From Cyanobacteria bacterium auto_48_18 (GTDB lineage: Bacteria > Cyanobacteriota > Vampirovibrionia > Obscuribacterales > Obscuribacteraceae): 64,000 nt of DNA. This document shows positions 1 to 64,000 of this stretch, one piece after another (position 1 is the first letter of the stretch; every line of letters starts with the position of its first letter). Where the stretch lies: assembly GCA_036170915.1 (NCBI GenBank), contig JAVHQC010000010.1:64001-128000 (forward strand). Direction: 5' to 3'. The notes beneath the pieces were generated by a model. That model saw nothing but the letters and a program-made list of their open reading frames with translations. It did not search any database and was not told the origin of the DNA. The translations under genes were made by a program, and so were the position numbers.

Positions 1-299
1 CTCTCCATTAAAACGCACCATTCATCCGGCGCATCCTGTCGCTCTTCAGAAAAACATGACACGCAGGTTGATTCACGCAAAAGAGTGCCGAAGTCTTTGC
101 CCCTTGGCAATAATCTGGCGGCACTTTGACGGCTCCAGTAAACAATCACCGGAGCGAGCTTTTGATCTAGCGACAAGCGCTCTAGTTCGCGTATGAACGG
201 CAGAAAACTTTCAGGCGGCAAAATGCTGAGCGGCAAAGCGCCCGCGCCGGACTGCTGCACCAGCATCATTTGCAATTGTATGCGGCCGGACTCGCCCAT
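1..299 (-). CDS. Partial CDS running off the window start; N-terminus weakly resembles a DICT-type sensory domain
   Basis: Manual translation from ATG at 299 is open to position 1: MGESGRIQLQMMLVQQ...FIRELERLSLDQKLAPVIVYW...DAPDEWCVLME. It is absent from the ORF track because no stop lies in the window. The DICT resemblance (EW-hydrophobic motif) is weak. Confidence 0.55.
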   Translation of the reverse strand, partial: MGESGRIQLQMMLVQQSGAGALPLSILPPESFLPFIRELERLSLDQKLAPVIVYWSRQSAARLLPRGKDFGTLLRESTCVSCFSEERQDAPDEWCVLME

Positions 300-493
300 T
301 AACTCTTGAAATTCCCGTCGCTACAAGCTCTATAGAAGAAACTACATCTCAATAGTGCCTGGTTAATTAGATACCACTCCGGCATGGCCCTTAATCCCTC
401 ACACGCAGACTGTGACTTAATGTTACCCTTTACAACCGCAATGCGGCCGCCCCACTGGGTCAGTGTTACCATGAAACCCCTGCTTACCTCGAG

Positions 494-1192
494 ATGCGCA
501 TCAAACCATTGACCATGACAATACCCGGCGAAGAAATCCAGACTCAGGCCACGCCTGATGATAACGTTTACCAGGAAAATATCGCGTTCTGGGAAAAAGC
601 CTGGAGCGGCTGCAAAACTCCATATACTCAGCTTCCCGACCTCTCTTACATTTCGCGCATTCCCGACGAATTAAACAAAACCAAAGCAAAACGAGTGCTC
701 GACCTCGGATGCGGCTCAGGCTGGCTTTCGGTGTACCTGGCGCGGCAAGGTTTTGATGTGGTTGGCGTTGACGTCTCAGCCCAAGCCATCTACCTGGCCA
801 AAACTTGGGCAGAGCAAGAAGACCTGAAAATTACATTTGATGTGGGTGACGTGGCCGATCTCAAATATGCAGATGGAAATTTTGATGCGGTCGTAGCCAA
901 TTCAATTTTTGAACATTTCCCCCTAAAGCAGGCCGGGGAGATGTCGACAAAAGTGCATAAACTGCTCAATGACCACGGCATATTTATCGGCTGCTTTGAT
1001 AAAGTCGGTGGCGGACCAGGCGAATACTACACGTTGGCCGACGGTACTCATGTTTATACCGACAAGGGCCGCAAAGGTATGCTATTGCGGCGCTATTCGC
1101 TCGAAGAATTAAAAGAACTGTTCTCTGGTTTTGCCACCATGACCAGTGACGAAGTAGACGGTGGGTCACTCTTTATTGTGGCGACAAAATAA
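494..1192 (+). CDS. Class I SAM-dependent methyltransferase
   Basis: VLDLGCGSG motif I, GVDVS, GDV and FDAVVA motifs. Confidence 0.9.
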   Translation: MRIKPLTMTIPGEEIQTQATPDDNVYQENIAFWEKAWSGCKTPYTQLPDLSYISRIPDELNKTKAKRVLDLGCGSGWLSVYLARQGFDVVGVDVSAQAIYLAKTWAEQEDLKITFDVGDVADLKYADGNFDAVVANSIFEHFPLKQAGEMSTKVHKLLNDHGIFIGCFDKVGGGPGEYYTLADGTHVYTDKGRKGMLLRRYSLEELKELFSGFATMTSDEVDGGSLFIVATK

Positions 1193-1193
1193 T

Positions 1194-2297
1194 TCAAGCG
1201 CACTTCAGTTCGGTCCACATGCGGTCGTAAATGAAAATGGCGGGGCCCAGCTCGCCCAGCTCTTCACAGCGCGCCATGACACTTTCAGGCGGATAAAGAT
1301 TAGGGTCATTGCGTAAACTAGAATCCACCAATTTCCAGGCTGTCTCATTGGCAATGGCATAATTGGTAAAATTAGCGCAAGCCGCTGCCACAGCCGGCTC
1401 AAGCATATAATTTATCCATTTGTAGGCCAGGTCGACGTGCGGTGCACTTTTAGGAATGCAAAAATTATCAGTCCAAATCGATGCGCCATTGCTCGGTATG
1501 ACATAGCGAATATCATCATTATCGCGACGGGCCTGATAAGCATCACCACTAAATACTTGCGACAAAAAAGAGTCACCGCTGGCCAGTTCAACAATTACCT
1601 GGTCTGAGGTATAGCACATGGTCAATGGCTTTTGCTCAATCAATAGATTGCGCGCGGCACCGATTGTGGCTTCGTCTTGGGTGTTATAAGAATGACCGGC
1701 CAGCTTCAGGGCCATGCCAATTACTTCGCGACCATCATCGAGTAATGTCATGCGTTGCGAAAATCGTTTATCCCAAAAGATTTCCCAGGGTAAACTCAAA
1801 CTGCTTGACTTAATGGCACCAGATGCGGTGAACTGTTTTAAGCTAAAACCGATGCCTGTGGTACCCCAGGTGTAAGGCACGCAATGCTTTAAACCAGGGT
1901 CGAAAGCTGAATTGCGAAAGCGCGGCAGCAGGTGCTCTAGACCGGGCAAGCGCTCGTGATCAAGCCCGGCCAAAATATCAAGCTTATGCAATTGCTTGAC
2001 CATATAACTGGACGGCACAATAATATCGTAACGACTGCCACCAGCTTGAAGCTTGGCCATGAGCGCTTCGTTCGAAGCAAAAGTATCGTAGACGACTTTG
2101 CAAGAGTAGCGTTTTTCAAACTCAGGTATGGCATCAGGATGCAAATAATCGGCCCAATTCAAAATATTGAGTTGGTGCTCGTCGGCATCATTCTGACTGT
2201 TGCATCCGGCGAGAGTAGTACCGCATGAAAGTGCCAGCAGTGCAGCCGAACATTGCGAAATAAACTGACGCCGATTTAAACTCTTCTCGTAAATCAT
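1194..2297 (-). CDS. potD: Spermidine/putrescine ABC transporter substrate-binding protein (PotD/PotF family), Tat lipoprotein
   Basis: NRRQFI twin-arginine and LAGC lipobox; LNILNWADY, YDIIVPSSY, VPYTWGTTGI and WTDNFCIPK motifs. Confidence 0.88.
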   Translation of the reverse strand: MIYEKSLNRRQFISQCSAALLALSCGTTLAGCNSQNDADEHQLNILNWADYLHPDAIPEFEKRYSCKVVYDTFASNEALMAKLQAGGSRYDIIVPSSYMVKQLHKLDILAGLDHERLPGLEHLLPRFRNSAFDPGLKHCVPYTWGTTGIGFSLKQFTASGAIKSSSLSLPWEIFWDKRFSQRMTLLDDGREVIGMALKLAGHSYNTQDEATIGAARNLLIEQKPLTMCYTSDQVIVELASGDSFLSQVFSGDAYQARRDNDDIRYVIPSNGASIWTDNFCIPKSAPHVDLAYKWINYMLEPAVAAACANFTNYAIANETAWKLVDSSLRNDPNLYPPESVMARCEELGELGPAIFIYDRMWTELKCA

Positions 2298-3481
2298 ACA
2301 TTCTTACATGCCAGTGCACTAACATCAGCACCATCAAGTTGCAGAAAGAGATCTTGATCGATGGTTAACTGTGACATTTGCGCTGCTGGTATCACGGCTC
2401 GAATTGCGACATCGGGGAAATCGAGGCAACGTAATTTTAAATCTACCTGGCTACCTTGATAGGCACTGGTGATAATACGGCAGGGAATATTGGCTTTCTG
2501 CCCTTGTGTATCAGGAGTCTGATCACCAGCAATAAGATTAATGGCCTCAGGTTTAAAGCAAGCGAAAGCCTGATCGCCGACCTTAAGGGCACTACCAGCA
2601 GTGGCGCGGCAATAAATCAAATGCCCGGCACAATCTAGAGTTATCGCACCATTTTCGGTACCATTATCAGTGCCATTAACTGCAACCACTTTGCCGGGCA
2701 CTAAATTAGAGCGGCCAATAAAGCTCGCCGTAAATGCGGTTTGCGGTTGTTCGTAGATTTCGCTCGGAGTGCCCACTTGCTCAAGTATGCCCTGGTTGAA
2801 CACAGCCACCCGGGTCGATATGGCTAAGGCCTCTGACTGGTCGTGGGTAACCATGACAAAGGTGAGATTGAGTTCGCGCTTCAGGCGCGAAAGTTCGTCT
2901 TGCATTTCTTCGCGAATACGCACGTCTAAAGCTGAAAGCGGTTCATCTAAGAGCAATACTACCGGACGCATAACCAGCGCCCTGGCCAGTGCCACACGCT
3001 GCTGTTGGCCGCCCGAAAGCTGGGCCGGAAGCCTATCGGCGTACTGCGCAAGACGCACAACATTTAAGGCCTCGCGACTACTTTCACCGATTTCAATATT
3101 GTTCAATTTGCGCGCTGCCCGCAAACCAAAAGCGACATTTTCGAGCACGCTCATATGCGGAAAAAGAGCATAACTCTGAAAAACCATATTGACCGGTCGC
3201 TTGTAAGGCGGCACTCCAATAGTTGCTTTGCCGTCAATTAAAATTCTGCCGCTGCTTGGTTCTTCAAAGCCGGCAAAGATGCGCAACAAAGTGGTTTTGC
3301 CGCATCCTGATGGGCCAAGGAAACTGTAAAACTCACCAGCCTGAACATTGAGGCTAATATTAGAAAGAGCAGGAGCGGAAGCCCCTTCAAAACTTTTGCA
3401 AACGCTTTCGGCAACGAGCACGCCCGAGGCATCACTTGCCGAAGTCACGGCCGGCTCTTCTACTGTAAGGTCTGACTTCAA
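2294..3481 (-). CDS. potA: Polyamine ABC transporter ATP-binding subunit (PotA family)
   Basis: GPSGCGKT Walker A, VFQSYALFPH, LSGGQQQR signature, LLLDEP Walker B, VTHDQ; 4-bp overlap with potD. Confidence 0.9.
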   Translation of the reverse strand: MKSDLTVEEPAVTSASDASGVLVAESVCKSFEGASAPALSNISLNVQAGEFYSFLGPSGCGKTTLLRIFAGFEEPSSGRILIDGKATIGVPPYKRPVNMVFQSYALFPHMSVLENVAFGLRAARKLNNIEIGESSREALNVVRLAQYADRLPAQLSGGQQQRVALARALVMRPVVLLLDEPLSALDVRIREEMQDELSRLKRELNLTFVMVTHDQSEALAISTRVAVFNQGILEQVGTPSEIYEQPQTAFTASFIGRSNLVPGKVVAVNGTDNGTENGAITLDCAGHLIYCRATAGSALKVGDQAFACFKPEAINLIAGDQTPDTQGQKANIPCRIITSAYQGSQVDLKLRCLDFPDVAIRAVIPAAQMSQLTIDQDLFLQLDGADVSALACKNV

Positions 3482-3495
3482 GTAATTTCCTGCTC

Positions 3496-5265
3496 TTAGC
3501 TACGTTTTTTCAGCCCGCTTTTCATATCTCGAATCAAGTATGCAATTTGCAAATTAAGCAGCACCACCTGCGAATCAATATCTACTTTTAAGATATCTGC
3601 AATTTGCTCAAGGCGATAACGCAAAGTATGCCTGTGAATGAAGAGCGAGCGAGCAGTTGAATTGAGGTTAGCGCCATGCTCCACATAGACGCGCAAAGTA
3701 TCCACCAGCTCAGATTCCCACTCTTCATCATAAGCTTCAAGGGGGCTCAAATTTTCTTCTAAAAATCTGTCTGATTCAGGATGATCGATAATCAGATACA
3801 ACAAACGCTTGAAGCCGAGCTCAGCGTAACCAAGCAAAAATTCGCCGTCGGCGTCAATCATTGAACCGACCACAAGGGCCTGGCGGGCTTCACCATAGGC
3901 GTCGGGCAAATCTAAAGCGGTTGTCACCAGACGACCCGCACCGAGCCTCACTTTTATGCCGGGGTTGAGAGCCTTAATGCGAGCGTTCAATGTTTCAGCT
4001 TGAGTCAACCATGGCTCTGGAGATTTCTCTTTGTACGGAATGACAAAAGCGCGCATGCCCTCCGCTTCACAAGAAATGTAAGTATCGTCAGGATAGGCCA
4101 CGCTGTGTTGAGCAACGCCGGAAGCATTTTGCTCGTCAGTAAAGCTTGCACTAACGGCAAAAACAAGAAAACCTTCGCAGAGATCAAAACCAAAGTGCCT
4201 GTCTAAGCGCTCTTGATCGGCAGCTGAAAGAGTGCGGCCCGACAGCAAATCTTTGAGCAAAGTTTTTTGCGTCACTGAAAACGTAGGCGAATCTTTGAGG
4301 CGATGGGAAAAATCGACCTTACAAGCCAGTGTCAGTGGATGCATATATTCAGACAGCGCCGCCACATCGTCTTGTGGCCGAATCATCACTGAAACGTATC
4401 CGGCAATCAAATCGCCCAGTGGAATAGGGAAGACCAGGCGGCGGCCAAAACTAAATGGCACCATATTGATGTCGGCACTGGTCTCAAAATGTCTGTTAGC
4501 GCCAGGGGTAATGGCTTCTTTGCTCTTTTGATGCGCTCGCAGAGCGGCCTGTCCTTCTTCTTCGAGATTCTTTTGCTGGCTCAAGGGAGTCGCGCCCATG
4601 TTGCGAGCGGCCAGCACCTTAAACTCAGCAGTCTCAACCACAAGCGGTCTGTTAAGCCACCCGGAGACAGTTTCGATCAGACCTTCGAGGCCTTCTTCAA
4701 GGACAATACTGAGCATGGCCGAATAAAGCCTGGCAGAAGAAAGTTTGAGCTCAAGGAGAAATACCGAGCGAAAATCTTCAATCACTTGAGCTGGGTCACC
4801 ATAACCTGGTACCACTATTAGTGCCACCGACTCTTCCTGACAGCGCTTGATCAAGCGCTTCATGGCAGCGTCAATAAGTGTTGGCGCCGGGGTCGAAGCT
4901 GACAAGGCGGCTGGCTGCGCGATGCTTTGAGCTGCCTGAGTAGTGCCAGCTTTAACAGCAGTTGTAGGCTTCGTAGTCGTTGTGGTGGCAGTCGTAGCTG
5001 TGCTTGTACTTGAATAGTCAGCGCTGGTTTTGACGATCACCAGAGCAGACAAGTGCGAAAGTGCAGACAATTCGATTTTGCTCAAGACATCAGAGCGAGT
5101 CACCACCAGACTGCCCGGGCGCGGCGCGGTGCCAATGCTCGAAATTACCTGTGAAACCTGGCGATCGAGCAAATCATTCCCCACCAGCACCTGTGCCTCT
5201 GCTAATGAGTCAGAGGTAAGCAGTTGTTTAACCGATGGGTGAATCGAATATGGTGCCTGAGTCAT
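3496..5265 (-). CDS. PucR/CdaR family transcriptional regulator
   Basis: C-terminal TARSLFIHRHTLRYRLEQI HTH, LxPLxxYD...LVDTLRVY, degenerate GGDEF-like middle; Thr/Ala-rich linker. Confidence 0.88.
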   Translation of the reverse strand: MTQAPYSIHPSVKQLLTSDSLAEAQVLVGNDLLDRQVSQVISSIGTAPRPGSLVVTRSDVLSKIELSALSHLSALVIVKTSADYSSTSTATTATTTTTKPTTAVKAGTTQAAQSIAQPAALSASTPAPTLIDAAMKRLIKRCQEESVALIVVPGYGDPAQVIEDFRSVFLLELKLSSARLYSAMLSIVLEEGLEGLIETVSGWLNRPLVVETAEFKVLAARNMGATPLSQQKNLEEEGQAALRAHQKSKEAITPGANRHFETSADINMVPFSFGRRLVFPIPLGDLIAGYVSVMIRPQDDVAALSEYMHPLTLACKVDFSHRLKDSPTFSVTQKTLLKDLLSGRTLSAADQERLDRHFGFDLCEGFLVFAVSASFTDEQNASGVAQHSVAYPDDTYISCEAEGMRAFVIPYKEKSPEPWLTQAETLNARIKALNPGIKVRLGAGRLVTTALDLPDAYGEARQALVVGSMIDADGEFLLGYAELGFKRLLYLIIDHPESDRFLEENLSPLEAYDEEWESELVDTLRVYVEHGANLNSTARSLFIHRHTLRYRLEQIADILKVDIDSQVVLLNLQIAYLIRDMKSGLKKRS

Positions 5266-5360
5266 AAGAACTTGCCTGCGGCAATTAATGGCGTCAATGA
5301 AAGACTGTAAAAAAGCACAGCCATACCTATTTTAGCGCGACCGCGATCACATAAGGCAAG

Positions 5361-5382
5361 ATATACTCAACTCAGAGTATAT
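5361..5382. promoter_or_regulatory. Perfect 8-6-8 inverted repeat, candidate transcription-factor operator
   Basis: ATATACTC-aactca-GAGTATAT in the divergent region between the PucR gene and the small ORF. Confidence 0.4.
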
Positions 5383-5521
5383 ACAGAAGAGTTCTTAGAT
5401 AAAACTTTGACTTTTCAGTAGAAATTCTTCCCAGACCTATTGAGCTTTTCCAGTCTTTGAGTAATATTTAATACAGTCGCAAACCAACTCCTCCTGACCA
5501 TTAGCCTAGAAAGAGCTATCG

Positions 5522-5689
5522 ATGAACCGAAACGAGCACGCCAGAGCCTTAGACACGAGATTACTGGGCCTATTCGAGCACAAAATTCTTGAATTCACCA
5601 AGTTTTCAGAAGAGAATCCCAATACAGCACCGATCACAATGATGATTGCTGGTCTCTACAAAGACCTAGCAGACATCATCAAGAAGTAA
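5522..5689 (+). CDS. Small 55-aa protein, below the ORF-track length cut-off
   Basis: ATG..TAA encoding MNRNEHARALDTRLLGLFEHKILEFTKFSEENPNTAPITMMIAGLYKDLADIIKK; purine-rich AGAAAGAG upstream; intrinsic terminator 21 nt downstream. Confidence 0.7.
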   Translation: MNRNEHARALDTRLLGLFEHKILEFTKFSEENPNTAPITMMIAGLYKDLADIIKK

Positions 5690-5710
5690 GAAATCCAAAA
5701 AATTGCTTAG

Positions 5711-5738
5711 AGAGGGGCGCCCGTGGCCCCTCTTTTTT
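5711..5738 (+). terminator. Rho-independent terminator
   Basis: AGAGGGGC-gcccgtg-GCCCCTCT followed by TTTTT. Confidence 0.8.
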
Positions 5739-5805
5739 GTGGTCTATTTGGCCAGCTCGACCGACAGAGACTATGATGGAAACAACCACGGCCGGGTAAC
5801 AAGCC

Positions 5806-6810
5806 ATGTTCTTTCGCGCAAAGCGGCACACTGCAGCACTTACCGAAATCATTGGTGATCCGCATGCTGACGAGCATAAGTGGATGACGGCTTGTGCTGC
5901 GCTAGGGGAGCAATCCAATCGCCTGAGCAAAAACGAATTGAAAAGAATTCTGTTGCCGCACCCACTGGCGCATTCCGCAGCAATTCTCTATATAACTTTG
6001 AATTGTCTTTTGAGCTGGACAATGGTTACCCTCGCATTTATCAACTTTGCAGAAATGAGTATTCTCGGACGTCAAGCCACGCTTGTAGCACTGGTGCCAG
6101 CACTGCTTCCAGGAATATTGCTTTCATTTTTTGGCACCATTGGCTTCTGGCAACAGTTTTACGCCGATTCTCCAAACAAGATCCGTACTACCACCTGGTT
6201 CGGATGCACTGTTGTAATGGCACTTATTCCTTTTATTTTTGGCTACTTTCGCTGGTTTGATGGAAACTTACCGCTGGCAGTGGGTGTCGTACCAGTGGTG
6301 GCAGCGCTCGTCTTTTATCCTATGAATGCCCTGGCAGCAAAAACACGAGAGGCACTGCCCAGGTCTTTTCGGTCGGAGAAGGCACTATTTTTAACTGCGC
6401 TTATGTCAATACCGTCCCTAGTTACTTTCGGCATAGATTGCGTTTTTCATTTAGGAATTTTGACCTGGCAGCCAACGATTTGTCTTTACCTGCTTTCCAG
6501 TATTGCACTGCCCGCCTTCGTCATAGCTAGAGTTGGGCGATCAACAGCTCTATTACCTTCGTTGTGCTTGAACACCATTTGCAATGCTCCCCTGGTGCTT
6601 GGCGTGATTGCACTAATGGTTGTTGGATCTGCGTTCAATTTTCCGACAACACTGAACGCTGACCCTGTTTTTTGGGGTCTAGCCGCACTTGCCAGCCTTC
6701 TTCTGACTCTGCTTCCAATTGCTATCGGCTCCTTCCTCGGAGTTAAACAGAATCAAATGATTGTCGCTGCGAGCCTCAAACGCCTCGCAAGTGGGCCATC
6801 CGCAAACTAA
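5806..6810 (+). CDS. Multi-pass membrane protein, unknown function
   Basis: 334 aa with roughly 8 hydrophobic segments. Confidence 0.75.
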   Translation: MFFRAKRHTAALTEIIGDPHADEHKWMTACAALGEQSNRLSKNELKRILLPHPLAHSAAILYITLNCLLSWTMVTLAFINFAEMSILGRQATLVALVPALLPGILLSFFGTIGFWQQFYADSPNKIRTTTWFGCTVVMALIPFIFGYFRWFDGNLPLAVGVVPVVAALVFYPMNALAAKTREALPRSFRSEKALFLTALMSIPSLVTFGIDCVFHLGILTWQPTICLYLLSSIALPAFVIARVGRSTALLPSLCLNTICNAPLVLGVIALMVVGSAFNFPTTLNADPVFWGLAALASLLLTLLPIAIGSFLGVKQNQMIVAASLKRLASGPSAN

Positions 6811-6898
6811 AATCGGCATATGAGTATTCTTCCCATTTACAGGGCTGCGGCCAGGCGCTAATCTGGGCTCCTTGAGAACTGAGGGACAGATAGAACAC

Positions 6899-7159
6899 AT
6901 GGACATGCCTTTTTACATCATGAGCGGCCTGATCGCCATTTCTATTCTCGTTTTCATTGCCGAGTCAGACCGGCTGCTTTCGTACATCAAGCCCAAGCCA
7001 AAGATTGTCAGCTCCAATTGCTGGGGCACTTATGAAGGGATAAAGTCAGACGCCATCGTCGGCACCATTGAAGTAAAACCTCTGCCCGGCAAGCAAAAAA
7101 TCATTGGTGGCAGCACCACATATGCCGCCGGCCGTGGTGTCAAAATGAACGGCAGCTGA
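6899..7159 (+). CDS. Small membrane-anchored hypothetical protein
   Basis: ATG at 6899, in frame with the track ORF; N-terminal hydrophobic helix. Confidence 0.55.
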   Translation: MDMPFYIMSGLIAISILVFIAESDRLLSYIKPKPKIVSSNCWGTYEGIKSDAIVGTIEVKPLPGKQKIIGGSTTYAAGRGVKMNGS

Positions 7160-7178
7160 TCTTCAAAAAGAGTATTGA

Positions 7179-7901
7179 GTGAGCGACAATAAAAATTTCG
7201 TCAACCGTTCAGGCATCATTCTGGCCATCCTGGCTGTGCTCTGGGCCCCTTCCGCACTTGCTTATTCGCAAGTCGAAATCGAAGCCATGCACAGCAAGGC
7301 TTCCGACAAATTGCCACCAATTGCCGAAGCCCTAAAATTCAGCTATTCCAAAGAATGCAAAGACGAATTCAACAGAGCCTGCGCCAAGGGCAAAGCGGCC
7401 ATTGATAAAGCCGTTGCCGCCGAAGGGGCCGACAAACCAAAACATTCTCTCTGTGTGGTCTCTGACATTGACGAGACTATTCTCGACAACCGCCCCTTTA
7501 TCACACGCGAAGTGGCGAAAAATGCCAAAGAAGTAAACTGGGGCGCCTTTGAAGAATGGGTGCATGAAGCTGATGCCGCGCCTTTAAAACCAACCATTGA
7601 CCTGCTCGCTTACGCTCGTAAAAAGGGTCTGGCAGTCTTTTTGATTACGGGTCGCGTAGAAAAATTGCGCCGCTCCACCATCAGCAACCTGATTAAGGCT
7701 GGTATCACATACGATGGCCTATATATGCGGCCAGATGGCGACAAGAGCAGTGCTGTGCCCATGAAAACCGCCTACCGCAAACAAATCGAAGCCATGGGCT
7801 ACGAAGTTGTAGTCAATATCGGCGATCAATACTCAGACCTGGCTGGCGGCCACGCGGTGGACGGCGAAAAGCTGCCCAACAAAATGTACTTCATCAAATA
7901 A
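7179..7901 (+). CDS. Secreted HAD-superfamily acid phosphatase (subfamily IIIB/class B-C type)
   Basis: Signal peptide; DIDET motif I, ITGR, IGDQYSDL, KLPNxMY. Confidence 0.88.
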   Translation: MSDNKNFVNRSGIILAILAVLWAPSALAYSQVEIEAMHSKASDKLPPIAEALKFSYSKECKDEFNRACAKGKAAIDKAVAAEGADKPKHSLCVVSDIDETILDNRPFITREVAKNAKEVNWGAFEEWVHEADAAPLKPTIDLLAYARKKGLAVFLITGRVEKLRRSTISNLIKAGITYDGLYMRPDGDKSSAVPMKTAYRKQIEAMGYEVVVNIGDQYSDLAGGHAVDGEKLPNKMYFIK

Positions 7902-7921
7902 TCGTCCAGTATTGACTGACT

Positions 7922-10042
7922 CTATCTGGCCAGTCGACCTGAAGTAATGCTGTCGTAGCTGATCACGCCGATATCGCGCAACAATTGTGCCTGTTGAATA
8001 TTGAAGCCAATAATGGCTTGAGCCTTGCGCACCAGGGCCTGAGTGAAATCGCGCTGGGCATTGATGACATCAATGTTGGTGCCTACGCCGTTAGCTAAAC
8101 GCACTCGTGCCAGGCGCAATTCTTCTGCCGATGACAACACTTCTTTGGTGGCCACTTCGATCTGGCGCTCGGCGGTGAGACTGGTCAAATAGCTGGTGCG
8201 CACTTGCTGCAATGTATTGATCACAGTTTGATTGACGCGCAAAGTGTTTTGCCTTGCCACCGCCCGCGCTGCCTGTATATTGGCCAAATCGGGCATACCC
8301 ATACCAAGAAAATTCCAGTCAACCCGCACACCAATTTGATAAGACTTACGCAAACCGCGGTCAGCTTGCACACTGGGATTATAAACAGCACCCACAGGCA
8401 CCACCGATTGCGGGCTGCTTAAAACCGCTGAGGCATTTTGCACAGTGACGGTCTGCGCAGTGGTTGCCGGCGCCGCTAAAGGCACGATAGAAAATGATGG
8501 GATAGTATTTTGCGTGGTGTTACTCAAGGTCTGGCCGTTACCGTTGTAACCGCCAAAAAATTGAAACTGCGGATAAAGCGGTGCTGCTTGCACTTGGATA
8601 TTGCGTTTGGCAGCCAATCTCAGCTGTTCAAACTGTTTCAATTCAGGACGATTTAAGATGGCAATGTTGATCAAATGGTTGATGTCGAGATTTGGATCAA
8701 CCAGACGCACCTTGCGCACTTCAGATTCTACCGAGAGTAAATTGATGGCACTATTTAGATTTAGCGCTGTAGCCAGATCGATGGCAGAACGACGCAATTC
8801 TACTTCTTGCGTCAGCAAAGCCTGTTCGTCGCGAGCTAACTGCGTTTCTGATTGCAGCACTTGAAAGCGTGTGCCAGTGCCGGCTTTCTCTAACTGCTGG
8901 TTGAGCAAAACCTGTGCTTTTGAAACATCTACCGCTCTGGTCTGAATTTGCAGCAAAGCTTGATTTTGCACCAGGTTGTAGTACAAACGAGTGACATTGA
9001 GCAGCGTGTCATTAATAGAAGCGCGCAAGCCTTGCTTGGCAGCGCGGAAATTATGCAGATTGGAAAGGCTGGAAAAGAGAACAGAGCCACCACGGAAACC
9101 AAAATATCTAAAACCGGCTGTAGCAGTGACAAACGGATTGCCGAAGCTCACCGGAATAGTACCGCCGATAAGTGAAGTACCTGCTTGATATTGTGAGTTG
9201 TAGCTGAGCAGAGCGTCCGGCAAAAAGCGACCAAGTGAATTACCCAAAATCCATTTGTTCTGGGTCACCACCTCGCGCTGTATACGAATATCAAGGTTGT
9301 TATCGAGAGTATATTGCACCACTTCGCGCAAAGAAATGGGTTGGGTATACGTCGCCTCAAGGCGAATTGGAGGCAATTTTGCCCCCAGGCTCATGAGCTG
9401 ATCGCCCATGGGCAGCCTTAACTCGATGGCCTCGCCCTGCAAAAATCGTTTGCGAAATTCGTCAGCTTGCGTATTGACCACATCATAATCACCCTGCCGT
9501 TCTTTGGCAGTCAGGCCGGAGGCCTCCAGAGGCACAGTCTTTGCATCCGCCGATAAACCAGTGCGGGCGTTAGTCTTGTCTAACGGTCCAGAATTCGTGT
9601 CCACAACGGGATCCGGCGGCCGTACTGAGGAATTGTCGCCAAAACCGGGTGTATCGCGCAAATCAGGTGAAATCAGCGAATTAGGCGTATTGGGCGTACT
9701 AGGCGTATTGGGCGTAATTGCAGGGCGCAAAGGCAAACCACTGGGCGGAGTGTCTGATCCAGTTCCATTGCCCGACGAGCCATAAACAGGTGCGGCGGCA
9801 GGAGTTGCCGGATTGGCCAGGCTGGCCGGCTGGCTGCGAGTGAGAGCCCCTGTGCCTTGATTAGTACCAGTGCCGGCGCCAGCTCTGGCCCCGGTTTCGG
9901 TATGGCCGGGGGTATAAGCATCTTGCGCTAAAGCAAAAGGCGGCAAGCCAAAAGTAAGGCCAGACGCTAAAGCATAAGCAAGGCTCACCGCCAGTAAAAC
10001 GGAACGCCGCATTCTTCTTCTAACTACCTGGGACACCATCAT
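7922..10042 (-). CDS. TolC family outer-membrane efflux protein with long Pro/Thr-rich N-terminal extension
   Basis: Two OEP repeats (GTGTRFQVLQSE; GVGTNIDVINAQ), NRPEL, signal peptide. Confidence 0.88.
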   Translation of the reverse strand: MMVSQVVRRRMRRSVLLAVSLAYALASGLTFGLPPFALAQDAYTPGHTETGARAGAGTGTNQGTGALTRSQPASLANPATPAAAPVYGSSGNGTGSDTPPSGLPLRPAITPNTPSTPNTPNSLISPDLRDTPGFGDNSSVRPPDPVVDTNSGPLDKTNARTGLSADAKTVPLEASGLTAKERQGDYDVVNTQADEFRKRFLQGEAIELRLPMGDQLMSLGAKLPPIRLEATYTQPISLREVVQYTLDNNLDIRIQREVVTQNKWILGNSLGRFLPDALLSYNSQYQAGTSLIGGTIPVSFGNPFVTATAGFRYFGFRGGSVLFSSLSNLHNFRAAKQGLRASINDTLLNVTRLYYNLVQNQALLQIQTRAVDVSKAQVLLNQQLEKAGTGTRFQVLQSETQLARDEQALLTQEVELRRSAIDLATALNLNSAINLLSVESEVRKVRLVDPNLDINHLINIAILNRPELKQFEQLRLAAKRNIQVQAAPLYPQFQFFGGYNGNGQTLSNTTQNTIPSFSIVPLAAPATTAQTVTVQNASAVLSSPQSVVPVGAVYNPSVQADRGLRKSYQIGVRVDWNFLGMGMPDLANIQAARAVARQNTLRVNQTVINTLQQVRTSYLTSLTAERQIEVATKEVLSSAEELRLARVRLANGVGTNIDVINAQRDFTQALVRKAQAIIGFNIQQAQLLRDIGVISYDSITSGRLAR

Positions 10043-10098
10043 ATAAATCGCTCAAAGATTCCTAGCATTAAACAAGCAACTAACCGACCAGTCAATTA

Positions 10099-10665
10099 TT
10101 ATTTCACCAATTTTTGCACAGCTTTAAATTTATCTGTGCCTGATTCAACCAGCATTTCAAATAAACACATCTCGACAGTAGTCGGCAAAGCGCCAGCTGC
10201 ATACATTTTGGCTAAGCCGATGGCTTTATTCTCCGGCGCCCGACTGCCCAGGGCATCTGTAACTAAATGCACGTCATAGCCTTTTTTCAGAAGATCGTGC
10301 ACCGACTGATTGACGCAAACATGGGTCTCAATGCCACAAACAATAATTTGCTGGCGACCCAGCTTTTCAAGATGTTTGTCGAAGCCTTTAGCTCCAGAAG
10401 CGCTAAAGCACATTTTTTCAAAAGTCTTCGCCGGCTTGGCGGCCAGTTTCTCGGCGATTTCGGCCACTGTGACACCGAGGCCTTTCGTGTATTGCTCCGT
10501 GACAACAACAGGAAGGTCAAGTATATGCGCGCTTTCCACCAAAATGGCAATCTTCGCCGCTACCTGCGAAAACTGATCAATATGCTCGCGAAAGCGCTCC
10601 TGAACATCTATTACAAGGAGCAGGGCGCGCTCTGCATTGACTAAATTTTTGTGCCGACCCATCAA
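10099..10665 (-). CDS. Isochorismatase family hydrolase
   Basis: LLVIDVQE, TEQY, K-x-C-F-S, GIETHVCV. Confidence 0.9.
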   Translation of the reverse strand: MMGRHKNLVNAERALLLVIDVQERFREHIDQFSQVAAKIAILVESAHILDLPVVVTEQYTKGLGVTVAEIAEKLAAKPAKTFEKMCFSASGAKGFDKHLEKLGRQQIIVCGIETHVCVNQSVHDLLKKGYDVHLVTDALGSRAPENKAIGLAKMYAAGALPTTVEMCLFEMLVESGTDKFKAVQKLVK

Positions 10666-10833
10666 TCTATGTCTCCACTAACAGAAGACTAACAGGCAAG
10701 CCCTTTCTCTATGTGAACAGTGACAAATAAAGAGGCATTCGTGAGTTAGGAAAAACTCAGCTTCACGGAAGTAACGTTGTTGAATGTCCGGCTTTTCTTG
10801 CCCCGGGAATGTATGGTATAAGTTGCACTGTAC

Positions 10834-10906
10834 GGGGCGTTAGCGCAGTTGGTAGCGCGCTTCAATGGCATTGAAGAGGTCACCGGTTCGAATCCGGTAC
10901 GCTCCA
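10834..10906 (+). tRNA. tRNA-Ala(GGC), CCA not encoded
   Basis: Acceptor stem GGGGCGT/ACGCTCC with G3:U70; D-arm GCGC-AGTTGGTA-GCGC; anticodon arm CTTCA-ATGGCAT-TGAAG; T-arm ACCGG-TTCGAAT-CCGGT. Confidence 0.97.
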
Positions 10907-11010
10907 AATTTTGTTTTGACAGCATTTTGGTCTGCAAAAAGATGTTTTTCTTGCGCAGTTGGCTCAGGCGTGGCAAAGTATAACTGCACCGCATTCACCG
11001 AGATGAGCTG

Positions 11011-11850
11011 ATGAAGCCTCCTAAACAACGCCACCTGGCTACCATAGTCATATCAATCGCCCTGATTGTTTTTGGCTTGGTCTTGAGTTTAGTGCAAGAC
11101 ATCATTCGGCTGCCAGTGACAATCATGGCCGCTTGCACCAGGGCTACCACACCGGCAACACCCGATTTTTCCAAATATGACGCTCTGCTCAAAAGCATTG
11201 TCAAAGACGGAAAGGTTGATTATCGCAAGGCAAAAAGCGAGCCTTTGCTTGGCGCTGCTTTAGACGCACTGGCCACCACCAGCTGCGAAAAATTCACCAG
11301 CAATGATGATATTCTCTGCTACTGGATCAACGCTCACAACCTGCTCTGCATCAAACTAGTTTGCGATCATTATCCTCTTGAAACACTTTTTCCCGTGCGG
11401 CGAAAATTTATTGCCGACCGTTTTGTGGTTGGCGGAAAAACTATGTCAATCGAAGAAATTTTGGTTGATAAAATCCATCCCCGCGTGCTTGGCGATGATA
11501 GAAGAATAGCCGCGCCTGCTCTGGCTATTTTCCTGATTTGCCGCGGCTCCCTTGGCTACCCGCAACTGGTTGATCACGCCATTACCGCTTCTACAATGAT
11601 GGCTGACATGAATGCCAATATGGACCTCTTTTTGCACAACCCTCAAAACGTAGACTACCAGCCAAATTTATCGACTATTGATATTTCTCAGTTTTTCCAA
11701 TGGTATCGTGATGTCTTTGGCCAGGGCTTTTCAGACCCCTGGGAGTTCGTTCTTTATCATTACGATAAAGACGATAAACTGACCACTGATGCCCGCTTAG
11801 AAAAAAGATTTTTTGGCAAATTTAACTGGAGCGTCAATGACCGTAAATAA
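11011..11850 (+). CDS. DUF547 domain protein
   Basis: YDALLKSIVKDGKVDY, YWINAHN, ISQFFQWYRDVF and FNWSVND match the DUF547 pattern. Confidence 0.8.
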   Translation: MKPPKQRHLATIVISIALIVFGLVLSLVQDIIRLPVTIMAACTRATTPATPDFSKYDALLKSIVKDGKVDYRKAKSEPLLGAALDALATTSCEKFTSNDDILCYWINAHNLLCIKLVCDHYPLETLFPVRRKFIADRFVVGGKTMSIEEILVDKIHPRVLGDDRRIAAPALAIFLICRGSLGYPQLVDHAITASTMMADMNANMDLFLHNPQNVDYQPNLSTIDISQFFQWYRDVFGQGFSDPWEFVLYHYDKDDKLTTDARLEKRFFGKFNWSVNDRK

Positions 11851-13870
11851 CGTGGCCTCGCGGGCGATGGCTACTTTCACTACAGTATCGGTGGCACTGC
11901 TTACCAGTTCTTGTGCCACGAGTGCTCAGGTAGAAAACGGTAGTCAGGCCAATACTTTCGGTACCGCTGGTAGTGTCGTTAAACCTCTGGTGCCTGTTAA
12001 AAAATATGTGCGCCCAAAACTCTCCCCTGATCGTCCACTGCTCATAGTCTATCCTTCGCCGGCAGCCAATGTGCCTTCGTCAGGGTCTTTCATTATTGGT
12101 TCTACTTATCCTGGCTACACCCTGACGGTCAATGGCCAAAATGTGCTTATTAATAAAGAAGGTTTCTTTGCTCACGTGATTGCGCTCAATCGGGGGAAAA
12201 ATCAATTTGATTTACGCGTCAGCAACGCTGAAGGCAATCAGATTTATAGTCAATCGCTGGATGTACAAAGAGAGCAAGCGCGCCAATCTCTGCCGGCCAC
12301 ATCATTCGAATTTGCTAAAGACAGCTTTGAACCAAAAGACGATCGCGGCGTCAATGTAGGCGAAATTATTGAGTTTGCTGTACGTGCCACACCAGGCTGT
12401 CAGGCGCAAGTAATTCTTGGCAAAAAACATATTGCTCTATCACCAATTAACAACTTGCGCGTGGCGCACAGTGCCATGGGTCGCAGAAAGAGCAGCGCAA
12501 CTAAACTGCCTGGTTCAGCCATTAACCGTGGTATGGAAGCGGCCTACGGCCAGATGTTCCAGCGTCACTCGAATGCTGCTGATCTTTACGTCGGCTTATA
12601 TAGAGTAGAGGCGGGCGACAATTTCGAACAAGAACATCCACGCTTTCTCTTGCAAAAAGCGGGACAAAGCATCACCACGGCTGGTGCCGCAGCAATTACC
12701 GTGTTACGCCAGCCGCAAATTGCTCGCACCGCCCACGATGAAACAATTACTCGAGTAGCCCCTGACTTAGCCAGACTGACGCCTCTGCCTCAAGGTGTAA
12801 GGCTGCTTGTAGACGGCTATCAGGGCGAGAATATTCGCTGTCGCTACACGCCATCAAAACATATCTGGATCAAAAGAGAAGATCTCGATTTTGAAGAAAC
12901 CGGCAGCCCTGCACCAGAAGCAGTGGCACGCACTATAATAGTCAAACAAGATAACTACGGCGAAAGTCTCGTAATTCCGCTCAGCCAGCGTCTACCTTTT
13001 ATAATTGAACAAAATCTCAAAACGAATCACTTAATGGTCAAAATCTTTGGTGTCAGCGCCGACACTGACTGGGTTTATCAAGCTCCTGATGACAGCGGCA
13101 ATTCACATTTAATTGAAAACGTTTCCTGGAAACAACCTGAAGACCATGTCTACCAGATTGATGTTGATCTTAAAGGCTTGCGCCAGTGGGGCTATTTCGC
13201 CGACTTCGATGACAACAATCTCAATATTCATATAAAGAATGCTCCAAAAATCGATTTACCAATAGCCACTTCTGCCGGCCCGGCCGCCGAGGAAGCTGAA
13301 GTTGCCTCACTAAGCAGGCTTAAAGGTTTAACGGTTTGCATCGACCCTGGTCACGGCGGCAAAGAAACCGGCGCAATTGGTCCCTCCGCCATACGCGAAG
13401 CTGAAATCAACCTTGCCATTGCTCTAAAATTGCGTGATCTGCTTAAAGCCGATGGCGCCACTGTTTTCATGACCAGAGAAGATGATACGGATGTTTCACT
13501 GAATGACCGAGTTGATTTCGCCAAAGCAAAAAAAGTGGATCTTCTGATTTCAGTGCATAATAATGCTCTGCCTGACGGACGCGATCCGGTCAAAGAGCAT
13601 GGCACGTCAACCTACTGGTATCACCCGCAGTCTCAAGAGCTGGCGCGCGCTCTCAAAAATGGTGCGGCTAAAGAGCTGGGTTTTCCTGACATTGGCGCGC
13701 GTTATCAGAACCTGGCACTGTGCAGGCCCACCAATATGCAAGCCGTTCTAGTTGAAGTCGGTTTTGTCTCAAACCCTGATGAGTATGCTCGTTTGATCAA
13801 TCCAACCTGGCAAACCAAAGCTGCTCAAGGAATACTCAACGGTTTACATTACTACTTTGGACGCAATTAG
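11837..13870 (+). CDS. N-acetylmuramoyl-L-alanine amidase (Amidase_3) with N-terminal accessory domains
   Basis: IDPGHGG, E-A-E-I-N, ISVHNNA and VLVEVGF zinc motifs; ATG 11837 follows a GGAG RBS. Confidence 0.9.
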   Translation: MTVNNVASRAMATFTTVSVALLTSSCATSAQVENGSQANTFGTAGSVVKPLVPVKKYVRPKLSPDRPLLIVYPSPAANVPSSGSFIIGSTYPGYTLTVNGQNVLINKEGFFAHVIALNRGKNQFDLRVSNAEGNQIYSQSLDVQREQARQSLPATSFEFAKDSFEPKDDRGVNVGEIIEFAVRATPGCQAQVILGKKHIALSPINNLRVAHSAMGRRKSSATKLPGSAINRGMEAAYGQMFQRHSNAADLYVGLYRVEAGDNFEQEHPRFLLQKAGQSITTAGAAAITVLRQPQIARTAHDETITRVAPDLARLTPLPQGVRLLVDGYQGENIRCRYTPSKHIWIKREDLDFEETGSPAPEAVARTIIVKQDNYGESLVIPLSQRLPFIIEQNLKTNHLMVKIFGVSADTDWVYQAPDDSGNSHLIENVSWKQPEDHVYQIDVDLKGLRQWGYFADFDDNNLNIHIKNAPKIDLPIATSAGPAAEEAEVASLSRLKGLTVCIDPGHGGKETGAIGPSAIREAEINLAIALKLRDLLKADGATVFMTREDDTDVSLNDRVDFAKAKKVDLLISVHNNALPDGRDPVKEHGTSTYWYHPQSQELARALKNGAAKELGFPDIGARYQNLALCRPTNMQAVLVEVGFVSNPDEYARLINPTWQTKAAQGILNGLHYYFGRN

Positions 13871-13877
13871 AGACTCG

Positions 13878-14660
13878 ATGAAATCAGAAAGGGCTCTTGC
13901 CATCGATATTGGAAACTCAAGAATTTGCTGTGGATTGTTTGTCGACAGTGAGTTGAGCGAAACCTGGAATTACAGTACTGCTGACCCAGCTACTGCCGCC
14001 AGCCACCTCAATAGCTTGAATAGCAAATACGGGCGCGGATTAATTGCAGTGTCATCGGTGGTGCCCTCCACTCTTCCTAAAATGGTGGCAAACTGGCCCC
14101 AGGCGCAAAACAAAATATTTGAAGTAACCGCCCGCAGTCAAAATTTACTTTCTGGACTTTACGAGACGATGGGTTCAGACCGCATCGCCAACGCTGCAGC
14201 GGCTTATAAACTGCATACATCAAATAATGATGCCGCCATTGTGATTGATTTTGGTACTGCCACCACTTTGACCGCAGTCAATAATAAAGGCAATTTTCTT
14301 GGTGGCATGATCACTCTTGGTCTGATAAAAACTTTCCACGCACTGCACTATTCAACTGCGCAGCTGCCCGAACTTTCGGTGCAAGAAGTAGAAAGTCATT
14401 CTATTTCTTCGCCCCTTGCTTTCGATACGCAAATGACAATTGAACGTGGTTGCGTTATCGGACACATCGGCCTGGTCAAACATTGGATAGAAAGAGCTCT
14501 GAAGAGCCTTCCCAGCAATACTACGGTAATAGCTACCGGCGGATTGGCACCACTTCTGGCACCAGCGGTGGAGCTATTTGATCATGTCGACGTTAATCTA
14601 ACTTTGAAAGGAATCAAAATTATTGGCGAGGCGGCAAAGCACCAAGCGGGTCAAGTTTGA
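13878..14660 (+). CDS. coaX: Type III pantothenate kinase
   Basis: AIDIGNS, SSVVP, GSDR, IDFGTATT, GGMI, ATGG. Confidence 0.92.
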   Translation: MKSERALAIDIGNSRICCGLFVDSELSETWNYSTADPATAASHLNSLNSKYGRGLIAVSSVVPSTLPKMVANWPQAQNKIFEVTARSQNLLSGLYETMGSDRIANAAAAYKLHTSNNDAAIVIDFGTATTLTAVNNKGNFLGGMITLGLIKTFHALHYSTAQLPELSVQEVESHSISSPLAFDTQMTIERGCVIGHIGLVKHWIERALKSLPSNTTVIATGGLAPLLAPAVELFDHVDVNLTLKGIKIIGEAAKHQAGQV

Positions 14661-14802
14661 AACTTTGTTCTAACTGCTCACGATAGGCCATGTTGGTCAA
14701 GGCCTCTACCGAATACAGCTCATCATGCCAGTAACTCGCTTCGCGATCCTTAAGTTCTTCCAGACGCTTGAGCAAATTGGCCGGTATAAGCTCGTCTTGC
14801 AT
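14620..14802 (-). CDS. Small hypothetical protein (60 aa)
   Basis: ATG with upstream GAGGA RBS; helical, charged; overlaps the coaX 3' end convergently. Confidence 0.5.
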   Translation of the reverse strand: MQDELIPANLLKRLEELKDREASYWHDELYSVEALTNMAYREQLEQSFKLDPLGALPPRQ

Positions 14803-14845
14803 TAAGTCCTCAAATTCTAGTTTTTATTGGTGCAAAAAAATTGTG

Positions 14846-14886
14846 GTATCAATTCAAAAAGTATCAATTCAAATACATCAATCAAA
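14846..14886. repeat. Intergenic direct repeats GTATCAATTCAAA x2 plus a degenerate third copy
   Basis: Copies at 14846 and 14861 (15-bp period); ACATCAATCAAA at 14875. Confidence 0.6.
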
Positions 14887-14917
14887 TCTTCAAGCCACAA
14901 TCTCAGTTTAGTTCGCT

Positions 14918-14932
14918 TTGCGAATTTCGCAA
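14918..14932. promoter_or_regulatory. Perfect palindrome TTGCGAA-T-TTCGCAA, candidate operator
   Basis: 7-1-7 inverted repeat just before a TTGACT hexamer; the half-site CTTTGCGAAT recurs at ~15014. Confidence 0.4.
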
Positions 14933-15174
14933 TTCTTGACTTCTGCGTATATGCGATAGAAACGGGCGCCAGAGAAGCTTCTTCAAAGTGCAACAAAAAA
15001 TTGAAATCTAAGACTTTGCGAATATATATCAATGCGGTATTTTCGACTGACAAGCGTACAGACATCTGCCCTACTTTCTCATAAGCGGTTTTTTATCGGA
15101 CCTTTGATAAGATGGAAGAAGAAGAAAGCAATAAAGATAAGACGCCATTGAGAATGTAAGTTGAGGCAAGCACT

Positions 15175-15480
15175 ATGAACCTGAAACTACGCCTTGAAAA
15201 ACTGTGCGATACCCGCTCATGGGTGCGCCTGCACTTTATGGACGGCACCAGCTTAATTGGTCGAGTGTTGCGCATCGGCCACGACTATGTGGAAATCGAA
15301 TCTTATGGCGAAGCAGATCGGCACGGCATGCCAGACTACTCAAAACACCTCATTCCCCTGGGCCTGATCAAATATTTGACCATTGATTCACCCAGGTTTG
15401 CTGAAGCTGAAAGGCGCAGACTTGACTATATTTCGCAATTAGAATCCAATCCAGACACCATATCTGAACTGGAGCGGTAA
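15175..15480 (+). CDS. Small protein with a predicted Sm/LSm-like beta-barrel
   Basis: Helix then VRLHFMDGTSLIGRVLRIGHDYVEIE...HLIPLGLIKYL, an Sm1/Sm2-like pattern; GAGG RBS. Confidence 0.65.
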   Translation: MNLKLRLEKLCDTRSWVRLHFMDGTSLIGRVLRIGHDYVEIESYGEADRHGMPDYSKHLIPLGLIKYLTIDSPRFAEAERRRLDYISQLESNPDTISELER

Positions 15481-15521
15481 TTGGCCGTCATTAAGTGAAG
15501 CTCGCTGTGATTATTCTGAGT

Positions 15522-16934
15522 CTAACTCTTAGCCAGTGCGCCCTGTTTGCGCTTTTCGCTCCAGCCATCAACATTGCTTTGTTTGCCTCGCGCCACAGCC
15601 AGTGCGCCATCGGGCACCGGCTTCGTGATCACGCTACCAGCGGCTACCACAGCTTCAACGCCGAGCTCGACTGGTGCTACCAGCACTGAGTTACTTCCGG
15701 TAGAAGCACCGTCATTAATGACCGTACGCGCTTTTCTCTTAGTCAGGTGATCATAATTGGCAGTAATAGTACCCGCACCAATATTGACGTTATTACCTAA
15801 AGTAGCGTCGCCGACATAACTCAAATGCGAGACATTTGACTTGTTGCCTACCTGTGCTTTTTTCAATTCGACAAAATTTCCCACTTTAGAGCCGTTGCCC
15901 ACACTGTTGCCTTCGCGCATATGTGCAAACGGGCCGACTTTGCAATTTTCGCCAATGGTCGAATCATTCATGTGTGAATTAACGACTGATGATCCGCTGC
16001 CCACAATCACACGACCTTTCATTACGGTATAAGGCCCAATATGGCAGCCGGCGCCAATTTCAATGTTACCGATTAAGTAACAGCCTGGCAAAATAACAGT
16101 TTCTTCGCCGATGGTCACTTCCGGTGCAATCCAGGTTGAACTGGGATCAATTATAGTGACACCCGACTCTAGAGCCAGTTTAGTAGCGGTGATATCGCGC
16201 AAGTGTACCGTTGCTTCGGCTAATTCCACTCGTGAATTAATGCCGCAAACTTCACGAAAGTCAGTCAGTACAACAGTTTCAGTTACGTGCTTCTGGTGAT
16301 AGGCCCATGCCACCAGATCGGTCAGATAATATTCCTTCTGTCGGTTGTCGCACGAAAGCGAGCTCAAGCCGGAAGCCGCAGCGGGCCATTCGATGCAATA
16401 AATACCGGTGTTGACCTCAGTAATCAGTTTTTCTCCGGGCGAACAATCTTTGTCTTCGACGATGCCTCTGACTTTGCCATCTTGATCGCGCACCATTCTG
16501 CCGTAACTTTTGGCATCAGGAACTACTGTGCTCAGAGCTGTTATCACAGCTTTACTCTCACGGTGACTGGCTAAAAGACGCGCCAGTGTGTCACTTTGCA
16601 AAACCGGTACGTCGCCCACAGTGACGAGTAAAGTGCCAACAAAATCATTCAAGGCCGGTACAACTTGCATCACAGCGTGGCCTGTGCCTAGCTGCGGCGC
16701 CTGCAAATGAGTAGAAAACGGGCAGTTGGGCGGATTTTTGTGGACGAACTCACTGACCACTTCGGCGGAGTGTCCAACCACCAGGTGTAAATGCTCGAGC
16801 CCTAGAGCTCCCACAGCGTCCATCACTCGGCTGAGAATGGCGCGCCCCATAACCTCATGCAGCACCTTCGGCCGACTGGATTTCATCCGTTTACCTTGAC
16901 CGGCAGCCAGCACGATAGCTCTAACAGGTAGCAT
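15522..16934 (-). CDS. glmU: Bifunctional UDP-GlcNAc pyrophosphorylase / GlcN-1-P acetyltransferase
   Basis: LAAGQGKRMKS, LGTGHAV, EYYLTD, hexapeptide repeats, HLSYVGDA, GAGTITANYD. Confidence 0.97.
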   Translation of the reverse strand: MLPVRAIVLAAGQGKRMKSSRPKVLHEVMGRAILSRVMDAVGALGLEHLHLVVGHSAEVVSEFVHKNPPNCPFSTHLQAPQLGTGHAVMQVVPALNDFVGTLLVTVGDVPVLQSDTLARLLASHRESKAVITALSTVVPDAKSYGRMVRDQDGKVRGIVEDKDCSPGEKLITEVNTGIYCIEWPAAASGLSSLSCDNRQKEYYLTDLVAWAYHQKHVTETVVLTDFREVCGINSRVELAEATVHLRDITATKLALESGVTIIDPSSTWIAPEVTIGEETVILPGCYLIGNIEIGAGCHIGPYTVMKGRVIVGSGSSVVNSHMNDSTIGENCKVGPFAHMREGNSVGNGSKVGNFVELKKAQVGNKSNVSHLSYVGDATLGNNVNIGAGTITANYDHLTKRKARTVINDGASTGSNSVLVAPVELGVEAVVAAGSVITKPVPDGALAVARGKQSNVDGWSEKRKQGALAKS

Positions 16935-16979
16935 GATTTACTCCATAAACGCAGAGTGAAGATTATAAGCCGTCGCCAT

Positions 16980-17012
16980 AAAAAAAAGCCCCACCGCTTG
17001 GTGAGGCCTTTT
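16980..17012 (-). terminator. Rho-independent terminator on the minus strand, upstream of glmU
   Basis: Minus strand AAGGCCTCACC-AAGC-GGTGGGGCTTT then a U-run; two G-U wobbles pair only on the minus strand. Confidence 0.75.
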
Positions 17013-17090
17013 GAAATGTCCGCAGTGTTGGTGCCGCCCCAACAGACTCAATCCCTTGTGTCTCTCGTACTGGAGTTCCTGCGATGAACA
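16980..17090 (-). ncRNA. Candidate structured small RNA or leader RNA, family not recognised
   Basis: Nested stems CGCAG/CTGCG, ACTCCAGT/ATTGAGT and TGTTGG/CCAACA, then a terminator; TAATAT -10-like hexamer at 17094-17099. Confidence 0.45.
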
Positions 17091-17264
17091 AATATATTAT
17101 TTCCCATCAAACCTCATAAAACCTACGCTTTTAACCTTTCGTTTATTATGCCCGTAACAAGCGTAATACTACGTGGCATATACAATATGTACTCTGGGTG
17201 TGTACAAGATGTGAACATAACCCTGACCGTAGTACCACTTTAACCTGGCTATGAAATAGACGGA

Positions 17265-18137
17265 ATGACTACAAGAATGTTTCCACGGTGTTACAAAGAA
17301 ACTTTGACGGCAGCCCAAAAGGTTTGCTGCTATTGCCTCTTCCTCATTACAAGTGTAACGTTCATGGTCTCAAGTTATCCGCCGGCAAGTGCTCAATATC
17401 GCAAACCGCAGACGAGACCAGCTCAAAGTGGAGCAGCTACAGTCTATCCGGAATACCGCAGCCGTTATGGCAGTGTGCACTGGGTGCGCGACCAGATGCC
17501 GCTCAAAGTCTACATCTCCCCTGGTCTGACTTTAGACAGCATCATGGATCCTAAATGGGGCGCGCCTGTTGCCAACACAGACAATCTGGCAGCCTGGCCC
17601 AACCTGGTTGCCCAGGTAGTTTCAGACCCAGAGCAATTTCGGGCGCTGAAACCGGCAGATGGCTACGTAGCCGGCCATTACCAGGCGGCACTGGAAGGGG
17701 TGCTGTCATGGAAAATTTTTGAACGGGAAGGCTTGTTTTCATATCAGTTGACTGATGATCCTGGCGAAGCCGACATTTATGTCTTCTTTACCAATCACTT
17801 TGTCGGCAAGAACGGCATGGCGCTGTTCTCTCAAGACGTTCGGGGCTACACATCTAAAACAAACTTTCCCTACAAAGCCATTCTGGCGGGCGGCCAGGCC
17901 GATTTTAAACCAGCTGTAATTGTGTTGCGCACCACTGATGGTCAAGGGCAACCCATGGCACTGGGTAAATTGAAAGCAGCTGCTACTCACGAATTTGGCC
18001 ACGCCCTTGGCATAGAAGGCCACAGCACTAATCCGGGAGACTTAATGAGTCTCTATTATGGCCGTGGAGTAATATCGCCTAATGACGCGGCTACAATCAG
18101 GCATCTTTATCATCTGACACCAGATTTAATACCATAG
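17265..18137 (+). CDS. Matrixin-like (M10/metzincin) zinc metalloprotease, secreted
   Basis: HEFGHALGIEGH zinc motif, DLM Met-turn, signal-like N-terminus. Confidence 0.85.
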   Translation: MTTRMFPRCYKETLTAAQKVCCYCLFLITSVTFMVSSYPPASAQYRKPQTRPAQSGAATVYPEYRSRYGSVHWVRDQMPLKVYISPGLTLDSIMDPKWGAPVANTDNLAAWPNLVAQVVSDPEQFRALKPADGYVAGHYQAALEGVLSWKIFEREGLFSYQLTDDPGEADIYVFFTNHFVGKNGMALFSQDVRGYTSKTNFPYKAILAGGQADFKPAVIVLRTTDGQGQPMALGKLKAAATHEFGHALGIEGHSTNPGDLMSLYYGRGVISPNDAATIRHLYHLTPDLIP

Positions 18138-18152
18138 AAAGATGCCATTGCA

Positions 18153-19124
18153 ATGACTGATTTTGACGATTACCAATCAAGACGACCGAAGCCCAGGCCT
18201 ACAAGGATGCCACGCGCCTATCAGCCGAAAGAAGATCTAGACGATAGCGACGGCTTCAACGACGATTTTACTCAGCATGTACCTGAAACAAGACGCGAAC
18301 CAAAAGTAAGCACAGACTTCTCACGCAGCCGCAAATCATCGAGCAGGCCGCAAAGCTTTGATCCTCGTGGTACTGAAATTGGCCCAGCAAGCGGCAGTAG
18401 AGGGAAAAAGAAAGGCGGCAAAAAATCATTCAGTGAAGACGATAAAGAAACAAGAAGCAAAAAACTTCGCAACTTACTCAGCAATCAGGCTCTCTGCCTC
18501 GTTATTATATTTGGCCTGCTTGGTGCCTTTAACTGGATGGCCACCGACTACAGCGGAGAATACATCAGCCAGGATAAAAACCTTGGACTGGTCAAACTAT
18601 CATTGATACGTCGCGCCACCACCATTGATGGCGAACTTTATTACAAAAACACGCCGACTATGGAAATGCAACAGGGCGAACAGCCTAAAGAAGGCCAGGT
18701 TGACTTGGTTTTTGTCAATCAAAATAAGTGGGCAGTCAGACCTCGCTCTATTCAACGCGCTCGCTTTATCGGCACCATTGATGGTTCTATGGCCGAAGGC
18801 GCCGTGGTAGATGCCCGCGGCAGCCACCCTGTACGCCTGACGAAAAACATTGTGGCATCGCTTTTTAAACAGCTGCAAGCGCACATTCCTACCTGGCGAA
18901 CACCACCACCACCAACGTTCTTCCATGTACCTGATCATGCGCCACAGCAGGCAATAACACCCATGCCCGGTCAAGCTCGCTTCAATCAGACTTCCAATAG
19001 TGGTGCTGTCAATCTTAATCGCCGCGGGCGCTCGAACGATTCACAAAGCGCCAGCCCAAAAGAAGGGTCGGCGCCTCAGCCCTTTAACCTGACTTCGCCT
19101 TTCAAGCAGTTTCAGTCTAAATAA
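18153..19124 (+). CDS. Hypothetical single-pass membrane protein
   Basis: Charged disordered N-terminus, one TM helix, beta-rich domain, Pro-rich tail. Confidence 0.7.
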   Translation: MTDFDDYQSRRPKPRPTRMPRAYQPKEDLDDSDGFNDDFTQHVPETRREPKVSTDFSRSRKSSSRPQSFDPRGTEIGPASGSRGKKKGGKKSFSEDDKETRSKKLRNLLSNQALCLVIIFGLLGAFNWMATDYSGEYISQDKNLGLVKLSLIRRATTIDGELYYKNTPTMEMQQGEQPKEGQVDLVFVNQNKWAVRPRSIQRARFIGTIDGSMAEGAVVDARGSHPVRLTKNIVASLFKQLQAHIPTWRTPPPPTFFHVPDHAPQQAITPMPGQARFNQTSNSGAVNLNRRGRSNDSQSASPKEGSAPQPFNLTSPFKQFQSK

Positions 19125-20103
19125 CTTTTGATGCCTGCACAGCAGCTTTTGCACTTTTAGCAGACGGCCCTGGCCCATGAATCAATTCAATAACAGTGGC
19201 CGCTGGCGGGCAGAACAAGCGAATATTGCTTCTTGGGTCAGCACCAAGGCCGCGCGAAACATGAATTTTGGTGCCGCCTACATCAACCATGCCCGAGGCA
19301 TTTTTTCTCGACAAATCAGAATCGGTAATTAAGGCACCAAGACCCGGCACGCGAATTTGTCCACCATGTGTGTGCCCACCAAAAGCGGCATGAAATCCGG
19401 CTTTAGAGAAGCTATCAAGATACTTAGGCACATGAAAGAGAGCCAATTTGAGGGCATCAGCTGGAGCCTTGTCCATCATCTGCTGCAGCTCATTTTCTTT
19501 CATGCCAAAATAATCAATGCCGACAATGAAGAGATTTTCTTCGGCAATGAGAACGCTTTCGTTAATGAGAACTTTAAATCCACCAGCCTCGAGTGAAATA
19601 CGATGAGGCTCAACATTGTTGCGATGTACCGGATGCCTGTACTTGCGATTGAGACGACCAAAAGTCTTATTGAAAATGGAGTAGTCATAATAATCGTGAT
19701 TGCCAAAGACCGCATAGGCACCTAAGCGCGGCTTACGGCTGAGCAGGCTCGGACCAAATTTGAGCCCATCCAAGAACTCAAAAACATCACCAGTTAAAAC
19801 AATCAGGTCATAGTCTTCGTCTGTAATCTTGCGAATAAACTGTACTTTTTCCTCATCATTGCCAGAAAGATGCAAATCTGAAATGTGTAAAATCTTCAAA
19901 TTTTGCTTGCCGCTTGCCGCACCGCCCACGGTGCCTGTGCGTACTCGCAATTGTTCGAGGCGAAAGCGTTTAGTCTCTACTCTGGTGCCATAATAAAAAA
20001 GCCCCAGTCCAAGCCCAAGGGTTACCGCTGCCAGACCAGCTAAACCTAAATACAGCTTCCAGTTAACCTGACTGAGATCTTTAGACAAACTCTTCCACCA
20101 CAT
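19117..20103 (-). CDS. Metallophosphoesterase (YkuE/YaeI-like)
   Basis: HISDLH, LTGD, GNHD, GHTHGGQ, SRGLG. Confidence 0.9.
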   Translation of the reverse strand: MWWKSLSKDLSQVNWKLYLGLAGLAAVTLGLGLGLFYYGTRVETKRFRLEQLRVRTGTVGGAASGKQNLKILHISDLHLSGNDEEKVQFIRKITDEDYDLIVLTGDVFEFLDGLKFGPSLLSRKPRLGAYAVFGNHDYYDYSIFNKTFGRLNRKYRHPVHRNNVEPHRISLEAGGFKVLINESVLIAEENLFIVGIDYFGMKENELQQMMDKAPADALKLALFHVPKYLDSFSKAGFHAAFGGHTHGGQIRVPGLGALITDSDLSRKNASGMVDVGGTKIHVSRGLGADPRSNIRLFCPPAATVIELIHGPGPSAKSAKAAVQASKVI

Positions 20104-20980
20104 GATAGCGCTCTGTCGGTTTCGCTTGTGGTGCTGTGCGGGAACTCAATTCTGGTGCCACCAGAGTTCGAGTCAACCAGCGAAATGGAAAAGCGATACC
20201 AACTAAAATTACACTACAGAGGACGTCGTAGGGCAGCGGATACCAGGTCATATTGCGAGCCAGTTGAAACACCCAGGGCTGCCAGGCCAGCGAGGCACGG
20301 TTGCCGTCAAGCAAGTATGAAACCAGACAACTGCCGAGCAAATAGAAAATTCCCGACAGATGCACAACCGTTAAGCCTGCCGCTATTGAGAGGATTTGCA
20401 CCAAACTAGTGCGAGGACCGCGTGTAATCATTCCCACCACAGCGGCTGCTGGAATTAGGGCCAGAAGATAGCCGAAACCTGGCTGTTGATAGTAATCAGG
20501 CCCACCACCAGAAGCAAAAGAGTGGATGCCCAGGAATGGCCCAATCAGGCCCAAGAAGACAAAAGTAGCACAAGCACTGGCACCGATCACCGGCCCGAGA
20601 ACGTAACCGATGAAAATGGCAGCGGCAGCCAGGGGCATATAGAAAGTTTTGCGCACAGGAGCATTGGCTTTAGTTAAAAGCGGCACACGGCTCTCTAGTG
20701 TAGTTTCAATCTTGCTTTTGTAACGTTCTGGAATCAGGTGATAGCCATCGCGCAGCTGATTTTCGCCAAAAGCGATGAGATTGCGCTGGCTAGCCACCGG
20801 CACCTCAAAAGATGTGAACTGGGCCAGAAAAAGCACCAACATACCTAGAAGGGTCAAAATAATCTGGCCTAAAGTAGACCTGCGTTTGATGCGCGGTGCA
20901 ATATCCTGGGCAACTAAACGCAATTGAACCTCCAGCCGTTTAACATGTCTATTTTCGTTTGCCGCCTTATGACAAGTCAA
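20081..20980 (-). CDS. bioY: BioY family biotin transporter S-component
   Basis: GYVLGPVIG, FASGGGPDY..QPGFGYLL; multi-TM. Confidence 0.75.
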   Translation of the reverse strand: MTCHKAANENRHVKRLEVQLRLVAQDIAPRIKRRSTLGQIILTLLGMLVLFLAQFTSFEVPVASQRNLIAFGENQLRDGYHLIPERYKSKIETTLESRVPLLTKANAPVRKTFYMPLAAAAIFIGYVLGPVIGASACATFVFLGLIGPFLGIHSFASGGGPDYYQQPGFGYLLALIPAAAVVGMITRGPRTSLVQILSIAAGLTVVHLSGIFYLLGSCLVSYLLDGNRASLAWQPWVFQLARNMTWYPLPYDVLCSVILVGIAFPFRWLTRTLVAPELSSRTAPQAKPTERYHVVEEFV

Positions 20981-21068
20981 CCCCTGCTATATACAGAGCA
21001 TGACTAGAAGTAATGACTTTTTTGGCAATATCGTACGATTTAAGCTAACTTTTGAGCCGAAGTGCGCC

Positions 21069-21674
21069 TCAAGAGAGGGTATCGTCGGCGTCACATTCGA
21101 GCTCAGGGCGCATAAACAGCTTGTCTAGAGCATCGAGATCGCCTACTACCTCGGCCAATCCACGCTCTTTCACTCTTTTCTTAAATAAAGTAAGGAAATC
21201 AGGAGAGGTCAGCCTGTCGGTCCACAAAACCATGGCGTCTTCGTCATTGTCTTGATAGTAGTTGGGACGAATACCTAAGCTGCGAAAACCATACTTACCA
21301 TACAGACGTTGGGCAGACTCGTTGGAAATGCGCACTTCCAGTGTGACTAAATCGGCTGCCATTTTGCGCGCCTGAATAATGTCGTTAACCAAAAGACGCT
21401 CGCCCACATGCATGCGGCGATACTCGGGATGCACAGCCAAAGTGGTGATGTGCGCTTCGTCGCCGATTAACCAGTAACCCGAATAACCAATCAAATGACC
21501 TTCACTGTCACGCGCAGCAAAATAATGGCCGCTGGTATTGAGCAGCTCATTCATGAACGACTGACGCGACCAGTGGTGCGAGCCGAAAGCCACGGGTTCA
21601 ATTTCCATGACTTCTTCGAGATCGCTTAAGGTCAAAGCGCTAATCTCAATTACTTTCGACTTTTTCGATAGCAT
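21069..21674 (-). CDS. rimI: RimI-like GNAT acetyltransferase
   Basis: EAHITTLAVHPEYRR, LEVRISNESAQRLY, RPNYY..EDA; directly downstream of tsaB. Confidence 0.9.
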   Translation of the reverse strand: MLSKKSKVIEISALTLSDLEEVMEIEPVAFGSHHWSRQSFMNELLNTSGHYFAARDSEGHLIGYSGYWLIGDEAHITTLAVHPEYRRMHVGERLLVNDIIQARKMAADLVTLEVRISNESAQRLYGKYGFRSLGIRPNYYQDNDEDAMVLWTDRLTSPDFLTLFKKRVKERGLAEVVGDLDALDKLFMRPELECDADDTLS

Positions 21675-22455
21675 CGCCTTTTTTCAGTGTCACTGATGCG
21701 CCCCGCAAATAGAGCGGCTCTGTTAGCCGATAGTGAAATGCAGCAGGCTCGGTTATACCTTTCAAAGATACCCGAAGCCAGGCAATTTTGGCTTGTTCTG
21801 CAGCAATATTCTTAACGGGCGGCAGCAATTGGCAATTACGCAACTGCGGCAGGCGCTCTAAAACACTGGCGTCGCAATACCAGCGCGGCGCCAAATTTTG
21901 CTCAGCCAACATGGTTTCATAAGTCAGATAGCGCGGCAAAACGGCGGCCGCCACATCGGCAAAATCTAAACCAGCACCCTGAGCCTGTGTATACACAGCC
22001 ATATAACAATGAGTGCGAGAGGCTTCTTTGATAATGCCGACGCACTCTTCAGGCTGTAAATTAAAGCAAGCCACTTCAAGGGAATTAATTCCAATCAACG
22101 GCACTTTTAAGGCCTGGGCAATTGTGCGCGCAGTAGTGATGGCGACACGAATACCAGTAAATCCGCCTGGTCCAATGCCTACAGCCAGGCAACCAATGTC
22201 GCTTTTATTCAGGCCGTGTTCGCTCAAAAGTTTATCAATGGTGGGAATCAGCAAACTGACCGACTCTTGTCGGTTGGTTTTCTTAGCGCCGACGCTCGGT
22301 GCCGCAAGGGGCAACCGGGGATCATGAGCAGACAATTCACCAAAATCAATGCGCTCTTGCGCAATCAGCTTGCCACCAGCCTTGGTGCTACTGCCGCCTT
22401 CAAAGAGAGCGACCGTGAGTTCGCGGCCACTGGTATCAAAGGAAAGAAATAGCAT
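21646..22455 (-). CDS. tsaB: tRNA threonylcarbamoyladenosine biosynthesis protein TsaB
   Basis: SFDTS, GIGPGGFTGIRV, EPLYLR. Confidence 0.92.
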   Translation of the reverse strand: MLFLSFDTSGRELTVALFEGGSSTKAGGKLIAQERIDFGELSAHDPRLPLAAPSVGAKKTNRQESVSLLIPTIDKLLSEHGLNKSDIGCLAVGIGPGGFTGIRVAITTARTIAQALKVPLIGINSLEVACFNLQPEECVGIIKEASRTHCYMAVYTQAQGAGLDFADVAAAVLPRYLTYETMLAEQNLAPRWYCDASVLERLPQLRNCQLLPPVKNIAAEQAKIAWLRVSLKGITEPAAFHYRLTEPLYLRGASVTLKKGDAIEKVESN

Positions 22456-25400
22456 TACTGTTCTTTTGCAGCAGTGCCACTCGCAGTCTTGACACCATTG
22501 CCGTTCGCATCAATTGATTCATTAGAATCGCTTGAATTGCTTGAATTGCTTGAATTGATTGGATCACTTAGATCCTTTGGATCAATCGGATCAACGTCAG
22601 CGGTTTCTTCACCAAGTGGTGCCATGGCAATTGTATCTTCGTATGCCTCGTCATCGTCACCGTCTTCGATTTCTAGTAGCTCAACACCCACGGACGGATT
22701 TGTCGCATCTTCCGACGAAGCCGCTCCAGCCATGAGTTCAGCCATTCCGGGCCCATTCAAGATGGCTTCGAGTTCTTCGATATTTAAGCCACCATCTTCA
22801 TGGCCGAAGCTTTGCGCTTCTTGCACCTGCTTGATGATATTGATTAGATCTTCAGGTGTCATGCCTTCAGGCAAATTCTCAAATGTCAAATTGTCCAGAT
22901 CGTCAATTTCAATAGATTGAGGCTGGGCGCGGAATATTTGCTGAATTGCTTCAGTTTGAATACTGCGCAGAAGCTGGTTAAACATGTTGAAAGCTTCGCG
23001 TTTGTACTCTTGCAAAGGATCTTTCTGGGCGTAGGTGCGCAGATTAATGCCATCACGCAATAGATCGATATTGTGCAAATAATCAACCCATTTGCTGTCG
23101 ATATTGTGCAGCAAAACTTGCCGCTCAAATTCGCGCATGTCTTCAGCGCCGATGTGCTCTTCTCTAACTTTATAGGCCAGCTCTAGATCTTCCCAGAGTT
23201 TTTGTCTCAAGTCGTCGTAAGCAAGATTTTTCAGGTCTTCTACTTTGACTTCAGCCATCATGGGCACATCTACAGCCAGATTGCGCAGAACCTCAGGCAG
23301 CTGCTCTTCTTCCCACATGTCGCTTGGCGCATCAGGGTCGATCTGCGCTTCAAGAATAAGATCGAGGTGCTCACGCAGCATGTCGTGCATGCCGGCCCGC
23401 AAATCGGCTTTCTCTAAAATGCGTCTGCGTTCACGATAGATTACTTCACGCTGAGTGTTCAAAACATCATCGTATTGCAAAACGTGTTTTCTGGTATCGA
23501 AGTGGTGCGCTTCTACTTTTTTCTGCGCGTTCTCAATAGACTTGCTCACCATGCCCGATTCGATAGGCATGTCTTCGTCAGCTTTGATCATATCCATCAA
23601 CTTAGATATGGCGGCACCACCGAAGATGCGCATCAACTGATCTTCAAGCGACAAGAAAAAGCGAGTGGTGCCGGGGTCACCCTGTCGTCCAGCGCGACCG
23701 CGCAGCTGATTATCGATGCGGCGGGCTTCGTGACGCTCGGTACCAATAATATGCAAACCACCAACTTTGACCACTTCATCGTGTTCTTTGTCGGTCTGCT
23801 CTTTCATTTTTATGGTCAGCTCTTTGACCTTGGCATCATAGAGAGCGAGACGCTCCGGATCGTGCAGTAAGTCTTCTGAGTCAGGAAACTCTTTTAAAAG
23901 TTTCTCTTTGGCCAGATACTCGGCGTTACCACCAAGCAAAATATCAGTACCACGACCGGCCATGTTAGTCGCAACGGTTACGGCCGCTTTACGCCCGGCC
24001 TGAGCCACAATCATGGCTTCTTTATCGTGTTGTTTGGCATTGAGCACATGGTGATCAATACCCTTGCGAATCACTGCCACCACTTTGGCTGTGCGCAGCG
24101 CAGAGAAGAGTCTTTCTGCCAGTTCTTCTTCTTTGGGAAATTCACTTTCGGCTTTTTTAACAAGAGTCTCGAGCTTATCGACTTCAATTTGACCGGGACG
24201 CTCAAAAATTTTGCGCAATCCGTCGATTGTCTCTCCACTGAGGTTTCTGGCCTTCATATGAGCGTCAATTCTTTTGATTTTCTCAAGAAGATATTGGCTC
24301 ATGCCCTGCGGCTTACTTAAAAGGTCGTCAATCAGCTCTGACTTTTCAATGGACACAGTACCTACGAGTACCGGGCGACCGAGCTCGTACATGTCCACAA
24401 TTTCTTCAACCACGGCGATATATTTCATGCGCTCGTTCTTGTAGATAATGTCTGGAGAATCGACGCGCTGGTTGTTGCGATTTGTGGGTATCGCCACAAC
24501 ATCAAGGTTGTAAATTTTAGAGAACTCAGCTGCTTCAGTCATAGCCGTACCGGTCATACCAGCCAGCTTTGGATAAAGTCTGAACAAGTTTTGATAGGTA
24601 ATGGACGCGTAAGTCATGGTCTCTTCTTGAATCGGCACGCGCTCTTTCGCTTCAATCGCCTGGTGCAAACCATCGCTCCAGCGGCGGCCCTGCATCATGC
24701 GGCCGGTAAATTCATCGACGATGCAAATTTCTGGCTTGCCTTCTTCGTTTGGATGAATTACATACTCGGTATCGATGCGATAAAGCTCTTTTGCTCTCAA
24801 AGCTTGCACCAGGTGGTGCGAATAATTGTTATGCATATCGAACAGATCTGGCACATCAAGCATCTTTTCAGCGTTGATGATGCCTTGCTCTGTAAGCAAA
24901 ACGTTGCGTTGCTTTTCGTCTACCCAGTAGTCGCATTCTTCGTCATCTTTGTCTTTACCGCGCTCAAGCAGCGGGGCCAATTGCGACATACGCACATAAA
25001 GATCGGCGTGAGAATCACGAGGGAAGCCCGAAATGATTAGCGGTGTTCTGGCTTCGTCAATGAGAATGTTATCGACTTCGTCAACAATGGCAAAGTAATA
25101 AGGACGCTGCACCAGCTCTTCTAAAGACTTGCGCATATTATCGCGCAAATAGTCGAAACCAAATTCGTGGTTGGTACCATAGGTGATATCAGCACGATAA
25201 GCTTGATATTTTTCGTGATCAGGTTGATGCGAATAAACCAGCCCTGTGCTCAGGCCAAGAAACTTATATAAACGGCCCATCCACTCAGAGTCACGTCTGG
25301 CCAGGTAATCGTTTACTGTGACCACATGAACGCCGCGACCAGCAAGCGCATTGAGATAAGTCGGCAGAGTAGCTACCAGGGTCTTACCTTCACCTGTGCG

Positions 25401-25808
25401 CATTTCAGCAATTTTATTGAAGTGCAGCGCTGCCCCACCCATAAACTGCACATCGAAGTGGCGCATACCAAGCACGCGCTTGCTCGCTTCGCGACAAACG
25501 GCGAAAGCCTCAGGCAGCATTTGTTCTAAAAGATGTGAGAGCACGATGTCTTTTTTCGTGCGCATTTGCCCCGGCATTTTTGGAGTTTCGTCGGGAATGA
25601 GCTTGATGTCTTCCACATCTTTCAGCGCTTCGGCGATGCGGTTTTTAAATTCGTCAGTTTTAGCTCGCAGTTCTTCGTCAGACAATTTCTGCATAGCGGC
25701 TTCAAAAGAATTGGCTTTATCGACATACGGTTGCAGATGCTGCACGCGCTTTTCGTTGGTGTCGCCAAACAGACGTTTTAAAAAACCGTCAATACCATCC
25801 AACATCAA
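22455..25808 (-). CDS. secA: Preprotein translocase ATPase SecA, with an internal insertion and an acidic C-tail
   Basis: MRTGEGKT, VTVNDYLARRD, DEVD, GRRWSDGLHQAIEAKE, ATNMAGRGTDI, RRIDNQLRGRAGRQGDPG. Confidence 0.98.
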   Translation of the reverse strand: MMLDGIDGFLKRLFGDTNEKRVQHLQPYVDKANSFEAAMQKLSDEELRAKTDEFKNRIAEALKDVEDIKLIPDETPKMPGQMRTKKDIVLSHLLEQMLPEAFAVCREASKRVLGMRHFDVQFMGGAALHFNKIAEMRTGEGKTLVATLPTYLNALAGRGVHVVTVNDYLARRDSEWMGRLYKFLGLSTGLVYSHQPDHEKYQAYRADITYGTNHEFGFDYLRDNMRKSLEELVQRPYYFAIVDEVDNILIDEARTPLIISGFPRDSHADLYVRMSQLAPLLERGKDKDDEECDYWVDEKQRNVLLTEQGIINAEKMLDVPDLFDMHNNYSHHLVQALRAKELYRIDTEYVIHPNEEGKPEICIVDEFTGRMMQGRRWSDGLHQAIEAKERVPIQEETMTYASITYQNLFRLYPKLAGMTGTAMTEAAEFSKIYNLDVVAIPTNRNNQRVDSPDIIYKNERMKYIAVVEEIVDMYELGRPVLVGTVSIEKSELIDDLLSKPQGMSQYLLEKIKRIDAHMKARNLSGETIDGLRKIFERPGQIEVDKLETLVKKAESEFPKEEELAERLFSALRTAKVVAVIRKGIDHHVLNAKQHDKEAMIVAQAGRKAAVTVATNMAGRGTDILLGGNAEYLAKEKLLKEFPDSEDLLHDPERLALYDAKVKELTIKMKEQTDKEHDEVVKVGGLHIIGTERHEARRIDNQLRGRAGRQGDPGTTRFFLSLEDQLMRIFGGAAISKLMDMIKADEDMPIESGMVSKSIENAQKKVEAHHFDTRKHVLQYDDVLNTQREVIYRERRRILEKADLRAGMHDMLREHLDLILEAQIDPDAPSDMWEEEQLPEVLRNLAVDVPMMAEVKVEDLKNLAYDDLRQKLWEDLELAYKVREEHIGAEDMREFERQVLLHNIDSKWVDYLHNIDLLRDGINLRTYAQKDPLQEYKREAFNMFNQLLRSIQTEAIQQIFRAQPQSIEIDDLDNLTFENLPEGMTPEDLINIIKQVQEAQSFGHEDGGLNIEELEAILNGPGMAELMAGAASSEDATNPSVGVELLEIEDGDDDEAYEDTIAMAPLGEETADVDPIDPKDLSDPINSSNSSNSSDSNESIDANGNGVKTASGTAAKEQ

Positions 25809-26025
25809 CTAAATCTCCCGCAAAGCCAGCCAAGGGCGTATCTTACCGCGCAAAACGAAGTAAAGGCGCCACTGCAAGTGTATTTTAACATCTTGCAGCA
25901 TCCATCCCGCTTGTGAGCCACACTGGCCGGCGCCTGCTATCATGGTCAACTGCTCGTCAAGCGCCCAAGTGCAGGCTCCGGCGCAAACTTTATGAGTAAA
26001 ACTAAACTGAATATCAGGAATAACA

Positions 26026-27114
26026 ATGACCACAGGCGACACAAGCGAAATAAAAGAAGATGCCGCTCATTTAGCGCCAAAACAGGCGTTATCGGGCCTT
26101 TCTTTGGCAGAGCTGACCAAATTCGTTAAAACGCTTGGCCTGCCGGTCTTCAGAGCAAAGCAAATCCACACCTGGATTTACGTCAAGTATGCCAATTCTT
26201 TTGAAGAAATGACCGACCTCTCAGTGGAGCTGCGCCACAAGCTCAATCAGGTGGCTCAGGTGCCTCTGCTCAAAATTGCCCACCTGGAAGTAAGCAGGGA
26301 CGGCACTCGCAAATATCTCTTCCAGCTGCCTGATGGCAAACTGGTGGAATCGGTGCTCATGACATTCCAGGACCGTGACAGTTTGTCGGCCTGCGTTTCA
26401 TCACAAGTGGGCTGCGCCGTGGGTTGCACTTTCTGCGCCACTGGCTACCTGGGCTTCAAACGCAATTTGACCCAGCAAGAAATAGTCGATCAGGCCATGT
26501 CGATTCAACGCGAATCTGGCAAACGCATCGCAAATATTGTTTACATGGGCCAGGGCGAGCCACTGCTAAACACTGAAGAAGTAATTGCTTCTATACACAC
26601 GATTAATCAGTCTGTGGGAATCGGGGCGCGTCACATCACTGTTTCTACCTCAGGTGTAGTGCCGGGCATCAATCGCCTGGCGGAAGAAAATTTGCCTGTT
26701 ACGCTGGCACTTTCACTGCACGCCCCAGACGCAACCACCCGCGAAGAAATTGTGCCGATTACTAAAAAATGGCCAATCAACGAAGTCATGGCGGCGGTGC
26801 GAAACTATTACAATGCCACCAAACGCAGAGTCACCATTGAATATGTTTTGCTTGAAGGCGTAAACGATTCTGTTGAACAAGCAGTGCAGCTGGCCGAAAT
26901 GGTGCGCGATTTGCACTGCAATATCAATTTGATTCCGTTCAATCCGACCAAAAATAACGACGGCGAAATTTTATACGGCCGCCCGCAACTCTCAGCCCAG
27001 CACAAGTTTGCCAGCGCCGCAGCGCGCACAGGCAAAACAGTCACCATACGCTTAGAGCGTGGCACCGATATCGACGCTGCTTGTGGGCAATTGGCAAACA
27101 AATTTGTGGAATAA
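26026..27114 (+). CDS. rlmN: 23S rRNA/tRNA m2A methyltransferase RlmN (radical SAM)
   Basis: CVSSQVGCAVGCTFC, MGQGEP, SLHA, DIDAACGQL. Confidence 0.95.
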   Translation: MTTGDTSEIKEDAAHLAPKQALSGLSLAELTKFVKTLGLPVFRAKQIHTWIYVKYANSFEEMTDLSVELRHKLNQVAQVPLLKIAHLEVSRDGTRKYLFQLPDGKLVESVLMTFQDRDSLSACVSSQVGCAVGCTFCATGYLGFKRNLTQQEIVDQAMSIQRESGKRIANIVYMGQGEPLLNTEEVIASIHTINQSVGIGARHITVSTSGVVPGINRLAEENLPVTLALSLHAPDATTREEIVPITKKWPINEVMAAVRNYYNATKRRVTIEYVLLEGVNDSVEQAVQLAEMVRDLHCNINLIPFNPTKNNDGEILYGRPQLSAQHKFASAAARTGKTVTIRLERGTDIDAACGQLANKFVE

Positions 27115-27133
27115 AATTAGCAACTAAATTGCT

Positions 27134-28033
27134 TTAGCCAACTGAGCTAAGTGCTTTGCCCTGGCCCTTTGCCTGACTCAAAGTAAATGCCAGAGATGAT
27201 TCAGGTAAAGGTTCAAAATCATATTTATTGCCCTGCACGTGAACCTTTCCCCAAGGAATACCCGGCTCATGATCGAAGACTACAAGCCAGTTTTCAGCAG
27301 AAGCACGGGCCAGCCACTCTGATTTAATATCGCAGCTAATTAACGGATGATGGTCGTAACCCATTACCCAGGGCGGCGATAAATGAGTTTTAGTGGGAAT
27401 GATGTCGGCGAAATAAACACCTTTTTCGCCATTTGATTCAAAGTAAACCACCTGATGATGGCTGGTGTGGCCACCTGTCACTTTCACCCAGACACCAGGC
27501 ACCACTTCGTAGTCGCCTTCAACTAAAATCAGCTGATTAGCTTTTTGCAAAGGCACAAAATCATCGGGCCTGTAACTAGCTCTGGCTCTAGCATTAGCTA
27601 CGAAAGCAAAATCGTATTCGCCTTGTTGCACTATATATTTTGCCTTCGGAAAAGTTGGCACAACCTCGCCGTCGCACATAATGGTGGCACCACCAGCGTG
27701 GTCAAAATGCAGGTGGGAAATAATGACAAAGTCGATGTCTTCAGGCTTAAGGCCAACCTGATCAAGCATTGTTGCGGGAGTTACTAGAGAATTAAGACCG
27801 AATCGCTCTTTCTCTTTTTCACTCCAGCGGTCACCCATTCCAGTTTCTACTAGAATTTTTTTGCTACCTGTATCAATCAAAAGCAAGTTACAGGCAAGCA
27901 CAATGCGATTTTGATCGTCTGAAGGAGACTGCTTACTCCACAAGCTCTTAGGCACCACACCAAACATGGCACCACCATCGAGCTTAAAAACAGATTCGCG
28001 AATAATGGAAAGATCAAATTGTCCGAACTGCAA
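27134..28033 (-). CDS. MBL-fold metallo-hydrolase (YtnP-like)
   Basis: DGGAMFGVVPK, SHLHFDHAGG, GGHT, MGYD. Confidence 0.9.
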   Translation of the reverse strand: MQFGQFDLSIIRESVFKLDGGAMFGVVPKSLWSKQSPSDDQNRIVLACNLLLIDTGSKKILVETGMGDRWSEKEKERFGLNSLVTPATMLDQVGLKPEDIDFVIISHLHFDHAGGATIMCDGEVVPTFPKAKYIVQQGEYDFAFVANARARASYRPDDFVPLQKANQLILVEGDYEVVPGVWVKVTGGHTSHHQVVYFESNGEKGVYFADIIPTKTHLSPPWVMGYDHHPLISCDIKSEWLARASAENWLVVFDHEPGIPWGKVHVQGNKYDFEPLPESSLAFTLSQAKGQGKALSSVG

Positions 28034-28048
28034 GAATCCCCCTCGGGC

Positions 28049-28951
28049 CTAGGCCCTGACGGCATCCTTCTGGCGAGCGCGGCGACTTTTCTTGCCTTTG
28101 CCACCTTTGCGGCGGTGCTTAATCAGCTCCACCGGAGCAGCAAACTCGCTCTCCACAAGGCTAATTGGAGCAACGAGATGCAGACCCACTGGTGTTTCAG
28201 TGCTGCATTCAGAATTTATTTCTGCGTCGGCCTCTGCATTTGCTTCTGCATCTGCGGAAATTTGCTGAGCAGCTTCAATGGCTTCAGCCGAACTCAGTTC
28301 TGACTCCATCTCTAGCATCTCAATTTTTTCCATAATTTGCAAACGGGCCAGAAGCTCTTCAAGCTCTGGAATGTCGTCGTCCAGCGCCACAAGAGGAGGC
28401 AACTCGCTAAAGTTTTCGGCAGCGAGATCGAAGCCGCCGCCAATTTCGCCAGTGTCGTCCATGAGCTCGCTGTCATAATATGAGTCTAGATTGATTTCGG
28501 TAAAATTCATGCCGCTCAAATATGTAGATTCCACAGCATCAAGTGCAGACATAGCTTGAGAATTAACTTCAGTCGTCACTTCGTAGATACTTTGTTCATA
28601 GATTCTGGGTGCTGCCAGTCGTTTGGTTATAGCCGCTTCATCAACTAAGCTTGCAGTCTGGCCAAACCAGCGGGCTTTTGATTGCTGCTGACGCTGCCGC
28701 CTCTCTAAGTAGTCTGTTGAGCGCTCATCGATGCGTGCGCGCAAATGGCATAGATCGAGCCGGTCAAGCGCTTTTTGCTCAGTAGAAACGCGAGTAGAAA
28801 GAAGCTTGTGTTTTTCTAATAGATTGGCTTTCGACGAAGCAGGGGCTGGTGGCTTTTTCTCAATGGGATGATTTTTTGATGACGCTCTTTGCGGCAGTGC
28901 CGCTTCTTTCTTACCTAAAAGAGTGCTCCAAAGCGTCATCAGTATTGCCAT
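28049..28951 (-). CDS. Hypothetical protein with acidic C-half and basic tail
   Basis: 300-aa ORF with GAGGA RBS and an upstream sigma70-like promoter. Confidence 0.65.
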   Translation of the reverse strand: MAILMTLWSTLLGKKEAALPQRASSKNHPIEKKPPAPASSKANLLEKHKLLSTRVSTEQKALDRLDLCHLRARIDERSTDYLERRQRQQQSKARWFGQTASLVDEAAITKRLAAPRIYEQSIYEVTTEVNSQAMSALDAVESTYLSGMNFTEINLDSYYDSELMDDTGEIGGGFDLAAENFSELPPLVALDDDIPELEELLARLQIMEKIEMLEMESELSSAEAIEAAQQISADAEANAEADAEINSECSTETPVGLHLVAPISLVESEFAAPVELIKHRRKGGKGKKSRRARQKDAVRA

Positions 28952-29002
28952 TCAGCAAATCCTCGCGTATCGCCAGCGCCATAGACCGGGTTTCTTGTAG
29001 CC

Positions 29003-29030
29003 AGTATACGTCGCCGACCTAGCTCGTCAA
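29003..29030 (-). promoter_or_regulatory. Sigma70-type promoter
   Basis: Minus strand TTGACG-N16-TATACT, ~50 nt upstream of the ATG at 28951. Confidence 0.55.
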
Positions 29031-29195
29031 TGGGATTATCCGCAGATGTGACGACAGATGATAAAACACTAACAGGCACAGCCTCTTGCCTAATCGCGGC
29101 GCGAGTTCGCCGTATCTACTCAGCCACAAATCAGCCACAAAGCATCATCTATATAAACGCAATAAAATGCGCAGACGCCAGCACCACATGTGGTG

Positions 29196-30293
29196 CTAGT
29201 TGTTTTCTACTTCTTGAGATAATTCATCTGGAGTTTTGCGAGTGTCTGCATTTCCAGCGGCTGAATTTATAGAAGCGAGCGATGCAGCGGTTCGGGCTTT
29301 AGCGCGACGCTCGAACTCATTGAACTCATTTTCTAGCCAGGCATCAATTTTCGAACCGACTTCAGGTTCGATTTTGCTGCACTCAACCAGCATGTGACCC
29401 TTATGAGGAAAAACAACCATGGTCGCTTTTTTAGTGCCTAATTTCGGTACCATGGCCGTTAAAGCTGCGGTATTCTGCACTTGATCCAATTTACCGGCAA
29501 GTAACAAAATTGGCATGTCTTCGGGAATTTTTGCAATTTCTTTTAAGGCATTACGGTTAGTTACCGCGGCTTTGATCAGATCGGTAACACTCATGGCCTT
29601 ACAGGTATCGGCGCTTTCCATAAGCTCTTGAGTAATACGTTTGTCTTCAGACAATAAGGGCTCATAATAAGCAGCAATATCAATTGGCTGCTTCGGATCT
29701 TGCAGACCCTGCACAAAAGTTTTTAACCAGAGGGGCCGCGGATGCACTCTGTTTCTCGCCACAGCACTGGAGGCAATAACGCCATCTAAAAGTGTGGGAT
29801 CAGTTGATGCTTCCCAGATAGCCATGTTGGCGCCAAAACTTTCACCAATGCAAAAAATCGGTTTCTCAGGATACTTTTTTCGCAGTTCTTTGAGCACAGC
29901 CGTCAGGTCGTCTTTACTCTGGCTGAAGTGTATAGCTGAGTCACCGTCAAATTTATGATCTGGTGATCGCCAGTCGCCGAAACCGCGCATGTCGTTGGCG
30001 TAAACGATGTAGCCCAAATCTGTAAAATGAGAAGCGAGAGTGCCGTACATGCGACCACTGAAAATCAGTCCCTGCAGCGCTACGATTACACCCTTAATAG
30101 GCTTATCAGGATTGGTCCAGCGGTGCACCGGTATTTTTAGACTTTCGCCAATGTCACACTGATTATCGTAAACGGGCGCGGCAATAGCGGCGGGGCAGTG
30201 GAGTGATGCCAGCAAGGTAAGGCCACAGGAAAGAACAAATTGGATATTAGCTTTTAAACGCATATATTCCAGGTTAGAGCTGAGTTCAGCCAC
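29196..30293 (-). CDS. Alpha/beta hydrolase (lysophospholipase/Hydrolase_4-like), secreted
   Basis: DMRGFG, GESFG nucleophile elbow, GKLD, KGH; signal peptide. Confidence 0.85.
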   Translation of the reverse strand: MAELSSNLEYMRLKANIQFVLSCGLTLLASLHCPAAIAAPVYDNQCDIGESLKIPVHRWTNPDKPIKGVIVALQGLIFSGRMYGTLASHFTDLGYIVYANDMRGFGDWRSPDHKFDGDSAIHFSQSKDDLTAVLKELRKKYPEKPIFCIGESFGANMAIWEASTDPTLLDGVIASSAVARNRVHPRPLWLKTFVQGLQDPKQPIDIAAYYEPLLSEDKRITQELMESADTCKAMSVTDLIKAAVTNRNALKEIAKIPEDMPILLLAGKLDQVQNTAALTAMVPKLGTKKATMVVFPHKGHMLVECSKIEPEVGSKIDAWLENEFNEFERRAKARTAASLASINSAAGNADTRKTPDELSQEVENN

Positions 30294-30474
30294 TTAATGA
30301 TATATCCAAAACGCTCAAACGTCACCTGGCAACAGCTGACTAATCTGCTTTCAGCGACTAAAAATCTAGTACGACAGCAAAGTCAGCACCGCGCACGGTG
30401 CGCTTGTCTCTAGACAATTGCTGCGAATAAGCATATTGAGCGCATATGTAGAATGATGAACAAATTACGCAGGT

Positions 30475-31248
30475 TTAGACAGCAAGGTCTACAGCTTTAT
30501 CAGGTGTTTGGACCGCAGGAAATCCCATAATTCGCTGATAGCAGACGTTCATAGACTCGTAACAAGGGCAACTTACTTCTTCCAGAGCCCGCCGATCAAG
30601 CACGGAGATCTTTCCGCGGGTATAAGAGATTATTCCGGCCTTAAGCAGCTGGCCAGCAGCGAAATTTACACTTGTGCGTGAAATTCCAAGCATTGCCGCT
30701 AAAAATTCTTGGGTCAGGACAAAAGAATTACTTTCGCAGCGGTCATCAGAAAGCAGCATCCAGCGCGCGCAGCGTTGCGCGATGGAATGCACGCGATTGC
30801 AGCCGATGTTGATAGACACGTTTTCAAAGAGTGCCATGCCAAAGCGACTACATACATCCGCTAGTTCCTTATGCTCGATGAGCAGACGTTGGAAAGCCTT
30901 AATCGGCACCCGCAAACCTGACGCTTCGACCTGACAATAGACCAGCTGAGCAATGGCCGGTGTACCAAGCGCTACGCACACGCCGAGCATGCCATCCCGG
31001 CCAATGGTAGCAAGCTCAACCAGCGAACCTTCTTCCATAACAGTCAGAAAGGAAAGCGCCCCAGATTCGATAAAATCGACGAATTCAAAATTAGTGTTTG
31101 GTTCAGATACATGTTCGCGCAAATTAAAGTGGACTGGCTCAGAGACGGCCATAAATGCTCGCAGGACATGTGGCGGCAAACTTAGCAGAAGTAAATTTTG
31201 TGGCTGACCGAAAATCACAAGTACACCATTTGTCTTAGGGACCAACAA
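30475..31248 (-). CDS. Crp/Fnr family transcriptional regulator
   Basis: IGRDGMLG cNMP-binding fold; CNRVHSIAQRCARW; LTQEFLAAMLGISRTSV HTH. Confidence 0.9.
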   Translation of the reverse strand: MLVPKTNGVLVIFGQPQNLLLLSLPPHVLRAFMAVSEPVHFNLREHVSEPNTNFEFVDFIESGALSFLTVMEEGSLVELATIGRDGMLGVCVALGTPAIAQLVYCQVEASGLRVPIKAFQRLLIEHKELADVCSRFGMALFENVSINIGCNRVHSIAQRCARWMLLSDDRCESNSFVLTQEFLAAMLGISRTSVNFAAGQLLKAGIISYTRGKISVLDRRALEEVSCPCYESMNVCYQRIMGFPAVQTPDKAVDLAV

Positions 31249-31421
31249 ACGGTTGAGCTAGTCGATTAATCTACGACAGCCGCGTGCATACAATCACTAT
31301 GACAGATTTGAACATATATTGCTTGCGGCAATGCGCCGGTATGGGCGGGTCAGCATCCGATACCAGTTATTAATGGCAATTTTCGGGGTTGATTGACTAA
31401 AATGGCCATAGAGGGAAACAA

Positions 31422-32495
31422 ATGCCAATTAACGCACTATCCTTTGAATTATTAGCAAAACTGGTGAACTCTGCCGCAAGCGGAATTGTGGTCACTGATC
31501 CTATGCGCGCTGGCAATCCTATTATTTTTGCCAACGACGCTTTTTACAAGATCACCGGATATAGTGCCTACGAGACCATTGGTCACAATTGCAAATTTCT
31601 CCAGGGCGCAGATCGCGCTCAGCCTGCGCTGGAAGAACTGAGGCAGGCAATCAAAAAGAGAGAATCATGCCGCGTCACTCTGCGTAATTACAAAAAAGAC
31701 GGCACCATGTTCTGGAACGAACTGTATATGACCCCGCATTTTGATGGAGATCAACTGACACATTTTGTTGGTGTGCAGAATGATGTGACAGCAATCGTCG
31801 AACAAAAGCATCAAAAAGAAATGTATAACGCTGGTATTATCCACGATATCAAAGGGCCACTTTTTGGCCAGGCGAGAATATTAGAATATCTTGCCAAGCA
31901 AGAGCCAAATGCAAAATCAAACGAAGCGTACGAGATGATGTTGGCCAGCCTCAAATCGTCCTTAATGCTGATTACCGATGTTCTGGCGCAATACAAATTA
32001 GAAAATAATTTCGTCACTCCCGCAATAACCAAATTTGCCACGAGCCCACTAATTGCCCGCGTTATTGAGAATGCCCAAGCCGAAGCGCTCGCGCGCAATG
32101 TACACCTGGGTGTGTTGTCGCCGGGTGGTGAGACATATATCACTGCAGATCAAGACATGGTCTTGCGTGCTCTGAAAAACCTTGTAGATAATGCCATCAA
32201 AAATTCTGCGCCGGGTAAAAATGTCTGGCTTTTAGCCAGCAGCACCGTCAGTACTACCATATTGGCCGTGCTCGACCAGGGCCCAGGTATGCCGCAAGCA
32301 TTGAAAGAAGCTCTAATTAAAGACTCAACAAAAATAGAATCAGCATTTACCGGTACAACCAGAGAGAGTACCGGCCTGGGTCTAATGACCTGTGCTCAGA
32401 TTATGCGTATTCATGGTGGCACTCTTACTCTACTGAAAAGCGATGAGGACGGCACGGATCTGGCACTGATATTTCCCATTCAACCAAGAAAATAG
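31422..32495 (+). CDS. LOV-domain (blue-light/flavin) sensor histidine kinase
   Basis: NPIIFANDAF, GHNCKFLQG, NYKKDG..FWN, FVGVQ; H-box HDIKGPL, N-box NLVDNAIK, DQGPG, GLGL. Confidence 0.92.
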   Translation: MPINALSFELLAKLVNSAASGIVVTDPMRAGNPIIFANDAFYKITGYSAYETIGHNCKFLQGADRAQPALEELRQAIKKRESCRVTLRNYKKDGTMFWNELYMTPHFDGDQLTHFVGVQNDVTAIVEQKHQKEMYNAGIIHDIKGPLFGQARILEYLAKQEPNAKSNEAYEMMLASLKSSLMLITDVLAQYKLENNFVTPAITKFATSPLIARVIENAQAEALARNVHLGVLSPGGETYITADQDMVLRALKNLVDNAIKNSAPGKNVWLLASSTVSTTILAVLDQGPGMPQALKEALIKDSTKIESAFTGTTRESTGLGLMTCAQIMRIHGGTLTLLKSDEDGTDLALIFPIQPRK

Positions 32496-32565
32496 AAAAA
32501 TATTGGTGATACCACAAATAGATTTTTACTGATACTATGGTGGCATATTTCCACCATGGCTTTAA

Positions 32566-33615
32566 ATGTTTTCAAAACGCCTTTTGAACCTCTTACTAAT
32601 TGCTAACAGTCTGAGCGTCATCTGTGCGTATTCGTGTCAAGCCGCCAATAATGGCATTTTCGAAACCTCAGCTGCTGATAAAACTGAAGCGAAATCATTT
32701 GCACGCCAGCCCATTGTGGGCAAACCTAAGATTGGCTTGGCCCTCGGCGGCGGTGGCGCGCGTGGTGCAGCTGAAGTAGGCGTGCTTAAGGTTCTGCAAA
32801 AAGCTGGTATCGAGTTTGATTGCGTCGCCGGCACCAGCATTGGTGCTGTAGTAGGCGGCTTTTATTGCCTCGGCATCAGCCCCGACGTGATGGAAAGAGA
32901 ATTTACCAGTGGTTCACTCATGCGCAATTATATGGCCGAACCCCTGGCCTTCCGCATTTTAGGCGCCCCATTTTTCGCCATGCTATCTAGATTCAGCCGC
33001 AATAAATATGATGGCTTATATGGTGGCGACAGATTTCGCAATTATCTGGTAGGCAGGCATTCTACCGATGAAATTTTAATTGAAGACATCAAGAAACCGT
33101 TTGCCGCCATAGCCTTAAATGTGATCGACGGAAAACCTTACATGATTCGCAAAGGCGATATCGGTTACGCACTGCAAGCAAGCTGCGCCGTACCGGCCTT
33201 GCAGAAACCGGTGGAAATCGACGGCATGCTGTTTTCAGACGGCGGTGTGGTCTGCAACCTGCCCGTAAAGCAATGCCGCGAACTGGGCGCTGACTTTGTG
33301 GTGGCCATCAATATCGATGAATCCTTCGCACCCGTGCCTCTTAATGCCTTGACCAAACCCGGCAGTATGGCCCATCGTTTCCTCTCATGGCAGCTCTATG
33401 ACATCGACCAGGCGCAAGCTGCCCTGGCCGATATTACAATTCATCCGGAAACCACTGGCGTATCGCTGATCTCAAAGCGCAAGTCAGATTCTCGGCGCGC
33501 CCTGGCTGCTGGCGAAGCAGCCGCGACGGCAGCTCTACCGGCACTTCTAGCCAAGCTCAAAGCCATAGGCATTGTGCCGCAGCCGAAAACTGGCCCCATG
33601 CTGGCGGAAAAATAA
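32566..33615 (+). CDS. Patatin-like phospholipase
   Basis: GGGGARG, GTSIG, DGG. Confidence 0.92.
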   Translation: MFSKRLLNLLLIANSLSVICAYSCQAANNGIFETSAADKTEAKSFARQPIVGKPKIGLALGGGGARGAAEVGVLKVLQKAGIEFDCVAGTSIGAVVGGFYCLGISPDVMEREFTSGSLMRNYMAEPLAFRILGAPFFAMLSRFSRNKYDGLYGGDRFRNYLVGRHSTDEILIEDIKKPFAAIALNVIDGKPYMIRKGDIGYALQASCAVPALQKPVEIDGMLFSDGGVVCNLPVKQCRELGADFVVAINIDESFAPVPLNALTKPGSMAHRFLSWQLYDIDQAQAALADITIHPETTGVSLISKRKSDSRRALAAGEAAATAALPALLAKLKAIGIVPQPKTGPMLAEK

Positions 33616-33627
33616 ATCAAGCCTGGT

Positions 33628-34608
33628 CTATTTTGCTGTTTGCAAAAGACGATCAGCTATCAATTTTTCCAGCTCAACCAGTGAAGCGCTGAAGCCTTCA
33701 ATGCCATCCTTAAGTTTGTCGTTGGCCATGCGGTCTTTCTCATGCATAGCTTCGAATATCTCTTTATTCATTTCTATGCGCTCGATTTTTTGGCCTTTTG
33801 CTTTAGCCGGGTCAAGCTTGCGTGGCAAGTCGCCTTCAGTAGAGTCGAGTTCGGCCAGCAGCTTGGGCGAAATGGTGAGCAAATCGCAGCCTGCCAACTC
33901 GGTAATCTCAGACATGTTGCGGAAGCTGGCGCCCATAACTACAGTGGGATAGTCAAACTTTTTGTAATAGTCATAAATTGCACTAACAGACTGCACGCCG
34001 GGATCTTCAGCACCTTTATAGTCTTTGCCGGTCTCTTTTTTGTACCAGTCTAAAATGCGGCCGACAAAAGGCGAAATCAAAGTCACTTTAGCTTCAGCGC
34101 AAGCAACTGCCTGGTGCATGCCAAACAGCAAAGTCATATTGCAGTGAATGCCTTCTTTCTCAAGAATTTCAGCCGCCTTAATGCCTTCCCAAGTGGAGGC
34201 TATTTTGATTAAAATGCGCTCGCGGGAAAAGCCATCTTTTTCGTACAGGGCAATGATCTGCCGAGCTTGCTCAACAGTTGCATCAGTATCATATGAAAGG
34301 CGGGCGTCAATTTCGGTTGAAACACGACCGGGAACTACTCCCAAAATCTTCTTGCCGAAGGCCACGGCCAGGTGACGGAAAGCCTGGTCAACCACTGCCT
34401 TCTTGTCGGCATCAGCACCAAGGTCGGTCTGGGCATCAGCAATAATGCTGTCAACAAGAGCGCTGTAAGCAGGCATCTGAGCGGCGGCCGCTAAAAGGGA
34501 AGGATTGGTGGTGCTGTCTTGAGGCTTAAATTTGACAATTGACTCAAAATCGCCGGTATCAGCCACTACCTTGGTCATTTGCCGCAACTGTTCTAACAAA
34601 CTAGCCAT
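33628..34608 (-). CDS. tal: Transaldolase
   Basis: [48 protein letters not shown] 34608 after GAGGA. Confidence 0.97.
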
Positions 34609-34825
34609 GATGAAATCCTCGCCTCTTGATCCGTACAATGTTCGTTTAGCATAGCGTCAAATATGCTTTTGGAAGCGAAACACTTTATATATTTTGTTCC
34701 TGGTCAGAAAAACCTCGAGTTTTTCTGTAGGCAGGAATTTTCGTTTTCTGTTTACCCTGGCAAGCCCGCAAGACAGATGTGAAGTGGAAGCGGTTGACGA
34801 CTGTGCCACCGCCTATGGTGCAGAC

Positions 34826-35506
34826 TCACTTCTTATGAAGCGCATTAAGCATTGTTTGTAATTCTTTGCGGGCCCACTGTATTTGAAAGAGACCTGGGCA
34901 GCCGTATTGCTCAAACGATGGTAATGCAGCCACTCTGCTGTCACGGAAACTATTGTAAATTCGCCCTTGATCTAAGGCGTGCAAAATTTCAGTAATCATA
35001 AATTCTTGAGCCTGAGCACCGTTTAAATTTTGCGCACGAGCTTGCACACCAATTTCTCTACCAACAGAATTATTGTAGAGATCTTTTCTTGCATCGAGCA
35101 TGAATGGTTCGGTGCCCGCACCACCACAGACTATTCCTTCCGCATATTCGTTAGCTCGAAACAACAGGTCAGACGCACCTGAGCCAAGTTCAAAAGCTGC
35201 CAGGGCTGAGCCATAAGCATGTTGAAAGGAATTGACTACCTGCTTGTATACATGGACGGTTTTACCATCGCGCACAACGCTATAGGTATTGTCGTAAAAC
35301 GAAGCTGGCGTGCCAGCCTCATTGTGGTCGATTTTCGGCCCTAGCGGAATCAGATAACTACGCCCGTAGAGCTCTTGTTCGGCTATGCTGACGCGCCACA
35401 AAATAGAAAGAATATAGCAAGCGAGCAAGATTATGAGAGTGAGCCCAAGCAGCGTTGCTTTAGCCCCTAGAGCTGGGTTTCTAATTTTATTGGTTATGAG
35501 ATGCAA
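34826..35506 (-). CDS. Membrane-anchored hypothetical protein (DUF6973-like)
   Basis: NSFQHAYGSA...DLYNNSVGREIG pattern; N-terminal TM. Confidence 0.6.
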   Translation of the reverse strand: MHLITNKIRNPALGAKATLLGLTLIILLACYILSILWRVSIAEQELYGRSYLIPLGPKIDHNEAGTPASFYDNTYSVVRDGKTVHVYKQVVNSFQHAYGSALAAFELGSGASDLLFRANEYAEGIVCGGAGTEPFMLDARKDLYNNSVGREIGVQARAQNLNGAQAQEFMITEILHALDQGRIYNSFRDSRVAALPSFEQYGCPGLFQIQWARKELQTMLNALHKK

Positions 35507-35520
35507 TTTATGTAATTGAT

Positions 35521-35546
35521 TGAACCATTTGGTGCGAAAGAGCGTC
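35521..35546 (+). promoter_or_regulatory. Candidate ECF-sigma promoter
   Basis: TGAACC-N16-CGTC, ~33 nt upstream of ATG 35579. Confidence 0.35.
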
Positions 35547-35578
35547 TTCCATATTATCTACAGTACAGGAGTACTTCA

Positions 35579-36265
35579 ATGAACACTTTCTTCCGCGCCA
35601 CACTTGCGCTAGCACTTACCATCGGTGCGGCAGGCTTTGCCAGCCTGCCGGCTGACGCCCAGTACAACGGCAGTGTAAATCAAAGGCAACGTAACCAACA
35701 TTCTCGCATCTATAACGGTATGAACAACGGCTCTCTCAATGGCAGAGAAGCAGCTCGACTATCACGCCAACAATATGCTTTGCATCACAGAGAACAACGC
35801 TACAGAGCAAGTGGCAACGGCTTGAGCACGGCCGAGCGCGCCAGATTGCATAATCAACAGAATAGACTCAGCCAAAACATCCACCAACAGAGCAACGATC
35901 GCCAGGGTTATAACAATGGTCGTGGCTATAACAACGGGCGTGGATACAACAATGGTCGCGGCTACAACAATGATCGTGCGTACGGCAATGGCCGTGGCAA
36001 TTCACGCGGAAACTCACTGTACGATATCAACCAGACACAGCAACAACAGGCCAATCGCATCAATCAGGGTGTGACCAATGGCCAGCTGACTCAAAGTGAG
36101 GCTGCGCGCCTGCAAAGCCAACAAGCTTCACTGGCAACGCGAGAAGCAGAAATGCGAGCAAGTGGCGGCGGTTTGAGCATGTCTGAAAGAGCCCGATTAG
36201 ACGCTCAACAAGATCGCCTGAGCCGCAATATTTCCCAACAGAGACGTGATAACCAGACCCGCTAA
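35579..36265 (+). CDS. Secreted Gln/Arg/Asn-rich repeat protein with an internal duplication
   Basis: AGGAG RBS; signal peptide ending ADA; two copies of a NQxQ..RI..G..NG.L...EAARL...Q...RE...RASG.GLS..ERARL..QQ.RLS.NI module joined by GYNNGR repeats. Confidence 0.85.
   Translation: MNTFFRATLALALTIGAAGFASLPADAQYNGSVNQRQRNQHSRIYNGMNNGSLNGREAARLSRQQYALHHREQRYRASGNGLSTAERARLHNQQNRLSQNIHQQSNDRQGYNNGRGYNNGRGYNNGRGYNNDRAYGNGRGNSRGNSLYDINQTQQQQANRINQGVTNGQLTQSEAARLQSQQASLATREAEMRASGGGLSMSERARLDAQQDRLSRNISQQRRDNQTR
35905..35970 (+). repeat. In-frame 18-bp tandem repeat encoding (GYNNGR)x3-4
   Basis: ggttataacaatggtcgt/ggctataacaacgggcgt/ggatacaacaatggtcgc/ggctacaacaat. Confidence 0.85.
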
Positions 36266-36302
36266 AAGCCGGTCGTATTGACGTTCGCTGTCGAGAATTC
36301 TA

Positions 36303-36335
36303 GAAACATGCCGGGCAAAATGTCTGGCATGTTTC
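36303..36335 (+). terminator. Strong 15-bp hairpin after the repeat-protein gene
   Basis: GAAACATGCCGGGCA-AAA-TGTCTGGCATGTTTC with two G-U pairs; weak U-tract. Confidence 0.5.
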
Positions 36336-36437
36336 GTCGTATACATGTAACATTACGAATAACTTTTGATACAGGCGAGCTCTTGCTGTCCACAATACGC
36401 AAGAGAAGTTGCTGAAGCTGCTTGTAAAAGGATTTCC

Positions 36438-36971
36438 ATGACCGGCTATCGCATAGTAATGCTTGACAATAATCACGGCCACATTGAAGCCTTGAGAGCG
36501 AAGGCAGGCGTAAACTGCAAAGAGATTTTGAGCTTTAACACGATTGCAGCGGCCATGCAGTGGATAGATACTAAAGACCACGTAGATGTGATTGTCTCTA
36601 ATGCTTTTCTGGAAACTGAAAACGTTTTTGAGTTTCTTAAGGCCGTAAAACAAAATGAATCCCACAACTGGATTCAATTCATTTTGGTTTGCACTGAGGT
36701 TAATGACCTGACTTCCTTTCTTAATAAGACAGCAGAAAAGACCGCTAGAATTTTGGGTGCAGACAAATACATCATGATGTCTGAATTTTGCCCTGAAAGA
36801 TTGTTGAAAGAAATTGAAGCCAGCCTCCCCAATATGCCGCCACAGAAAGAACTAGACCCAATAGGCGAAGCTCTGGGTGTGCCTCGAGAGCCTAACGAAG
36901 TGCCCGTTAATGTCAATGAAGCACAAAAGGATGGCCCTAAATTAAAAGGCGAGCAGCCTGAATCAATTTAG
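36438..36971 (+). CDS. Atypical (pseudo-) receiver domain protein
   Basis: REC fold pattern (IVMLDNN, VDVIVSN, FEFLKAVK, LGADKYI); phosphoacceptor D replaced by N; AAAGGA RBS before ATG 36438. Confidence 0.75.
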   Translation: MTGYRIVMLDNNHGHIEALRAKAGVNCKEILSFNTIAAAMQWIDTKDHVDVIVSNAFLETENVFEFLKAVKQNESHNWIQFILVCTEVNDLTSFLNKTAEKTARILGADKYIMMSEFCPERLLKEIEASLPNMPPQKELDPIGEALGVPREPNEVPVNVNEAQKDGPKLKGEQPESI

Positions 36972-39173
36972 CCTTTTGCTTTTGATCAAAAGCACAATCC
37001 TTTTTACGATTTCATCACTATCTTGATACTGCCCCTGCGGCCCAGTTGATTTGATCTTGGCGTAGGCAGCCAGGGTTTGATCAATATCTGCAACTGGCAT
37101 GGCGGCACCACTCTCTTTCAGATTACGCCAGCGCAATTCAAGCCCACCCATAAGCAAACTCATCTGCTTGGCATATTCAGCTCCAGATATTTTTGCAAAT
37201 TGGCCTTCAAGCCGCTCGATTAAAACCGCACCTTGAATTGGTCGCATGGCGTTGAAGACTTCTTTTACCGTTACCGCCTTGGCGAGGTGATCACGAGCAT
37301 TGCCCCACTGATTGTCGAGAGTGACGGTATCGTTCTTCAGATCATAATCAATCAAATTAACTACGTGGCCCGATACATTGTCTAACTCGGCCGCACTATT
37401 CAAACTTTTAAAACCAGGTTTTAAGGTAAGCAAGTCACTGTTGCCTTGCATACGTATAACTGCGTACACATCACCTTTGCTGCCCTGTTTCAGCCGGGTA
37501 AGATGCTCTCTCAGACTCTCTTCTGTAGCAATCTGTCGACCGTAGAGTTTGGTGTTGGCAAGATCTTCTTTGGTTGTAAAACTGACCAACTGTTCTGGTC
37601 GATTGCGACCAGTCAATTGCCTGTCTAATGTGACCATCATCGACACACTTGTGTCAGAAGATGCGCTGACATTTTTCGGTGGAGTAAATCTAAAGTCGTA
37701 TTCGCGCAAAAAGTCTTCCGCACTCTCAGGTGGCTTGCCCGGCACAAACTTGCGATTATCTTCTTCTTGGAGCAGCCTGCGATCACCAGGAGGAATTGAG
37801 CGTTCATTCCAGCCAGCAAGAAAGACATTGCGAGCGGCCATCTCAAAAACCTGACTAGTATAGGTGCGACTGTTAGAGCCTTTTGCATCATTAAGGGCGG
37901 CCTGTCCGTGCGCTCTTAAATTGATGGCATCCATCTCTACTCTGGTACCAGTGACGGTGACAAATTTGCCTTCTCGGGCAATCTGCGCAAGTATCGCCGT
38001 AACTTTAGAAGGCTCCTGAGCATACATACGATTTTCGAAAACAGCAGTCTGACAGGTGTTGTACGCGCCCTGATCATTTGACTTGGGGTCAGAAATCGCT
38101 CGCAGGGCGCCGTTAACCAGACGCACACGCTCTCTTTCGGTTAAAGGTTCTTTTCCTCTGGTGCCTAATATCGAAGACAAATCGCGGTAGGTTTTTGCCA
38201 CTTCATCACTACTCAAACCATCACGCGTGGCGCGTTTTTCAAAATCAACCATGTGTGCAGTAAACTCTGCTCGCTCTTTTGCCAAGACTATATTCTTGTC
38301 TGCAAATCTGATCAGATTTTCTTTTTCTCTGGCCACAGTGCCAGCAGGTTGGTCAACCCTGGTGTTCTCGAGAATGACGCCATCAGCATTAGTGACTACT
38401 TTAAAATTGTCTTGCGCCCTTGGGCCAAAGTGCTGAGCCGTAAATTTATAGCCGGCACCAGCACCAACACCTTTGCCTCTATATCCGGTGCCGTCTTTGT
38501 AAGTCAAAGTGAGAGCCCCGGTACTATCGTATACATATCGGCTGCCGCGGCTGTCATTGAAGATGAGACTACCGCTCTTGTCATGACCAGGCAAAATTAG
38601 ATTGTCCCCAGGCTTGGTGGCATAATCAGATTCTGCGTTCAACGCCAAATTATTGATCTTAGCTATTTCTTTGACATAAGCGTCAACCAAAATATCTGGG
38701 CTATCAGTTGGCATTTTGCTTCTGGCAATGGTTCTCAGTGACTCTTCACCAACGGCAACAACGGTGGAAGGTGCTATTTCTAGGGGAATTCGCGAACCGG
38801 CGATGACACTAGTGCCGTGGGCGGTGCGGAAAGAAATCTCAGAAACGGACTCAGCGACTTTTTGACTGCCCGGTAAAACTTCGGGTAAGCCTGCCGGCTT
38901 ATCGGCAGGTAGATCAACGTTTGGAAGATCTTTTCCGTCATCGGACGAGCCATTTGTCGAGTCATTGGATGAGTCAGTAGATGCACCGATGCTTTCAACC
39001 TTCAACTCAGGGAAACCTAGAGCAGAAACTCTCAGAGGTGACTGTCCAGCTTCGCCTTTCTGAAGCGGACTCTGTAGCGTTTCGGCTACGCCTGAACTGT
39101 CGCGCGCAACGGCATCAAAGGTTTCGGGAACCTTCGTACTAGCCGCTTGCGGTTGATCTGAATGTCCAGCCAA
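36963..39173 (-). CDS. LysM-like plus papain/calpain-like cysteine protease domain protein
   Basis: ESLRTIAR...IAKINNL...PGDNLILP (LysM-like); DQGAYNTC, GHVV and DNQWG as the putative Q/C-H-N catalytic set. Confidence 0.65.
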   Translation of the reverse strand: MAGHSDQPQAASTKVPETFDAVARDSSGVAETLQSPLQKGEAGQSPLRVSALGFPELKVESIGASTDSSNDSTNGSSDDGKDLPNVDLPADKPAGLPEVLPGSQKVAESVSEISFRTAHGTSVIAGSRIPLEIAPSTVVAVGEESLRTIARSKMPTDSPDILVDAYVKEIAKINNLALNAESDYATKPGDNLILPGHDKSGSLIFNDSRGSRYVYDSTGALTLTYKDGTGYRGKGVGAGAGYKFTAQHFGPRAQDNFKVVTNADGVILENTRVDQPAGTVAREKENLIRFADKNIVLAKERAEFTAHMVDFEKRATRDGLSSDEVAKTYRDLSSILGTRGKEPLTERERVRLVNGALRAISDPKSNDQGAYNTCQTAVFENRMYAQEPSKVTAILAQIAREGKFVTVTGTRVEMDAINLRAHGQAALNDAKGSNSRTYTSQVFEMAARNVFLAGWNERSIPPGDRRLLQEEDNRKFVPGKPPESAEDFLREYDFRFTPPKNVSASSDTSVSMMVTLDRQLTGRNRPEQLVSFTTKEDLANTKLYGRQIATEESLREHLTRLKQGSKGDVYAVIRMQGNSDLLTLKPGFKSLNSAAELDNVSGHVVNLIDYDLKNDTVTLDNQWGNARDHLAKAVTVKEVFNAMRPIQGAVLIERLEGQFAKISGAEYAKQMSLLMGGLELRWRNLKESGAAMPVADIDQTLAAYAKIKSTGPQGQYQDSDEIVKRIVLLIKSKRLN

Positions 39174-39271
39174 AGCTTCCTCGCTTGGAATTACAGACAG
39201 GCGCTATATTATACCTTCCTTTTATATACACAAAAAAAGCAAAAGTAGTCGCAAGCTCTTTCATCTCAGGC

Positions 39272-41836
39272 TTAGGGTTTGTAAGTTTCCACGACCACAC
39301 TGAAATAAGGTCCGTTAACCACAGGCTTTTTAGTTTCAACATAATTTTGACCATTCCAAACTATGGCCGTCAATACTGGCTTAAAAGGAAGGTTGCGTGC
39401 CAGATGAAATTGAGCGGTGTTTTGCACTGCATAACCATTGACTGCGACCACCACAACACCTTTTACTAAAGGTGATTCAGGACACAATGGGTCTTCCGAA
39501 GTAATTACTGCACCACCTGTGGGTGCTTGCTTAAAATCACTGAGCTGTGCGGTTTTCAATCCCTGAGGAAAAACTTCGACAATTTGTTTTTCACTTTCAC
39601 TTTTGAATCTTGGATCTTTATCACTGTGGCGCGCAAAAAATCCGGTCAAGTCATGCTTACTGTTATAGCGCTCCATCATGGCGTGATAGCTTTCCTCAGC
39701 TTTTTTCAAATCGCCCACGCGCTCAAAATAGCGTGCCTGCGCCTGCAGTCCGCGAGCCGAATAGACGTCGCCAGCAAAAATGGCAAGCTCTTCAGCTTTT
39801 TGCTTCTGACCATGATCAAACCGATATTGAATCAGCCAATCACTATGATTAGAAGTTGCAACATCGTCGGACCTGACGGCAATGCCTTTTTCAAAAAATT
39901 TTACCGCCAACTCTGCTCTGTCGTGGAGTACGCAATAAGTGCCAAGCTCAAAATATCTGGATGGCTGCTTTTTGGCCGTTTCTTCTTGGAGCGCAATATA
40001 CTTATCAGGATCTTTTAGTGCAGCGCTAGCTGCAATGGCTCTGACTCCTGGAATATAATCAACTAAATTACCGAAGGCCTGCAGATACTGATCGGCGGTT
40101 GCATTGTCGCCATATTTTTTCAGAACCCATTTTTCCACCAGATTCTGACTGTAAGGGCACAAAGTTTTTAAGCGCGTCAGTTCATCGAGATCAGCTTTGT
40201 AATTGGTGAGAAAATTTCGCGAATGGAAAAAGAATGCAGTCCCCATCGGTATGGCCGGATCGAACCATAATCCATCAGAGACAAAAGCAGGTTTTGACTT
40301 ATCGGCCTTAACACAATCATTGACCGTGTCCCAGTTCTCTGAAGCCACTCGTTCAGGATGATTGACCACCATCGCTTGGGCACGACTGAAAAATTCGGCC
40401 TTTTCAGTCGGGTTCAATACAAATTGAGCTTCAGCAAAAGGAAATTGATCAAGCTTAGAAAAATACTCGGTCGCTCTGCTTATGGTTTGTTTTGCCAGCT
40501 CGGGCACGGCATATCTTTTTTTATAAAAAATGTACTCCATCATCACTGCTTTCAAAATATGACGACAGTGAAAAGCGGCAAGGGTATTCCAGGGTAATAC
40601 GTTAATACCGACAGCCGGTGCGCTTGATACAGCTCTAGTTGGTGCGAGGTTTAAATCAGTGATAACTTTTTTGAAATCAGATTCACTGGCTTTATTTGTT
40701 TTGTTGTAATCGTTCAAATAGGCGCGCAATTCCGCCCCTACCAGCTTTGTTAATACCACATGACCAGACTCCACTGAGGTCTCAGTAGCCGAGATCATTC
40801 GCATCCATTCCACAGGCATAGTCGAATGATGCTTTTCTATATATGGCATCAATGACTCATCCTGGTTGTATATTGAAGAAAGGTAGCAATACTGTTTTTC
40901 TTCAATGGCTGTTTGGTTCTTTGGATCAAATATGCGGTAGTCTCCCGTCGCATTCATTTTGAGAGCCCGTAGCCAGGCGGCTACCTCTGGCTGCACCGCT
41001 GACTTCTCCATTGCCGTAATTTTTTCAACAGCAACTGAAAGGCGCCAGGAAGAGTTCTCGAGAGCAATATCGGCTATCTTACCCACTGGGCTTAATTGAC
41101 CGTGATTTAAAGCTTTCGCCAACGCTAAGTGTGCTGCTAACCGATTAAGGTTTGGACGGGTATCACAGAAACGTCCGGCCATTTCCTGTAATCCGAACGC
41201 TGTTAACAGCAAAGACGCTTGTTCATGCAGACCGGCATCGAGGGGGTGCTCAGAGAGCCCTTTTGAGATGCGCTCGTTTTCGGCGATCAGTGTTGCCATT
41301 TCGCCATCAGCCAAACGGGTTAGAAATCCGGGTGGAGCAACTGATACCGAATCTGGTGCCAACTTCAACTGCGAAATTATCGCAGTCGCCAGAGGAACAT
41401 AATTATCTGGGCTCCAGATAAAGCCCTTAAGGGCAAATTTGTGCTGCACTGTTCCAGCACCATTGATGGCATAGGCATAGCTATAAATGCCTGCGCCTAG
41501 ATCTATGGTCTGACCTTTAAACTCAAGGCTTTCAGAAACATTTTTAGCAGGAGCCTGATTATGCAATTTTGCGTAAGCTAAAATTTCGGCGATATCAAGT
41601 CCAATACTATCAACTATCCACTCTTGTTCATTTAAATATTTCCAGGCCACTGGTCGACCGCTGGTGGTCAGTTCGACCTTAAGAGGCGATGCAGCGGGAG
41701 ACGCTAAGTCGTTAGCAGATTCACTGCCCTGAGCGCATGAACATGACAGAACCAGATTGGCACTTACGACTAAGATAGCGCGACAATAACTTGAAGTAAA
41801 CAACGAACTAAAATTTCTCATGAGCAAGAGCACCAA
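39272..41836 (-). CDS. Large exported helical-repeat (TPR-like) protein with a C-terminal PDZ-like domain
   Basis: Signal-like N-terminus; YFELG..AVKFFEKG TPR-like segment; GVVVVAVNGYAVQN PDZ-like segment. Confidence 0.6.
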   Translation of the reverse strand: MVLLLMRNFSSLFTSSYCRAILVVSANLVLSCSCAQGSESANDLASPAASPLKVELTTSGRPVAWKYLNEQEWIVDSIGLDIAEILAYAKLHNQAPAKNVSESLEFKGQTIDLGAGIYSYAYAINGAGTVQHKFALKGFIWSPDNYVPLATAIISQLKLAPDSVSVAPPGFLTRLADGEMATLIAENERISKGLSEHPLDAGLHEQASLLLTAFGLQEMAGRFCDTRPNLNRLAAHLALAKALNHGQLSPVGKIADIALENSSWRLSVAVEKITAMEKSAVQPEVAAWLRALKMNATGDYRIFDPKNQTAIEEKQYCYLSSIYNQDESLMPYIEKHHSTMPVEWMRMISATETSVESGHVVLTKLVGAELRAYLNDYNKTNKASESDFKKVITDLNLAPTRAVSSAPAVGINVLPWNTLAAFHCRHILKAVMMEYIFYKKRYAVPELAKQTISRATEYFSKLDQFPFAEAQFVLNPTEKAEFFSRAQAMVVNHPERVASENWDTVNDCVKADKSKPAFVSDGLWFDPAIPMGTAFFFHSRNFLTNYKADLDELTRLKTLCPYSQNLVEKWVLKKYGDNATADQYLQAFGNLVDYIPGVRAIAASAALKDPDKYIALQEETAKKQPSRYFELGTYCVLHDRAELAVKFFEKGIAVRSDDVATSNHSDWLIQYRFDHGQKQKAEELAIFAGDVYSARGLQAQARYFERVGDLKKAEESYHAMMERYNSKHDLTGFFARHSDKDPRFKSESEKQIVEVFPQGLKTAQLSDFKQAPTGGAVITSEDPLCPESPLVKGVVVVAVNGYAVQNTAQFHLARNLPFKPVLTAIVWNGQNYVETKKPVVNGPYFSVVVETYKP

Positions 41837-41963
41837 TCAACGTATAAACCACAGTTGTAAAACCAGTTAATAATACCGCGGTCTTCGACGGTGTAATTAC
41901 TGACAATTAGCCCAGTGGAACCTGCCTGTATAATTCTAACTGCTGAGTTTAAGGCTTAGTTTT

Positions 41964-43592
41964 ATGACCATAAGCCCGCGTAATCAGTGGCCCAAAATAC
42001 TCAACCTGGCGTTGAGCGCAATAGTTTTGAATTTGAATTTCAGTTTGAATTTGAATTCAGCATTGTTGATGATGCCGGCACAGAGCCAACCAAATCACGA
42101 CAATGCCATAAGCGTTCAAGAAACAGCGCAAACCTTTCAGCGCCTGGCGCCTACCTTGCGTTATTTCGATATCAATCAAGTGCTATATGATCGCTTTCAG
42201 CCTTACGGCAAACCCAGTTACAACGGACTTCCGACAGAAGAAAAATCAGTATTTGCAGAGATCAATTCACCTCATCACAGCACCGCAAACTTGCTGCCCC
42301 TTCTAAAAGACAAAGATGCAAAAGTGCGCACACTGGCTCTGGCAGCTCTTTACGCGAAAGAAGACGCCAAGCTGCTGCCACAGTTTGCGTCTATGGTTGA
42401 CGATCATGAAAAAACATATTCAGAGCCTCTCCGAATAGCTCTGAGATCGCCGGCTAACGCTTTGCCACCGATGCAAGAAAAAACGGTGGGACAAATAGCA
42501 GAAGCCATAGTACGTTTTTATATGGAAGCAGCCGGTTATCATTACGGCGTTAAAGGTTCTGGCCAGGAACCCGGATTTAGTCAGTACTGGCACCAACGCA
42601 AAGACAGAAACTATTGCGCCAGTTGGTTTGCCATTAAACTAAGACGAGCAAGCACAGGCACAAGCCCCACCGATAAAACTCGCGCGGACAAAATTGCCTC
42701 AGTGCGAGCGCAAATCGACAAAATCTCTGGTGCGGACCGCGACTGGATTTTACTCTGGTTACAAACTGAAAATGGATTTGATCTTCTAGCCAGTGAAGCC
42801 GACATCAATCGCGCTCTCAAAAGACTAGGCGCTGATAATTTGGCGAAAATGCTGCAGCGAAAAATACCAACTACTGATCCTGATTTGAAAATGCGAAAAA
42901 GCAACGACTTCTCTTACAAAAGCTTGATGCTCTGTGTTTTAAAGCGCGCTGCTTCTCACTTGCGTCGCGATCAAGTAGACATGTTGCTTGCCTGCGATAG
43001 ATGGGAGCGCGCCTATCAAGAGCACCAGATCAGCGACCCATTGATCGGACCAAACTTTGCCATAGCCGCAGCCCAGTTAGACCCCTCTAGAGCAAATGAG
43101 CTTTTAAAGAATGAATTCGCGCGCCTTGACAAAGACTTTTATGGCTATCAAAAGGCCGAACTGGCAGCAGCCTTGTGGCAATCGGCAGGGCTGAAAGAAA
43201 CAGCATTTTTACTTAACTGCTTTTACGATTCTTCTTCTTTTTACAAGACAGGTCAATATTCTCACTTTCGTCCAGAATGGCTTAAAGCTATTGGGCGTAG
43301 CGAACACGATAGAAAACATTTGCTAAAGACGTTAATCTACGACCCCCGTTTTACCAAGTTCGCTGATTGTTCCGGCCTACAGGCTCTGATTGAAGTGACT
43401 TCAAAACTCAATGGAAAACCCACAGCTGATGCCGCTCATACAGACCACGCCTGGCATCCGCTCGGCATCGACAATTGCTGCATTAATTTGCAAGCGGCAA
43501 GTAAGCAATATCCCAAAGAGACTCAAGACCTTCTTGACGTAATGACAAAGTGGCGCCGCGAACTGCAGGTAAGTGTGGCATCATGGCCTTAA
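41964..43592 (+). CDS. Exported hypothetical protein with HEAT-like helix
   Basis: Signal peptide; LLPLLKDKDAKVRTLALAAL HEAT-like motif. Confidence 0.65.
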   Translation: MTISPRNQWPKILNLALSAIVLNLNFSLNLNSALLMMPAQSQPNHDNAISVQETAQTFQRLAPTLRYFDINQVLYDRFQPYGKPSYNGLPTEEKSVFAEINSPHHSTANLLPLLKDKDAKVRTLALAALYAKEDAKLLPQFASMVDDHEKTYSEPLRIALRSPANALPPMQEKTVGQIAEAIVRFYMEAAGYHYGVKGSGQEPGFSQYWHQRKDRNYCASWFAIKLRRASTGTSPTDKTRADKIASVRAQIDKISGADRDWILLWLQTENGFDLLASEADINRALKRLGADNLAKMLQRKIPTTDPDLKMRKSNDFSYKSLMLCVLKRAASHLRRDQVDMLLACDRWERAYQEHQISDPLIGPNFAIAAAQLDPSRANELLKNEFARLDKDFYGYQKAELAAALWQSAGLKETAFLLNCFYDSSSFYKTGQYSHFRPEWLKAIGRSEHDRKHLLKTLIYDPRFTKFADCSGLQALIEVTSKLNGKPTADAAHTDHAWHPLGIDNCCINLQAASKQYPKETQDLLDVMTKWRRELQVSVASWP

Positions 43593-44374
43593 CCACGGTC
43601 GCCTGAGGCGCGCCGAGTTAACGCGCAGACTGGGCAACCAGAGCCCTTCCCCGTGCGATTTGCAACGGTAGCCTGCCACTGATGATTTTCTTGCGGGCAC
43701 TGCCACCACACTTTCTTGCTAGATCCGGCAGTCAGTGTGTCACCATCTATAGTGCCGTTTAGAGTAGGATGCAATTGTGCCGCAATAGCCGGAAATTTTG
43801 TTGATAGGCAAGTTTCTCTGCTTGCTTTTTGGTTTGTACAGTAAGGGCAGCCACTACCCTCGGTGCGTCGCGAAATTTCTGCCTGCCAGCAATGCTCACT
43901 ATTATTTCGACAGAGCCACCAGATTTTTGTTCTAGACTTGCAAGTAAACTGACCAGCTGTAAGTTGCTCATTTAAGGTAGGGTGCCACTCAGCGGCAACC
44001 TGAGGACACAAAGCCAGAGAATTAGTAACCGAAACCTTTTTATTAGCGCAAAAAGGGCAGCCCTTACCGCCGGCACGAGAGAATATTGCGGCTTGCCAAA
44101 CATGATCTGGTCCTGCTGCACATTGCCACCAGGCAATCACATCTGAGCCGCTAGAAAAGTCCTGTGCAGTCCACTCGCCATTATTCTCAGGATGCCATTG
44201 CCCTGCCAGTTCCGGATAGTTTTCGGTGAGCGGTACAAAGTCGCGGCCGCCAGCGTAACACGAACGGTCATTCTTTACGCTGTCTGCATTGAGTTCGGTT
44301 TGCGTTCTCGGTTTACGGGCTGATGTGGCACTATCTCTCATAGATTGAATTATATTAGGGCAATTACACTTCAC
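43589..44374 (-). CDS. Zinc-ribbon repeat protein (DUF4379/treble-clef-like), three repeats
   Basis: 3 x [WHP..N...WW.C...H.WQA.I..R...G.GCP.C]. Confidence 0.85.
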   Translation of the reverse strand: MKCNCPNIIQSMRDSATSARKPRTQTELNADSVKNDRSCYAGGRDFVPLTENYPELAGQWHPENNGEWTAQDFSSGSDVIAWWQCAAGPDHVWQAAIFSRAGGKGCPFCANKKVSVTNSLALCPQVAAEWHPTLNEQLTAGQFTCKSRTKIWWLCRNNSEHCWQAEISRRTEGSGCPYCTNQKASRETCLSTKFPAIAAQLHPTLNGTIDGDTLTAGSSKKVWWQCPQENHQWQATVANRTGKGSGCPVCALTRRASGDRG

Positions 44375-44409
44375 GCAAGTTTCACATACGACTCACGATC
44401 AATTCACGG

Positions 44410-46137
44410 TTGTTGACTATAGTTACGTCAGTAATCGATAGAACCCGTCCAACTCCATGTGCAAACATGAGAGGAACGATAGTGTTGAAAAATAGCCAAT
44501 CGAGAAGATGCAAAAGCAACAATAGCAGGTCCGAGCGCGGCGCAGGAGTGCTCTTACTTATGCTTTTGCTCGCTACCCTTTTACTAGTATTTTTCTCCAC
44601 ATCAGCGGCGATACTGATAAGTTACTTCACCGCCCACCGTCATGCCACTTCTGCAATTGAAGGAGCATCGCTAGCGGCTGCCCGTGAGTTATCAGCCATG
44701 GTGGTGGCAGATCCTGACTGCGGATATATTGCGCTGGGCGATTTAGCCCCTTCATCTTCAAGCTCTTACGCACTGATAGCTGAGGACGGCAAACCGGTTC
44801 CGGTAATTGGCATAAATACTCTGACGGCAACAGCAAGAGTCAGTATGCTTGTGGCTAAACACCTAAACAATGAAGAGTACATGCGTCTGGCCAGGCTTGA
44901 CTCAGCGAAAGCAAGAGCTGCCAGCCGCAGGCTTGTTGACGGCATTAAACTATGCTTGCGCGAAGACCCTCGGGCTCCTTTGGGAAAAGATGGAAAAGCA
45001 GTGCGACCGCTCACCGTCGCCCGTAAAGCTCTTATTCAAAGCTTGACTGATTCTGGCACTTTATCAAGGGTAAAGCTGAAAGGACTCAGCCTCGATCTTG
45101 GTTACCTGTCAAATGGTGGCACCACCAATACTCCGTTGCCAATCTCAGAAAAATTGGCGGAGGTGGCAAATGCCGACAGCCAAAACGGCTGCTATACAGC
45201 GTTTAAAGATTTCCCTGTCAATGGCGAGTCTTATATTTTTGCCGCAGTTGGTAAACAACCCTGCCTGGTTTCTAAAGATCAATTTGTTCTCGACAAAGAA
45301 GCAAAAGAAACCATGCCATCAAGTATAGTGCGCGCCCAAGTAGCGCTAGAAATGGTGAGCGATAAAGATAGCGATAAAGATAGCAATAAAGGCAGTGACA
45401 ATACTTTCGGCAAAATCTTCTGTGTTGCTTGCGCCGCGCCCTTCTCGTTAACCGACAAAGCGGCATCAGGGGTAATGATAATTGGCCTGCCTGATGGTTG
45501 CCCCAGTGGTTATCTTTCCATAGCAGATTACATCAATGATCCGCGGTCCAGCCGCACCAACTTAGAAATGCTCAGAGCACAAGGTGGAGATTACCCGCTT
45601 GATGCCAGGGCAATGCTAAAAAGCGCTTCACAAGAAGGTCGCGTCAGCACTCTTTCAAATGTCTTCATTCAGGGTTTATACGATTGGGTAAGAACAGCCC
45701 ACGGTCGAGTAAAACTTGATTCATTGCTGGCAACCATCGGCAATCGCATTCAGCCATCTGAAGGACCGCTGGGCGTGGGCCAATCAGTTGTATACCGCTT
45801 TAAAAAAGATGGTGCGGTGACAGTAGACGGATATTTCCTATCGGACGTGCCAAATCAGATTGTTCATGATAGTCAGGTTTGCACACTAGGGCTAAACACT
45901 TTGCGGGCCAGCAACACCCTTTGGACAGTGGCTTTTCGCGATCAAGTGCACAATCTGGGGTTTGCTGAAAGCGGTAAACACAGTGGGCAATTAATGGAAA
46001 TCGATAATTGCTTGAGGCCAATCGGCAGTTTATACAGCAAGCCTTTGCTCAGTGCCCACAAAGATGCGGAACGCAAAACATATTTTGACGGCGGGCTAGC
46101 TGTTGAATTTGTAATCTCATCTCCCCAATATCAATAA
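44410..46137 (+). CDS. TadG/TadE-like pilus-associated protein (start uncertain)
   Basis: ERGAGVLLL prepilin-like cleavage site plus TM helix; AIEGASLAAA Tad N-terminal motif. Confidence 0.6.
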   Translation: MLTIVTSVIDRTRPTPCANMRGTIVLKNSQSRRCKSNNSRSERGAGVLLLMLLLATLLLVFFSTSAAILISYFTAHRHATSAIEGASLAAARELSAMVVADPDCGYIALGDLAPSSSSSYALIAEDGKPVPVIGINTLTATARVSMLVAKHLNNEEYMRLARLDSAKARAASRRLVDGIKLCLREDPRAPLGKDGKAVRPLTVARKALIQSLTDSGTLSRVKLKGLSLDLGYLSNGGTTNTPLPISEKLAEVANADSQNGCYTAFKDFPVNGESYIFAAVGKQPCLVSKDQFVLDKEAKETMPSSIVRAQVALEMVSDKDSDKDSNKGSDNTFGKIFCVACAAPFSLTDKAASGVMIIGLPDGCPSGYLSIADYINDPRSSRTNLEMLRAQGGDYPLDARAMLKSASQEGRVSTLSNVFIQGLYDWVRTAHGRVKLDSLLATIGNRIQPSEGPLGVGQSVVYRFKKDGAVTVDGYFLSDVPNQIVHDSQVCTLGLNTLRASNTLWTVAFRDQVHNLGFAESGKHSGQLMEIDNCLRPIGSLYSKPLLSAHKDAERKTYFDGGLAVEFVISSPQYQ

Positions 46138-46200
46138 GCAAGCACCTTTTGATACAAAGTCAGTTCACGTTAGTTAGAGCGGCACGCGCTAGAGGTTAAA

Positions 46201-47529
46201 ATGAAAAGATCCCCCGATCAAAAAAACGCTACATTTCGGTCAGTTTGCAGCAAAATATTGGTTGCACTCGCTTTGCTGGCAAGCACTATGCCGCTATCAT
46301 CAGCGGCTCTTGCCAGCGGCGATTTTGGACCGCATCGATATTATGTTTCGAAGAACGGAGACAACACCACCGGGCGCACATGGGCCACAGCGTGGAATGA
46401 AATGGACCAGATTCGTTGGACCGCTATCAACACCATGCAGGGAGATTCACTCACCATCGATGGTGGCGTCGGCCGTATGATTTATCGCAAGCCTCTCTCA
46501 GTGCAAGCCAGTCCGGGTAGCTACTATCCGCTGCGAGTGGCGGTCTCAACCGAAGCGAAACACAATGGCCAGGCGGTGATTGCACCCGGCAGTGACGCTA
46601 TCGGCATCAATGTCAGTACTGGTGCTATACAGTTAAACGGCTCCAAACGATCCGGCATTTTTGTCTACGGTGCCAAACGCGGAATCTCTGTAACGGCTTC
46701 AGTACCGTATCCATCCAACATCAAAAATATTGAAGTATCACATTGCACCGAAGCCGGAGTGTTTGTGGGTCCATCCTATTATCCGCTGCCTTTGAGCCAG
46801 CTGATTGTGCACGACAATGCCACAAACGTGGTTTCAACACACAATGGCACCCCTGGTGGTGCATCACTGAGTAAATGCTGGATCTATAATTCAACGCCTA
46901 AAATCAACTCAGATGGTGTGCGCTTAGATGGCACCACTGGCGCTCCCAGTAACGCCATAGCCATTAGCAACTGCGTGCTCGGCCCCGGTTTGCGCGACGG
47001 CCTCAATAATACAACCGCGGCAGCCACGCCAACATTGACCAACTGCCTGCTAATTAACGCGTCGCGAAACAATGTTTCATCAAACTCGATCAATTTACAG
47101 AATGTCACTTCCTTTATGACCAGACTAAATGCCTCGCAAATGTCGCATAACTGCATCAAGCTCCAGGGCCCCGCAAGCGGCTACCCTTATCAGCGCGGCA
47201 GCAACATAAAACAAACAATTGCATTTGGCGGCCAGGTAAATATACCGCTGACAATTCCTTCACCTTATCCGACTTATCCACCAGCTCCTCCTGTTGCCTT
47301 TCCAATTACAGTGGAGAAAAACACCCAGTTTCGCACCACAGGCAATACCTCTGTCTTGGCGCCAACTATGGTCAACCCGCAATTTGTCGCTCCAGTAGGT
47401 CTTTTGCCGAATCAGACACCAATTCCGATTCTAATGGGTTTAGATTTCTCTTTGAGGCCAGATTCGCCGGCTGCTGGAACCGGCTCAGCCGTAACCTCAG
47501 TAAAGCAACTGCTGAGCTCATTTGAATAA
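46201..47529 (+). CDS. Secreted right-handed beta-helix (pectin-lyase-like) protein
   Basis: Signal peptide; YYVSKNGDNTTGRTWATAW start and DFSLRPDSPA end, typical of PbH proteins; Asn-rich repeats. Confidence 0.7.
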   Translation: MKRSPDQKNATFRSVCSKILVALALLASTMPLSSAALASGDFGPHRYYVSKNGDNTTGRTWATAWNEMDQIRWTAINTMQGDSLTIDGGVGRMIYRKPLSVQASPGSYYPLRVAVSTEAKHNGQAVIAPGSDAIGINVSTGAIQLNGSKRSGIFVYGAKRGISVTASVPYPSNIKNIEVSHCTEAGVFVGPSYYPLPLSQLIVHDNATNVVSTHNGTPGGASLSKCWIYNSTPKINSDGVRLDGTTGAPSNAIAISNCVLGPGLRDGLNNTTAAATPTLTNCLLINASRNNVSSNSINLQNVTSFMTRLNASQMSHNCIKLQGPASGYPYQRGSNIKQTIAFGGQVNIPLTIPSPYPTYPPAPPVAFPITVEKNTQFRTTGNTSVLAPTMVNPQFVAPVGLLPNQTPIPILMGLDFSLRPDSPAAGTGSAVTSVKQLLSSFE

Positions 47530-47572
47530 CTAGACTGATTCGAATAGTTAGCACAGTTGTGAGCCGGCATCG

Positions 47573-47600
47573 GGAACTTTTTCTGTCCACAGCGGTCATA
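47573..47600 (+). promoter_or_regulatory. Candidate ECF-sigma promoter
   Basis: GGAAC-N17-GTCATA upstream of the GGAGA RBS and ATG 47642. Confidence 0.4.
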
Positions 47601-47641
47601 GCTACCGCAGTGAATAGCGACTCAGCATTGGAGAAAACCCG

Positions 47642-47920
47642 ATGTCAGACAACACATTGAAAAATATATTCCGCAAAAAATTAGAGCAAGAAGAAGCGCT
47701 TCCTGATTTCAGGGTTATTGCAGAGAACCGCCGCATTAATACTATTAGATCAGCGTCGCCTGCCGCATTTAGCAACTTCTATTTTATGCTTGATCCATTA
47801 ATGGAATCCTTGCCTGAAGAAGTTGAGGAACAGCCCTATGAAGTTCTTCAAAATCTTTTCTGGACCAAAGCAAAGAATAACGCCGCTAGTCGGGGGAACT
47901 TCCGCCGAGATGCGGCCTAA
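47642..47920 (+). CDS. Small hypothetical protein (92 aa)
   Basis: ATG with GGAGA RBS. Confidence 0.6.
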   Translation: MSDNTLKNIFRKKLEQEEALPDFRVIAENRRINTIRSASPAAFSNFYFMLDPLMESLPEEVEEQPYEVLQNLFWTKAKNNAASRGNFRRDAA

Positions 47921-48315
47921 TCTAACTCTGCCAGAAAACGAGAGATAAACTCAGCTTGATCTGGGTGCATAATGCTGACGGCTTTGTCCACCAAGACAAA
48001 TTCTGCTTTGTCGATTTCCCACGACGCACAATGCGGAGCGGCATTTTTCGGCGCCTTGCCATAGAAGCAATGCACGCGCTTTTTGCTTTTTTTGTAGTCG
48101 ACAAAACCGAGGTCAGTCAACTCACCAGGCACCACCCCAGTTTCTTCTTCTGTTTCGCGCCGAGCGGCTGCTTCAAGGCTTTCATCTTGGTCTGGAATAC
48201 CTTTTGGTATTCCCCATTTGGCTTTCTTATTGTAATTTCCAGATGGATGCACAAGCAGCACTTCAAGCACGCCGCCAGATTTTCGATACAACAATGTTCC
48301 AGCACTTTGTTTCAT
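47917..48315 (-). CDS. NUDIX hydrolase
   Basis: PKG...ESLEAAARRETEEETG Nudix box; SAGTLLY..LLVHP subfamily pattern. Confidence 0.92.
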   Translation of the reverse strand: MKQSAGTLLYRKSGGVLEVLLVHPSGNYNKKAKWGIPKGIPDQDESLEAAARRETEEETGVVPGELTDLGFVDYKKSKKRVHCFYGKAPKNAAPHCASWEIDKAEFVLVDKAVSIMHPDQAEFISRFLAELD

Positions 48316-48344
48316 AGATTACAGTCTAGCAGTCAGCCTAGCAG

Positions 48345-49745
48345 TCAGCGCGACGAAGAAGAAAGAATTCTGGCATCAAGCTCATCTAAGGTTTGCAAAC
48401 GTGCAGCCAGCAATTGCTCAGGTAACATGCCCTTGGCTTTCATTTTGCGACGATAACGAATCTGGTCAAAGAGCCAATAGTTGGTTAGCGCCAGCGACGC
48501 GGCAGTTCCTGTTGCGGCGGCAATGCTACCGGCCAAGTACATATTGTTTTGCGCTTTTGGCCGTCTGGCATACTCACGCAAGGCCACCGAGCTTATTATG
48601 TCTTGTGTAAGATACGTGCCCGAAATTGCTGGGCCCGACAACTCACCTTGCAACGCTACTTTGTTCTGGTGGCGCTGATCGATAAGACCCTGCTGAATAA
48701 ATTCGTCATAGCGTGCTGACCACAATAAATATACAGAGATACGATTTTGTACCGAGCCTGTTGCCTCCAATTCAGCAACGTCCTTAGAAGCAAGTTCGTG
48801 GTTCAATTTATCCATCGCCACTTTCGTTTCATCTTCAGAATTTTTCAAATCTTCTTGCAGGCGCTTACCTAAACGCTTTCGCCAAAATTTGTACATGACG
48901 TTATATGACTTGGTACTGACTGGCGCACTGGCGATACCAAGACAGTCGCCTACCATTCCCGAGTTTGTAGAGGGGATGGAATGAGAATCATCGGTGACAG
49001 ACTTAATAGCCAAAATTTGCGAGGCCAGATAAACACTGTCAGCAGCAATATCGAGGGCATAATAAACATTAGCGCTGGCCTGCGAAGACTTGACGTCAGC
49101 ATAAACATCAGCAAACTCTGACAAACACCAGTCGCGAAAGCTCTTCAACACTCGCCCTTCCGCTTGATAGAGTTGAGTGGCCGCGAGCTCAGGATGTTTC
49201 GCCACGATCAAATCTCTTTGCGCTATCTGGGCGTCAATGGCTTTAATGCGTGCCACCACATTTTTTACGGCAGCACCAGGACTGGTGCCACTTTTGATAT
49301 TCTTTAAGGCTGTGAAACCGTTTGAACAGAGTTCAACCACTGAACTGCCGCCATCCAACAATATTCCAACCAAACCGACTTCCAGCCCCTGGCGGGTACC
49401 TCTAAGAGAAATATTCTCTGGGTCTTTAATGTGACTGCCCGACAAGCCAATTTGAGTAATGTTCGATGACAGCCCACATAAAGCCGATGAAACTTGCAGA
49501 CCAAAATATCTTGCGCGTCGCCATTTTGGCTCTTTCGTACCATGCACGCGGTATTGCAAATAGTAGCGCTCTAAATCGATTTCTTTATGGACAATTTCAT
49601 TGGTGAGGTTGTCTATCAGCACTTCATCATCAATAGGCGCAAGAGCGTATACACCGCTGGTGCCGCAAAAGAAATGCGAGCAGAGCGATATGGCAATTAA
49701 GGTGCGTATTGCGCTCTTCATGACCACTGAAATAACATCATTCAA
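48345..49745 (-). CDS. Exported hypothetical helical protein
   Basis: 466 aa; signal peptide; coiled coils alternating with small-residue hydrophobic helices. Confidence 0.7.
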   Translation of the reverse strand: MNDVISVVMKSAIRTLIAISLCSHFFCGTSGVYALAPIDDEVLIDNLTNEIVHKEIDLERYYLQYRVHGTKEPKWRRARYFGLQVSSALCGLSSNITQIGLSGSHIKDPENISLRGTRQGLEVGLVGILLDGGSSVVELCSNGFTALKNIKSGTSPGAAVKNVVARIKAIDAQIAQRDLIVAKHPELAATQLYQAEGRVLKSFRDWCLSEFADVYADVKSSQASANVYYALDIAADSVYLASQILAIKSVTDDSHSIPSTNSGMVGDCLGIASAPVSTKSYNVMYKFWRKRLGKRLQEDLKNSEDETKVAMDKLNHELASKDVAELEATGSVQNRISVYLLWSARYDEFIQQGLIDQRHQNKVALQGELSGPAISGTYLTQDIISSVALREYARRPKAQNNMYLAGSIAAATGTAASLALTNYWLFDQIRYRRKMKAKGMLPEQLLAARLQTLDELDARILSSSSR

Positions 49746-49754
49746 TTGCAGCTA

Positions 49755-50864
49755 TTAACAAAGGGCCTTCACTATAAGTTTTTGAAAGTGAAGGCACAAA
49801 TGTTCGCTATTAGTAAGGAAACGACCAAAGTCTGGCACACCACCAATTAGACCGCGCTGCACTGAACTAGTGAGTACATCATCTTCTTCGCCTACTTCTT
49901 TATTAAAGGCGATCAATTCTTCAGCCCATTTTTTATCAACACCAGGGCCAAAATATTGTTCTGAAAATCCTTTGGTGTGATTCGGACCATTGGGCATCCA
50001 GACATCTATTGATAAATTGGGAAATCCGGGATTAATGTTAATAGTCATATTGGGCCAAAGCAAATGATACTGAGCTTGCCTGACTTCGCCACCAGCGTCG
50101 TAAACTTTCACCTTACTTTTGCCTTCCAGGGCAGACTGACGCACATGGCCAACCTGACTGGAAAACCACTGGTGAGAAGTAAGTTTGTAGCTATCTTGAT
50201 CAACATCGATGGCCGCAGCAAAACCAGGATGTGCAACTGCGCAGTGATAACACTCAAGATAATTTTCGAGCATGGTTTTCCAGTTGGCATCAGATGCCCA
50301 CTCTTCACGGCTCCAGAGTTCTAGAGCGTTAAAATCGAGACCACTGTCAGCAATGATGGCGAGCAGATCGCCATAATAAGAAGCGGCGGACATGCAGTTT
50401 TCGTCAGCGCTGGCAAAAACCCATGGCCCTAGAATATCAACCTTTATGGGCATGAGCGGATAATCAGAAGTGCTGAAATTCGGCTCGCGATCTGCACGGG
50501 GAGCCGCTTTCAAATCTCCCTTCAGATCGTATGTCCAGGCATGATAGCCACACTGCATAACTTTCGCATTGCCGCAGCCTTTCATTACCTCATGCCGTCT
50601 GTGTCGGCATACGTTAATAAAACCTGCCAGCCCGTCTTGATTGCGCATCACCACAACCGGAATATCGCCAACATAACCGGTGATATAATCGCCAATATTT
50701 TTGAGCTGCTGAGCGGGTCCGATGTACTGCCAGGCTTTGCGAAACACTTTTTCAATTTCTTGCGCTGTAATGGCCGCATCTGTATACCAACTTGACGGCA
50801 AAGATTGACCACGGTCGAGACCAGCGATCAAGTCGATTTTCTTTTCGCCCACTTGTTGCATCAT
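49755..50864 (-). CDS. Rieske non-heme iron oxygenase alpha subunit (CntA/choline monooxygenase-like)
   Basis: CRH...CGYH Rieske motif; NWK..ENYLECYHC..AHPGF mononuclear Fe site; EED; GGGAG RBS. Confidence 0.88.
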   Translation of the reverse strand: MMQQVGEKKIDLIAGLDRGQSLPSSWYTDAAITAQEIEKVFRKAWQYIGPAQQLKNIGDYITGYVGDIPVVVMRNQDGLAGFINVCRHRRHEVMKGCGNAKVMQCGYHAWTYDLKGDLKAAPRADREPNFSTSDYPLMPIKVDILGPWVFASADENCMSAASYYGDLLAIIADSGLDFNALELWSREEWASDANWKTMLENYLECYHCAVAHPGFAAAIDVDQDSYKLTSHQWFSSQVGHVRQSALEGKSKVKVYDAGGEVRQAQYHLLWPNMTININPGFPNLSIDVWMPNGPNHTKGFSEQYFGPGVDKKWAEELIAFNKEVGEEDDVLTSSVQRGLIGGVPDFGRFLTNSEHLCLHFQKLIVKALC

Positions 50865-51017
50865 CTCTCCCAGCTCATGTTCTCGGGAGCAGATAATAAC
50901 CCATGTAGCCGCACTTTTAATTAAAACTGAGCGGCGCAGCGTACGAATTTGGCTACAAAAGAAAACGCGCATGTTAGAATCACCGACTCCAGATACTGTT
51001 TGTTAGCGGGTATTGTC

Positions 51018-51866
51018 ATGCTTTATCGTCTGAACCGTTTATTCCACCCAAAATCGAAACGCACATTTGTTGTTGCAGTTGACCACGCCCTCTTCAACAA
51101 TGCTGCCTTTTTAGAAGGCATCGAAAACATGGAGAAAACTATCGCCGCCCTGGCTGATGCCAATCCAGATGCCATTCTTCTGTCACCAGGTGAAGCACCG
51201 CATCTGCAAAAGATTCCAGGCGGAAACAAACCGGCACTGATGATGAGAGCAGACACTGCCAATTTTTATAACGACGTATTGCCATCTTCAAAACTTTTTT
51301 GTGAGGCTTATGAAGAAGCAGTTGAAATGGCAGTGCGCCTCGACGCCGCTTGCATTTTGCTAAACCTTTTGCAAGTAGATGATTATCCTGAAATGCTCAA
51401 TCAATGCGTGCGCAATATTCTTCGCTTGAAAAACATTTGCGACCGTTACGGAATGCCAATGGGTATCGAGCCTCTATCATTTAAGAGAAGCAAAGATGGC
51501 ATGGTTGGCGACGGCAGCCCTGCCCGGGTGGTGACCTTGGCCCGCATGGCGGCTGAACTTGGCGCCGACTTAATTAAGACCGATTCTACCGAGCCAGAAG
51601 AAGAATTCCACCGTGTCATTGAAGCTGCCTCTGGCGTTCCTGTCACTGTTCGTGGCGGCGGACGCGCCTCTGACCATGAAGTGCTTGCCCACACAGAAAA
51701 ACTTGTAGGGCAGGGTGTGGCCGGCATTATTTATGGCCGCAACATTATTCAGCATCAAGATCCAAAAGGAATGACTCAAGCCTTGCAAGCCATTCTTCAC
51801 AACGAAGAAACCGCAGCTAGTGCCATTAAATACATTAAAAAAGAAGTTGCAACAGCCAATCGCTAA
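51018..51866 (+). CDS. Class I aldolase, DhnA/LsrF family
   Basis: AVDHA, IEPL, ARMAAELGADLIKT (Schiff-base Lys), RGG, YGRNIIQ. Confidence 0.88.
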   Translation: MLYRLNRLFHPKSKRTFVVAVDHALFNNAAFLEGIENMEKTIAALADANPDAILLSPGEAPHLQKIPGGNKPALMMRADTANFYNDVLPSSKLFCEAYEEAVEMAVRLDAACILLNLLQVDDYPEMLNQCVRNILRLKNICDRYGMPMGIEPLSFKRSKDGMVGDGSPARVVTLARMAAELGADLIKTDSTEPEEEFHRVIEAASGVPVTVRGGGRASDHEVLAHTEKLVGQGVAGIIYGRNIIQHQDPKGMTQALQAILHNEETAASAIKYIKKEVATANR

Positions 51867-51942
51867 ATTGAACAATCCACGGATTACAAGTGGCGAATCA
51901 CGGAATTAGAAAAAAACTGCAACCAACAGAAGTCAGGAGTTT

Positions 51943-52506
51943 GTGATGAAGCAAAGTGAGATTAATCAACTTTGTCGCGAGGCAGCCGATTGCTTGGAAA
52001 AGCATAAATGGGTGCTGCCCCCGCAACCAGAATGGTCGGCTACAGATTTTGGTCTTGGTGATTACGAGAAAGTCGGCCTCGTAGAAGTGCTTCTGGCCAA
52101 TGAGCCCGAATACTGCGAAAAAATCATGTACGCTCGAGAAGGCATGGTCACACCAGCACATACGCACTACGAAAAAAAAGAAGACATCATCTGTCGCCAG
52201 GGTCGCTTGCAGATTACGCTCTGGTCAAAAAATCCGGGCGAAAATAAAGCCGAAGGTTCAGTAGATGTGAAAATCAACCGCAAAATGGAAACTCGCCAAT
52301 CAGGCGTACCGTTTGAACTGGCGGCCGGTTCTCGCATCACACTAACTTCGGGCATCTGGCACGAATTTGTGCCTGTGGGTGGCGCCTGTGTAATCGGCGA
52401 AGTCAGTACTTTTTGCAACGAAGAGACCGACAATATTTTCGCCGACCCTAAAATTGATATCTTCCAAGCACCGCAAGCTGACGAACCGGTGGCCTTGCCC
52501 GTTTAG
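51943..52506 (+). CDS. D-lyxose/D-mannose family ketol-isomerase (cupin)
   Basis: DFGLGD, YCEKIM, PAHTH..KKEDII, WHEF, GEVST. Confidence 0.9.
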   Translation: MMKQSEINQLCREAADCLEKHKWVLPPQPEWSATDFGLGDYEKVGLVEVLLANEPEYCEKIMYAREGMVTPAHTHYEKKEDIICRQGRLQITLWSKNPGENKAEGSVDVKINRKMETRQSGVPFELAAGSRITLTSGIWHEFVPVGGACVIGEVSTFCNEETDNIFADPKIDIFQAPQADEPVALPV

Positions 52507-52521
52507 ACCCTGACACTATTT

Positions 52522-53229
52522 ATGATACCAGTGGAGTTTAGCTCAATGGCACTTCCTCACGCTCTTATTTTTGATATGGACGGCCTGATGCTCGACACCG
52601 AAGGGCACTATAAGCGTGCCTGGACACAAGCAGCCAGAGAAATGAATTTTGGTCTTACTGACTCTCTCTATCTGAAATTAATCGGCATCACGGTTGCAGA
52701 TGCAGAAGATGTTTTGGCAAAAGAATTTGGCGCAAGTTTTGATAAAGACAAATTTCACCTGCGCGCTCAAGAACTTTACGAAGAGCTGCATACGAAAGAA
52801 GGTTTAGCCCTAAAACCCGGCGTCAAAGAGCTTCTAATCTGGGCGCGCGATAATAACATTCCCTGTGCCGTGGGCACATCTACGGTAAGAGAAGAAGCTG
52901 TAAAAAGACTTTTGCACCATGAAATTCATGACTATTTTGTTGTTGTAATTGGTGGCGATATGGTCAAACGCGGCAAGCCCAATCCAGATATTTTCCTCAT
53001 GGCTCAATCAGAACTAGGTCTTTCTGCAGACAATTGCCTGGTGCTAGAAGACGCTCACAGTGGCCTTCTAGCGGCACGAGCTGGTGGCATGCGCTCGTGC
53101 CTTGTGCCAGACTTGTTGCCACCATCGGCAGAATCACGTCGCCTGGCTGAAGGAGTTTTTGACTCGCTTCATCATGTGCGCGAATGGCTGGCCAAAGACT
53201 GTCCTGTCTCGGAAGAATGCAGGCACTAA
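52522..53229 (+). CDS. HAD family phosphatase (subfamily IA, beta-PGM/CbbY-like)
   Basis: FDMDGLMLDTE, GTST, GKPNPDIF, LEDA. Confidence 0.9.
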   Translation: MIPVEFSSMALPHALIFDMDGLMLDTEGHYKRAWTQAAREMNFGLTDSLYLKLIGITVADAEDVLAKEFGASFDKDKFHLRAQELYEELHTKEGLALKPGVKELLIWARDNNIPCAVGTSTVREEAVKRLLHHEIHDYFVVVIGGDMVKRGKPNPDIFLMAQSELGLSADNCLVLEDAHSGLLAARAGGMRSCLVPDLLPPSAESRRLAEGVFDSLHHVREWLAKDCPVSEECRH

Positions 53230-54423
53230 TTGTCAGTTTCAACAGAACTTAAACCGCGCGTGCTGACAAATTTGTGTTACTGCGCCATGATGAGCCTGGC
53301 TATCGGCGTTAATTTGCTGCCCATTTTTCTGGTCTCAATTCAACACTCTTTTCCTGGTGCCAGCGGCGCGCTTTTAAGCAAAGAAGAACTGGGCCGCCTG
53401 GGCTCCTTTACTTTTAGCGGGCTGGTGGCTGCTATTCTATTTACGGGACCATTGGCAGATCGTTATGGCGCCAAAGTCTTCAGTTTAATCGGCAACGGCT
53501 TGCTGGTAGTCGGGCTTCTACTAACAGCATGGTCGCCCAATTACACAATACTGTTATGGGCCAATTTTGTATTGGGCTTCGGCGCTGGGGTGCTCGACAT
53601 GGTTTTGAGCCCTGTAGTGTCGGCGTTGAACCCCGACAACCGCTCAGCGTCAATGAACTGGCTGCATTCGTTTTATTGCGTGGGCGCCACGTTAACTGTG
53701 CTGGCAGGCACCATTGCCTTACAGATGGAAATCTCATGGCGCATTGCGGCTCTGCTCTTAATTCCACTACCTGCGGTGCTGATTTTTGCCCTTGGTGCAG
53801 TTAAATTTCCGGCTCTCACTGTGGAAGGTGGCGAGCGCACACCGGCGCGACAATTGCTGCGTCAATTGTGGTTCGTCGGAGCCCTGGCAGCGCTTTTTCT
53901 AGGCGGAGCAACCGAACTTGGTATGGCACAATGGTTGCCTGCTTACGCTGAACTCTCGCTGCAATATCCACAATGGGTAGGTGGAGCAGCGCTATTTGGT
54001 TTTTCAGTCTGCATGGCCATCGGCCGCATGGGCATCGGCGCTCTCAGCACGCGCTTAGACTCTTACACGATCATGGCCTGGGGTTGCGGCCTCTCGGTGG
54101 TTCTCTTCTTGGTTGGTTCTTTCTGCCCGGTTAAACTGCTCGCACTAATTGCCTGTATTCTGGCGGGCTTAACCGGAAGTTGTTTGTGGCCAACCATGTT
54201 GGCAGTGACCGCAGATAAGTACCCTGATGGCGGCGCCACCATGTTCGGTGCGCTTGCTGCTTTTGGTAATGCCGGCGGCATATTCATGCCCTGGCTAGTG
54301 GGAATAATTGCCGACCGTTATGATTTGCACTGGGGCCTGGCTATATCAGCTCTGGCACCACTTTTGATGCTGCCGCTAGTTATGGCGCTGGGGCGACGGG
54401 CGCCGAAAGCTGTGAAGGCTTAA
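53230..54423 (+). CDS. MFS transporter (FucP/sugar-exporter-like)
   Basis: 12 TM; GPLADRYGAK, MNWLHSFYCVG, GAxE..W. Confidence 0.88.
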   Translation: MSVSTELKPRVLTNLCYCAMMSLAIGVNLLPIFLVSIQHSFPGASGALLSKEELGRLGSFTFSGLVAAILFTGPLADRYGAKVFSLIGNGLLVVGLLLTAWSPNYTILLWANFVLGFGAGVLDMVLSPVVSALNPDNRSASMNWLHSFYCVGATLTVLAGTIALQMEISWRIAALLLIPLPAVLIFALGAVKFPALTVEGGERTPARQLLRQLWFVGALAALFLGGATELGMAQWLPAYAELSLQYPQWVGGAALFGFSVCMAIGRMGIGALSTRLDSYTIMAWGCGLSVVLFLVGSFCPVKLLALIACILAGLTGSCLWPTMLAVTADKYPDGGATMFGALAAFGNAGGIFMPWLVGIIADRYDLHWGLAISALAPLLMLPLVMALGRRAPKAVKA

Positions 54424-54440
54424 GGGCAATTTGGCAAAAG

Positions 54441-55925
<1,485 letters not shown>

Positions 55926-55958
55926 TTAACTTTCCTCTGCAATAACTTCTGCGGTAAC

Positions 55959-57206
55959 TTATGTTTTTACTTCTGGTATCACATCAGATGACACCAACGG
56001 CTCTTCCACGTTTCTAACTTTGGCCCAAAAGAGGGGAATACATAAGAGGAACAGTACGCTCATAATCGTGAGAATATGTATCAGCTGCAATTTATGAGCG
56101 GCGTCAGTAACGAATTCGACGTAGGCGTCAACGCCGAGCATTCCTAGCGAATAGGCGAGGTTGTAGACTGCGTAAGCGATGGCATAAGAGGTAGAGCCCC
56201 TGCGGTCAACCGCATCACCTAACTCGGCTGAAGTTGGGTTCATTGTCAATGCATAGCCCATTGTGATCGTGCACAGAACAGCCGTAGCCAGCACCAGATT
56301 TGGTGTCAACGCCAATAGCGGCATTGACACCGCTGTGGTGAAGAGGCCCAGTATAACTGTCTGACGCACCCCAATGCGATCAGACACAAAAGATACTGCC
56401 GGCGGCATAAATGCGTAAATCAAATTGGAAAAAGTAAACAGCAAACCAACCATTGAGGGTGTGGCATTGGCAATGCGAATCACATGCATGGGAAACAATG
56501 GTTCCATCAGCGACCAGCCGGCAGCGGCTAGAGATACGGCAAATCCGGCCGATAGTACAGCTTTATCAGTGACGATTCCGCCCAATTCTCTAAAGGTTTG
56601 ATTCCACGTGCCTTTTGCTTTTGCTACACGATGCTTCGATATAAATACACAGCGCAATATTGCGTCGATGGCAAGGAAAAACAGCATGATAAAAAAGGGC
56701 GGATAATAACCCCATAAATCGTACAATTCGCCGCCCACAAGCGGCCCTGCCACAGAACCAATGGTGCCACCAAGCAAGGCAAAACCCATGGCCCTGACAC
56801 GATGTACTACGTGATACTCAGCCACTAGAGCCAAACCGGCAGTCCAGGTGCAGGCAGCTCCTGCCCCCTGCAAGATTCTTGATGCTATTACCATCTCGTG
56901 GGTATTGCCGACCATAAACAAAACGGTGGCGAGAAATAGAAGAACTACGCCGACGATCATCGGTTGGCGTCGGCCGATGCGGTCAGTAATCAAAGCTAGA
57001 ATGGGTGTAGCAAGAATCAAGCCAATAGCGTAGGCACCATATAAGGTGCTCACCATATGCTCGTCTTTGATGTGGGCCGGCGACATGGGTGTCAGTGGAA
57101 CCACAGCTCCATACAGCACCTCTTCAACACAAAGGGCGAATGAAACCACAAAGAGAACCATTTTGGGAGAAGATTGCAGCTTTTCAATCCAAGCCATCGA
57201 TATCAA
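55959..57206 (-). CDS. MFS transporter, DHA1/vesicular amine transporter (SLC18)-like
   Basis: EEVLYGAVVP TM1, TDRIGRR, SRILQG, LMEP, ELGDAVD, YAIAYAVYNLAY. Confidence 0.85.
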   Translation of the reverse strand: MISMAWIEKLQSSPKMVLFVVSFALCVEEVLYGAVVPLTPMSPAHIKDEHMVSTLYGAYAIGLILATPILALITDRIGRRQPMIVGVVLLFLATVLFMVGNTHEMVIASRILQGAGAACTWTAGLALVAEYHVVHRVRAMGFALLGGTIGSVAGPLVGGELYDLWGYYPPFFIMLFFLAIDAILRCVFISKHRVAKAKGTWNQTFRELGGIVTDKAVLSAGFAVSLAAAGWSLMEPLFPMHVIRIANATPSMVGLLFTFSNLIYAFMPPAVSFVSDRIGVRQTVILGLFTTAVSMPLLALTPNLVLATAVLCTITMGYALTMNPTSAELGDAVDRRGSTSYAIAYAVYNLAYSLGMLGVDAYVEFVTDAAHKLQLIHILTIMSVLFLLCIPLFWAKVRNVEEPLVSSDVIPEVKT

Positions 57207-57311
57207 CCATCTGGAAACGGCGTCACAGCGTTGAGTTTAGCGCCTTTGACTGTAGCTGTCACACGAGCACACTTGGCAAGCCTCGGGAAATGTAGGGAAT
57301 AGGGCATATAA

Positions 57312-58280
57312 TTGAGGGACGACACCAAGGAAATTTCAATTTTGAGAATTCATGCATTTGCAACGGTAGTCTGTATCTCATTTAGTGTTATTTTTGCCTT
57401 GATGGCGCAGGCAAAACCGCCAGCTATGCGTAAAGTGCATTTTCCGGCAAAATCTATCGGCAAAGCTCACTTGATGACGTCTGAGTGGATCACACTCGGT
57501 AGCATCAACGGGCGCTTTCTTGGTTCAGCAGGCGGTGACTATCTTATACCGGCAACCGAAAAAGTGGCGCTCGATCTTGATCCAAGAGTGGCCGAAAATC
57601 CCACGATGCTCACCGACTTGGCGCCGGATGCGGTGACCGCAATACGGCTGCTGTATGCCGATACACCAGACAGCTTCCTTCCTGCCATAAGCAAATTGTC
57701 AGGCCTGCACAGGCTCGAAATGAGGGAATGCAGTGTTTCGGAAGACGGCCTTTCACAGCTGGCAAAAATAAAAAATCTGGAAAGACTAGTGATTGAAAAT
57801 TCCGATTTTAAAGGAGACTACGGCAAGGGACTTTCAAAGATAAAAAGCTTACGCTTCTTAAGCCTTGCCGGAAATCACGTTGCACCATCTACAGTAGCAA
57901 CAATTTCTAAATTGCCTAATCTTGAATATTTATGCTTGTCGCGCTGTGCACTTTCAAATGAGGCCATTAAATCGGTGAGTTCACTTAAACGACTTAAACA
58001 CCTCGACATCAGCTCCAATGCCGGCCTCAGCGCAGCAGGCCTGCAATATTTGAAAGCATGTCCGGCTCTAGATACAATAAGAGTTCCATTCACGACCATT
58101 AGAGCTCACGACTTACTACGGTTGAAAGGCCTGGCACTGACTCATGCGGAGCTGCATGAAACTAGCCTTACATCAGCAGAAATGGCACAACTGAAAAAAG
58201 CGTTCCCAAAGTGCAAATTTGCTCTCCGTCCAAGGGAGCTCAAAGGTGATGACAAAATGCTTTTTGCGCCTATCCGGTAG
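57312..58280 (+). CDS. Exported leucine-rich repeat protein
   Basis: Repeated LxxLxxLxL units (LPNLEYLCLS, LKRLKHLDIS); signal peptide. Confidence 0.85.
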   Translation: MRDDTKEISILRIHAFATVVCISFSVIFALMAQAKPPAMRKVHFPAKSIGKAHLMTSEWITLGSINGRFLGSAGGDYLIPATEKVALDLDPRVAENPTMLTDLAPDAVTAIRLLYADTPDSFLPAISKLSGLHRLEMRECSVSEDGLSQLAKIKNLERLVIENSDFKGDYGKGLSKIKSLRFLSLAGNHVAPSTVATISKLPNLEYLCLSRCALSNEAIKSVSSLKRLKHLDISSNAGLSAAGLQYLKACPALDTIRVPFTTIRAHDLLRLKGLALTHAELHETSLTSAEMAQLKKAFPKCKFALRPRELKGDDKMLFAPIR

Positions 58281-58405
58281 TTTAGGTAGGCCATTGCGGT
58301 CAATAAACCAAATTATTTGACATAATGGCTCCTGTTCAAGTCACTACCTAACAGCGACTGAACAGCCTTGAAAAAGTTTCATCTGGATAAAATAAAGGAA
58401 AACCT

Positions 58406-59542
58406 ATGTCTAAGTTTGATTCTGTCTGGCGCTCATTAGATAAAACAGTCGATGCTAAATGGGCACCCGGAATTGTAGCCGGTGTCAGGCACAACGGCGT
58501 CACAGAGTTGTATGCCACAGGTCTGCGTAGTTACGACGCACCAGATGTGATGCAAACAAGTACGCCCTTCCGCATTGCCTCTTTAAGCAAACCACTGGCA
58601 GGTGCGCTTACAGCCTTAATGATCGCAGACGGAGTCTTTGCCCTTGATGATTCAGTCGAGCGCTGGCTGCCTGAATTGTCTAATCAAAAAGTACTTACGC
58701 ATCCGCACGCCGCTCTTGATCAAACCGTGGCTGCCGACAGACCAATCACCATTCGCCATCTGCTGACCATGACAAACGGTATTGGAGCCTTCTTCACCAA
58801 AACACCACTAGCAGTGGCAATGTTATCGGCGGGCCTATCGCCCAGTCCAATTCCGCCTCAGATGTCTGCCGATGAGTTTATGGCCGCCATCGCCAAACTT
58901 CCATTAGCTTATCAGCCTGGCGAACATTGGATGTATCACACTGCCAGCGACATTTTATCAGTGCTGCTGACTCGCGCAGCAAACAAATCATTGGGCGAAC
59001 TTTTAAAAGAAAAAATCACCGGTCCGCTGAACATGCATTCCACAAGTTTCGCTTCAGAAAATACAATCTTGGCCTCGGCATACAGGCCCACACCGCGTGG
59101 CATTGTTGCTTTTGACGAATACAACGAGGCATTTGCACAAGCACCAAAATTCGAAAGCTTGGGCGGCGGGCTGGTTTCTACAGTGCCCGACTATCTCGCT
59201 TTTCTTAGCGCCCTTGCCGACGACACTCTACTGCCGGCTGAGTTGCGCGCGCAAATGACCTCCGATCAGCTGAGTGCCGAACAGAAGGCTGGTATCACAG
59301 AAATGATGGGGCCGACAAAAACCTGGGGCTGGCAGCTGGCCATCGAACTCGCTGTCAGTGAGCCGTGGACGGCGCCCGGGCGTTACGGCTGGACAGGTGG
59401 CTCCGGAACCAGTGCTGTTGTGGATCCTTCCCGCGATCTCATCGGCGTTGTCTTCACTCAACGGCTGATGTCTGGGCCCAATGAGAATTTTTCCTATTTC
59501 TGGGAGCCTCTAGCCGCCGCCGTGAGCCTCCAAGTAATATGA
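58406..59542 (+). CDS. Serine hydrolase, beta-lactamase/esterase family
   Basis: FRIASLSK (SxxK), TIRHLLT, PGEHWMYH, YGWTG. Confidence 0.9.
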   Translation: MSKFDSVWRSLDKTVDAKWAPGIVAGVRHNGVTELYATGLRSYDAPDVMQTSTPFRIASLSKPLAGALTALMIADGVFALDDSVERWLPELSNQKVLTHPHAALDQTVAADRPITIRHLLTMTNGIGAFFTKTPLAVAMLSAGLSPSPIPPQMSADEFMAAIAKLPLAYQPGEHWMYHTASDILSVLLTRAANKSLGELLKEKITGPLNMHSTSFASENTILASAYRPTPRGIVAFDEYNEAFAQAPKFESLGGGLVSTVPDYLAFLSALADDTLLPAELRAQMTSDQLSAEQKAGITEMMGPTKTWGWQLAIELAVSEPWTAPGRYGWTGGSGTSAVVDPSRDLIGVVFTQRLMSGPNENFSYFWEPLAAAVSLQVI

Positions 59543-59620
59543 TAAATGTGACAAATCGCCCTTTGGTTGGCCACACTGAATAATCAAGTGCAAAGGTCTC
59601 CCGTTAACGGACTTTGAAAA

Positions 59621-61330
59621 ATGACTAAGAAACTGGCAATCGTAGGCGGTGGACCAGCCGCCCTCATGGTCTATAAACGACTTGTTGGTTTAAATACAAA
59701 GCTCAGCATTGATATTTTTGAGGCATCCGAGACTCTCGGCAGTGGCATGCCATACAGCCCTTCAGGTGCAGGCGCTGAGCACGTCACCAATGTCTCGTCA
59801 GACGAATTACCTGAGCTTCTGGTGCCGCTGGCCGATTGGTTGAGAGCACTGCCCCAAACCACTCTTGAACAATTTGCAATTCGACGAGAAGAATTTCACG
59901 AAAAGAAAATCTTGCCTCGTTTGTTGTTTGGTCAATACTTGACTGCTCAATTCAATCAAGCCATAGACCTGAGTGCACAAAAAAATATTGAAACGCAAGT
60001 GCATTACAAAACGGTGGTCACCGATATTGGCGAAAGTGAAGCGTCCAGCAAAGCCTCTGCGAAAGTTACAGTAGTCACCGCCGAAGGTGCTTCAGACTTT
60101 GACTGCGTAATTATTTGCACAGGCCACCACTGGCCACATGAGCGCGAAGGCAAAGTGCCTGGATATTTCGATTCGCCCTATCCACCCGCAAAGCTGGCCA
60201 AGCATTTTAATCATAAAATTACTGTGCGCGGCAGTTCGTTGACAGCTGTTGATGCCATTCGTACAACCGCACGACATAACGGCGCGTTCAAATGGATTGG
60301 CGCAAGGCTAACGTTTAAACTCAATGACGATTCGCCGCAATTTCGTATTGCCATGCACTCTCGACATGGCTTGTTGCCTTGCATTCGCGTGCACCTAGAA
60401 GAGCCTCACGCAGGTGGGAAGTCGCTGATTTCGCCTGAAGGTATTGAAGAAAATATACGCAAAAATGACGGTTTTCTCGAGCTTGATTATCTATTTGAAC
60501 AAGGTTTCAAATTGCCGCTGAAAGAAAGTGACCCGGCATTTTATGAACGCATTAAATCAATGAACATCGAAGAGTTTGTTGACGCCATGATGAAGTCGCG
60601 TGAAGCGATTGATCCTTTCACCCTATTTAAGAAAGAATATGTGGAAGCGAAAAAATCCATCGAACAAGAGCGTCCCGTCTACTGGAAAGAGATGCTTTCG
60701 GCTCTGAGCTTTGCTATGAATTATCCGGCTAAATATCTATCAGCCGAAGACATGCTGCGTTTGCGCAAACATCTTATGCCTCTTATTTCTGTGGTAATCG
60801 CCTTCATGCCGCAATCTTCTTGTGAAGAACTAATGGCCTTGCATGACGCCGGAATACTTGAACTAATTTCTGACGGCGATGGCGGAGAAGCTGAAATCAC
60901 AGACGACAATAGAATTATTTACTGCTATGAAGACGACGATGGCAATGAGCAAAAGGTCGAATGCCAAACATTTATAGATTGCATTGGCCAAAAGCCATTG
61001 GCACTCGAACGATTTCCATTTCAGGGCCTGATTAAGGGCGGCACTGTTAGCCACGCTCGCTTAAAATTCAAATCTTCAAAGAGAGCAAAAGAACTTACTG
61101 CCGATGGCGAAAAAAACATTGAAGAGTTGAATGGCGAATATTATTTGCGAGTCTCTGGGGCGAACATCTCAGATAATTTTCAAGTCGTCGATGCCCAAGG
61201 TAAAGCGAGCGAACGTGTTTATTTGATGGCAGTGCCATACATGAGTGGATTCAATCCCGATTATTCAGGGCTCGATTTTTGTGAGCGTGCTTCAGAACTA
61301 ATTGTGTCGCATATTTCGCAAGTGCAATAA
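59621..61330 (+). CDS. FAD/NAD(P)-binding oxidoreductase (NAD_binding_9 type)
   Basis: AIVGGGPA, LGSGMPY, LPRLLFGQYL, ICTGH, GSSLTAVDA, SRHGLLP. Confidence 0.82.
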   Translation: MTKKLAIVGGGPAALMVYKRLVGLNTKLSIDIFEASETLGSGMPYSPSGAGAEHVTNVSSDELPELLVPLADWLRALPQTTLEQFAIRREEFHEKKILPRLLFGQYLTAQFNQAIDLSAQKNIETQVHYKTVVTDIGESEASSKASAKVTVVTAEGASDFDCVIICTGHHWPHEREGKVPGYFDSPYPPAKLAKHFNHKITVRGSSLTAVDAIRTTARHNGAFKWIGARLTFKLNDDSPQFRIAMHSRHGLLPCIRVHLEEPHAGGKSLISPEGIEENIRKNDGFLELDYLFEQGFKLPLKESDPAFYERIKSMNIEEFVDAMMKSREAIDPFTLFKKEYVEAKKSIEQERPVYWKEMLSALSFAMNYPAKYLSAEDMLRLRKHLMPLISVVIAFMPQSSCEELMALHDAGILELISDGDGGEAEITDDNRIIYCYEDDDGNEQKVECQTFIDCIGQKPLALERFPFQGLIKGGTVSHARLKFKSSKRAKELTADGEKNIEELNGEYYLRVSGANISDNFQVVDAQGKASERVYLMAVPYMSGFNPDYSGLDFCERASELIVSHISQVQ

Positions 61331-61361
61331 CGCAGCACAAAGTGCCCGCGTTCATCAATAT

Positions 61362-62621
61362 CTACTTCTCAAATTCATCGGGCAATTTAAACACGTTGAC
61401 AAACGATGTGCCTTTGGCAGATTGCACATTGGTGCCGGTCTGCCAGCTAGCAAAATTGGCTGGCGACATTTTATAACTAGTACCCTTAGTGGCATTTGCA
61501 TCATCTAAAGTGCCATTAAAACTCAATAGGCGTTTTGCATCAGGCGTAAGGAATGGGCCATCCAGATCGCCACCAAAGCCTTTAGAAGAGAGATATAGAT
61601 TGGTGCCGTCTACGCGATACTGGCCGCTTTGTTGCTCAAAAAGCTTTTTATCAAACATGCTTACTGGCAGATAAGAAAAATCAATCTGTCCACGACCCGC
61701 TTCAGTAATCGAATTATTTGCACTGTAATCAGCCATTTTGCCCTCAGGGTCAAGAGCTGAATATTGCTTGTCTGCAGCAAGAAGGCCTATATTGAGACTA
61801 TCGGCACCTTTGTTGCCACCAGCAGCCACAACTTCCAAACCGCGCTCTTGCAACTTTTCAATGCCGTCAGTTATTGCAAGCACGTGTCGCATAAATGCTC
61901 TATCGTTGCGCGAGAACTGATTTGAATTGACATTGTCGCGCATAGCATCGAGTACATGCTCTTTTTCATCGCGAATATTCTCGGCAGTGACCGGGAATCC
62001 AACCAGATTACTCACATCTTTGAATGATGTTTCCAGGCCTAAACTAATATTGACGACATCGCCCTTTTTCAAATCAATTGTGCCATCACTCATACCTTTA
62101 TCGATCTGGCTGAGCGCGCCGGGAATATCCCTATTATTGGCTTTTAGCAGACCCACTTGCATGCGCGTCACATTCAGGCCATTCTCTTCCGCCAGGCGGG
62201 CGCTCAGCTCCCCGTGAGAAAAGCCTTTGTCGTCTTCTAGGAGAATGTCGGTTTCACGGTAATCATCGAGAACAAGCACATTACTTTTGGTGGAATCAGC
62301 CTCAATGCGCCTGGGCAAAATGCTAGCTGGCACCGGATATTGCACTTTTTCTGCGGGTGAGCCGGCACCAGAGTCGACTTTAGCCTCAGGCGCTAGCGGC
62401 AATTTTGGAATTTCTAGGCTTTTCTGCTGGCTATCCGAACCTGGAGTTCTGGCTGGCGATTTAGCCATTTCGGGAGTGCGAGTGGTCATTAAATCGCCGT
62501 CTTTTGCCCAATCAGGACTAGCGCCGGGGTTAAGCCCACCGTCCTTGGCTTCAACTTTTAATTCGGCACTGGTGCGCTTTTCAGGCACTGGCCGGTCTTC
62601 GACCAAATGAGGATCTCCCAA
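61362..62621 (-). CDS. Divergent subtilisin-like (S8) serine protease
   Basis: VLVLDD (Asp), SHG (His), VVNISLG, VAAGGN (oxyanion Asn), GTSF (Ser). Confidence 0.65.
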   Translation of the reverse strand: MGDPHLVEDRPVPEKRTSAELKVEAKDGGLNPGASPDWAKDGDLMTTRTPEMAKSPARTPGSDSQQKSLEIPKLPLAPEAKVDSGAGSPAEKVQYPVPASILPRRIEADSTKSNVLVLDDYRETDILLEDDKGFSHGELSARLAEENGLNVTRMQVGLLKANNRDIPGALSQIDKGMSDGTIDLKKGDVVNISLGLETSFKDVSNLVGFPVTAENIRDEKEHVLDAMRDNVNSNQFSRNDRAFMRHVLAITDGIEKLQERGLEVVAAGGNKGADSLNIGLLAADKQYSALDPEGKMADYSANNSITEAGRGQIDFSYLPVSMFDKKLFEQQSGQYRVDGTNLYLSSKGFGGDLDGPFLTPDAKRLLSFNGTLDDANATKGTSYKMSPANFASWQTGTNVQSAKGTSFVNVFKLPDEFEK

Positions 62622-62750
62622 GAACCCAATTATATGTACCCATTTAAGGTGTCAGACCGAACAGATATCAAATTAAAATGACCTTGTCCGAAAACGGCGA
62701 TCGAATCTGTCTCATCAGAGCTAACATGCTCTTATGGGGTGGGGAAAAAA

Positions 62751-64000
62751 TTGCAAACAGATGCGACGACTTATTATGAGGCTCTGCGTACTCGCGACAA
62801 GCGTTTCGACGGCATCTTCTTTGTGGCTGTGCAAAGCACGCGTATCTACTGCCGCCCGGTCTGCAAAGCTCAAACGCCGCTCTTTAAAAATTGCCAGTTT
62901 CATCGCAGCGCAGCTTCTGCCGAAAAAGCCGGCTACAGGCCATGTCTACGCTGCCGCCCCGAACTGGCACCAGGCAATGCGGCGGTTGATGCTGCCAGTC
63001 GCCTGGCCAATCTGGCAATGACACGCATTGAAGATGGTGCTCTTTCTTCTGGCGGCGTAGATGAACTGGCTGCAGCAATGGGCATCAGCAGTAGGCACTT
63101 GCGACGAGTGGTAGAAGCAGAATACGGAGTTACACCCATCGAATTGGCCCAAACACAAAAACTATTAACCGCAAAAAGATTATTGACTGACACCAACTTG
63201 CCACTGAGTAACGTCGCGCTAGCAAGCGGATTTTCTAGTGTGCGCCGCTTTAACGCGCTATTTTTCGAGCGCTATCGCATGAATCCGACTGAGATACGCA
63301 AAACCGGCGTAGCCAAAGTTGCGTCAGATAGTTTTGTTTGTGAACTGGCTTTCCGTGAACCTTATGACTGGTCTTCAATTTTAAAATTCCTCAAGGTCAG
63401 GGCATGCAGTGGAGTAGAATTTGTAGACGAAACAAAATATATGCGCACAGTTTCACACGCTGGTCATGCTGGCTGGCTGTCAGTCGAGCGCAGTAAAAGT
63501 AAAGACGCACTAACGGTGACAGTTTCCAATTCACTGGCACCAGTATTGCTGCATGTAATTACTCGCTTGAAGCGTCTATTTGATTTGCAATCAGTACCAG
63601 AAATTGTCGACAACCATTTGGGGAAACTGGCGGTAAACCATCCCGGCCTGCGCGTGCCTGGTGCCTTCGACGGCGCAGAGGTAGCGGTGCGCGCCGTTCT
63701 TGGCCAGCAGGTAAGTGTCAAAGGCGCGTCACTTTTAGCGGGAAGATTGGCGAAATTATTAGGCAAACCGATAGTGACACCATTTGAACAATTGCATCTA
63801 TTAACACCCACAGTCAGCGAATTGGCCAACGCGCAGTTAGCTGATATTGCTGCACTGGGTATTATAAAAGCGCGAGCTGCCACCATTATTAGTCTGGCCA
63901 AGGCAATGGAACTTGACGGACTATCATTAGAACCTGGAGCCGAAATTAATCGCACAAAAATGCAACTGAAAAACATTGCCGGCATCGGCGACTGGACCGC
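62751..64000 (+). CDS. alkA: Ada-AlkA fusion (Ada Zn-binding + AraC HTH + AlkA N-terminal + HhH-GPD glycosylase), partial at the window end
   Basis: Manual translation from TTG 62751: RDKRFDGIFF..IYCRPVC..GYRPCLRCRPE; GISSRHLRR; SGFSSVRRFN; PYDW; GLRVPG; VLGQQVS; IAGIGDWT. Confidence 0.92.
   Translation, partial: MQTDATTYYEALRTRDKRFDGIFFVAVQSTRIYCRPVCKAQTPLFKNCQFHRSAASAEKAGYRPCLRCRPELAPGNAAVDAASRLANLAMTRIEDGALSSGGVDELAAAMGISSRHLRRVVEAEYGVTPIELAQTQKLLTAKRLLTDTNLPLSNVALASGFSSVRRFNALFFERYRMNPTEIRKTGVAKVASDSFVCELAFREPYDWSSILKFLKVRACSGVEFVDETKYMRTVSHAGHAGWLSVERSKSKDALTVTVSNSLAPVLLHVITRLKRLFDLQSVPEIVDNHLGKLAVNHPGLRVPGAFDGAEVAVRAVLGQQVSVKGASLLAGRLAKLLGKPIVTPFEQLHLLTPTVSELANAQLADIAALGIIKARAATIISLAKAMELDGLSLEPGAEINRTKMQLKNIAGIGDWT

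Follow-up and report, generated by a model that had tools for sequence, protein, structure and literature searches.

What is the sequence upstream of glmU in this genome, and does it control glmU? The window, a stretch of 64,000 nucleotides from contig JAVHQC010000010.1, comes from a member of the order Obscuribacterales. The original prediction described there a minus-strand RNA with an intrinsic terminator, folded as a three-way junction. It proposed either an attenuator or riboswitch for UDP-GlcNAc synthesis, or a stand-alone small RNA. The locus contains the following features.

15522..16934, minus strand: glmU, 470 aa (open reading frame with orthologues; name from sequence)
16962..16967, minus strand: separate TATAAT -10 for glmU, 3' of the terminator, conserved in the genus
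16980..17009, minus strand: intrinsic terminator, hairpin plus U8 (pair probability 1.0)
17017..17084, minus strand: cloverleaf core, 68 nt (covariation and model matches)
17017..17020, minus strand: 3' tail R-N-C-A beyond the closing stem
17027..17043, minus strand: T-like arm, 5 bp, with a 7-nt loop N-G-C-R-N-Y-A (17038-17032)
17044..17063, minus strand: arm at the anticodon position, 8 bp, invariant A-U closing pair, GGGA tetraloop (17055-17052)
17064..17075, minus strand: D-like arm, 3 bp, with a 4-7-nt loop N-A-G-N and a near-invariant AG
17078..17084, minus strand: closing (acceptor-like) stem, 5' strand, partner 17026-17020
17094..17102, minus strand: predicted -10 of the RNA gene, family consensus TAcAAaT (position weight matrix, 69 sites)
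17131..17146, minus strand: upstream box, 16 bp, an imperfect TTAA-N8-TTAA dyad, 26-29 nt 5' of the -10
17265..18137, plus strand: divergent gene with a Peptidase_M10 (matrixin) motif (Pfam E 6.7e-7)

The predicted terminator and U-run are present at 16980-17009, and their end lies 45 nt 5' of the glmU ATG (16934). Likewise, the two hexamers are found as claimed, TAATAT at 17099-17094 and TATAAT at 16967-16962. The first overlaps the predicted -10 of the RNA gene, whose start is predicted near 17090. A simple scanner run on the locus called no terminator, and neither hexamer was called as a promoter. The predicted -10 and the hairpin with its U-run would serve as promoter and terminator of the RNA gene. 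The expected RNA would be about 110 nt long, or about 70 nt after trimming. Just 5' of the box, two TTAC(G) direct repeats, 10 nt apart, occupy 17152-17170 and are conserved in the genus; they resemble an OmpR-family site. Near glmU the window also has genes like those for N-acetylmuramoyl-L-alanine amidase and type III pantothenate kinase (11813-14660; named from sequence motifs).

The folding energy of the core alone is no better than that of shuffles (z -1.03 on the minus strand and -1.12 on the plus strand). A z of -3.6 was obtained only with the terminator included in the folded segment. With no significant core energy on either strand, the case has to be made by comparing relatives. The minus strand had been favoured because most G-U wobbles pair only there. 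Covariation and the terminator agree with that orientation, but the folding energy lends it nothing, both strands being alike.

Within the genus, 14 of 15 genomes share exactly the same 68-nt core, and the fifteenth has one base changed. By contrast, in 12 of the 15 the 33 nt 5' of the core differ at 17-22 positions (ungapped), and the glmU proteins are 80-96% identical within the genus, against the near-unchanged RNA core. The original prediction had proposed to collect the glmU upstream regions of relatives and examine their covariation. We took glmU orthologues from 61 genomes and fetched 30 loci. The element lies directly 5' of glmU in 24 of these 30, and one more locus has it inverted, 900 nt away. 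Covariation analysis of the collected regions revealed a conserved, covarying RNA. Core conservation and covariation together show that the RNA is more than chance, and the cloverleaf is very probably a stand-alone structured RNA.

No known RNA family had been recognised at this locus, and an Infernal search of Rfam bears this out. At the gathering score of Rfam 15, a tRNA-Ala was the only match in the window. Four chance matches appeared in 16900-17300 at E up to 10 (best E 1.5-5.7), and the two on the minus strand score mainly on the terminator. Ten homologue loci searched at E up to 1 gave eight sub-threshold matches, none over the core. The literature searched on Melainabacteria and Obscuribacter RNAs yielded no description of it, an unnamed entry in supplementary motif catalogues being possible. 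The family is real and apparently undescribed. Four sequencing runs contained only about 5% of the words; all were assembled contigs of relatives less than 90% alike and spanned the promoter region, so they give evidence of neither transcription nor transcript ends.

We compared the three-way junction with a four-way cloverleaf on 12 distinct sequences. In the cloverleaf, 93.5% of the cells are paired, nine pairs show two-sided changes, and none of 500 shuffles was as good. The three-way fold pairs 76.1% of the cells and was matched by 203 of 500 shuffles. In the window copy, the cloverleaf is also more stable by 4.9 kcal/mol. We therefore reject the three-way junction. Some of its helices survive. 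The hairpin GTTGG/CCAAC of the predicted TGTTGG/CCAACA arm is confirmed in the sequence. The inner part of the closing stem, CGCAG/CTGCG, is present, but its outer part, TGTT/GACA, is only 33% paired. The predicted arm ACTCCAGT/ATTGAGT pairs in 71% of the cells with zero two-sided changes and does not stand.

Larger samples describe the helices. Two-sided changes occur in 15 of 23 pairs, at least two per helix, among 64 distinct model-found copies, whose alignment was fitted to the covariance model itself. They affect seven of the eight pairs in the arm at the anticodon position and three of the five in the T-like arm. A second alignment holds 147 distinct cores found by a pattern that fixes helix lengths and several bases; there, each of the nine pairs with the strongest mutual information is a predicted base pair. 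The middle pair of the D-like arm is found as UA, CG, AU and UG in these cores. In the closing stem, the five inner pairs are always formed and the two outer ones in about 55% of the copies (1:72 in 82 of 147 cores, 7:66 in 80).

Outside the helices, conservation is uneven. The GGGA-arm loop is invariant in 63 of 64 copies, and A-GGGA-U fits ANGGAN. The C and A of the 3' tail are present in 147 of 147 cores, although they lie outside the search pattern, and in 63 and 64 of the 64 model-found copies, respectively. The base before them (the N of N-C-A) is A in 70 cores, C in 31, G in 27 and U in 19. Junction nucleotides are variable, arm lengths are nearly fixed, and the invariant bases are at the elbow and at both arm tips. 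The flanks of the core do not covary in the 147 cores, and the columns of the 5' flank are unconserved.

Acceptor, D, anticodon and T helices follow each other in the order of a tRNA cloverleaf. A linker of 2 nt joins the closing stem to the D-like arm, and the variable loop is absent. ARAGORN called 0 of 205 copies with default or -ps90 bacterial settings. Its relaxed mitochondrial mode called 18 of 205 (16 on the sense strand), compared with 1-6 in shuffles. By column counts, the missing features of a decoding tRNA are U8, the variable loop, a 7-nt anticodon loop with U33, G18-G19 and a UUC T-loop. The RNA cannot decode, because it lacks U8, the variable loop and the 7-nt anticodon loop with U33, and ends in N-C-A, not C-C-A.

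The genome of the window also has clustered tRNA genes. Two arrays of nine genes each, several of them atypical, lie outside the window (G000:C33:15652-16458 and 164122-165603). There is also a smaller tRNA triple (C11:99418-99644) and a tRNA-Sec gene (G000:C16:70006-70101). No tRNA-Asp was found in this assembly, which is 86% complete.

How widely is the RNA distributed? Model R1 found it in 38 of 39 sampled Obscuribacterales relatives (35 of 36 in family f1 and 3 of 3 in family f2). Model R2 found it in 29 of 30 genomes of f1 and 2 of 2 of f2. The two non-carriers of f1 do not establish absence, because their glmU locus is broken or missing in the assembly: G015 is 58% complete and has frameshifted glmU and glmS, and the G213 assembly is without glmU. 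In G015 the frameshifts of glmU (C4:690553-691847) and glmS (C3:53482-55357) are many and are probably assembly error, possibly decay. Outside the order, R1 found the RNA in 0 of 21 other genomes of the class and in 0 of 150 genomes across the phylum, and R2 in 0 of 118 genomes of other families in the class, the 150- and 118-genome searches using stricter filters. Remote homologues were absent from five genomes at E up to 5 (a search without a positive control), and from the 1.5 kb around glmU in four genomes of other orders with filters off. One search of viral contigs gave 0 matches, and a second gave nine partial ones (best 11.8 bits).

Metagenomes contained 105 stretches with the RNA. An exact pattern searched across all GTDB species matched at least 121 stretches; among the 80 matches listed, 63 are titled as Obscuribacter-type or Melainabacteria. 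Of the 17 otherwise-titled matches, 16 were compared with the genome of the window, and flanking proteins match in 12 and in none of the other four. Where present, the glmU of those 12 is 56-96% identical to that of the window, against 43-46% for other orders. The deviant titles of those 12 are probably depositor labels, since the flanking proteins match the genome of the window. On sequence evidence from the sampled genomes, the RNA class appears unique to the order Obscuribacterales.

Each carrier genome has between one and five copies, typically with a predicted promoter and terminator for each, and in the genome of the window a relaxed descriptor finds this one only. A terminator follows 126 of 193 copies, compared with 2 of 193 shuffled controls (12 of the 205 copies were dropped for a short flank). 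Type I copies occur in the glmU region and have the dyad box 26-29 nt 5' of the -10; the Peptidase_M10 gene is their usual upstream neighbour. A regular expression for the box, chosen after seeing the data, found it in 65 of the 104 copies of type I and in none of the 89 copies of types II and III. The spacing from box to -10 is 28 nt in 48 of 69 sites. Type II copies have a bulge in the T-like arm and a different -35/-10 promoter, and type III copies have a C-G middle D pair with A58. Two paralogue types correspond to two promoter types.

The dyad box stays with the RNA, not with glmU, where the two are apart. It is probably an activator site of the RNA promoter. With the box and the -10 scored together, the window site, itself part of the training set, is the best in its genome (32.2, against 22.2 for the best in the reversed genome). 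One further site, on C32, exceeds that control with a score of 25.4. As it is the only one, no regulon is inferred for the box. This site (G000:C32:9746) has the correct -10 spacing and precedes an unannotated 226-aa ORF beside a tRNA-Ala(CGC).

Tandem copies each have a promoter box; in G035, three such copies each carry box and terminator, and the three in L037 each have a terminator. Whole-gene tandem duplications recur independently, at L037 (three copies), L129, L291/L391, L079, L164/L165 and L388, and this recurrence suggests selection on dosage. Two copies are strongly diverged (L388:1320-1396 and L389:959-1038). The first changes the sequence of the closing stem with compensation and keeps all loops, and the second has a GA microsatellite in place of the GGGA arm and looks decayed. 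A word, TGGACGATT, recurs between core and terminator in several genera (L032, L034, L037, L022, L051). It is possibly a second element or a processing site.

Type II copies often have a MerR-like HTH gene immediately 5' of them: this holds, in both families, for 17 of the 25 genomes with that gene (of the other eight, one was examined only in part). Its product is specific to the Obscuribacterales and has an HTH, a coiled coil, a low-complexity linker of 30-450 aa and a conserved 60-aa C-terminal helical domain (L096:1155-1949, L083, L095, L075, L076, L078, L100, L098, L089, L088). This domain gave no family match and no informative look-alike. The protein could be a regulator or partner of type II copies. 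With one query, the gene was found in 24 of 39 carriers, and not in the genome of the window or in 15 of the 39.

Does the RNA control glmU? A cis-acting riboswitch or attenuator would be expected to stay with its gene. Indeed, of the 82 type I copies whose flank is 450 nt or longer, 57 have glmU directly 3' on the same strand (55 of the 205 copies were dropped from the neighbour counts because their flank was too short). In family f2, the core is only 24-26 nt from the aligned glmU start, and a U-run follows it where a hairpin terminator was not found. Given this short gap with only a U-run, read-through into glmU is possible in that family. Nevertheless, glmU is not the next gene for 25 of the 82 type I copies and for all 68 of types II and III. 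About 21 copies face a convergent ORF (a heuristic count), one relative (G033) has the RNA on the strand opposite glmU, and five (G017, G020, G022, G030, G034) have other genes between the two.

Nor does the sequence offer a switch. The terminator, with its pair probability of 1.0, has no sequence in common with the core, and neither an antiterminator nor another way of pairing was found. Pairing between core and downstream sequence is no better than in shuffled sequences (-26.9 vs -26.2 kcal/mol, 198 copies). In 40 of 54 loci, against 13.3 expected, a word resembling a -10 lies no more than 75 nt from the start of glmU; the word list was chosen after seeing the data. The RNA has no consistent place 5' of related genes and no expression platform overlapping an aptamer. 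Moreover, a ligand pocket would be expected at the junction, and that is where the nucleotides vary. We consider control of glmU in cis extremely unlikely. The attenuator or riboswitch for UDP-GlcNAc synthesis lost its support, since paralogues with the same core stand beside unrelated genes. The other proposal, a stand-alone small RNA with glmU driven by its own -10, is favoured by the copies away from glmU and by the separate -10. It is the most likely reading, because copies are found far from glmU, inverted, in tandem or facing convergent genes, and no antiterminator exists. On present evidence, glmU is an ancestral neighbour and not a regulatory target.

A possible 19-aa leader ORF had also been noted over the 5' half of the RNA. 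The frame exists (17107-17048), but it is not conserved, and we reject it as a leader peptide. Of 18 loci, 2 have its ATG; the two closest relatives have lost it, and nine others have TTG or CTG there. The frame starts 5' of the predicted -10 and is thrown out of register by 1-nt indels in the D-like loop.

The invariant bases suggest a tRNA-like elbow. The T-like loop has G55, C56 and A60 in 64 of 64 copies with an invariant R57, and the D-like loop has its A in 63 and its G in 64 of the 64. More precisely, the RNA has what characterizes a T-loop in an elbow: a 5-bp stem, a 7-nt loop with G at position 2 and a purine at position 4, and a purine pair in the D-loop. A T-loop whose second base is G can accommodate an intercalating A, and YGNRA has been described as a consensus for T-loops (10.1101/2022.12.26.521914). 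The exact YGNRA consensus occurs in 11 of 147 cores. The commonest combination at 54/58 is G/G (119 of 147), which is outside the published consensus. A G/G may form the same non-canonical pair as the bases at 54/58 of YGNRA loops. In the tRNA elbow, D-loop positions 18 and 19 are used in that order (PMC4810234). The D-like loop likewise gives A and then G, the order of tRNA G18 and G19.

In the proposed elbow, the D-loop A would intercalate into the T-loop against G55, as G18 does with U55 in tRNA. The G after that A would pair with C56, like G19-C56. Outside the helices, covariation is strongest between the D-like arm and the T-like loop, where pair 11:24 varies together with 54 and 58, and position 13 with 59. 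All ten U59 copies carry A13, which is present in 19 of 147 cores. When phylogenetic independence was required, on a tree of low resolution with only five starred branches, 13/59 gave four pairs on supported branches (p 0.25) and 11:24/58 gave one pair (p 1), neither significant. Taken together, these contacts are probably formed. Without a variable loop, the L-shape of the RNA is not guaranteed.

What could such an RNA do? In the mechanism that we propose, an independently transcribed small RNA would fold as a miniature tRNA. Its closing stem would stack on the T-like arm, and its D-like arm on the GGGA-capped arm. It would act in trans by stoichiometric binding of a protein recognizing the shape of a tRNA at its two ends, namely the closing stem with its CA and the GGGA loop. 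The bound protein would thereby be titrated or tethered, and paralogues under different promoters would feed different signals into one target. The constant elbow and arm tips, the fixed lengths and the variable junction favour shape recognition by a large partner over a ligand pocket. Titration is favoured because several copies add dosage under different promoters. A tRNA-elbow mimic acting as decoy or tether, with a single protein partner for the decoy role, is a proposal that we hold tentatively.

The search for a partner found none. One of 39 carriers has CsrA, as do 8 of the 22 non-carriers, and a CsrA profile built from two class-level proteins found nothing in the genome of the window (best E 0.6). 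TROVE/Ro60 is encoded by 11 of the 39 carriers, but never at an RNA locus. The genome of the window has no extra class II synthetase paralogue. Among five genomes, FemAB and LPG synthase (MprF) are absent from carrier G037, and FemAB is present in non-carrier G213.

Several other functions have to be weighed against the decoy. A context-independent, multicopy distribution is typical of small ribozymes, and the RNA could be a compact catalytic or ligand-binding molecule. Its helices would then lie packed alongside each other and its GGGA loop would dock on the closing stem near the CA, for self-cleavage there or for binding a metabolite in trans. The invariant closing stem, the tetraloop at a fixed 8-bp distance and the CA outside the helices fit a docking site. 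Twister-sister likewise has a 5-bp arm with a 7-nt T-loop (10.1101/2020.11.26.399451). Yet the twister-sister model has no match at the locus, in the genome of the window or in G037, and only two weak matches elsewhere in G003. The CA lacks an enclosing outer helix (33% paired, no flank covariation), and the junction bases are variable, which argues against this reading. Self-cleavage is not needed to make the 3' end either, because the RNA has its own terminator. We judge this reading unlikely. An aminoacylated donor outside the ribosome is unlikely too. Such an RNA would be trimmed, receive CCA and be charged, with proline as the best fit, and would feed a transferase, possibly of the cell envelope. 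The proline fit assumes a 6-bp stem with C1-G72, purine 73 and a G-rich loop. Bacterial proline identity lies in G72, A73, G35 and G36 (PMC9976931); when the numbering is shifted accordingly, all 147 cores have G72 and 95 have A73, and the loop holds GGG. However, the Levitt pair and the 7-nt loop used by ProRS are missing, and the diverged paralogue L388:1320-1396 alters the stem sequence yet keeps the loops. The T-like loop has G55, as in non-proteogenic tRNA-Gly (PMC7826273), and the RNA is ancestrally next to glmU in both families; conversely, FemAB and LPG synthase do not co-occur with it in the five genomes tested, carrier G037 having neither. CCA is encoded in 31 of 147 cores. The other 116 are without it, and yet all keep the CA; this invariance would not follow from re-addition of CCA. 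For comparison, at most 24 of the 59 true tRNA genes of the genome of the window end in CCA.

Two further readings make the RNA a classical regulator. Multicopy genes with an upstream activator box recall the Rsm small RNAs. The RNA might be a sponge for a regulator that binds GGA hairpins, of the CsrA/Rsm type or an unrecognised analogue. The A-GGGA-U loop matches the ANGGAN hexaloop as well as the core, ARGGAU, of the SELEX consensus for CsrA (PMC7652899). But CsrA is nearly absent from carriers, the RNA offers one GGA hairpin on an 8-bp stem against many on short stems, and the invariant elbow and closing stem would be left unexplained. Such a sponge is very unlikely. Base pairing with mRNAs through the variable leader or the spacer before the terminator, with the cloverleaf as stabiliser (as was proposed for tRNA-Other), strikes us as highly improbable. 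Leaders vary from about 5 to 55 nt, often with hairpins, and several copies have a short conserved word before the terminator. Against this, the flanks are unconserved across the family, the window copy is almost without a leader, and the base-level invariance of the loops goes beyond the need of a stabiliser.

Known systems help to place the RNA. YrlA is, like it, a small non-coding RNA with a tRNA-like module and near-invariant D- and T-like elements, and it tethers a protein (PMC4201824). The position within 4 kb of the Ro60 gene, the GNCGAAN motif and the long Ro-binding stem of YrlA are absent here. The arms of our RNA are in ordinary tRNA order, and TROVE is not beside any copy. Staphylococcal non-proteogenic tRNA-Gly has a cloverleaf, G55 and several copies in common with it, and a link to the cell wall (PMC7826273). 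Those are, however, full tRNAs with an anticodon loop and CCA, whereas the RNA is without these and without a variable loop. The tRNA-Other of Bacillus cereus is likewise tRNA-like and non-translational and has its own regulated promoter (PMC3399842). It is a single predicted pseudo-tRNA flanking a genomic island; here the RNA is order-wide and multicopy, under strong selection at the level of bases.

CsrB and RsmZ share the ANGGAN hexaloop, the multiple copies, the upstream box and the intrinsic terminator. They differ from the RNA, which has a single GGA loop in a rigid four-way junction and 38 of 39 carriers without CsrA. Twister-sister (RF02681) also combines a multi-way junction, a 5-bp arm with a 7-nt T-loop and a conserved CA by the closing stem. 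Nevertheless, the T-loop arm is the last of three in the RNA and the middle one in the four-way form of twister-sister (same study, 10.1101/2020.11.26.399451). With the glmS ribozyme and GlmY/GlmZ, the amino-sugar gene neighbourhood is the only likeness, and no structure is shared. So the RNA resembles YrlA and tRNA-Other as a non-decoding tRNA mimic and fails their defining features.

The decoy or tether described above remains the reading that we prefer. More broadly, and with slightly less than even confidence, we see in these RNAs order-wide, multicopy, minimal tRNA mimics. They would combine a rebuilt elbow (A/G55, G-C56), a GNRA-capped arm where a tRNA has its anticodon and an invariant non-CCA end, and be a decoy regulating a core tRNA-handling enzyme, or a new small ribozyme, or an aminoacyl donor. 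The regulated enzyme may be a synthetase, a nuclease, the CCA enzyme or a stringent-response factor. To our knowledge, tRNA mimics are rare among bacterial non-coding RNAs (tmRNA, Y RNAs and a small number of pseudo-tRNAs), and every one of them has uncovered new biology. The RNA is small, and its well-supported secondary structure with more than 140 natural variants makes cleavage, charging, probing and pull-down tests direct. It would also reveal to what extent an RNA that lacks a variable loop can rebuild the tRNA elbow. The RNA duplicated before the split of the two families. This early duplication, the tRNA-like stringency of conservation, the near-universal presence in the order and the different promoters indicate a core regulatory or housekeeping role. 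If this is true, the non-photosynthetic sister group of cyanobacteria would have an RNA class of housekeeping level confined to it.
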